34,614 bases of DNA, from IMG/VR virus record IMGVR_UViG_3300033067_000815, positions 1 to 34,614 of that record; one strand, given 5' to 3'. The notes beneath the pieces are model-generated. The model saw nothing but the letters and a program-made list of their open reading frames with translations. It had not been told where the DNA came from and did not search any database. A program made the position numbers and the translations under genes. The stretch comes from a virus (taxonomy: Duplodnaviria > Caudoviricetes). Position 1 is the first letter of the stretch; each line of letters begins with the position of its first letter. This document shows, in pieces, positions 1 through 34,614 of this stretch.

Positions 1-221
1 GGTACGGCGCATTCAAAGACAACGCCGCAATCTCGCAGGCGCTGAAGGCGGTGATGCGCCGCAGCCCGAAGTGGGATGCGCTGGACCCGGACATGAAGGA
101 GGCGCTGGAGATGAACGCGCACAAGATCAGCCGCATCCTGTGCGGCGACCCGCACTACGACGATTCGTGGGTGGACATTGCAGGCTATGCCACGCGGGTG
201 GCGGACAGGTTGCGGGCCTAA
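1..221 (+). CDS. DUF6378-like phage protein, 5' partial
   Basis: Frame from nt 3: YGAFKDNAAISQALK...EALEMNAHKISRILCGDPHYDDSWVDIAGYA...; stop TAA 219-221; not in ORF track. Confidence 0.8.
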   Translation, partial: YGAFKDNAAISQALKAVMRRSPKWDALDPDMKEALEMNAHKISRILCGDPHYDDSWVDIAGYATRVADRLRA

Positions 222-251
222 CGCAATTTATAGAGCAGATTGCTCAATAAC
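216..251 (-). other. attI-like recombination junction (second copy of the motif at 28265-28326)
   Basis: Minus strand GTTATTG-agcaatctgctc-tataaattgc-GTTAGGC; internal inverted repeat GAGCA-gat-TGCTC; GC content drops visibly across it. Confidence 0.45.
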
Positions 252-254
252 ACC

Positions 255-440
255 ATGACACCAGCATTCACTGCCGCAAAAGGCCACGTCTACGAGCTAA
301 ACGGCAGGCGCGTCATTGCGTCTGACTCTGGCCACGTAGTCGAGGTGCGCGTGCTTGATGACGATGGCGAAGTCGATCACATGATCAGGCCGATAACGGT
401 CAAGGCTACGTGGCTGAAAGAAGTTGAGGCGGTGCAATGA
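255..440 (+). CDS. Hypothetical phage protein
   Basis: ORF MTPAFTAAKG...; stop overlaps ninB start (ATGA). Confidence 0.6.
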   Translation: MTPAFTAAKGHVYELNGRRVIASDSGHVVEVRVLDDDGEVDHMIRPITVKATWLKEVEAVQ

Positions 441-844
441 CTCGCATGTCGATCCGTTGTTATGAGCCGGCGCAGGCGCATGCCGCCATGACGCGCGAGC
501 TGTGGCCGATGCTCAAAAGCATGTTGATGGCTGGCCATCGCATGATGATCGAATTGAAGCCAGAGACTCGCAGCCTTGAGCAAAACGCGCGGCTGTGGGC
601 GATGCTGACTGACATAAGCCAGCAAGTTGACTGGTACGGCAAGAAGCTGTCCCCAGAGGATTGGAAGCATGTGTTCAGTTCCAGCCTGCGAAAACTTGAT
701 GTCGTTCCGAACTTGGATGGGACTGGATTCGTAGCGCTTGGCCTATCGACAAGCAAGATGACGCGCGCGGAAATGAGCGACATGCAGACATTGATGGAAG
801 CATTCGGCGCTGGAAAAGGCGTGAAATTTAGGGCGCAGGAATGA
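437..844 (+). CDS. ninB: NinB/Orf family recombination protein
   Basis: RSLEQNARLWAMLTDISQQVDWYG...EDWK...VVPNLDG...GLSTSKM motifs; nin-region position. Confidence 0.92.
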   Translation: MTRMSIRCYEPAQAHAAMTRELWPMLKSMLMAGHRMMIELKPETRSLEQNARLWAMLTDISQQVDWYGKKLSPEDWKHVFSSSLRKLDVVPNLDGTGFVALGLSTSKMTRAEMSDMQTLMEAFGAGKGVKFRAQE

Positions 845-1137
845 GCAAGATCACAGAAAGCGCACGCGGCGAGGAATGCTTGGTCCGCATACCCGGCGTC
901 TGCTCATTTGACCCGACCAAGACGATATGGAGCCACGCGCGCCACGGCGCAGCAGGCAGGGGCAAGGGCATCAAGGCACTCGACCTTTTGGGCGCGTATT
1001 GCTGTACCTCATGCGATGCGGTGTATGACGGCCAAGCGCCACGGCCAGCAGGCATGACGCGCGAGCAGGTTGATTTGGACTGGTTTATGGGCCACTGCCG
1101 CAGCATCGTGCGGGCGGTCGAAAAGGGGGTGATATGA
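841..1137 (+). CDS. DUF1364/YbcO-family putative nuclease
   Basis: SARGEECLVRIPGVC...H...GKGIK...AYCCTSCD pattern. Confidence 0.88.
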   Translation: MSKITESARGEECLVRIPGVCSFDPTKTIWSHARHGAAGRGKGIKALDLLGAYCCTSCDAVYDGQAPRPAGMTREQVDLDWFMGHCRSIVRAVEKGVI

Positions 1138-1628
1138 ACAACACGCTTGAAGCTATCAAAGCGCGCTGCGATGAGGTTGGAGATTGTTGGATTTGGCGCG
1201 ATGCAACGACGGGCGAAGGCTATCCAATCTTTAAGCCGGCAGGCAGCAAAAAATGCGAGCTTGTCAGGCGTTATGTGTTTGCGCTGGCCGGCGGAAGGCT
1301 GAAAGCTAGAGTTCCGGTGGTGGCTAAGTGCGGGGAGCGCAAATGCGTCAACCCAGCTTGCGCCAGGGAATCAACGACCGCAAAGATTGCGCATGAAGCA
1401 GGTAAGCGCGGATCTCACTCGGCACTTGCGAAGCGCGCGAAGATTGCAAGTATCAAGCGCAAGACCGGAAAACTCGACATGCAGAAAGTCGCCGAGATCA
1501 TGGGAAGCGGAGAAACAACGCGCGTGCTAGGTGCTAGATATGGGGTAGATCAGTCTTTGATTTCCCGCATCAAGCGCGGCGAGGCGTGGAAAGACTACTC
1601 AAGCCCTTGGGCGGGGTTGGTGGCATGA
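1134..1628 (+). CDS. Degenerate HNH-like protein with C-terminal HTH
   Basis: CWIW...GYP...CGERKCVNP scaffold; C-terminal LGARYGVDQSLISRIKRGEAW helix-turn-helix. Confidence 0.7.
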   Translation: MNNTLEAIKARCDEVGDCWIWRDATTGEGYPIFKPAGSKKCELVRRYVFALAGGRLKARVPVVAKCGERKCVNPACARESTTAKIAHEAGKRGSHSALAKRAKIASIKRKTGKLDMQKVAEIMGSGETTRVLGARYGVDQSLISRIKRGEAWKDYSSPWAGLVA

Positions 1629-1843
1629 GCAAAGAGCACTACGGCTGCCACAACCGACCGCCATTCTCAGAGCGCTACATAGGCCGAGACGGTTATTGGC
1701 TGGACGGATACGAGCTGCACGCCAAAGCGACAAGCATTCCAGCATTTGGCCAGCGGGATTGCCAATACACACTGACCGAGCTAGGGCAGGCGGATAGGCG
1801 CTGCGAAGGATGTAAACACAAGAAGGAATTTCATGAAGACTGA
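1625..1843 (+). CDS. Small Cys-containing hypothetical protein
   Basis: ATGA overlap with previous stop; YGCHNR...CQY...CEGC. Confidence 0.7.
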   Translation: MSKEHYGCHNRPPFSERYIGRDGYWLDGYELHAKATSIPAFGQRDCQYTLTELGQADRRCEGCKHKKEFHED

Positions 1844-2564
1844 ATTAATGTTTGTTGATGTTGAAGATGTAAATGTTGACCATCGCTATCAAAGGCCGCT
1901 TGATAAACGGCGGATAAAAAGACTGACGAAGGCATTTGATCAAGGCGCATCAAAGGCAATATCTTTGTCGCGCCGGCCTGATGGGTCGATGTGGGTATAC
2001 GACGGCAATCACACGCTTGAGCTGTATAAACAGCAGGGGGCTAAGCGCATCCCTGCGGTGATTGTCGACAGCACAGCAGAGAAAGAGGCGGAGTGGTTTG
2101 TGTTGATGAATGGTGCTGGGCCAATAAAGGCAAACCCATGTCAAAAGCAACATGCTGCACACTTTGCCGGCGATCAGGTGGCAATTGAGGCGCAAAACAT
2201 ATTAGATGATTTTGGGATTGAAATTGCAAAAGGCGGCTCTGGCGTTGGGAAAACGCGCGCTATTGATTTCATCAAAACATGTGTGAAGGCGGATAAGCCT
2301 AGGTTGCTTTTTGCAATGGGGATGATCGACAGGCTTTGGTGTAACGAGGTTGAGGCGTGGTCACGAACCATCATGCGTGGAGCATGGGAGGTATCTGGTC
2401 TTGATTTGATAGATAAGGTGGAGGCAGGATTGGCAAAAAACAAAGTGACTCCGCGTCGTGTGCTTGATGTGGCCCAAGGGATGCAGTTGGCAACTGGCGA
2501 GCCAGGGGGGGGAATGGGGTTTGTGAAAAAGGCAATGCTTGCGCTTGCTCAGGTGTCAATTTAA
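1833..2564 (+). CDS. ParB/Srx-like (DUF6551/DGQHR-like) domain protein
   Basis: VDHRYQRPLD...ISLSRRPDG..WVYDGNHT motif; RBS AAGGA; AT-richer than neighbours. Confidence 0.7.
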   Translation: MKTELMFVDVEDVNVDHRYQRPLDKRRIKRLTKAFDQGASKAISLSRRPDGSMWVYDGNHTLELYKQQGAKRIPAVIVDSTAEKEAEWFVLMNGAGPIKANPCQKQHAAHFAGDQVAIEAQNILDDFGIEIAKGGSGVGKTRAIDFIKTCVKADKPRLLFAMGMIDRLWCNEVEAWSRTIMRGAWEVSGLDLIDKVEAGLAKNKVTPRRVLDVAQGMQLATGEPGGGMGFVKKAMLALAQVSI

Positions 2565-2587
2565 TTGCAACCACAAGAAGGACGCTG

Positions 2588-2950
2588 ATGATTGACCTAT
2601 ACCACATAGCCGAGCGCCACGAAGAAGCACATCGCCGCCTTGAAGAGTGGGCGAAGTGGGTGAGGCCGCGCAGGATGATCGCGGTTCACCCAATGTTTCG
2701 CATGTACCAGTCAAAAGCTCGGCAGTGGGAAACCGATCCACACATCAAGGTCGAGATTGACTCAATCGCAGCGCACCGGATCGAAAAGATTGTCTCAAGC
2801 CTGCCGGACAAGCACAGGACGGCGATTCGATGGGCGTATGTGTTTCCATTCATCCACGCCGGGAAGGTGAGGCGTGAGCTTGGCCTGACAGAGCAGGCGC
2901 TGGCAGCGATGCTTGATGCGGCGCGGGACATGGTGAAGAACAGGCTATAG
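2588..2950 (+). CDS. Late antitermination protein Q-like
   Basis: RLEEWAKW N-terminus, sigma4-like C-terminal HTH, immediately upstream of promoter/terminator pair and terminase. Confidence 0.7.
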   Translation: MIDLYHIAERHEEAHRRLEEWAKWVRPRRMIAVHPMFRMYQSKARQWETDPHIKVEIDSIAAHRIEKIVSSLPDKHRTAIRWAYVFPFIHAGKVRRELGLTEQALAAMLDAARDMVKNRL

Positions 2951-2971
2951 GGTTTGTACTTACAAAATAAC

Positions 2972-3001
2972 TTGACGCACGCAATAAAAATATGTTATGT
3001 T
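2972..3001 (+). promoter_or_regulatory. Late promoter (pR'-like)
   Basis: TTGACG 2972-2977, 18 nt, TG-t-TATGTT (extended -10 at 2996-3001); AT-rich upstream. Confidence 0.65.
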
Positions 3002-3063
3002 CGGATGCATAGACAAAAGTCTTGGTAATTCCCTGCTTGCGCAGGGATTGCCGACAGTAAATG

Positions 3064-3093
3064 AAGCCACCCTAACCCGGTGGCTTTTCATTT
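3064..3093 (+). terminator. Intrinsic terminator (tR'-like)
   Basis: AAGCCACC-ctaaccc-GGTGGCTT followed by TTCATTT. Confidence 0.7.
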
Positions 3094-3171
3094 CTGCCGC
3101 CAGAGTCGAACACACGCCAACCGCTTTGCAACAGGCTCGCACTCTGCGCGGCGAATCCATTGGAGTCCATC

Positions 3172-3441
3172 ATGCACGACGATCTAAGCCATCTCGCTGG
3201 CGCAGGCGTGAAGACTCAAGAGGATTTGTACGCCGAAGCGATGGACGAAATCATCCAAATGGCATCAGCCCTGAGCGACGCAATCGCGCTGCTGCACGAC
3301 CTGGACGGCGGAACAGGAGCGGCGCTGACTGTGCTTGTGGACAACGACGGCAGGCTCGCCGCTGTGGTGATGTCGCCGTGCGATGGCGATGAGCCGAGAT
3401 TTGCGCTTGATCTTGTCGATCATGGCGCGAGCATTCACTAA
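3172..3441 (+). CDS. Acidic hypothetical protein
   Basis: GGAG RBS before ATG 3172; first ORF of late operon. Confidence 0.65.
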   Translation: MHDDLSHLAGAGVKTQEDLYAEAMDEIIQMASALSDAIALLHDLDGGTGAALTVLVDNDGRLAAVVMSPCDGDEPRFALDLVDHGASIH

Positions 3442-3476
3442 CATTTCTCAACCGTCTACCCCAGAGGGGCGACATC

Positions 3477-3770
3477 ATGCCAAGAACTTCAACGGTCTTT
3501 AAGAAAGGCGAGAAAAAGCCGAACCAGGGCAAACGCGGCCCGAACAAGAACACAGCACAGATCAAGGACATGATCTTGACTGCGTTGTCGAATGTGGGCG
3601 GGGCTGAATACTTGGAGCGCAGGGCGAACGATCCGCGCACAGCTGCCGCTTTCCTTGGGTTAGTGGGCAAGGTGCTTCCGATGACGGTTGCGGGCGATGG
3701 GAACAACCCACTCAAGCACATCGTGAAGATCGAGCGCGTAATTGTCAACGCTGCAAATCAAGACGCCTAG
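3477..3770 (+). CDS. terS: Putative terminase small subunit
   Basis: FKKGEK..GKRGPNK N-terminus, AFLGLVGKVLP motif; overlaps terL start. Confidence 0.7.
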   Translation: MPRTSTVFKKGEKKPNQGKRGPNKNTAQIKDMILTALSNVGGAEYLERRANDPRTAAAFLGLVGKVLPMTVAGDGNNPLKHIVKIERVIVNAANQDA

Positions 3771-4962
3771 CGTCTTCACCCCGGCGCTTAACCCGGCCCG
3801 GTACATTGGCATTTATGGCGGACGCGGAAGCGGGAAGAGTCATTTCTTTGCTGAGCGCGTTGTCGAGGAATCAATACAACGCAAGGTAGACATCGTTTGT
3901 CTGCGTGAGATTCAGAAGAGCCTGAAGTTTTCAGTCAAGAAGCTGGTCGAATCGAAGATCGAGGCGATGAACGCGGGGTATTACTTCGACGTTCAGAACG
4001 AGCAGATCAAGAGCAAGCACGGCGGGAACATCATCTTTCAGGGCATGCAGGATCACACGGCGGACTCGATCAAGTCGCTGGAAGGATTTGGGATTGCGTG
4101 GTTTGAGGAAGCGCAGAGTGCATCACAGCGCAGTCTTGATCTGCTGAGGCCGACGATTCGCGCGCCAGGCTCTGAGCTGTGGTTTAGCTGGAACCCGAAT
4201 CACGCGACTGACCCGATTGACTCATTGTTGCGCGGCGAGAATCCTCCGCCAAACGCTGTTGTCATCAAGGCGAACTACCACGACAACCCGTGGCTTCCTG
4301 CTGAACTGCGGGAAGAGATGGAATACGACAGGAAGCGCGACCCTGAGAAGTACGCGCATATCTGGCTGGGCGAGTATCAGCGTAACAGCTCGGCGCGCGT
4401 CTTCCGTAACTGGAAGATCGAAGAATTCGAGCGGCCCAAGGGCGTTGTTCACAGGCTTGGAGCTGATTGGGGATTCTCGATTGATCCGTCTGTATTGGTC
4501 AGGTGCGACATAGACGGGCGCAGACTGTACGTTGACTACGAAGCGTACCAGGTAGGCTGCGAGATAGATATGCTGCCTGAGTTGTTCATGCAGGTGCCAG
4601 AGGCTGAGAAATGGCCGATCACGGCAGATTCAGCAAGGCCAGAAACCATCAGCTACATGCAGCGCCACGGCTTCCCGAAGATGCACAGCGCCGTGAAGGG
4701 CGCAAAGAGCCTGGAAGAAGGCATCGAGTTTCTGCGCAGCTTTGACATCATCGTTCATCCGCGCTGCACGCACACGATAGACGAGCTGACGATGTACAGC
4801 TACAAGACCGACCCATTAACCGGCGAGGTTGTCCCGATTCTTGAAGACAAGGACAACCACGTTATTGACGCATTGCGCTACGCATGCGAAGGCGCACGGC
4901 GCACACAAAGGACGAAGGAATGGACGCAGCCATTGAAGGTGCCGACGCGGTACGTCGTGTGA
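3742..4962 (+). CDS. terL: Terminase large subunit, PBSX family
   Basis: Walker A GGRGSGKS, Walker B WFEEA, WNP, GADWG, ADSARPE, NHVIDALRYA. Confidence 0.97.
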   Translation: MSTLQIKTPSVFTPALNPARYIGIYGGRGSGKSHFFAERVVEESIQRKVDIVCLREIQKSLKFSVKKLVESKIEAMNAGYYFDVQNEQIKSKHGGNIIFQGMQDHTADSIKSLEGFGIAWFEEAQSASQRSLDLLRPTIRAPGSELWFSWNPNHATDPIDSLLRGENPPPNAVVIKANYHDNPWLPAELREEMEYDRKRDPEKYAHIWLGEYQRNSSARVFRNWKIEEFERPKGVVHRLGADWGFSIDPSVLVRCDIDGRRLYVDYEAYQVGCEIDMLPELFMQVPEAEKWPITADSARPETISYMQRHGFPKMHSAVKGAKSLEEGIEFLRSFDIIVHPRCTHTIDELTMYSYKTDPLTGEVVPILEDKDNHVIDALRYACEGARRTQRTKEWTQPLKVPTRYVV

Positions 4963-5147
4963 AGCGAGGACGACCGGCGCGAGTGTCTGCCATTGAGCAG
5001 CCAAGCCCAGCCAAAGCCTACGCTATGCGCGTCTGGGCTGGCCAGTCCGTTGACGTGCCGCCTGCCGAGAGATTGGCCCGCGTTCATGCCGCTTTGGTGG
5101 GGCAAAACCTGCCGACTGACGGCATCACACTGGAGACGATGGAGTGA
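4959..5147 (+). CDS. Hypothetical protein
   Basis: GTGA overlaps with terL stop and portal start; KRGRP N-terminus. Confidence 0.6.
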   Translation: MKRGRPARVSAIEQPSPAKAYAMRVWAGQSVDVPPAERLARVHAALVGQNLPTDGITLETME

Positions 5148-7303
5148 CTGACGAAGACCTGCTCAAGATCATAGAGGCGCACCGGGCCGACAGCCTTGGC
5201 GTCGAGGATGGAGAGCTGAGCAATGAGCGCGCCACGGCTATGGACCGCTATCACGGTCGGCCCTATGGCAACGAGATGGAAGGTCGCTCGGCCATCGTCA
5301 GCAAGGATTTGAGCGAGGCTGTGGATTGGGCGATGCCCGCCATCATGCGTATCTTCACCGCGACCGGCAATGTGGCCGAGTTAGACCCGGTTGGTCCCGA
5401 GGACGAGCGACAAGCCGAGATCGAGACGGACTACATCAACCAAGTCGTGATGAAGGACAACCCCGGCTGGATCATCCTGCACGACGCCATCAAGGACACA
5501 TTGCTGCTCAAGAACGGCTATATCAAGCACTGGTGGCACACGCAAGAGAAGATCGAGGAATTGAAATATCAGGGCCTCGATCTGCCTGAGCTGCAAATGC
5601 TGATGCAGCAGCTACAGCAGGACGGAGCCGAAGTCGAGATAAATGGCCAGGAACCGCGCCAGATTGTGACGGATCAAGGGCCGATTGAAGTCTTTGACAT
5701 CGAGCTCAAGATCAAGCGCAAAGAGGGTCGCGTGTGCATTGAGGCGGTGCCGTGCGAGGAAATCCGGGTTAGCCGGAAGTGTCGCGGAAGCCTGCAAGAC
5801 TCGCCTTTTGTCGAGCATGTAACCAGAAAGACACGCTCGGACCTGATTGAGATGGGCATGGATCGAGAGTTCGTCGATCAATTACCCGCCTACACAGAGA
5901 CAAACCAGAACAGCAGCCAGGCATTCAGCCGCGACTCTGTGAGCGACGAAACCGGCGCGAATTACGGCAATTCCTGGGACGACCGCTCGATGGATGAGAT
6001 CGAGTTTTGCGAGGCTTACATCAAGGTTGATTTTGATGGCGACGGCATCGCAGAGCTTCGCCGCGTGGTGAGTGTGGGCAATCAGATTCCCGATGGCGAA
6101 GAGTGGAATCAGCCCATTCCAGAGGTTGCAATAACCGGGTTTGTGGCCAAGCGCGTGCCGCATCGTCATGTGGGCGAGAGCATTTACGACGACCTGGGCG
6201 ACCTGCAAGAGATCAAGACCACGCTACAGCGCCAGTTGTTCGACAACATCTACCAAGTCAACAACAGCCAGTTTGCGATCAATGAGCGCTGCAATATCGC
6301 GGACTTCATGACCAATCTGCCAGGCGGATTGAAGCGCATCGAGGGGCTGGAGCCGATTGGAGACGCATTTCATCCGATTACGACGCCGTCCATCGTGGGT
6401 GAGTTGCTGCCTGCGATTGACTACATCGACAACGTGAAGGAGTCGCGCACCGGCATAACCAAGGCTTCGAGCGGGCTTGATCCCGACACCTTGGCGAATG
6501 TGACCAAGGGCGCCTTCATGGAGAACATGACGCGCGCCAGCCAGAAGGTCGAGATGATAACGCGCATGTTGGCAGAGACCGGCGTTAAAGAGCTTGTTCT
6601 TAGGGTGCATAGCCTGCTCACGCGCTACCAGGACAAGCAGCGAATCATCAGGATGAAGGGGCAATACGTACCAGTCAACCCGCAGCAGTGGCGCGAGCGC
6701 ACCGATGTAACGGTCAAAGTCGGACTCGGCACCGGCAACGAGGAAGACCGGCAACGCAAGCTGATGCTGATTGCACAGCTACAGCGCGACATGCTTGCGC
6801 CCTTGGGATTGATCGAAGCGCCGCAAGCGTTTTCACTGTTCTCAGACATCAGCAAGACGCTCGGATTCGAGGCGCCGGACAAGTTCAGCATGAGCCCGGA
6901 CAACCCGGCCTATCAGCAGAAGATGGCGAATCAGCCACCTGATCCGAAAGTGCAGATTGAGCAGGCGAAATTGCAGTCACAGACGCAGATTGAACAGATG
7001 CGCATGCAAATGCAGCAGCAGATGGAGCAGATGCGCGCACAGATGCAGCAGCAGACAGACGCGAACCGTCAAGAGATGGAAGCGCGCCAGCATCAACTAA
7101 AACTAGAGCAGGAAGGCCAGCTAGAAGCCGTAAAAGCGCAGTATGAGGATGCGCGTCATCAAAGAGAGATGGAATTCCAGCGATGGAAGGCAGAGCTAGA
7201 CGCATCGGTGCGGATCAAGTCTGCCGACATCCAGAGCCAATACAAGATGAACGACCCGGCAACACAGGCCGCGACCGCTGAAATCGGGCGCGAGGTTCAA
7301 TGA
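5144..7303 (+). CDS. Portal protein with C-terminal coiled-coil barrel
   Basis: 719 aa after terL; DFDGDGIAELRRV, ESRTG motifs; Q/E/M-rich C-terminal helix as in P22-like portals. Confidence 0.92.
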   Translation: MTDEDLLKIIEAHRADSLGVEDGELSNERATAMDRYHGRPYGNEMEGRSAIVSKDLSEAVDWAMPAIMRIFTATGNVAELDPVGPEDERQAEIETDYINQVVMKDNPGWIILHDAIKDTLLLKNGYIKHWWHTQEKIEELKYQGLDLPELQMLMQQLQQDGAEVEINGQEPRQIVTDQGPIEVFDIELKIKRKEGRVCIEAVPCEEIRVSRKCRGSLQDSPFVEHVTRKTRSDLIEMGMDREFVDQLPAYTETNQNSSQAFSRDSVSDETGANYGNSWDDRSMDEIEFCEAYIKVDFDGDGIAELRRVVSVGNQIPDGEEWNQPIPEVAITGFVAKRVPHRHVGESIYDDLGDLQEIKTTLQRQLFDNIYQVNNSQFAINERCNIADFMTNLPGGLKRIEGLEPIGDAFHPITTPSIVGELLPAIDYIDNVKESRTGITKASSGLDPDTLANVTKGAFMENMTRASQKVEMITRMLAETGVKELVLRVHSLLTRYQDKQRIIRMKGQYVPVNPQQWRERTDVTVKVGLGTGNEEDRQRKLMLIAQLQRDMLAPLGLIEAPQAFSLFSDISKTLGFEAPDKFSMSPDNPAYQQKMANQPPDPKVQIEQAKLQSQTQIEQMRMQMQQQMEQMRAQMQQQTDANRQEMEARQHQLKLEQEGQLEAVKAQYEDARHQREMEFQRWKAELDASVRIKSADIQSQYKMNDPATQAATAEIGREVQ

Positions 7304-7587
7304 CACCAGAAGATCGAGTTTTCCGGGCCACGGATGCCCGCCAACTGCTTGAAAACAAGCTCTTTGTCGAAGCCTGGGACGCAGTAGAGCGCCATCTTTC
7401 GAGCGCCGCGCTGTCGTGCGACCCAGACAACAAGGACAAGGCGCAGCGCATCATCATCAGCCAGCAGCTACTCGCAGCGGTGAAGCGCGAGATTACGCGC
7501 ATCGTGCAGGACGGAGAAGTTGCACGGGTGCAGATTGCAGAGATTGAGAAGAAACGAAGCCTTATGCAGCGCGTGCTGCGAAGGTAA
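7300..7587 (+). CDS. Small helical protein between portal and scaffold
   Basis: ATGA coupling; typical synteny. Confidence 0.75.
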   Translation: MTPEDRVFRATDARQLLENKLFVEAWDAVERHLSSAALSCDPDNKDKAQRIIISQQLLAAVKREITRIVQDGEVARVQIAEIEKKRSLMQRVLRR

Positions 7588-7595
7588 GAGTTACC

Positions 7596-7666
7596 GGCGG
7601 ACACCCGCCATTTAGCGACCGTCGAGAGACGCCGCAAGCCTTCTTGGTGTCGTGAAGGAGGCTTTT
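7596..7666 (+). promoter_or_regulatory. Three-hairpin leader upstream of scaffold gene
   Basis: GGCGG-acac-CCGCC; CGTC-gaga-GACG; AAGCCTTCTT-n9-AAGGAGGCTT+TT. Confidence 0.5.
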
Positions 7667-7678
7667 GATTGTTGAAAA

Positions 7679-8704
7679 ATGGAACAGGAATCTTCTACCT
7701 CCGATGGAGGCGAATCGACCCTGGAACGGCTCCAGAACTTCTTGTCTGCCGACGAAGATCAGGAACAAGAGCCAATCCAGCCCGAACAGGGCGAACAGGC
7801 AGACGCAACTGCGAATGAGGCATCGGAAGACGATGCTCAAGAGCCAGAAAGCGAAACACCTTCAAACGAGTACCAACTAGCCGACGTTGCCAAGCTGCTT
7901 GGCGCGGATGAAAACGCGCTCGATGTGGACGAGGACGGCTCTATCTCCGTGAAAACGAAGGTAGACGGCGAAGTGGGCAAGGTGAAATTCGCGGACCTGC
8001 TCAAGAGCTACCAACTCCAGCAGCACGCCGATAAACAGGTGCGAGAGGCGGCTGAGGTACGCAAGCAGGCGCAGGAATACGCCCAGCAGGTGCAGCAGCA
8101 GATCCAGGTACAGCAAGCAGTCGTCAGCAAGATCGCCGAAGCCAAGGCCATTGAAGCTGAATTGGCGCAATACCAGGGCATCAACTGGCAGGCGCTGATC
8201 GACTCCGATCCCGTTCAGGCGATGAAGCTCGAACACCAGATGCGCGACTTGCAGGGCAAGCACGGCGCAAAGGTGCAAGAGATCAACGCAGCGGCTCAGC
8301 AGGTCCAACAGGCACAAGCTCATCAGTCACAGGCCATGCTCGCGCAAGAGCATCAAGCCCTAATGAGAGCCATTCCTGAGTGGAGCAAAGAGGCCGTCGC
8401 CGTCAAGGAAAAGCAGGCCATTGCAGCCGACTTGAAGGCGCGGGGTTACAGCGACGCGGACATCAAAGGATTGAGCGACCACAAAGCCGTTCTCCTTGCC
8501 CGCGACGCCATGTTGTACCGGGCGCAGCAGCAGAAAACGAACCTGACCGAAAAGCAGGTACGGGCTGCGCCAAAGCTAGTCAAGCCGGGTAGCACGTCCG
8601 CTAGGAATAACGCGACTGCTATCCAAAAGATTCAATCGGAAGTCAAGCGTACCGGTTCGCGCGAAAGCGTTGCGAACTGGCTGCTGGCGACCGGCAAAGT
8701 TTAA
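7679..8704 (+). CDS. Capsid scaffolding protein
   Basis: Acidic disordered N-terminus, VKTKVDG..KV...LLKSYQ, coiled coil, APKLVKPG; directly before capsid. Confidence 0.85.
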   Translation: MEQESSTSDGGESTLERLQNFLSADEDQEQEPIQPEQGEQADATANEASEDDAQEPESETPSNEYQLADVAKLLGADENALDVDEDGSISVKTKVDGEVGKVKFADLLKSYQLQQHADKQVREAAEVRKQAQEYAQQVQQQIQVQQAVVSKIAEAKAIEAELAQYQGINWQALIDSDPVQAMKLEHQMRDLQGKHGAKVQEINAAAQQVQQAQAHQSQAMLAQEHQALMRAIPEWSKEAVAVKEKQAIAADLKARGYSDADIKGLSDHKAVLLARDAMLYRAQQQKTNLTEKQVRAAPKLVKPGSTSARNNATAIQKIQSEVKRTGSRESVANWLLATGKV

Positions 8705-8713
8705 GGAACCATC

Positions 8714-9661
8714 ATGGCACTGCCATCAAATACCCATACCACGTTCGCTTCCGTCGGCAACAAAGAAGACCTTAGCGACATCATCTATGACGTGACGCCC
8801 TACGAGACCCCGGCGCTGTCGTCTATGGCCAAAACCAAGGCCACGGGCGTCAAGCACGAGTGGCAGACGCATGCGCTGACCGCCTCCAGTGGCACCAACA
8901 AGGTGCTCGAAGGTGACGACGCCACGACCGACGCCGCGACCGTGACGGCCCGCGTCTACAACTATCGCCAGATCAGCGACAAGGTTGCCCGCGTGACCGG
9001 CACCCAAGAGGTGATCGACAAGGCTGGCCGAAAGTCGGAAATGGCGTTTCAGATGCAGGCCCGCATGCGCGAACTCAAGCGCGATGTCGAAACCCGCCTG
9101 CTTGGCAATTACGCCTCGGTGGCCGGTAATTCGACCCTTGCTCCTGAGTGCGCAGGGTTGCAGGCCTGGGTCAAGACCAACATCGACAAGGCTGCAGACG
9201 CTACCGCATCGGCAGGCAACGGAACCGACATCCACACGGATGGCACCGCCCGCGCGCTGCAGGAGTCGCAAGTCGAAGCCTGCTTGTCGCTGGCATGGGA
9301 CAACGGCGGCAATCCGACGGTCGGCTACCTCAACAGCTTCCAGAAGCGCAAGTTCGCATCGTTCTCTGGCTCCAGCACCAAGACGAGCGACGGCGACAAG
9401 AAGAAGGTGGTGAACTCGGTCGACATCTATGTCGATCCGCTGGGCAACGAGGTGCGTCTGGTTCCGTGCCGTCAGGTGCCAACCGATGTGATCTTCTTCG
9501 TCGATCCCGAGTACGTCAAGTTCGCCACGCTGCGCGACTTCAAGTCGTTCGACCTGGCGAAAACCGGCGACTCCGAGCGCAAGCAGATTCTCGTTGAGTA
9601 CACCTTGGAAGTGTGCAACGAGAAGGCTCACGCTGCGGTGTACGACCTGGCCACCTCCTAA
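8714..9661 (+). CDS. Major capsid protein (DUF5309/SU10-like)
   Basis: GNKEDLSDIIY..P.ETP, HEWQT, NYRQI, ELKRDVE, LAKTGDSE motifs; strong codon bias; RBS AAGGA. Confidence 0.93.
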   Translation: MALPSNTHTTFASVGNKEDLSDIIYDVTPYETPALSSMAKTKATGVKHEWQTHALTASSGTNKVLEGDDATTDAATVTARVYNYRQISDKVARVTGTQEVIDKAGRKSEMAFQMQARMRELKRDVETRLLGNYASVAGNSTLAPECAGLQAWVKTNIDKAADATASAGNGTDIHTDGTARALQESQVEACLSLAWDNGGNPTVGYLNSFQKRKFASFSGSSTKTSDGDKKKVVNSVDIYVDPLGNEVRLVPCRQVPTDVIFFVDPEYVKFATLRDFKSFDLAKTGDSERKQILVEYTLEVCNEKAHAAVYDLATS

Positions 9662-9672
9662 ACCAACCCAAT

Positions 9673-9691
9673 AGCCCCTTCGGGGGCTTTT
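9673..9691 (+). terminator. Intrinsic terminator
   Basis: AGCCCC-ttcg-GGGGCT-TTT. Confidence 0.8.
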
Positions 9692-9709
9692 CAACTTTAG
9701 GAGAAAGAC

Positions 9710-10309
9710 ATGCCAAGTTTCAAGACACTACAGCCCAACACGGGCAGCATTCACGTCATCGACGGAGATCCGCTGGACAAGGCAGGCGAAGCAGTTGCAC
9801 CGGCTACCGGCTCGATTGTCACCAAGCACGTCCAGTTCGGCCCGTTTTGCCAGACCACGCTGACGCTGAACAACGTTCCACAGGCGGTCGTTAACGGCAC
9901 GGAGTACCAGGGCACCAAGATTTACGACTTCCCGCAAGGGCGGTTGTTGGTCATGGGCGTCACGGCTACTTTGCAGCAGAAGACGACATCGGCCATTGCG
10001 AGCACGCTCAATAGCGGGTCCACCGGCGCAATCTCGCTTGGAACCGCCACTGCTTCCAACGTGTCGCTGACCGGCACGATGGTTGACCTGCTGCCTTCTA
10101 CCGCGTTCACATCGTCCACGACCATCAACGTCGCAGGCACTGCCGTTTCTGCTGCGCTGGCCGCATCGGCGCAATTCGACGGCACATCGACGGCAAAGGA
10201 TGTGTATCTCAACACCGCCTACGCCACGACGACCGATGTCGATGCGGACGCAACGCAGACCATCAGCGGGACCATCGTAATCACTTGGTGCCAACTGGGT
10301 GACTACTAA
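9710..10309 (+). CDS. Putative capsid decoration/virion protein
   Basis: T/A/S/G-rich beta-type sequence after capsid; RBS AGGAG. Confidence 0.6.
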   Translation: MPSFKTLQPNTGSIHVIDGDPLDKAGEAVAPATGSIVTKHVQFGPFCQTTLTLNNVPQAVVNGTEYQGTKIYDFPQGRLLVMGVTATLQQKTTSAIASTLNSGSTGAISLGTATASNVSLTGTMVDLLPSTAFTSSTTINVAGTAVSAALAASAQFDGTSTAKDVYLNTAYATTTDVDADATQTISGTIVITWCQLGDY

Positions 10310-10312
10310 AAC

Positions 10313-10337
10313 AAGGGGCTTCGGCCCCTTTTTCTTT
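10313..10337 (+). terminator. Intrinsic terminator
   Basis: AAGGGGC-ttcg-GCCCCTT-TTTCTTT. Confidence 0.85.
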
Positions 10338-10347
10338 GGGGCAATTC

Positions 10348-10707
10348 ATGTGCAAGAAACCTGAACTGATCTTCGCCAGCGCGGCGCGCACCGCCACAGC
10401 TTCGGCGACGATGCCTTGCGAGGCGACCGAAGGCCTGTTCTACATCGACGTGACTGCTGCGAGCGTGACGCCATCGGTGGTGTTCACCATTGCCGGGGTC
10501 AGCCCGTCTGGGACAACCTACACCATTCTTGAGTCGGCAGCGATTACCGGCGTCGGAATGACGGTCCTGCGCGTCTCGCCGCAGCTCACAGCGGCAGCCA
10601 ACACCATCGCCAAGGACATGCTACCGGCTGCGATCAAGGTGACGGCCACGCACGCAGACGCCGATTCGATCACGTATTCGATGTACTTCGTCGGCATGGG
10701 TGACTGA
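10348..10707 (+). CDS. Putative virion beta-sandwich protein
   Basis: SAARTAT...IDVTA...PSVVFTI...LP..IKVT.TH pattern; head module position. Confidence 0.6.
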   Translation: MCKKPELIFASAARTATASATMPCEATEGLFYIDVTAASVTPSVVFTIAGVSPSGTTYTILESAAITGVGMTVLRVSPQLTAAANTIAKDMLPAAIKVTATHADADSITYSMYFVGMGD

Positions 10708-11035
10708 CATGATCGATCTGCAGGAAACGACGCAGTACGACGAGTCAACCGATTCGCTGATCGTCACGACCAGCTATGACTCGTCGGACGTGATCGCCGA
10801 CAACGTGATGACTAAGAACCTGCAACCCGAAACCGGGCGCTACAAGGGCGATCTGGTCAAGATCGGAAGCATTCACCTTGGCGACGTGCAGCGGCTCAAG
10901 AACTTGGGTTACAACCTGCTCAGCCCGGACCCGGACGAGGTAAAGCGAACCCTGCTCTACATCCAGAGCGAGGAAAAAGCGCTGCTCTCGATGCCGGGCA
11001 ACCCAATAGGCAAGCGTAAGCAGTCATGGCGCTGA
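10700..11035 (+). CDS. Hypothetical head-module protein
   Basis: Overlapping neighbours at both ends. Confidence 0.7.
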   Translation: MTDMIDLQETTQYDESTDSLIVTTSYDSSDVIADNVMTKNLQPETGRYKGDLVKIGSIHLGDVQRLKNLGYNLLSPDPDEVKRTLLYIQSEEKALLSMPGNPIGKRKQSWR

Positions 11036-11592
11036 AAGTCGCCATCGTTGGGCTCGCTCCAAGCACGCACGACCAGGCGCCTTGGGACGATCCAGCCTGG
11101 GAAAAGTGGGGCTTGCCCTGGGACGACAAGTATTGGGCGCGTATGACGCGGCATTTCGAGATGCATGACGTCGACTTGCTCTATGGGCCGCACAGCAAGC
11201 GCGGCAAAGGCTATTTTGACCGGCTCAAGGACTGCGAAACCCTGTACATGCAGGGCAAGTATTTCGACTTCCCGACATCGCAGCGCTATCCGTTCGAGGA
11301 AGTTGCGGCAAGCATCGGCCAAGCCTATTGGAACAGCTCGATTGCCTACGCGATGGCGCTGGCCATCCACGAGGGCGCGCGAGAGATTGGGATTTGGGGC
11401 GTGGACATGACCGGCGACGACGAATACGGCTATCAGCGGCCCAACATGGAATACCTGATTGGCGTTGCGCGTGGTCAAGGTGTTGACGTGTACATCCCGC
11501 CTGAGTCTGCCTTGTGTCGGTTCGAGGCCACAGGCATCAAGTTCTATGACCACATGCCCACTTACAAACACAGATATGGGTGGCTAGGATGA
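11026..11592 (+). CDS. Putative GT29/GT42/DUF115(Maf)-like nucleotide-sugar transferase-fold protein
   Basis: KVAIVGLAPS N-terminal strand, SSIAYAMALA helix, EIGIWGVDM motif. Confidence 0.5.
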   Translation: MALKVAIVGLAPSTHDQAPWDDPAWEKWGLPWDDKYWARMTRHFEMHDVDLLYGPHSKRGKGYFDRLKDCETLYMQGKYFDFPTSQRYPFEEVAASIGQAYWNSSIAYAMALAIHEGAREIGIWGVDMTGDDEYGYQRPNMEYLIGVARGQGVDVYIPPESALCRFEATGIKFYDHMPTYKHRYGWLG

Positions 11593-12197
11593 TTACCGAT
11601 TATTCAACGCTCAAAACCTCGGTTGCGAACTTCCTGCACCGCTCTGACCTGACCAGCCTCATCCCTGAGTTCATCGCGGACGCTGAGAACCGCATTTTCA
11701 ACGAGTTGCGCATTCGCGCGATGGAAGCATCGTTCAGCAGCGCCATTTCAAGCGGTGTTGTTGCCCTGCCTTCCGGATTTCTTGAGTGGATTTTCCTCTA
11801 TGTGGACGACACTACAGAGCAGAAGCTGAGCCGAAAAGATGCCGAGTGGATTTACACCAAGTACCCGACACGCTCAGGCAGCGGCAGGCCGGTATTCTTC
11901 GCGCGCGAGGGCGATAACGTCATCTTCGGCCCCTATCCTGATTCCGATTACACCATCGCCGGGCGATATTACAAAAAGCTGGACGCATTGAGCGACAGCA
12001 ACACTACCAATTGGTTCATCACCGACGCGCCGGCACTCCTTCGGTATGGCGCACTGTGTGAAGCGGCGCCCTACATTGGCGATGACGCAAGAGTCGCCAT
12101 TTGGGAAGGCAAGTTCAATCAGGAATTGCAGCGGATCAAGCGCACAGAGCAGCGCGAATCACGCAGCGGCTCCATTCTCTACGCAACGGCAGGCTGA
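11589..12197 (+). CDS. Head-tail adaptor protein
   Basis: YSTLKTSVANFLHRSDL...FIADAE.RI...GPYPD...NW...LLRYGAL.EA; ATGA coupling. Confidence 0.8.
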   Translation: MITDYSTLKTSVANFLHRSDLTSLIPEFIADAENRIFNELRIRAMEASFSSAISSGVVALPSGFLEWIFLYVDDTTEQKLSRKDAEWIYTKYPTRSGSGRPVFFAREGDNVIFGPYPDSDYTIAGRYYKKLDALSDSNTTNWFITDAPALLRYGALCEAAPYIGDDARVAIWEGKFNQELQRIKRTEQRESRSGSILYATAG

Positions 12198-13654
12198 TGG
12201 ACAAGCTGCTCGGATTCCTGCCTGACGTAGACAAAACGACGCCGGGCGCCATCATCGACTGTACCAACCTCATCCCCTATGAAAACGGGATGAAGGGCGC
12301 ACCAACTGGCACAACGCCATCGAGCACGCCCGCACTGGGCGCGGCCTGCATTGGTGCGGCGGTGGTCGAGAAGCTGGACGCAACGCGCCGGATATTCGCC
12401 GGTACGACGACGGCGCTTTTTGAGTTGGTCGCTGGATCATGGACCGACCAGACAAGAGTTGGGGCCTATACGGGCGGCAACGATACGCGCTGGAGCTACG
12501 CGCAGTTTGGCGACACCACGCTGGCGAGCAATCTGGCCGACACAATGCAACGCAGCACGACCGGGGCTTTTGCCGACATCGCCACGGCGCCAAAGGCAAA
12601 GATCATTTTCAGTGTCGGCTCTTTCGTGATGGCCCTGAACACGATTGATGGCACTTACGGCACCAGCCCGGATCGGTGGTGGTGCTGTGCGTCATACGAT
12701 GAGACAAGCTGGACGCCATCTGTGACGACACTGGCGACGACTGGGCGGCTTGTCTCCATGCCTGGGCAGCTTGTTGCCGGTGGGCGCCTGGGTGATTACG
12801 CAGTGGCCTATAAGGAAAAGTCGATCTACCTCGGCCAGATGGTAGGCGCACCGAATGTTTGGGACTGGATTCTCGTTCCGGGTGGTGAGGCCGGATGCGT
12901 CGGGCTTGAAGCGTGGTGCGACATCGGCGGAGCGCATTTCTTCCTTGGCCAAGATAACTTTTGGGTGTTCGATGGATCGCGCCCGGTTCCTGTTGGTAAC
13001 GGTGAAATCCGGCAATGGTTTGTGGATAACTCGAATCCATCCTATCGCTACAAAACCAAGTGTGTTTTCGACCGGCAAAACTCTGTTGTATGGGTGTTTT
13101 ACTGTTCAACCTCGTCGACGACGAATGACGCGGCCATCGTCTACCACGTCGGAACAAAGCAATGGGGATCGGTTGACATAGACATCGAGGCGGCATTGAA
13201 CTACATCTCGGCTGGCACGACGATTGACGGGCTGACAGACTTGTCGGCCACGATTGACGGCCTGAGCGGCTACAGCTTTGATTCGCAATATTGGCTATCC
13301 GGTGGGCGAGCCTTGAGCGCATTCAACACATCGCACCAACTTCAACTACTGACCGGCGACAGCTCAACAAGCTCATTCACCACCTGGGACAACGGCGACG
13401 ATGACCGCTATTCGCTGCTGAGCAAGATCAGGGTGAGATTCGCGCCGGGCTATGCGCCAACGGCGGCGACGGTTGAAGTGTTTGGCAAGGCAACAGAAGG
13501 CGCAGGACTCACGACCGGACCGACCGGAACGCTGTCTGACGGCAAATTCGATGTTCTTCAGTCGGCGAGATTTCACCGCTGCACCGTATCCATGACTGGG
13601 CCCAACCGGGTGATCGGATTCGGCATGGACCTTAAGCCGCAGGGTGGTTTCTGA
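12197..13654 (+). CDS. Tail nozzle / DNA stabilization protein (P22 gp10-like)
   Basis: 485 aa beta-propeller-like sequence after adaptor; start overlaps previous TGA. Confidence 0.75.
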   Translation: MDKLLGFLPDVDKTTPGAIIDCTNLIPYENGMKGAPTGTTPSSTPALGAACIGAAVVEKLDATRRIFAGTTTALFELVAGSWTDQTRVGAYTGGNDTRWSYAQFGDTTLASNLADTMQRSTTGAFADIATAPKAKIIFSVGSFVMALNTIDGTYGTSPDRWWCCASYDETSWTPSVTTLATTGRLVSMPGQLVAGGRLGDYAVAYKEKSIYLGQMVGAPNVWDWILVPGGEAGCVGLEAWCDIGGAHFFLGQDNFWVFDGSRPVPVGNGEIRQWFVDNSNPSYRYKTKCVFDRQNSVVWVFYCSTSSTTNDAAIVYHVGTKQWGSVDIDIEAALNYISAGTTIDGLTDLSATIDGLSGYSFDSQYWLSGGRALSAFNTSHQLQLLTGDSSTSSFTTWDNGDDDRYSLLSKIRVRFAPGYAPTAATVEVFGKATEGAGLTTGPTGTLSDGKFDVLQSARFHRCTVSMTGPNRVIGFGMDLKPQGGF

Positions 13655-14334
13655 TGGGCAAGCTAAATGTTACCCCGCGCGTCAATGTGGACGCTGAAAC
13701 AGCAAGATGGTATCGAGAGATCGCCATGCAGGTCAACGCCATCAGCGAGAACAACCGCGAAGCGTTTTACGGTGTTCCGGGCTGGCGCGACATCATCGGC
13801 AAGGTGATTCCAAAGTCTACCGGCGCAGGCAGCCCGACGCGCGCGGCTTACATAGGCGGGCAGATCGGTCAGTACGCCTTCATCGCAAATGACGTGTACG
13901 ACATGGAGTTTCACATACCCCATGACTATGTGATCGGGACTGACATCTACTTTCACATCCACTGGTCGCACAACGGCACATCCATCAGCGGCAACGCCGT
14001 TTTTGACATCTACCACACCTACACCAAGGGACACAATCAATCTGTCTTCCCGGCTGAAAAGAACCTGACGATCACTTACAACACAACGGACATCACCACG
14101 ACGCCACGTTACCGGCATCGGGTTGATGAAGTGATCATGTCTGGCGAAAGCGCGACGGCCACATTGATGGACCGTGATGACATCGAGCCTGATGGCCTTG
14201 TTTTGGCAACGGTCAAGCTCACGACGCTCCCGACGATTGGTGGCGGTGGAAAGCTCTTCATCCATACGTGCGACATCCACTATCAGAGCGACAACCTCGG
14301 CACCAAGAACAAGGCGCCAATCTTCTACTACTAA
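13654..14334 (+). CDS. Tail-associated protein: short N-terminal helix plus beta-sandwich domain
   Basis: Follows nozzle; EFHIPHDY..GTDIYFHIHWS motif resembling 20957 protein. Confidence 0.55.
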   Translation: MGKLNVTPRVNVDAETARWYREIAMQVNAISENNREAFYGVPGWRDIIGKVIPKSTGAGSPTRAAYIGGQIGQYAFIANDVYDMEFHIPHDYVIGTDIYFHIHWSHNGTSISGNAVFDIYHTYTKGHNQSVFPAEKNLTITYNTTDITTTPRYRHRVDEVIMSGESATATLMDRDDIEPDGLVLATVKLTTLPTIGGGGKLFIHTCDIHYQSDNLGTKNKAPIFYY

Positions 14335-14343
14335 GAGGCCAGC

Positions 14344-16086
14344 ATGGCAGTCAATCCATACCTTTCGTCCTCGGGCTCTTCAAATCTTGGGCTCGGCGGC
14401 AACGCTTACGGCGGCTCAAACCCGTATCTGCAAAAAAACATCGACGCCACCATGGGCGATGTCACGCGCAATTATCAGATGGCGATTGCTCCGCAGCGCG
14501 CCAGCGCAATGGCCAGGTCTGGTTCGTTTGGGAATTCAGGCCAACAACAAATGCAGCTTGAGGACCAGCGAAATCTAGGCCAAACGCTTGGCAACATCTC
14601 AAACCAGATGCGCTCTGCTGACTATGCTCAGCAACAGCAAATGTATCAATGGGATCAGGGTAACAGGCTTGCCAACAGAATACAGGATCAGAACTACGCG
14701 CTCGGAAATCGTGGGCTCGACGTGAACGAGCGCATAGCGAATCAAGCGAACCAAACGCAGCGCTACGGCATCGACACAAGTTCAGCGACACAACGCTATG
14801 GGACCGACATAAACGCGCAGACTGCAAGGTATGGAACGGATGTTGCGGCACAAACCGCAACACGCGGGCAAGATTTGTCTACAGGTCTTGGGTATGCTGG
14901 CCTTGAAAATCAATCAAATATTGCAGGGATGCAGAATGAGACGGCATTGCGCGGGCAAGATGTAAATGAGCGCATAGCCAATGCACAAAACGCAACCCAG
15001 CGATATGGAGTTGACACCAACGCTGCAACGCAGCGGTATGGGACGGATGCAAACACGGCACTAGGATACGCGGGGCTAAATAACCAGCTCAATATCGCCG
15101 GGATGAATAACGATACGCAGCGTTATGGGGTGGATGTTGGTGCAGACACGGCAAGGCGCGGGCAGGACATTAACCAGGATATTGCCAATACTCAAAACCT
15201 AACAACCCAACGCGGACAGGACTTAAATTACGAGCTTGGCACCGTTCAAAACGAGAATGCTGCACAGCAGAACGCCAATCAGTTATATCTTGGCAATCAG
15301 GCAAACACCACGACACAGCGCGGACAAGACATCAATCAGGGCATTGCCAATGCTCAGAACCAACTCGGCTATGCAGGCCTAAACAACCAGTTAAACATAG
15401 CAAACTTGGGGAATGAAACACAACTCAATATTGCAGGCATGCAAAATGAATTGGGGTATGCTGGCCTTGAAAATCAATCCAACATCGCCAACGCACAAAA
15501 TCTGACCACCCAGCGCGGACAAGACATCAATCAATCAATTGCCAATGAACAGAATCTGACAACACAGCGAGGCCAAGATCAGAACTACGATCTTGGGGTT
15601 GCAAGAAATGCCAACGATGCAACTGCCAACGCCAATACTCTGGCACTAGGGACGGAGCGTAACGCAAACGATTTAGCGCTAGGGAATGCCAGAAACGCCA
15701 ACGACGCAACTGCAAACGCAAACAACCTTCTCAACTATCAAAACAATTACAACCTAGGACTTGGGCAGAATCAGATTGCTAGCGATACGCTTGATTTCAA
15801 CATCAACCAAGGCAACTTCGACAACAACCTGGCCGGCGCGAACTTCGGCCTCGGCATCGCTGACAGGCAGTTGATTCAGGACCAGCTCGCCATCGATGCA
15901 GGGCAGACGATTCAAAACCAACCGCTCGACTATTACCAGCAGTTCAACAACACCGCAAATGCCGCAGGGTCTGGCGGATCGCAAGTCGCAGTAGACGCGC
16001 AAGGGAATCCGATTCTTGGCGGAGTGGCAGGCGCGAACCTCGGCCTCGGATATCAGAACTACATCCGGCCGGCCTACATCGCCTAA
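14344..16086 (+). CDS. Putative ejection/pilot protein with N/Q-rich repeats
   Basis: NPYL twice, SGSFGNS, 7x RGQD, 6x RYGxD, 4x LGYAGL. Confidence 0.65.
   Translation: MAVNPYLSSSGSSNLGLGGNAYGGSNPYLQKNIDATMGDVTRNYQMAIAPQRASAMARSGSFGNSGQQQMQLEDQRNLGQTLGNISNQMRSADYAQQQQMYQWDQGNRLANRIQDQNYALGNRGLDVNERIANQANQTQRYGIDTSSATQRYGTDINAQTARYGTDVAAQTATRGQDLSTGLGYAGLENQSNIAGMQNETALRGQDVNERIANAQNATQRYGVDTNAATQRYGTDANTALGYAGLNNQLNIAGMNNDTQRYGVDVGADTARRGQDINQDIANTQNLTTQRGQDLNYELGTVQNENAAQQNANQLYLGNQANTTTQRGQDINQGIANAQNQLGYAGLNNQLNIANLGNETQLNIAGMQNELGYAGLENQSNIANAQNLTTQRGQDINQSIANEQNLTTQRGQDQNYDLGVARNANDATANANTLALGTERNANDLALGNARNANDATANANNLLNYQNNYNLGLGQNQIASDTLDFNINQGNFDNNLAGANFGLGIADRQLIQDQLAIDAGQTIQNQPLDYYQQFNNTANAAGSGGSQVAVDAQGNPILGGVAGANLGLGYQNYIRPAYIA
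14700..15720 (+). repeat. Degenerate intragenic repeats (RGQD / RYGxD / LGYAGL / NANDA)
   Basis: E.g. cagcgcggacaagacatcaatca and gggtatgctggccttgaaaatcaatc each occur twice; boundaries approximate. Confidence 0.85.
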
Positions 16087-16095
16087 GGAGTCATC

Positions 16096-16938
16096 ATGGC
16101 ATTTGAATGGACAGACCTACTTCCGCTTGCCGGAGGCCTGCTTGGCGCTGCGGGCAGCCAGGATCAGCAGCAAACACAAAGCAAAACTCCGTGGTCGGAG
16201 GCGGTCCCTTGGATGCGCAACAACCTGCAAACCGGGCAGGACTTGCAGCGCTACTACCAACAGACGCCGTTCAACCAGCAGCAAAAGACGGGCTATCAAA
16301 ACCTGTACAACACACTGGACACGCAGCGCCAGACCAACGGCAACATGATGGACTTTGCGAACCGCATGGCCACCAGCCAATATCAGCGCGCGAACCGCTC
16401 TGGTGATGGCGTTGGACCGACGAGGCCGGCGCAGACTGTCAGCCAGGGCGCAGCGCCATTCGTGCGCGACAACGCCTCACAAGGTTATGGATTGATCGAT
16501 TGGGACGCGCAAAACCCCTACAAGAACGGCACCATCAAGGCGCAGCCAACGCAGGCGGAGCAGGTCAGAGGCTTGCTTGATGCCTACACCGGCTCAAGCG
16601 GCAATGATCGCGGCGGAGACGGCAACACGCCGGGCGGCGGCTCAAGTCTCGACAAGCACAATTCAGTTCCCGGCAGGGCGCTGACCAACGGCGAGAAAAC
16701 CATGCTGAGGGGGTTGCTTGGCCCGCTTGCCGAGCTTCTGACGCCAGAACTCATGGGCGAGATAGGCCGCACATACAACGGATACGGGCAGCTCGGCAAC
16801 AACGGCATGGGCCTGTTTGGCGATGTGACTGGCCCCGGAACGATTGGCGTGCGCGACTTGTACGGCAGCAATGAAAGCCGGGGCGGCTATGGCAACGACT
16901 TCGGCGGCGGGCGTGTTGATCCACGGGACAGGGACTAA
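16096..16938 (+). CDS. Putative internal virion/ejection protein
   Basis: GGLLGAAGS N-terminus, Q/G-rich; RBS AAGGAG. Confidence 0.6.
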   Translation: MAFEWTDLLPLAGGLLGAAGSQDQQQTQSKTPWSEAVPWMRNNLQTGQDLQRYYQQTPFNQQQKTGYQNLYNTLDTQRQTNGNMMDFANRMATSQYQRANRSGDGVGPTRPAQTVSQGAAPFVRDNASQGYGLIDWDAQNPYKNGTIKAQPTQAEQVRGLLDAYTGSSGNDRGGDGNTPGGGSSLDKHNSVPGRALTNGEKTMLRGLLGPLAELLTPELMGEIGRTYNGYGQLGNNGMGLFGDVTGPGTIGVRDLYGSNESRGGYGNDFGGGRVDPRDRD

Positions 16939-16941
16939 ATC

Positions 16942-17880
16942 ATGGGCTTGCTGGGCGATATTTTCAGCTACAGCGACGGCTTGAAACGCAAGCTTCGCGG
17001 ACTGCTGGATGACCCTGTAGGGACGGTTGATCTTGGCGTCAGGCGGTTTGCGGAGGATCAGAACAAGGCCATCAACGACATGCGCGTCGGTTATGGATTG
17101 CTTGGTGATAACTCTGTTCTGGTGAGCGAAAAGCAGAAACGAGAAGCGCGCAAAGCCCTTTCGGATTACGGCGCGAATATGGGGCTGTCAGCGGCTACTG
17201 TCTGGCACGGCAGCCCGCACAAGTTCGATAAGTTCGATTCAAGCAAGATCGGAACGGGTGAGGGAGCGCAGGCTTACGGACATGGCATCTATGTGGCGGA
17301 TTCGCCGGCAGTGGCGCAGGGGTATCAAGAGCGGGTTACAGCACTACGGATGCCGACCGACAGCGTATCGGACGCCGAGGTCGCCGCCGCCAAGAAACTC
17401 TTGACGATCTTTGGCCCGAAAGATGGTGCAACACAGGTCCGCCGGATGGTCGGGGATCGCGCAGACGAGGTTCTGCGAAAGGCGAGCGAGGCTACCGGCA
17501 ACCTCTACAAAGTAGACCTCCCCGACGAGCACATAGCAAAGATGCTCGATTGGGATAAGCCGCTGAGTCAGCAGGCGCCGGAAGTGCAAGCGATATTCGG
17601 AAGCTCAAACAAGATGACGGGCGCTCAGGCATTGAAGGCTATTGAAGCGAATCCAGAGCAATACTTCAGCCAGACCATGAGCGGAAAAGACCTGACCGGA
17701 GCAATGATTCGGCCAGAGCGCGGATCAAGCGAGTTTCTGAGGCAAAAAGGCATACCCGGCATCCGCTACCTAGACGGCGGTTCACGCGGCGCAGGGCAAG
17801 GAACCAGCAATTTTGTCGTATTTCCAGGCAATGAAGGCTTGCTGAAGATTCTTGAGCGCAACGGCATTCCAATCGAATAA
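16942..17880 (+). CDS. ADP-ribosyltransferase-like protein (ART-PolyVal type)
   Basis: VWHGSPHKFDKFDSSKIGTGEGAQAYGHGIYVA, LYKVDLP, GIPGIRYLD...NFVVF. Confidence 0.8.
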   Translation: MGLLGDIFSYSDGLKRKLRGLLDDPVGTVDLGVRRFAEDQNKAINDMRVGYGLLGDNSVLVSEKQKREARKALSDYGANMGLSAATVWHGSPHKFDKFDSSKIGTGEGAQAYGHGIYVADSPAVAQGYQERVTALRMPTDSVSDAEVAAAKKLLTIFGPKDGATQVRRMVGDRADEVLRKASEATGNLYKVDLPDEHIAKMLDWDKPLSQQAPEVQAIFGSSNKMTGAQALKAIEANPEQYFSQTMSGKDLTGAMIRPERGSSEFLRQKGIPGIRYLDGGSRGAGQGTSNFVVFPGNEGLLKILERNGIPIE

Positions 17881-17889
17881 GGACACACA

Positions 17890-19143
17890 ATGGGCTTACT
17901 AGACTTCCTCAACACCGAAGAAGGCCGCATGGGCTTGGGCCTGCTCGCAGCAGCCGGACCGCGCACCGATGGCATTGGCTTCGGCGGGCGCATTCAAGAG
18001 GCCATGCGCGGCCAGGATGAATGGAAGAAGGCGCAGCAAGAAGCGGCCTATCGCAAAGCGCAGATGGAAGAAGCGCAACAGGCAGCACTAGAGCGCAAGC
18101 TGGCACGCGAGCAAGCCATCCGCAATCAAGAGGCTGTGCGCGGTGCTTTCACGCCGATGGCTGGCGGCGCCGCGATGGCGAACGGGCAAGGGCCGACGAT
18201 TGGCAATGCGGCGAACATCGGGCAAATGCCGCAGTTCGACCCGCGCCAGTTTTTGGCACAGAACCCACAGGCGGACGTGTCGGCGCTTAAACAGGTGATG
18301 GAGCTGCAGGACGCGATGAAGCCGAAAGCGCGCAAGCTGATGAGTGTTGCGCCTGGTAATGTCGTGTTTGATGAGTCGTCTGGATCGCCTGTATTTACGG
18401 CGCCAACTGCACCAAAAGAGCCGACACCGACCGAGCTTGCGCGCTTAATACAGGAAATGGAATCGCTACCGCAGGGCCACCCATCAAGACGGATTTATCA
18501 GCAGCAGATTCAGAAAATGACATCTCACGCTCCAGGCGTCAGCGTGACATACGGGGCTCCAGTCGCCGGTGTTGACGCAAACGGCAATCCTGTCTTTTTC
18601 CAGCCATCCAAGGACGGCGGAACGCCATCAATACTGTCTGGAGTTGCTCCGCCTCCGCGCGAAAAGCCTGCTGCATTGCAAGAAAAGGTTGCACAAAACG
18701 CCGTCACACTTAACAAGATCAACCTTGCAGAGCAGGCAATCGCCCAATACCCGGATGCATTTGGCCTGAAGAATGTAGCCGGGGACACCATCATGCAGCG
18801 GCTCGATCCAAAGGGCACAGAAGCGCGAGCAATGATTGCAGACATCGCAGGGCAGAAGATCCACGACAGGAGCGGCGCAGCCGTAACGGTTGGCGAGGCT
18901 GAAAGACTCAAGCCCTATATCCCGAACGTGACGGACAGCCCGGAGACTGTGGCCAAAAAGCTCAAGCTGTTCAAGGCTGAATACAACGCCATGCAACAGG
19001 CCATCAACTCAGGCGCAAGCTTGTCGCAGATTACAAAGTCGCAACAAGAAACGCAGCCAACAAAATCAGTCGTTCGCACCGGAACTTACAACGGCAAGAA
19101 GGTAATCCAATACTCTGACGGGACGACAGAATATGCCAATTGA
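17890..19143 (+). CDS. DNA ejection/transfer protein
   Basis: MGLLDF start, coiled coil, SGAAVTVGEAERL..IP; ejection-cluster position. Confidence 0.65.
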   Translation: MGLLDFLNTEEGRMGLGLLAAAGPRTDGIGFGGRIQEAMRGQDEWKKAQQEAAYRKAQMEEAQQAALERKLAREQAIRNQEAVRGAFTPMAGGAAMANGQGPTIGNAANIGQMPQFDPRQFLAQNPQADVSALKQVMELQDAMKPKARKLMSVAPGNVVFDESSGSPVFTAPTAPKEPTPTELARLIQEMESLPQGHPSRRIYQQQIQKMTSHAPGVSVTYGAPVAGVDANGNPVFFQPSKDGGTPSILSGVAPPPREKPAALQEKVAQNAVTLNKINLAEQAIAQYPDAFGLKNVAGDTIMQRLDPKGTEARAMIADIAGQKIHDRSGAAVTVGEAERLKPYIPNVTDSPETVAKKLKLFKAEYNAMQQAINSGASLSQITKSQQETQPTKSVVRTGTYNGKKVIQYSDGTTEYAN

Positions 19144-20737
19144 TCCGCGCATGGTGGTTTGGGACAACGCGCCTCAGATCGACGCTCGCATGGTGGTTTG
19201 GGATGAGCCGCAGGCTGACCCGCTTGATGGCATGTCACGCGGTAAGCGCGTCTTGGCTGGAGTGGGCAAGAACATTGCAGATTTCGGCACTGGACTGAAA
19301 CAGCGCTTTGATGAAGCTGCCGCAGGGCTGGAGTCCGTGATACCAGGCGGCGAGTCGTTCAGTCGTCTAATTGGCGGCAAGTCTGCCAAAGAAATCAGGG
19401 ACGAAGGACAAGCCAGAATTGCAGAGACGAAGCGACTCGACCAGCGTTTGATGAAAGACCCGTTCGCCATTGGCGGAAATATTGCTGGCGGCATGGCAAC
19501 CGGCGCGCTTGCCGCAGGACTAGGGCCGATTGGCATGGGCGCTGCGATGGGCTTTGCAACACCAACAACTGGCGGCGCCGGTGAGGTGATGCAGAACATG
19601 GCGATTGGCGCAGGCGCGGGCTACGCTGGCGACAAACTCGTCAAGGGCGCATCGAGAGTGCTTGCGCCGAAAGTAAATCCTGGTGTTCAGAAGCTGATTG
19701 ACGAAGGCGTTGACCTGACGCCCGGGCAGATCATGGGCGGCAATCTTGCCAGGTTTGAAAGCAAGTCAACCAGCCTGCCGTTTGTCGGTGACGCCATTGC
19801 AAACGCACAGCGACGCGGAGGCGAACAGCTTAACCGGGCGGCGTTCAATCGTGCGCTAGCCCCAATTGGCGAAAAGCTCCCGATGCAGGTTCCTGTCGGG
19901 CGCGATGCCGTTCAATATGTGGATGACGTTCTCGGCTCGGCCTATAACAAGCTACTGCCGAAGCTGACGACACAGGCCGACAACGTTTTCGCCGGCAAGG
20001 TTCAAAGCCTTGAACAGATGGTTCAGAACAGCGCGCTTGACCCGAAGTATTCAAACCTGTTCAGTAAAACGCTTCAAACCCGCGTGCTTGACAAGTTCCA
20101 GGGCCAAAACGCGATGACTGGCCAAACCTTGAAAGACGTTGAATCGCACTTGGGCAACGAGATCAAGCGCTTTGCGGCATCGCAAGACCCAGACTCAAGG
20201 CTATTGAGCGACGCTTTCAAAGAGCTTCAATCAGAACTTCGCGGCTTGGTTGTTCGAACCAATCCGCAATATGCCAAGGAGTTGAACGCCATCAATACTG
20301 GATGGGCAAACTTCAAGCGCGTCCAGAGGGCGGCGAGCTACACCGGTGCAGATGATGGCGTATTCACTCCGGCGCAGCTTCAAAGCGCAGTCAAGGCGAT
20401 GGACCGCTCCAAGGACAAGGCGAGATTCGCAGAAGGGCGCGCACTCATGCAAGACCTGAGCGACAACGCCAAGTCTGTGATGGGATCGAAGTATCCAGAC
20501 AGCGGCACGGTTGGCAGAGCCATGAACGTCGGCGCGCTTGGCACCGGCTTTGTTAACCCAGCGGCACCGCTCGGACTTTGGGCCAGTTCTGCTGTTTACT
20601 CGCAACCTGCACAGAAGGCAATCCAAGCGCTATTGACGCAGCGCCCTGATTTACTCAAGCAACTAGGCAGCGGAACCGCAGAACTCGCGCCAATCGGCGG
20701 GCTGCTTGGTTCGGCTGGAGCGCTCGGCTTTCAGTAG
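19133..20737 (+). CDS. DNA ejection/transfer protein (largest-ejection-protein position)
   Basis: G/A-rich hydrophobic segments, LTPGQ, PDSGT motifs; N-terminal tandem IDxRMVVWD. Confidence 0.7.
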   Translation: MPIDPRMVVWDNAPQIDARMVVWDEPQADPLDGMSRGKRVLAGVGKNIADFGTGLKQRFDEAAAGLESVIPGGESFSRLIGGKSAKEIRDEGQARIAETKRLDQRLMKDPFAIGGNIAGGMATGALAAGLGPIGMGAAMGFATPTTGGAGEVMQNMAIGAGAGYAGDKLVKGASRVLAPKVNPGVQKLIDEGVDLTPGQIMGGNLARFESKSTSLPFVGDAIANAQRRGGEQLNRAAFNRALAPIGEKLPMQVPVGRDAVQYVDDVLGSAYNKLLPKLTTQADNVFAGKVQSLEQMVQNSALDPKYSNLFSKTLQTRVLDKFQGQNAMTGQTLKDVESHLGNEIKRFAASQDPDSRLLSDAFKELQSELRGLVVRTNPQYAKELNAINTGWANFKRVQRAASYTGADDGVFTPAQLQSAVKAMDRSKDKARFAEGRALMQDLSDNAKSVMGSKYPDSGTVGRAMNVGALGTGFVNPAAPLGLWASSAVYSQPAQKAIQALLTQRPDLLKQLGSGTAELAPIGGLLGSAGALGFQ

Positions 20738-20895
20738 TAGCCGCCGCGATCTTTTGTAAGCATGTCCTTGAACGGGCCTGGCTTGATGTGATCAAGTATC
20801 CAGGCTGCACAAGGGCGAGCTATTTTGACCCACATGATGTAAGCACCGATTGGCGCAACAAAGAACGTTAGCGCCAAGCGCAAAGAATCATCCAT
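20731..20895 (-). CDS. Small single-pass membrane protein (moron-like)
   Basis: GGAGG RBS then ATG 20895; MDDSLRLALTFFVAPIGAYIMWVKI..., 54 aa; fills an otherwise empty gap. Confidence 0.65.
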   Translation of the reverse strand: MDDSLRLALTFFVAPIGAYIMWVKIARPCAAWILDHIKPGPFKDMLTKDRGGYY

Positions 20896-20904
20896 ACACC
20901 CTCC

Positions 20905-20929
20905 AAGCCGCAAGTATGCGGCTTTTTTT
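20905..20929 (+). terminator. Intrinsic terminator
   Basis: AAGCCGCA-agta-TGCGGCTT-TTTTT. Confidence 0.8.
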
Positions 20930-20956
20930 ACGCCCTGTCGATGAAGGAGAACTAAA

Positions 20957-21634
20957 TTGCCCACCCCGACGGTCATAACCGATCTATCAACGACGATAAA
21001 TTCGAATTACCCCGCAGGCAGCGAATCCCCTGCGGTGCTCGATGACGTGCAGCGCGCCCATGCTGCCTTTATCGCGCAATTGAGGGATGGAACGGGGTTT
21101 ACTGCTGGGGCCGTCGTTGCGCCTGGCGCAAACACAATCTATGTGCCAGCCTCGGCCATGACGCCGCGCACCACAAACGGCGCGGCAGTCGGCACGGCTG
21201 AAACGGCGACCAACAAGGTCATGCTGAAAACGCTGGACTTTGACGCATCAACCATCGAATACGCGCAGTTCTCAGTTCGGATGCCGAAGGGTTGGAACGA
21301 ATCAACCGTCACCGCCTATTTCCTTTGGAGCAACGCATCAGGCACCGGAAACGTGGTCTGGGCGCTGCAAGGGCTTGCACGGTCTGACGATGACGCGCTC
21401 GATACAGCATTCGGGACAGCTCAATCTGTGACCGATGGAGTGACGGCTGCGGGCGACCTGATGCAGTCCGCCGCGACCAGCGCCATCACCATCGGCGGGA
21501 CGCCGGCTGAGGCCGATTGGGTTGCGTTTCAGGTGTACCGCGATGCCTCTAACGGGTCGGACACATTCGCGTCTGATGCGCGGCTGCATGGTGTTGTCGT
21601 GATCTACACCACGAATGCGAGCAACGATGCTTAG
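20957..21634 (+). CDS. Short tail fibre/spike with virion anchor domain
   Basis: AAGGAG RBS, TTG start; ITDLSTT..SNYPAGSE...DD..RA anchor; beta-sandwich C-terminus. Confidence 0.65.
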   Translation: MPTPTVITDLSTTINSNYPAGSESPAVLDDVQRAHAAFIAQLRDGTGFTAGAVVAPGANTIYVPASAMTPRTTNGAAVGTAETATNKVMLKTLDFDASTIEYAQFSVRMPKGWNESTVTAYFLWSNASGTGNVVWALQGLARSDDDALDTAFGTAQSVTDGVTAAGDLMQSAATSAITIGGTPAEADWVAFQVYRDASNGSDTFASDARLHGVVVIYTTNASNDA

Positions 21635-22466
21635 TATCACTGCTCTGTGCGGGTTTGGCGCTGGTGGCGGGTATGACCGCAACTGGTCTTCTGGTGGCTC
21701 TCTTGCCACAGCAAGGGAGAGACTTGGTGGCGCAGGCACTCAAACCGCTGGCCTTAGCTTTGGCGGCACTACCGGAACCGTGTCGGCCGTCACAGAAGAA
21801 TACGATGGATCATCATGGAGTGCTGGCGGAAATCTTGCTACTGCTAGGTCATATATTGGTGGTGCTGGTACTCAGACGGCTGGTTTGAGTTTCGGCGGAT
21901 CAACCGGCGCACGCTCAGACGTCACAGAAGAATACGATGGATCATCTTGGTCGGCTGGAGGCGCGCTGTCTGCGACCATAGAGCGTATCGCTGGTGCTGG
22001 CACTCAAACTGCAGGCCTGTCTTGTGGCGGTTTGACTACTGTTTATATAACAACGACAAGCGAATATGGCGGGGCGACTTGGAGTGCCGGTGGCGCCCTT
22101 GCAGCAAAAAGAGCAATGCACGCATGCGCTGGAACGCAGACCGCAGGGCTTGCTGTTGCTGGGTTTGATACGACAGTTGAACTAAGCAGCTCAGAAGAAT
22201 ACAACGGTACATCGTGGAGTTCTGGTGGTTCCGTTCCGGTTGCTGTCTATCGGCTTGGCGCGGCAGGCACTCAAACTGCTGGGCTGTGTTTTGGAGGCAA
22301 CGGACCTCTGACGACAACGCGAGAATATGACGGAACAACGTGGACTGCTGCTGCTGATCTTGCAACAGCCAGAGCAGCGCTTGCGGGAGCAGGAATACAA
22401 ACTGCCGGATTGAGTTTTGGCGGTTCAACTGGCTCTGTATCTGCTGTGACAGAAGAATATGCGTGA
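21627..22466 (+). CDS. Kelch-repeat beta-propeller protein
   Basis: Six repeats W..gg.l..ar...gaGtqtAGL.fGG...tEEYdG with GG/Y/W signature. Confidence 0.88.
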   Translation: MLSITALCGFGAGGGYDRNWSSGGSLATARERLGGAGTQTAGLSFGGTTGTVSAVTEEYDGSSWSAGGNLATARSYIGGAGTQTAGLSFGGSTGARSDVTEEYDGSSWSAGGALSATIERIAGAGTQTAGLSCGGLTTVYITTTSEYGGATWSAGGALAAKRAMHACAGTQTAGLAVAGFDTTVELSSSEEYNGTSWSSGGSVPVAVYRLGAAGTQTAGLCFGGNGPLTTTREYDGTTWTAAADLATARAALAGAGIQTAGLSFGGSTGSVSAVTEEYA

Positions 22467-23148
22467 ACTCGACACCATCAAGGGCGCAGGCGTCCTAAAG
22501 CGCGAAGACTTCGATTTTCTCTCTGCCGTGGCCGACGAGCTGCGCGACACCATGACCAAGCGCCAGGTGTTTCGCACCGAGACAGAGATGGCGGTATCGG
22601 TGCTGAACGACATCAAGCACCCGACCAAGGCGAGCAAATACTGGCAGGCCATACGCGAACAAGGCGTGATGTTCGAGAACCTTGTTTCACTGAGTTTCGA
22701 GTACCGGCGCAACGAAGTGCAGATCAAGCGCATCGCGGCAAAGCTCGAATCCATCACGACAGCATTCGACGCCGAAGACGCTCAGATCGACATGGATGAA
22801 TGCCTGTTCAAGCGCGCCAACATGGAAGCCACGGCCAAGGATCGCATCAGGGAAATCAGGCTCTGGAGCCAGATCAAGGCTGAGCTCGATGACGGCAGCT
22901 TTGACACCAAGGACGTGAACACGCATCAACTGGTGAGCTATGCGCATCGGTTCATCCTGCAGGCCAGCAACGCGCCCAAGAATATGCCGGTTGCAGAGGC
23001 GAATAACCTCAAGGGCCAGCTTGCATCAAGCCTTCGGGTTCTGGAAGAACGCGGCATGTTGGGCGACTTGCTCAAGTCGCTACCGGCTCAGGTTGTCAAT
23101 CGCGTCTTGGTGGAGCCTGGGATTCTGAAACTGGAGAACAAAGAATGA
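22459..23148 (+). CDS. Helical hypothetical protein coupled to Kelch gene
   Basis: QVFRTETEM..SVLND.KHPT.ASKYWQ..REQ, coiled coil; 8-nt overlap. Confidence 0.75.
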   Translation: MRELDTIKGAGVLKREDFDFLSAVADELRDTMTKRQVFRTETEMAVSVLNDIKHPTKASKYWQAIREQGVMFENLVSLSFEYRRNEVQIKRIAAKLESITTAFDAEDAQIDMDECLFKRANMEATAKDRIREIRLWSQIKAELDDGSFDTKDVNTHQLVSYAHRFILQASNAPKNMPVAEANNLKGQLASSLRVLEERGMLGDLLKSLPAQVVNRVLVEPGILKLENKE

Positions 23149-23525
23149 AATTCGCGCTTGTACGACTTGCAGATCAAAAAATCCTCAGACATCAGGAATT
23201 CGATGAACTGCCGCCGCTGCTTGCATCGGCAAAGGGCATGCAGTGGTTTGCGCTGGTTGACCCTGGTGAAGAATCAATCACACACGATCCAGTCTCGCAG
23301 AACGTGAAGCCGGACGGGGTTGAAATTACAGGACGAACGGTAACGCGAAAGTACAGGGTGGAAGACATTGCGCCCGAGATCGTTCAGGCCAAGGTCAAGA
23401 AAGCACAACTCAGGGCGCTCGAAGCGCAGCTAACCCCGCTTGCTCTTGCAGAAGCCATAAGCACGGGCAACACGGCGCAGCTCGCAACGATTGTTCAACA
23501 GATCAAGGCACTCAAGGGGGCTTGA
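23145..23525 (+). CDS. Putative tail fibre assembly chaperone
   Basis: Size and position after fibre genes; ATGA coupling. Confidence 0.45.
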   Translation: MKFALVRLADQKILRHQEFDELPPLLASAKGMQWFALVDPGEESITHDPVSQNVKPDGVEITGRTVTRKYRVEDIAPEIVQAKVKKAQLRALEAQLTPLALAEAISTGNTAQLATIVQQIKALKGA

Positions 23526-23527
23526 GA

Positions 23528-23824
23528 ATGACAGAAGAACGCAGAGCAAACGACAAAAAAACATGCGACCTGATCGACGCCATCAGCAAGCGCCTTGACG
23601 ACCATGACGGCAGATTCGCAGACGGCAGCGACCGCATGACGCGCATCGAATCGAAGATCGACGCCAACAGCGCAGACACATCCGAAGTGTTGGATATTCT
23701 CAGGCTCGGCAAGAGCTTTTTCCGAATACTCGGGATCCTCGGCGATGTCGTCAAGTGGGGGGCTGCGGTGGCTGCGCCGATTGTGGCTCTGTATTACGCC
23801 ATCAAGACGGGCGGTAAGTCGTGA
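23528..23824 (+). CDS. Coiled-coil protein with C-terminal TM (lysis-associated)
   Basis: ERR start, RMTRIESKID, hydrophobic C-terminus. Confidence 0.7.
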   Translation: MTEERRANDKKTCDLIDAISKRLDDHDGRFADGSDRMTRIESKIDANSADTSEVLDILRLGKSFFRILGILGDVVKWGAAVAAPIVALYYAIKTGGKS

Positions 23825-23865
23825 TCTGGCTCGCAATGCTCTTTTTCTGGTGGTACGCACTATGA
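23821..23865 (+). CDS. 14-aa hydrophobic micro-ORF MIWLAMLFFWWYAL
   Basis: GTG overlaps upstream TGA; its TGA overlaps holin ATG. Confidence 0.45.
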   Translation: MIWLAMLFFWWYAL

Positions 23866-24077
23866 GAAAACCTCGAATCGTAAAGAACTGGCGCGAGTCC
23901 TTGTCGCATTACAGCACCAAGGCACTCGCACTCGGCGCAGGCGTTCAGGGCGCATGGCTCACATTCCCTGACGACTGGAAAGCAAACCTTGGCGCTGATG
24001 TGGCCACATGGATGGCGCGGCTGACGGCGGCGATTCTGGTGGCTGGGCTTGTCGGCAAGTTCATCGAGCAGCCATGA
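23862..24077 (+). CDS. Putative holin
   Basis: 71 aa, IVKNWR...YS, two hydrophobic segments, ends IEQP; coupled to endolysin. Confidence 0.75.
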   Translation: MRKPRIVKNWRESLSHYSTKALALGAGVQGAWLTFPDDWKANLGADVATWMARLTAAILVAGLVGKFIEQP

Positions 24078-24556
24078 ACTTCGATTCCGCCATCGTCAAG
24101 CTGCTGGAGCATGAAGGCTTTTACAGCGACAACCAGCACGACCCTGGGCGCAAGACGACATGGGGCGTCACGGAGGCGGTAGCGCGCGCGAGCGGCTACA
24201 CCGGAGACATGCGCGACTTCTCTCAGGCGCAGGCCAGCGTGATTTATCGGCGCTTGTACTGGGACGCAGTTCGCGCCGACGAGCTGCCCGAATCCGTGCG
24301 GTTTACGGTGTTCGACGGCGCTGTGAACAGCGGTGTCACTCAGTCTATCAAGTGGCTACAGCGCGCGCTTGGCGTGGCTGATGACGGCGTGATTGGAGCG
24401 CAAACGCTCGCCGCGCTCAAGACTGCGAACGGCCCGGTGATCGCTGCCAGGTACAACGGGCAGCGCCTGATGTTCATGACCAACTTGAAGACATGGCCTG
24501 TATTCGGCTCTGGATGGGCCAGGCGCATTGCAAAGAACCTGATGGATGCGGCATGA
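24074..24556 (+). CDS. Endolysin, glycoside hydrolase family 108 with PG-binding domain
   Basis: HEGFYSD...DPGRKTTWGVT, YW, FDGAVNSG, LQRALGV.DDG.IG..T, FGSGWARR. Confidence 0.95.
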   Translation: MNFDSAIVKLLEHEGFYSDNQHDPGRKTTWGVTEAVARASGYTGDMRDFSQAQASVIYRRLYWDAVRADELPESVRFTVFDGAVNSGVTQSIKWLQRALGVADDGVIGAQTLAALKTANGPVIAARYNGQRLMFMTNLKTWPVFGSGWARRIAKNLMDAA

Positions 24557-24843
24557 ATTTCTGCCCGCTATGTGGGAGAGTTGGCGACCACACAGCGGCT
24601 AATTGTCCTTGGGCCAACAGCAAAGGAATGATGATGAAGATCGTTTTAGGTGTTGGCTTGGTACTGGTTGCAACGGCGCTTGTTGCTCAAGACGCGCAAA
24701 TGACTGAAGAGCAGCAAGCCGCCAAATGTGAGGCGGAAGGCGGTTGCGCATTGTTCACCCGCGATGCTTTCATGCAGATCATCCGCGCTGCGAGTGAAGC
24801 GGCGTATCGGCAGGGCGTGATGGCTTGCGGCAAGAGCATATGA
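24553..24843 (+). CDS. Hypothetical: N-terminal CCHC-like motif then signal-peptide-like segment
   Basis: CPLCGRVGDHTAANC; internal AAGGA + MMMKIVLGVGLVLVATALVA may be the true start. Confidence 0.55.
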   Translation: MNFCPLCGRVGDHTAANCPWANSKGMMMKIVLGVGLVLVATALVAQDAQMTEEQQAAKCEAEGGCALFTRDAFMQIIRAASEAAYRQGVMACGKSI

Positions 24844-24850
24844 GGTAAAT

Positions 24851-25084
24851 ATGGTTTGGCAACCAATAAACACAGCACCAAGCGATGGAACGCGCATCAT
24901 GCTTGGTCACTATTACATTGACTCATGCAATGGGTACAACGGCGAAAGTCGATGGTTGTGGCAAGCATCAGGATCCATTGAGCAAGCTGGATCATTCTTT
25001 TCAGACTTCACCGACGATGAGCACGAGTTTGCTTTTTATCACAATGCAACACATTGGCATCCGATTGATGAGGCTGCGCCATGA
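24851..25084 (+). CDS. DUF551-like protein
   Basis: WQPINTAPSDGT...ATHWHP; GAGG RBS. Confidence 0.75.
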   Translation: MVWQPINTAPSDGTRIMLGHYYIDSCNGYNGESRWLWQASGSIEQAGSFFSDFTDDEHEFAFYHNATHWHPIDEAAP

Positions 25085-25464
25085 ACCCATACTTGTTCAT
25101 CTCCATCATCATCGCCTTTGCCGGCTCCGTGGCGGCTGCAGGCTTCGGCGGATTCCGGCTTGGCGTCGATCACGAAAAAGCGGCGCAGCTCGACAAACAA
25201 GCGCTAGTCGCAGAAGCGGTTGACGCGGCCAATGCTGCATCAGCAGAAGCCATTGCAAAGCTGGCGCCGAAGCACTCAACCATCAGGCAAGTCTTAGAAC
25301 GTGAGGTACGCGAAAATGTTGTCTACCGCGAGTGCAAGAGTTCTCAAGCTGCTGTCGATGCTTTCAATTCTGGCATTGACGGCGTGCTCAACAGTGACGG
25401 TAAAGCCGCCTCAAGCAACCCCGCTGGCGGACTCACATTGCCCCGAGCGAACGCCGCTCCTTGA
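25081..25464 (+). CDS. Rz: Inner-membrane spanin (Rz-like)
   Basis: N-terminal TM, Ala-rich helix, VYREC; end of lysis cassette. Confidence 0.75.
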   Translation: MNPYLFISIIIAFAGSVAAAGFGGFRLGVDHEKAAQLDKQALVAEAVDAANAASAEAIAKLAPKHSTIRQVLEREVRENVVYRECKSSQAAVDAFNSGIDGVLNSDGKAASSNPAGGLTLPRANAAP

Positions 25465-25549
25465 TGGCTCATTGGGCGCTTGGATATTGAAGGCGCAGGA
25501 ATTGGCGGCGATGTACGACACATGCCGGGCGGCGGTGTTGGGAAAGTGA
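25301..25549 (+). CDS. Rz1: Outer-membrane lipoprotein spanin (Rz1-like); start uncertain
   Basis: Overlaps Rz in another frame; lipobox LTAC, Pro-rich, CP...Y..C. Confidence 0.8.
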   Translation: MRYAKMLSTASARVLKLLSMLSILALTACSTVTVKPPQATPLADSHCPERTPLLDGSLGAWILKAQELAAMYDTCRAAVLGK

Positions 25550-25559
25550 TAGCGCAAAG

Positions 25560-25594
25560 AAAAAAGCCCCTAGTTATGAGCTAAGGGCTTGTTT
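25560..25594. terminator. Bidirectional terminator (strongest on minus strand)
   Basis: AAAAAAGCCCcTAGt-tatg-agCTAaGGGCTTGTTT. Confidence 0.7.
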
Positions 25595-25643
25595 CTGATT
25601 TGGTGGGGTTGATGCCCACTATCACCATGTCTTTCGAGGGACA
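25560..25643 (-). ncRNA. Candidate ~85-nt small RNA
   Basis: Promoter immediately upstream, hairpins TGTCCCT-cg-AAAGACA and GTGGG..CCCAC, U6 terminator. Confidence 0.5.
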
Positions 25644-25648
25644 CTTAT

Positions 25649-25677
25649 AGTTTAATCGCTGTCGCACCGGATGTAAA
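25649..25677 (-). promoter_or_regulatory. Sigma70-type promoter
   Basis: TTTACA-N17-TAAACT on minus strand. Confidence 0.65.
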
Positions 25678-25678
25678 G

Positions 25679-25687
25679 TGATAAAAT
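25679..25687 (+). promoter_or_regulatory. Extended -10 promoter element
   Basis: TG-a-TAAAAT, 6-7 nt before first stem of structured RNA; no good -35. Confidence 0.5.
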
Positions 25688-25692
25688 TCGCT

Positions 25693-26024
25693 CTGGTGAA
25701 TGCACGGGCTGACGTGCATGGACTTCCCCTGCTGCTGGCGAGGGAGTTAAGGAAGATTGTGCCCCTAAGACGGGCAAGTTAGCAGCATGCCGGGATCAGC
25801 TCCGGCCACCAAACGCATGATCACTTGGCAGGCACGAAGCCGGTCAGGTCGAATGAAGTCGCGCTCTGCTCGGCCTGGCAACGTGTACGGCGATTCATCC
25901 CGGCACTCTGCGCGCGGGTAGCTTCCGCAACAAGTGATCAGCCGTTTGGTAAGCCAGCATGAAAGGCCGGATGGCGTCCGGCATCTCTTCAAAAGGGGGC
26001 GACGAATCAGCGCCCCCTTTTTTT
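25693..26024 (+). ncRNA. Candidate ~330-nt multi-pseudoknot structured RNA
   Basis: Multiple stems, loop-loop complementarities, promoter element and terminator (see finding). Confidence 0.65.
25991..26024 (+). terminator. Intrinsic terminator
   Basis: AAAAGGGGGCG-n9-CGCCCCCTTTTTTT. Confidence 0.85.
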
Positions 26025-26080
26025 CGTCTTGACCATCAATATAATCAAAAGTCATTAAAATCGCCATCTGGTTAAAACGA

Positions 26081-26098
26081 AGCACTTCGCAGCACTTC
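26081..26098. repeat. Putative integrase arm-type sites
   Basis: AGCACTTC twice with 10-bp period, ~40 bp from att core. Confidence 0.55.
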
Positions 26099-26134
26099 AA
26101 AAAAATGATAGCAGCATAGCCAGTGTTTATGCGG

Positions 26135-26169
26135 CTGCCCGTAGCTCAGTTGGATAGAGCAACAGCCTT
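26135..26169 (+). other. att core: 5' half of a tRNA gene (tRNA-Arg(UCU)-like)
   Basis: CTGCCCG-TA-GCTC-AGTTGGATA-GAGC-A-ACAGC-CTT: acceptor 5' strand, D arm, anticodon 5' stem; no T arm follows. Confidence 0.8.
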
Positions 26170-26865
26170 GCGAGCAAAGATGCGTTTTATCAGCTCGCCA
26201 AATTCTCCCTCTACCCTTACTCTAAGCGGCTTTGCGGTTTTTGATTGCTTGACAACAAGCACGCCATCAACAATGTCGCGCTCAGTCAGGCGCAGCACAT
26301 CACCTGGCCGCTGGCCTGTCAGATACGCCAGGTCCATAGCATCCCGTAAGGGCACGCTTGCGCATTGCCACACAGCCTCGTAAACGTCGTCCGTCACGTC
26401 GTTGCTGCGCCGGTCTAGCGTATGACCGCGAATGCCTGTAACTGGATTCTGGTTCTCTGTATAGCCCCAAGCCCTAGCAACATTGAACATGTGCGAGAAA
26501 AGTCTTTTCAGCCTGTTTGCAGTGGTCGGCGTTGCCGATTTCCAGCGAAGCAAAGCATGAATATGTTTTGGCTTGATCTCATCCAAAGGCGCAGGGGTTG
26601 GATCACAGAAGAATTCGAGCAACATTTTCATGTCGCCCTTTTGCGTGGCCTGCGTGCTCTTTGCCTTTGTCGGCATGACCTCGCGCACGTACTTATCGGC
26701 CAGCTCTTTGAAGGTCGTGACGACTTCGGCGGGGTCTTCGGTAAGCGCAACCCACTTTTTGACTGCGATGGTGTAATCGCTGCCAAGAGGGATTTTCTTG
26801 CGCCCTGCTTCAAGATAGTAGTAGGTGCGCCCTGATCGTTGAACGCACGCTCTAAAGCCTTTCAT
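26146..26865 (-). pseudogene. int: Tyrosine integrase, C-terminally truncated
   Basis: Arm/core-binding regions, LTGQRPGD (Arg I) and QSKT (Lys) present; ORF runs into att core and stops with no H/RxxR, LGH or catalytic Tyr. Confidence 0.85.
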
Positions 26866-26877
26866 GGTTGCTCCAAT

Positions 26878-27102
26878 TTACACCGCCCTCGGCTCCCATC
26901 CTTTGTGCTTATCAACCGGCTCAATGCTGAATGTAAACAAAGCGCGAGCCACCTTTATCTTCCCTGCATCGTTTTCATGGAACGGTATTTTTTTCTTATT
27001 CAACCATTCAATATGCAAATTCTTGCGCTCAATCCCGCGCTTCTTGCGATAGATACCTGTGAATTCGCACAGCTCTTTATCTGAAAGCCATAGACTACTC
27101 AT
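26878..27102 (-). CDS. Excisionase-like DUF4224 protein
   Basis: WLSDKELCEFTG...EWL....IPF..N..G.IKV.R; directly upstream of int. Confidence 0.75.
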   Translation of the reverse strand: MSSLWLSDKELCEFTGIYRKKRGIERKNLHIEWLNKKKIPFHENDAGKIKVARALFTFSIEPVDKHKGWEPRAV

Positions 27103-27199
27103 TTCATCGTCCTTCCAATTTCAGCGGCTGCTCTGGTGATCGCTCGGCGAGTGGCGGCGTATGGGTCGTCGCCAGCTCAAGAAGCTCTTTGTCTGTCAT
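27099..27199 (-). pseudogene. Internally deleted phage gene
   Basis: MTDKELLELA joined out of frame to DDPYAATRRAITRAAAEIGRTMK*; both ends keep ATGA coupling; 101 nt. Confidence 0.7.
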
Positions 27200-27441
27200 G
27201 ATGCACCTCGATTCTGATAATGCTTGTCGCAAGTGACTCGGTAGCCTGTATCACTAGGCCAGCCTCCGCACACCTCGTTTTCGCAGCCTGGTTCATCACA
27301 AAGCAGGGTGAATGATTCAACTGATTTGCAATACGGACAACCATGAATGATTTGCGTGTGGTCAAATGGATTGTTGGCTCTTAGTAAATCACTATCTTCA
27401 GCAATCTTGTTGCATGTCGTGCAGCGGTAGTAGCGTTTCAC
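27196..27441 (-). CDS. Cys-rich putative zinc-binding protein
   Basis: AAGGAG RBS, GTG start; CTTC, CPYC, CDEPGC, C..H. Confidence 0.7.
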   Translation of the reverse strand: MKRYYRCTTCNKIAEDSDLLRANNPFDHTQIIHGCPYCKSVESFTLLCDEPGCENEVCGGWPSDTGYRVTCDKHYQNRGAS

Positions 27442-27699
27442 TTCACTTCTCCTTGATCCCGTGATGGGCTTCGACTTCTCGAATGAGCGCTTCAACTGCT
27501 TCGGCTGCTGGCCCATAAACAGTAATTCCAAGTCGCTCCATAATTTCAATTTGATCGTTCTCGTCCATCGGCACCAGCTTGGCTGCCAATGCAGCGCGGA
27601 GTTCATCAATCTCAGCCTGCATACAGTCGTGTTTGTCCAGACGGCTCTCCGGCAGAGTGATTCGCTCTTGCCAAGTCTTGATCACTTCACTTCTCCTTG
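27438..27699. repeat. 18-bp direct repeat at 27438-27455 and 27682-27699
   Basis: TCACTTCACTTCTCCTTG at both ends of gene 27443-27685. Confidence 0.9.
27443..27685 (-). CDS. Hypothetical early protein
   Basis: MQAEIDELRAAL, REVEAHHGIKE; RBS AAGGAG. Confidence 0.75.
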   Translation of the reverse strand: MIKTWQERITLPESRLDKHDCMQAEIDELRAALAAKLVPMDENDQIEIMERLGITVYGPAAEAVEALIREVEAHHGIKEK

Positions 27700-28254
27700 T
27701 GGCGGCTGGGGTTCACCTAGAAGTATCGCGTCTAAACTCAAGATCGCATTTACCATGAGCATTACGCCTTTTCTTGTTGGTGGTTTTGCTTGCGGCAAGT
27801 CCTCAATGTTCCGAGCAAGATTAACTGCGTCGGCCCACCCTTGCGGCACTTGCTGCGCTCCTGCTGCGACAGCTTTTTTGCCGTCGGCAAAACCGGACAT
27901 GTAAGCTATCGTCATGTCGTTGTCTCTCCACGCATCAGCCTCCAGCATGTCGGCGGCCTTCGCCATCAGCGCTTCGGTTGCAACTACATCGACATCGCCC
28001 GTGTTTGATTCGGAGTGCGTATCGCCAGACCAGCGCTTGGGCAGGTACACGTAGCCTTCGCGCAGTTTCGCAATCAATTCAGCGCGCTCAGTTGTCAACG
28101 ATTGCTTGACAACTGCCGAGGATTGCTCGGGTGTTGCGATTGCGATGACTTCGCGCAGCAATCCAGCAAAACCATGTTCATCACCATCGCCCTCGATCAC
28201 GATGGCGGCGTTGTGCAATCGCCTTTGTAGTGGTGTCATGTCTTCGAATTTCAT
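27682..28254 (-). CDS. Mosaic hypothetical early protein
   Basis: GGAG RBS before ATG 28254; TIAYMSGFADGKK segment. Confidence 0.7.
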   Translation of the reverse strand: MKFEDMTPLQRRLHNAAIVIEGDGDEHGFAGLLREVIAIATPEQSSAVVKQSLTTERAELIAKLREGYVYLPKRWSGDTHSESNTGDVDVVATEALMAKAADMLEADAWRDNDMTIAYMSGFADGKKAVAAGAQQVPQGWADAVNLARNIEDLPQAKPPTRKGVMLMVNAILSLDAILLGEPQPPQGEVK

Positions 28255-28264
28255 GGTTGCTCCA

Positions 28265-28326
28265 GAGTTATGCGACATGTCGCAGTAATTAGTTATTTGG
28301 ACGTGTCGCAGAATTCAAGTTATGCC
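28265..28326 (+). other. attI-like site bounding the cassette array
   Basis: GTTA boxes at 28267, 28292, 28319; palindrome TGCGACATGTCGCA; TGTCGCAG twice; core GTTATGCC complementary to GGCATAAC of attC-1. Confidence 0.55.
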
Positions 28327-28438
28327 CCAGCGGTCGCCAGTTGGTATTCCCATCCGGCTTTGCCGTGCAACCCATGCAGCGCAGCACGCGCTCGACAGTG
28401 TTCTTGTGGCTGGCGTTGCAGGTCGCGCAAGTTTTCAT
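28289..28438 (-). CDS. Small Cys-rich protein, paralog A (MKTCATCNASHK...)
   Basis: 49 aa, ATGA coupled; CxxC...CxxC; reads across attI-like core. Confidence 0.7.
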   Translation of the reverse strand: MKTCATCNASHKNTVERVLRCMGCTAKPDGNTNWRPLGHNLNSATRPNN

Positions 28439-28896
28439 CGCGCGTCCTCCATCGCCAGATAGATGCTCTCCAGCAGCCGCGCCGACAGCACCACGTCGCC
28501 AGTTTTCAGCGTCACGCCATGCGCGGCAGTAATCATTTCCCGCGTTACTGCCGTATCGCCAGCGCCGACTTTCCGCAGCGGCGAACCAGTGCGGCCTGTT
28601 CTCTTCAGGTAGTCAGTTGCCTTGCTATACAAATCGTCGTCGGGAGCTACCTTTTTCAGTTTCAGGGCGAGGCGCGAAACCAAAACTGCAAACTCTTCAA
28701 CCTCTGTTTTCAGTTTGTCGTTCTCGGCGCGCAGGATGTCCATCGCTTCCTCGCTTATCGGCGAAGCCTTCAGGCATGAAATCGCATCAAGCGTTTGCTC
28801 CAGGTCACCGCAACCGTCGTCGCCAATGCCAAGCGCCTCATCAATCGCGGCCAGCGTGCGCACCGCCTGTTCAAACATGCTCTTGTAGTCTGTCAT
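28435..28896 (-). CDS. Hypothetical protein (cassette 1)
   Basis: GGAG RBS just inside cassette; coiled coil and VTREMITA segment. Confidence 0.75.
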   Translation of the reverse strand: MTDYKSMFEQAVRTLAAIDEALGIGDDGCGDLEQTLDAISCLKASPISEEAMDILRAENDKLKTEVEEFAVLVSRLALKLKKVAPDDDLYSKATDYLKRTGRTGSPLRKVGAGDTAVTREMITAAHGVTLKTGDVVLSARLLESIYLAMEDAR

Positions 28897-28915
28897 TTCG
28901 TCTCCAGTGTCAAAG

Positions 28916-28996
28916 GCATAACACGTCGGTCCAGCGGACGTGCCGCCAGCGTCGCTTCGCTCCTAGTCGTCACGCCGCTGACCTCCACCGTTAGAA
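28916..28996 (+). other. attC site 1 (81 bp)
   Basis: GCATAAC-acgtc-GGTCCAGC...GCTGACC-tccacc-GTTAGAA; one extra base in L''. Confidence 0.88.
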
Positions 28997-29166
28997 CTCT
29001 CGATCCGTGCCAAAGCCAAAGCCCTTGCAGTTGCGAGTGTCAGGCTTGTGCTCACGAAACCAATCGTTATCAACGAAACAACTCCATCGATAATGCTTGC
29101 CGGGCCAATTAGTATCCTCAGTCCCAATGCCTTTGCGTTCGGCTCTTTCTTCGTATTCAATCGCAT
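28963..29166 (-). CDS. Small hydrophobic protein (cassette 2)
   Basis: GGAG RBS; MRLNTKKEP...IIDGVVSLITIGFVST; stop inside attC-1. Confidence 0.7.
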   Translation of the reverse strand: MRLNTKKEPNAKALGLRILIGPASIIDGVVSLITIGFVSTSLTLATARALALARIESSNGGGQRRDD

Positions 29167-29190
29167 TACTCTTTCTCCGAATTTGCAGAG

Positions 29191-29247
29191 TTCTAACCCT
29201 ACATTGGAGCGAACGGCTTTCAGCCGCCGCTCAATTCCACGTTCGGC
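29191..29247 (+). other. attC site 2 (57 bp)
   Basis: TTCTAAC-cctac-ATTGGAGC...GCTCAAT-tccac-GTTCGGC. Confidence 0.88.
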
Positions 29248-29248
29248 G

Positions 29249-29422
29249 TCACTGATTGCCCGGCCAAACAACCGCATCAGCCTTTCCGCGCAACACCATC
29301 CATGCTGCTTTCCAGCGGTTGGTAAAGCGCCAGTTTTCCGGGCGGGCTGGAATCCACTTACCGTCAATGCAGACGGAAGTTGTGCTGACGCTCGCCAATA
29401 GGTTTTGCAGTGTCCAGATCAT
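29249..29422 (-). CDS. 57-aa phage protein (cassette 3), missing from ORF track
   Basis: MIWTLQNL...GKWIPARP...RWKAAWMVLRGKADAVVWPGNQ; ATGA coupled. Confidence 0.75.
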   Translation of the reverse strand: MIWTLQNLLASVSTTSVCIDGKWIPARPENWRFTNRWKAAWMVLRGKADAVVWPGNQ

Positions 29423-29640
29423 TGGTCGACTCCAGCAAAAACCGGCTCTCCTGGCGGCACGATCAAATGCCCGAAGGTGTCGCTGCCAATGTCGTAAGCG
29501 TCTCGCGCCTCGTTCGTCCAGGGATTGAACAGCCAGGCCATTTTGCCGTGGTGCTCACGGTATTGAGCCGCGTGGCTCGGGTACGGTTTTTCATCGCCCG
29601 TGGCCGGGTCAAACTTCATCAGGGTTTGTTGCTGCTTCAT
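29419..29640 (-). CDS. Hypothetical phage protein (cassette 3)
   Basis: GGAG RBS; MKFDPATG..PYPSHA.QYR..HG..AWLFNPWT. Confidence 0.8.
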   Translation of the reverse strand: MKQQQTLMKFDPATGDEKPYPSHAAQYREHHGKMAWLFNPWTNEARDAYDIGSDTFGHLIVPPGEPVFAGVDQ

Positions 29641-29668
29641 CGCTTCATCTCCGTAGTTGCCCCGTGCC

Positions 29669-29758
29669 GCCGAACATTGCGGTCGAGGGGACGCTGTTCA
29701 ATCGTTGTTGGCCTCTTCGGGCGCCGTGCCGCAGCGCCCCTCACCTCCAGCGTTGGGC
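29669..29758 (+). other. attC site 3 (90 bp)
   Basis: GCCGAAC-attgc-GGTCGAGG...CCTCACC-tccagc-GTTGGGC. Confidence 0.88.
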
Positions 29759-29871
29759 GTCAGTGGTCGCCAGTTACTATTCCCGTCCGGTCTCGCCACG
29801 CAACCCATGCAGCGCATCACGCGCTCAACAGTGTTCGCATGACTGGCATTGCAAGTCGCGCACGTTTTCAT
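29698..29871 (-). CDS. Small Cys-rich protein, paralog B (MKTCATCNASHA...)
   Basis: Homologous to 28289-28438; stop inside attC-3. Confidence 0.7.
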   Translation of the reverse strand: MKTCATCNASHANTVERVMRCMGCVARPDGNSNWRPLTPNAGGEGRCGTAPEEANND

Positions 29872-29890
29872 CGTGCAGTCGGTTGTGTCG

Positions 29891-30274
29891 TTACAGCAGC
29901 ACATCCGCATCCACCCCAAGCGCATAAGCTCGTCGCGCGGCGCGATAGCAAAGCTTTCGCCTGCCTGCCTTTATATCTATGTAATGCTTCGGCATGATCC
30001 CAAGCACCTTTGCAAATTCACATTGCTTCAATCCAAGCTCGATTCGTTTTGCTTCAAGCGCATCACTCTGCGAAACTTCTTGCTTGGCACATGTCGCAAG
30101 CTGGATAAGGTTGGCAACAATCTCGGCGCGTTTCGCCCGCTCTGTTTTCTCACGGTCTAAGTATTGAGCAAGGTTGTCAATTGCTTTGTGGACTTTTTCA
30201 GGTTTAACGACTGGCAATGGCTCGTAAAACCGATCCGGCACGCTGCGATCAACTAGGCCCATCCAAATGTTCAT
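29891..30274 (-). CDS. XRE-type HTH protein
   Basis: RIELGLKQCEFAKVLGI...Y.DI.AGRR. Confidence 0.75.
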   Translation of the reverse strand: MNIWMGLVDRSVPDRFYEPLPVVKPEKVHKAIDNLAQYLDREKTERAKRAEIVANLIQLATCAKQEVSQSDALEAKRIELGLKQCEFAKVLGIMPKHYIDIKAGRRKLCYRAARRAYALGVDADVLL

Positions 30275-30924
30275 GATGCATCACCACGCAAAAACGACTC
30301 CGCATTCATCACGCATTGACGGAAGCGGATCAATCCAGCCTCAAGGTTCTCAATAAACCCCTCGTTCCTTGTAACCCTCTTGCAAAACAGGTCGCGTCCA
30401 ACATGCTCAAGGTCTGGCACATACATGATGAAGTCGCACCATTTGCGCCCGGTGATCCACATTCCGCCTTGTATCTGGTGTTCGTACTCTGATATGTCGC
30501 CAGTGCGCAGCATGGCCATGATTTTTTGAGAGTCCACAGGGCACTTGATCTCGATCAGTCCGTCATCATCGACAAACCCGTCTGTGCTGTAGCCAAACCA
30601 GTCGTCATCCGTTTTGACGATGCCGGATTCCTCGGCAATCATCCCTGTGCGCGACTCGTAAGCAATGCGGGCCTTGACTTCCATTTCGTGCCCACGGTCG
30701 AGAGCCCATCCGCGCGGCGGCTCGCCGTATGGGACGCCACTGATCCGCTCGATGGCAATGTCATAGGCGTACTTTTCAGCCGCTCCAGTCATATCGCCTG
30801 CCTTCTTGTCTCCGCTGGCGCGCTGTAACACGCTGACGGCATCAGAAAACCGGCTTGCCGTGATGGCTCCGGCGCGTGCCGCAAGCCATTCAGGCATGCC
30901 CTGTTGGCAGTTGATGAACTTCAT
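30271..30924 (-). CDS. exo: Lambda exonuclease / YqaJ family
   Basis: QG..EW..AR.G.ITAS, G.E.E..AR..YE, STDG, IEIKCP, QIQG. Confidence 0.93.
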   Translation of the reverse strand: MKFINCQQGMPEWLAARAGAITASRFSDAVSVLQRASGDKKAGDMTGAAEKYAYDIAIERISGVPYGEPPRGWALDRGHEMEVKARIAYESRTGMIAEESGIVKTDDDWFGYSTDGFVDDDGLIEIKCPVDSQKIMAMLRTGDISEYEHQIQGGMWITGRKWCDFIMYVPDLEHVGRDLFCKRVTRNEGFIENLEAGLIRFRQCVMNAESFLRGDAS

Positions 30925-31871
30925 GCCGGCTCCATGATCGACTTGAGTTCATCGAACTTGGCCTCAAGGATTGATCGCTCTTCATCGTTCTTGATGTGCT
31001 CAATCTTTACTGCCGCTTCATAAAGCGCATCGACATCCTGCGACGAAACAAGCGCCGTCATCACATCCTCAAATGATGGCGCCTGCTTTAGTTCCATCCT
31101 GCGTGCAATCACTGCGTCTTTGAATGCCTTGTGGTCTTCTGGTTGCTTGGCCAGCTTCCCGTTGTGCGTCGCCCAATACTTCGCGGCATCTGCATCCGTC
31201 TTGCATTCTTTGATGCCGTCCATCAGCGGCCTTGGGTCAAGGTAGTCGAATGTCGGTGTCTCGATCTCGTCGGCGCGCATGGACTTGCCTTCCATTTCGT
31301 CGGCTGTTGGCTGGCTTGCAATCTCTGGAAACGCCATGCGAAGGGCTTGCGCCTGGGCGCACTTTGCGATTTGCCCATAAGGACGCTTGGACCACATTGC
31401 ATTTGGCGCAACGCTCTTTTCCTTTCCGCCTTTGACTGCGTAGTTCTCTTTCCAGAACTCGCGGGCCGTGAATTCGACAATCTCGCCGGTCGGAAGCCTG
31501 CGCTTTACAGTCACGCGGCACCACTGAGGGAAAGTGATTCTTTGGCCGCCAATTGGTTCTTCAATGTCTGGGCCGAATTCCGGCTCAGTGATCCCGGCGC
31601 ATTCGCCTGAGCGCATGGCCTGGGTGCGGTACAGGTTGACGCCAGGCATGATGACATCGCGCATCGTTCCAGCCTTTGCGTCCCACATTGGGACGATGTG
31701 AACTGGCTTTTGCATGGGATCTAGCCCCGCTGCTTTGCAATAGCCAAGAACCATCTTGATCGACTCAATGGCAGCGCCAGGATACAGCGACGATTGCAAG
31801 ACCTTGATGGTCTCTTGCTCGGTAATCTGCAATTCGCCAGATTGACGAATGGTTGCTATGTTGCTCATCAT
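30921..31871 (-). CDS. bet: Phage recombination protein Bet (RecT superfamily)
   Basis: YC...GLDP..K.VHIVP, W..RP..QI.KCA.AQALR.AFP, T.DEM; adjacent to exo. Confidence 0.92.
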   Translation of the reverse strand: MMSNIATIRQSGELQITEQETIKVLQSSLYPGAAIESIKMVLGYCKAAGLDPMQKPVHIVPMWDAKAGTMRDVIMPGVNLYRTQAMRSGECAGITEPEFGPDIEEPIGGQRITFPQWCRVTVKRRLPTGEIVEFTAREFWKENYAVKGGKEKSVAPNAMWSKRPYGQIAKCAQAQALRMAFPEIASQPTADEMEGKSMRADEIETPTFDYLDPRPLMDGIKECKTDADAAKYWATHNGKLAKQPEDHKAFKDAVIARRMELKQAPSFEDVMTALVSSQDVDALYEAAVKIEHIKNDEERSILEAKFDELKSIMEPA

Positions 31872-32065
31872 TTCCCCCAAGAAGACCCGGCACGCACGCG
31901 CCGGGCCGGTTTGTTCGCCTGCCGCATAAGCTCGGCGGCATCCTGCTCGGCAATGTCGGCAGCATCTTCCGTCATCTTTTCAGCGACAACCGAGATGATC
32001 CAGCCAGCAAGAAACGCTGCGCCGAACACAAACACGATGAGAATGATTGCTTCGTAGATGGTCAT
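31868..32065 (-). CDS. Small membrane protein
   Basis: N-terminal TM; coupled both ends. Confidence 0.7.
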   Translation of the reverse strand: MTIYEAIILIVFVFGAAFLAGWIISVVAEKMTEDAADIAEQDAAELMRQANKPARRVRAGSSWGK

Positions 32066-32208
32066 TTCTTGTCCTTCTTCGCAGCAGCTTCCGCGCGGCG
32101 CTGCTCTCTGTTCATCGGTTTGAATATCGGCAGCGTTGACTTTCCAAGCCCTTGCTGGGCCTGGAGCAGCTTGACGAAGGCACTGCGCCTAATGTTGGTG
32201 TGGCTCAC
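32062..32208 (-). CDS. 48-aa basic protein with NREQRR motif
   Basis: GGAGG RBS, GTG start, coupled both ends; not in ORF track. Confidence 0.65.
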   Translation of the reverse strand: MSHTNIRRSAFVKLLQAQQGLGKSTLPIFKPMNREQRRAEAAAKKDKK

Positions 32209-32342
32209 TTCGCCTCCGTCAGTTCATGCACTTCATCAGCCACCGATTGGATGGCGTCCAGATCACTAGGCCCGCTCAAAGCGATTGGGCCAAGCCACGC
32301 AAGAAGCATGGCGATTGCGAGTACTAAAAGGTAGCGGGTCAT
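32205..32342 (-). CDS. 45-aa membrane/secreted peptide
   Basis: MTRYLLVLAIAMLLAWLGP...; coupled both ends; not in ORF track. Confidence 0.65.
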   Translation of the reverse strand: MTRYLLVLAIAMLLAWLGPIALSGPSDLDAIQSVADEVHELTEAK

Positions 32343-32527
32343 TTTTTATTTCTCCGGCTCTGTTTTTGTTCAAATCTGCGTTGAGCCCTATTAATTGCAA
32401 CCATTCCGACGCCGGTTTCTCCGATCTTTTTGGCAATCTTCAAGAGGCCCTCCAAATCGAATTTCTTACTTGCGCCAACAGAAGCAATCCTCGCCTGACT
32501 TTCGTTGCGCCCGTAATGGTTGCTCAT
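32339..32527 (-). CDS. Basic protein with NRAQRR motif
   Basis: Coupled both ends; AT-rich. Confidence 0.65.
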   Translation of the reverse strand: MSNHYGRNESQARIASVGASKKFDLEGLLKIAKKIGETGVGMVAINRAQRRFEQKQSRRNKK

Positions 32528-32739
32528 GCCGCAACCATTACGGCTTCCAACTCATCCGCCGCCGCGATCAAAGCAGCGGCCATTTCTCGGGCCTGCTCTG
32601 GGCGCATGGCGTGGTGAAAGCGCAGCGATTCGGCATATTGGCCGACAGTGATGAGCGGCCCATGTCCGTCTTGGCTGATATAGCCGCTAACTTCCATTGG
32701 GGAGTTCCCGACAAAGTTCTTGATTTCTACGGTTTTCAC
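32524..32739 (-). CDS. Hypothetical early protein
   Basis: PEQAREMAAALIAAADE motif; coupled. Confidence 0.75.
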   Translation of the reverse strand: MKTVEIKNFVGNSPMEVSGYISQDGHGPLITVGQYAESLRFHHAMRPEQAREMAAALIAAADELEAVMVAA

Positions 32740-33014
32740 AGTGATTCCTCCGGTTGGTTTAAAAACGCAATCTCGATTTCTTCGATTTGCTTGTCACTCA
32801 GAAGCTCATAGATGTCTTGCTCTCCGCAATAGGCCGAGCGCAGCTCAGACACGGCAGGCTCGCCGGGACAATCAGGCGTTTCACGCTCTGGCGGCTCGTA
32901 GTGAATCTCGCATTCAAGCTCGACGCCGTTGAGTGTGTAGTCGAAATTCGTCACGCGCTGGCGACGAATGAAGGGCGCCAGGGCCTGCTCAAAGATCGGG
33001 TGAAGGTTGCTCAT
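32736..33014 (-). CDS. Hypothetical acidic early protein
   Basis: MSNLHPIFEQALAPF, YEPPE; coupled. Confidence 0.75.
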   Translation of the reverse strand: MSNLHPIFEQALAPFIRRQRVTNFDYTLNGVELECEIHYEPPERETPDCPGEPAVSELRSAYCGEQDIYELLSDKQIEEIEIAFLNQPEESL

Positions 33015-33127
33015 TTCGCACCGCCGATCAGCTTAGTGAATCCGCGCCACACAGGGCAATCGCTCAGGCTGTGGCCGAAGCCGCCGCACCTGTAGCAGCA
33101 GTCTCTCGGGTCTTTGCTTTCGTTCAT
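33011..33127 (-). CDS. 38-aa CCHC zinc-knuckle peptide
   Basis: AAGGAG RBS; CYRCGGFGHSLSDC = CX2CX4HX4C; not in ORF track. Confidence 0.7.
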   Translation of the reverse strand: MNESKDPRDCCYRCGGFGHSLSDCPVWRGFTKLIGGAK

Positions 33128-33137
33128 GGCTCACTCC

Positions 33138-33818
33138 TTAAACGTAGTTCTCAGCCTCGATTCGAGTTATGAAAAAGTGGATGCCGTTTGAGCATTCATC
33201 CATCCAGTTGTCATCAAAACTGTCTGGAATCACCCGCTGGCCTACGGCATAAACCGTTTTTTCGTCGTGCTGGCTGATTCCGACTTCTGCGCCGAATACC
33301 TCAAGCACATCGGCAAATTCAGCGCGGCATTTGCGCCCGAATGCGTGTGATCGCTTGGCCTCTTCTGGTATGCGCAGCTTCACGATTACATCGTTCATGC
33401 ATTTCTTCCATCCGATCAAAGCGCCTTCGCCGAGGATGCGAGTTCGGGCGATAGCCAGGTCTGCGTTTTTTGAGCCGCTCAGGTTGGAGCCGCGCAGGTC
33501 GGAGTAGCTCAGGTTGGAGCCGCGCAGGTTGGAGCCGCTCAGGTTGGAGCCGCGCAGGTCGGAGTAGCTCAGGTTGGAGCCGCTCAGGTTGGAGCCGCGC
33601 AGGTTGGAGCCGCTCAGGTCGGAGCCGCTCAGGTCGGAGCCGCTCAGGTCGGAGCCGCTCAGGTCGGAGCCGCTCAGGTCGGAGCCGCTCAGGTTGGAGC
33701 CGCTCCTAGTCGCGGCCTCCAGCGTCTCCCGCATCGTCATGCCAGATGCGCCCGTGTACAGCACCGCCCCAGTCCAGCGGTGTTTGATCTCTATCGGCGC
33801 TGACTTGATATCACTCAT
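33138..33818 (-). CDS. Pentapeptide-repeat protein with DUF5758-like C-terminal domain
   Basis: IEIKHRWTG.VL, 15 x [S/R][G/Y]S[N/D]L, GWKK...KCRA...D.FD.....ECS.GIHFF.T..EA. Confidence 0.9.
   Translation of the reverse strand: MSDIKSAPIEIKHRWTGAVLYTGASGMTMRETLEAATRSGSNLSGSDLSGSDLSGSDLSGSDLSGSDLSGSNLRGSNLSGSNLSYSDLRGSNLSGSNLRGSNLSYSDLRGSNLSGSKNADLAIARTRILGEGALIGWKKCMNDVIVKLRIPEEAKRSHAFGRKCRAEFADVLEVFGAEVGISQHDEKTVYAVGQRVIPDSFDDNWMDECSNGIHFFITRIEAENYV
33471..33705. repeat. 15-bp tandem repeat (coding pentapeptides)
   Basis: ggagccgctcaggt(t/c) units. Confidence 0.95.
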
Positions 33819-33932
33819 ATCACTCCTTGTTAATCCGCCAATCCAGCATCGGCCCATCGGACCTCAAACCCCCGTCTGCATCGTTTCGGTTAGCCCCGGA
33901 TCGCTCGGCTGGGTTTTGCGCTGTTGGAGTGA

Positions 33933-33961
33933 ATTAAACACCATGTTTAGTAAGTTGTCAA
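33933..33961 (-). promoter_or_regulatory. Early leftward promoter (pL-like)
   Basis: TTGACA-N17-TTTAAT on minus strand. Confidence 0.85.
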
Positions 33962-33974
33962 ACGCTATGTTTAG
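33935..33974. promoter_or_regulatory. Two repressor operators (OL-like)
   Basis: TAAACACCATGTTTAG (33935-33950) and CAAACGCTATGTTTAG (33959-33974), quasi-palindromic, overlapping the promoter. Confidence 0.75.
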
Positions 33975-34003
33975 TTTCCGCGTAAAATCTTTTCGTGCAG
34001 ACG

Positions 34004-34028
34004 AAAAAAAGCCCGCGTGGTGCGGGCT
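34004..34028 (-). terminator. Intrinsic terminator upstream of pL
   Basis: AGCCCGC-acca-c-GCGGGCT-TTTTTT on minus strand. Confidence 0.8.
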
Positions 34029-34083
34029 GTGGTGTGGAAACTGAGAATGTGAGGCGGGCGAGCAAACGCCCACCCGCCGCACA

Positions 34084-34182
34084 CTACACCAGAAGCGAAA
34101 GAATCATGATGACGATGCTGGCCGGAACCGACACCATCACCTTGAGGCTCTTCCCTATCTGGACTGCTATTTGCACTTTCAT
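34084..34182 (-). CDS. 32-aa hydrophobic peptide, type I toxin-like
   Basis: GGAG RBS; MKVQIAVQIGKSLKVMVSVPASIVIMILSLLV; GC hairpin after stop. Confidence 0.55.
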   Translation of the reverse strand: MKVQIAVQIGKSLKVMVSVPASIVIMILSLLV

Positions 34183-34423
34183 GGATGACTCCATTTGGGT
34201 GCAGTCGCAGCAGCGCTGCGCGACCGCCGTGTCATGGTGGCCGTGCTTTGGTGGCTACTCTAGACGCTTTTGGTACGCGTGCGCGAACACAGGGCCTTGG
34301 CGTTTTGATTGACCACCTAACGGCGTGCTTGCCAGCGCGCCGGGGAATAGTTGGGGGCGAGTCTCGCTGTTCGCGCGGCGTGTTATTCGCCCCCAATTCC
34401 TCCCGAAAAAGATAAATGCTTCT

Positions 34424-34614
34424 TCATCTCATATCCCCCAAATGGGGGATGCCATTCCTTACACGAAACTGATAGATTTGCGCAGTCTGGCCTAATTGCG
34501 ACTCCGTTTTTCCTCTGCAAATGCTTGAGGCTCCAAAGATGGCTTCGAGCATGGCGCGGCTTCCGGGTTTTGATGGGTCTTTTGCCATGTCGAATAAGGC
34601 ACCTGCAACGCCAT
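34424..34614 (-). CDS. 3' end of a leftward gene (repressor position), partial; frame uncertain
   Basis: Open frame GVAGALFDMAKDPS...*; only synteny suggests cI-like. Confidence 0.3.
   Translation of the reverse strand, partial: GVAGALFDMAKDPSKPGSRAMLEAIFGASSICRGKTESQLGQTAQIYQFRVRNGIPHLGDMR

Follow-up and report, generated by a model that had tools for sequence, protein, structure and literature searches.

The array of small genes in the early region of the phage analysed here is a real feature that consists of integron-type cassettes and has the anatomy of a CALIN; it is neither a complete integron nor a canonical cassette array. The phage is probably an intI-less member of a phage-resident integron family of reversed polarity; its own intI would have been replaced, and the array is likely a leftover of gene shuffling run by the phage.

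Organization of the phage and its cassette array

The window, i.e. the whole stretch of 34,614 nucleotides that was analysed, is the entire virus record IMGVR_UViG_3300033067_000815, which is linear and approximately 90% complete. Its backbone is organized as follows.

Left part of the window, + strand: terminase, portal, capsid and lysis genes
About 33.9 kb to 26.1 kb, - strand: leftward early region with RecT, YqaJ, a regulator, the array, xis and a lambda-type integrase
29891..31871, - strand: early genes upstream of the array (phrog_7241 regulator, YqaJ exonuclease, RecT annealing protein)
26146..27102, - strand: xis plus a lambda-type integrase that is truncated at its C-terminus and is not an IntI; both lie downstream of the array

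The array and its left neighbour comprise the following features.

27682..28254, - strand: gene X, 190 aa, a non-integrase in the slot held by intI in relatives; three non-self homologs with a common N-terminus, no IntI similarity
28263..28321, + strand: attI-like site, simple, with GTT-initial repeats at -52 (28267) and -27 (28292) and the crossover G/TT at 28319/28320
28320..28990, + strand: cassette A, attI-proximal, two antisense genes and attC1; 8-bp complementarity between 5' core and own R''
28991..29241, + strand: cassette B; 11-bp core complementarity
29242..29752, + strand: cassette C, two antisense genes and attC3; 8-bp core complementarity
29753..29876, + strand: remnant cassette D, a diverged copy of the cassette A start (100 of 122 nt identical), with its own R'' and attC gone
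28916..28996, + strand (predicted recombinogenic bottom strand, -): attC1, covariance model 55.5 bits, also in the strict scan
29191..29247, + strand: attC2, covariance model 45.5 bits, also in the strict scan
29669..29758, + strand: attC3, covariance model 48.4 bits, also in the strict scan
28289..28438, - strand: gene A1, 49 aa, Cys-rich, reading across the crossover with its stop inside the attI-like site; 14 viral homologs
28435..28896, - strand: gene A2, 153 aa, function unassigned; weak phrog_660 match, nine viral homologs
28963..29166, - strand: gene B, 67 aa, hydrophobic middle, GGAG; stop inside attC1
29249..29422, - strand: gene C1, 57 aa; phrog_21988, E 9e-20
29419..29640, - strand: gene C2, 73 aa; homologs in the viral arrays L010, L019 and L305, and also in L011
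29698..29871, - strand: gene D, 57 aa, an A1 paralog; stop inside attC3

The preliminary description of this DNA had placed three attC-type sites here, and their coordinates, their architecture and the + top strand were all borne out. Judged from the sequence, the R'', L'', L' and R' boxes, the spacers, the extrahelical bases and a predicted bottom-strand fold are present in attC1, attC2 and attC3. The L''/L' pairing was 7/7 in each site once the extrahelical fourth base was removed, and each had a fully paired inner stem (6/6) and a second bulge. When both strands of the window were scanned under strict settings, these three sites were the sole matches, and 200 dinucleotide shuffles returned none. 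When the cut-off was relaxed, 40 shuffles averaged 0.93 sites per window, and three sites never clustered within 1 kb. A covariance model of attC, the check that the preliminary description had proposed, scored the bottom (-) strands at 45.5-55.5 bits and the next match in the window at 11.9; the test is not fully independent, since many of the training sites were drawn with a pattern derived from site 1 of the window. The model was trained on 50 of 163 candidate attC sites from bacterial-genome loci, with prophage-like loci excluded. It also recovered the three sites of Tetrasphaera phage TJE1 (25.9-36.8 bits) and scored a class 1 cassette site at 23.2 bits. The free-folding z-scores of the three sites were modest (-2.25, -2.06 and -0.52), and an Rfam scan of the window returned no relevant family. 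A CALIN is defined by attC sites that cluster within 4 kb on the same strand in the absence of intI; here three same-strand sites lie within 843 bp, and no intI was found in the contig.

Each cassette had also been said to carry a 5' core complementary to the R'' at its own 3' end. In a 4 x 3 matrix of cores and R'' boxes, the diagonal showed 8, 11 and 8 bp of complementarity, compared to 3-4 bp in the nine off-diagonal cells. Among 55 cassettes compared, the complementarity averaged 8.4 bp with the cassette's own R'' versus 4.3 bp with the present R', being higher in 48 and lower in one.

As had been noticed before, every ORF of the array is on the - strand. A canonical cassette carries its ORF sense to the attC top strand, to be read from Pc; in this array all ORFs are antisense. 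Each gene was further described as having an RBS beside R'' or an ATGA coupling. This holds for A2, B and C2, which have GGAG 5-8 nt before the ATG beside R'', and for the ATGA-coupled A1 and C1, but not for gene D, which has no clear RBS and no coupled gene upstream. The stops said to fall inside a neighbouring site were located for A1 (in the attI-like site), B (in attC1) and D (in attC3). As to function, the array cargo had no match in Pfam or PADLOC. No Pfam, PHROG or PADLOC family was found for genes A1 and B, and homologs of gene B were absent among the loci fetched. In the ESM Atlas, A2 matched only unnamed clusters, all below 0.9. No homologs of the window's cassette genes were found in the bacterial integron loci fetched; the cargo homologs were only viral.

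The attI-like site and the intI slot

A profile HMM was built from 18 phage sites adjacent to intI, with the window's own site left out. It matched 28263-28321 with an E value of 1.6e-7, while the next match had an E value of 2.4. The search motif for these sites had been drawn partly from the window, and approximately 10 of the 28 viral IntI loci have a different upstream sequence and are not in the HMM set. Counted from the crossover, the GTT-initial repeats lie at -52/-53 and -32/-33 in the relatives (-53/-32 in L299) and at -51/-32 in attI1 (plasmid record), compared to -52/-27 in the window, where the inner repeat is displaced. From this similarity and from its position, we consider that the head of the array carries a putative attI, and call it attI-like. 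The preliminary description did not name the left end of the array as an attI-like site. The intI-adjacent matches also led us to drop a reading of positions 28266-28326 as either a hairpin or an attC in decay.

In the relatives, the slot beyond this site is held by intI; in the window it is held by gene X, whose start is 13 nt from the outer repeat. The claim that the window lacks intI stood up: TIGR02249 gave no match in this approximately 90% complete contig, and tblastn with six IntIs gave a best E value of 0.63. Neither an intI beside the array, as a complete integron would have, nor an intI remnant was found in the contig; since approximately 10% of the phage is missing, an intI may lie elsewhere in its genome. 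The window's own integrase was considered as the shuffling enzyme and rejected, as it is lambda-type and truncated and matches neither IntI nor NCBIfam. A consensus promoter scan, which is insensitive and performed at chance level (6 vs 4.3), found no pL in the window and no promoter near the attI-like site; the array may be read from pL, as the preliminary description held.

intI in phage relatives

Four viral loci carry a true IntI, all four tested reaching 450-473 bits with TIGR02249 against a cut-off of 265. In these loci, intI lies downstream of the cassette genes on the same strand, and the sequence directly before its start codon closely resembles window positions 28266-28321. A motif search retrieved 13 viral loci. 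In 11 of these, the site was followed directly by an intact intI (two of the 11 being identical there); intI was broken in one locus and missing from another. A search of metagenomes added two further loci, both with intI; one duplicates L192, and the other is L333, which has the closest motif. All five carrier records checked were 100% complete by CheckV. The order in the relatives is early genes, antisense cassettes, attI and intI, often followed by xis and int in the same position as in the window. Throughout the 15 intI-carrying viral loci, all 75 attC matches have their bottom strand on the strand of intI. Loss of intI is recurrent: L324 has none, L321 has a broken copy, and L296 has a second attI with a 20-aa stub.

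The phage IntIs are approximately 53% identical to IntI1. In a tree of 36 IntI sequences, a biased sample, the carriers of the phage attI mostly formed one group apart from eight bacterial IntIs (support 94/97), and other viral IntIs fell elsewhere. No IntI of the carrier group was found in cultured phages, where nine records were each below 60% identity. RecT of the window was absent from all five intI carriers checked, which are therefore not close kin of the window phage. Backbone searches of the viral contigs with the regulator gene found no close relative either, and those with gene X gave only one marginal match. Among INPHARED phages the array had no blastn match, and nothing cultured resembled it at the DNA level. 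A proteobacterial LexA-box motif was absent from all seven intI loci examined, a weak indication. At a larger scale, intI was present within 4 kb in one of 79 viral loci with the attC pattern versus 18 of 82 bacterial loci, a viral proportion that fits the use of a host IntI and frequent loss of intI alike.

Cassette polarity in phages and bacteria

To call the orientation, a simple ORF/SD rule was applied to the gene adjoining each site. Of the 57 cassettes examined in 14 viral loci with intI, 47 were antisense, none was sense and 10 were uncalled; these cassettes are the intervals between consecutive model matches (74 of 75 matches used), with intervals longer than 1.5 kb dropped. At 166 sites of viral loci with the same attC pattern, 87 calls were antisense, 36 sense and 12 both, with 31 uncalled; some of the 36 sense calls are probably shadow frames. 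In bacterial-genome loci with full flanks, 150 of 211 sites were sense, five antisense, five both and 51 uncalled. The antisense calls in bacteria came from four loci, three of which have ORFs resembling those of a prophage. Moreover, in the 25 loci compared for cassette movement (below), the attC matches were opposite to the gene strand in all but one. These counts support the view that phage arrays are as a rule antisense and that the polarity seen in the window is no local accident.

Breakpoints and mobility

If the array is made of cassettes, relatives should differ at G/TT. The DNA similarity around gene A1 indeed started exactly at G28319 in nine of the 14 viral loci, in line with the breakpoints that the preliminary description had anticipated. 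Upstream of the equivalent of 28319, these nine loci have attC sites that belong to other cassettes and are either full or decayed, and one context is common to two of the loci; the remaining five loci had no GTT in register. Gene A2 forms a complete stand-alone one-gene cassette in L001 and L003. The loci L327 and L329, which are 96.9-99.96% identical, differ by two cassettes at G/TT, one of them at attI, and L299 and L301, which are 99.9% identical over 4 kb up to attI, have different first cassettes right after attI. Breakpoints at G/TT and own-R'' cores are what integron cassettes are expected to show; whole-unit movement of cassettes B and C was not seen. An attC in L329 has collapsed.

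Contigs of six sequencing runs were inspected for rearranged forms. They showed no joint at G/TT and no excised or reordered form of the array; since contigs drop rare variants, this says nothing on excision. Runs X3-X9 shared less than one tenth of the sequence words, and those inspected covered mostly attC bodies and gene A2 relatives. The junction of the attI-like site with cassette A and the stretch from cassette C through attC3 and D to RecT were each contained within a single contig with no differences, and the junction of A2, R'' and spacer also occurs in L002. In run X1, attC1 was unbridged among the contigs listed, and its body is common to many other contigs of the sequencing runs. 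The X1 contig with cassette B had a depth of 3.6, compared to 5.6-8 for its neighbours, and it was unlike the window left of 28926, a departure inside attC1 and not at G/TT. The order of cassettes A and B is thus uncertain.

Discussion

At the head of the array is an attI-like site of a kind that elsewhere adjoins an intact phage intI, and the array is most likely not a system built around a host IntI. In the scheme that we favour, a phage IntI would have folded the attC bottom strands, cut out the cassettes as circles and integrated these at attI, and would in this manner have built the array of the window. The leftward early transcript would enter at the old end of the array, read the cassettes from oldest to newest and then reach the intI slot, so that IntI would be produced on induction or infection. 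Since the cassette genes are on the bottom strand, such a transcript would read all cassettes and intI, and a Pc would be unnecessary; the same read-through would explain the RBS beside R'', the ATGA couplings and the stops inside neighbouring sites. Lambdoid gene order suggests an origin to the right of the array; replication from it would make the bottom strand the template of the lagging strand, on which attC would fold best. According to the accessible text of PMC11023631, the partners that IntI recombines are a folded attC bottom strand and a double-stranded attI, and excision is greater when the bottom strand is on the lagging-strand template.

With intI gone, the array can probably no longer change, except through an IntI supplied in trans. 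Insertion at attI is more dependent on a cognate integrase than is attC x attC excision. The trans source might be a related co-infecting phage, which would be needed for insertion at attI, or a host integron, whose IntI would probably be sufficient for attC x attC excision.

The preliminary description had proposed that the phage shuffles its genes with a borrowed host IntI, IntI being SOS-induced in many integrons. In this model the host enzyme actively shuffles an integrase-free phage cassette system, an intI of the phage's own is optional, and reliance on the host is common among phages. We regard this as unlikely. What it has on its side is that 78 of the 79 viral attC-pattern loci have no intI within 4 kb, that the attC sites and cores of the window are intact, and that IntI1 recombines phage attC sites (main text of PMC9892861). 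Besides, two betaproteobacterial genomes with prophage-like antisense arrays (labelled Sulfuritalea and Propionivibrio) also carry a chromosomal IntI with 60-64% identity to phage IntI. However, the chromosomal integrons of these two genomes do not match the phage attI profile and their cassettes are sense, whereas the entry site of the window belongs to the phage intI family. Homologs of the window's cassette genes were absent from the bacterial integron loci fetched, and decay is visible in remnant D and in the collapsed attC of L329. Of the earlier interpretation, then, the integron-type cassettes, the breaks at G/TT and the antisense rule stand; the borrowed host IntI does not stand as the main explanation, as the attI adjoins the phage's own intI in the relatives. 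It is nevertheless possible that a host IntI acts in trans on the array of the window.

The breakpoints also bear on a reading in which the attC hairpins are now only repeated linkers for RecT/YqaJ-type homologous recombination, IntI being irrelevant. RecT and YqaJ do lie 0.5-2 kb upstream of the array, and the widespread attC1 body and the cassette B contig that departs inside it and not at G/TT would suit it, but relatives break at G/TT, each 5' core pairs with its own R'', and exchange between hairpins would not yield insertion at attI; we hold this to be very unlikely. The same unbridged attC1 and the low depth of the divergent cassette B contig could mean that the cassettes are real and their order in the contig is partly an assembly product joined via the repeated attC1. 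To this we give only a slim chance, as the single-contig stretches at both ends of the array showed no differences and the A2-R''-spacer junction recurs in L002. Finally, the attC family of the window is common in bacterial integrons, and a prophage might have captured a piece of a chromosomal integron, as in the Vibrio phages of Qi et al. This has been largely refuted and is hardly credible: in bacterial arrays of this attC family, 150 of 211 sites were called sense and five antisense, the cargo homologs are found only in viral loci, and the attI is of the phage type. The reading of the window as an intI-less member of a phage integron family is therefore preferred.

Several known systems share part of this anatomy. 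The main text of Qi et al. 2023 (PMC9892861) reports 17 phage CALINs and three complete integrons, with IntI1 active on five of six phage attC sites tested; the complete ones are described there as pieces of Vibrio, Shewanella or class 1 integrons. Those CALINs, e.g. that of Tetrasphaera phage TJE1, resemble the window as intI-less attC clusters with canonical sites. However, the genes at the three sites of TJE1 are sense to the top strand and those of the window are antisense. That main text has no antisense cargo, no intI-less attI in an early operon and no phage IntI family; in its supplement the words 'antisense' and 'opposite' occur zero times, although the figures or the annotation file might show orientation. 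The class 1 platform (intI1, attI1 with DR1/DR2, and Pc) resembles the window in the G/TT crossover, in the similar spacing of its GTT-initial repeats and in the attC polarity relative to the intI slot. Unlike class 1, the window has its genes on the bottom strand toward the attI/intI slot, Pc is not evident and intI is absent.

In the accessible accounts of the Treponema-type inverted-integrase integrons (10.1101/030866) and of the virus Rctr41k (KX853513), intI and the cassette genes are on one strand, as in the phage family. There, however, the flipped element is intI, with respect to attC, and the genes keep the sense orientation; in the phage family it is the genes that are flipped, and attC and intI keep their canonical polarity to each other. 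Rctr41k has weak attC matches (18-21 bits) downstream of intI; the window, being without intI, falls outside the Treponema-type definition. The CALINs and SALINs that arise from attG insertion, as far as the accessible text describes them (10.1101/2022.09.11.507474), are likewise small clusters with no intI or intI pseudogene nearby. Unlike them, the first junction of the window is a 59-nt attI-like site common to intI phages and not a bare GWT. In the open literature searched, which covers few subscription journals and includes the accessible text of PMC13492144, PMC8618304 and 10.1101/2022.02.06.479319, no description of reverse-coded phage cassettes or of a phage attI/IntI family was found. 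Phage CALINs are thus already published, and the reversed polarity and the phage attI/IntI family are without a description in the literature searched.

Integrons have been regarded as bacterial devices in which the choice of strand serves expression from Pc, and the published examples from phages have been interpreted as captured fragments or strays. If phages have an integron family of their own, with a separate IntI and attI and with cassettes coded in reverse, the same chemistry would serve a different expression logic, and some of the turnover of small early genes in temperate phages would have a site-specific source that can be tested. The window adds an intI-less state with a retained attI, which connects the small number of complete phage integrons with the many phage arrays that lack an integrase, and it names the exact site pair and the enzyme. 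A wider proposal is more tentative, and we put it forward as somewhat doubtful. Temperate phages of Betaproteobacteria-like hosts may run their own integron with a separate reverse-coded cassette pool in the early operon, with all cassettes and intI expressed on induction, while intI-less phages keep attI and may cheat by using the IntI of co-infecting phages. If true, this would mean that a site-specific mechanism drives the mosaicism of small genes in the early regions of phages.

The phage integrase of the window and its surroundings

The window integrase gene (int, 26146-26865) encodes a protein of 239 aa. A homolog of 374 aa aligned with it over homolog residues 2-269, and the C-terminal catalytic part was not found within the window. 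The int stop codon falls within a segment (26139-26169) that overlaps the end of the gene and whose sequence matches the 5' portion of a tRNA. In contigs from three sequencing runs, the tRNA-like sequence continued beyond 26169, with an apparent anticodon of TCT. For integration at a tRNA-Arg site, 26139-26169 is the likely attP core. Since no C-terminal catalytic part of the integrase was found in the window, the phage may be incapable of integrating by itself.

Two further features of the window were recorded:
25564-25590, minus strand, terminator-like hairpin between the lysis genes and int
33138-33857, early region, gene for a pentapeptide-repeat and DUF5758 protein

A weak, below-threshold match to Rfam Thr_leader was located at the same place as the hairpin. 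Inside xis, approximately 190 nt upstream of int, positions 27057-27072 perfectly matched a proteobacterial LexA-box pattern; this match may have arisen by chance.

Integron components in other phages

The attI copies and the layout of cassettes in other viral loci were as follows:
L296 4918-4975 and 8292-8349, a pair of attI copies within the same phage
L324 3993-4049, attI heading an array without intI, followed by packaging genes
L335 (KX853513, virus Rctr41k) 4680-9434, IntI-like gene annotated as xerD, then cassettes

In the phage L296, one attI precedes a full intI, while the second precedes a 20-aa intI stub and then the phage int, and separate cassettes are present at each of them. The phage integron layout of virus Rctr41k was different, with sense-oriented cassettes after the IntI-like gene; these cassettes showed weak attC matches and had methyltransferases among their cargo. 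DNA methyltransferases and a PAPS-reductase-like protein were also among the genes in or beside related arrays (L024 2691-3386, L001 1921-2805, and L010 4392-5144).

The phage L329 carries a cassette whose attC body is collapsed to a 6-nt spacer separating AAC from GTT (5340-5356), whereas this cassette was absent at G/TT in the near-identical phage L327. The collapsed attC of L329 shows how cassettes can become fixed.
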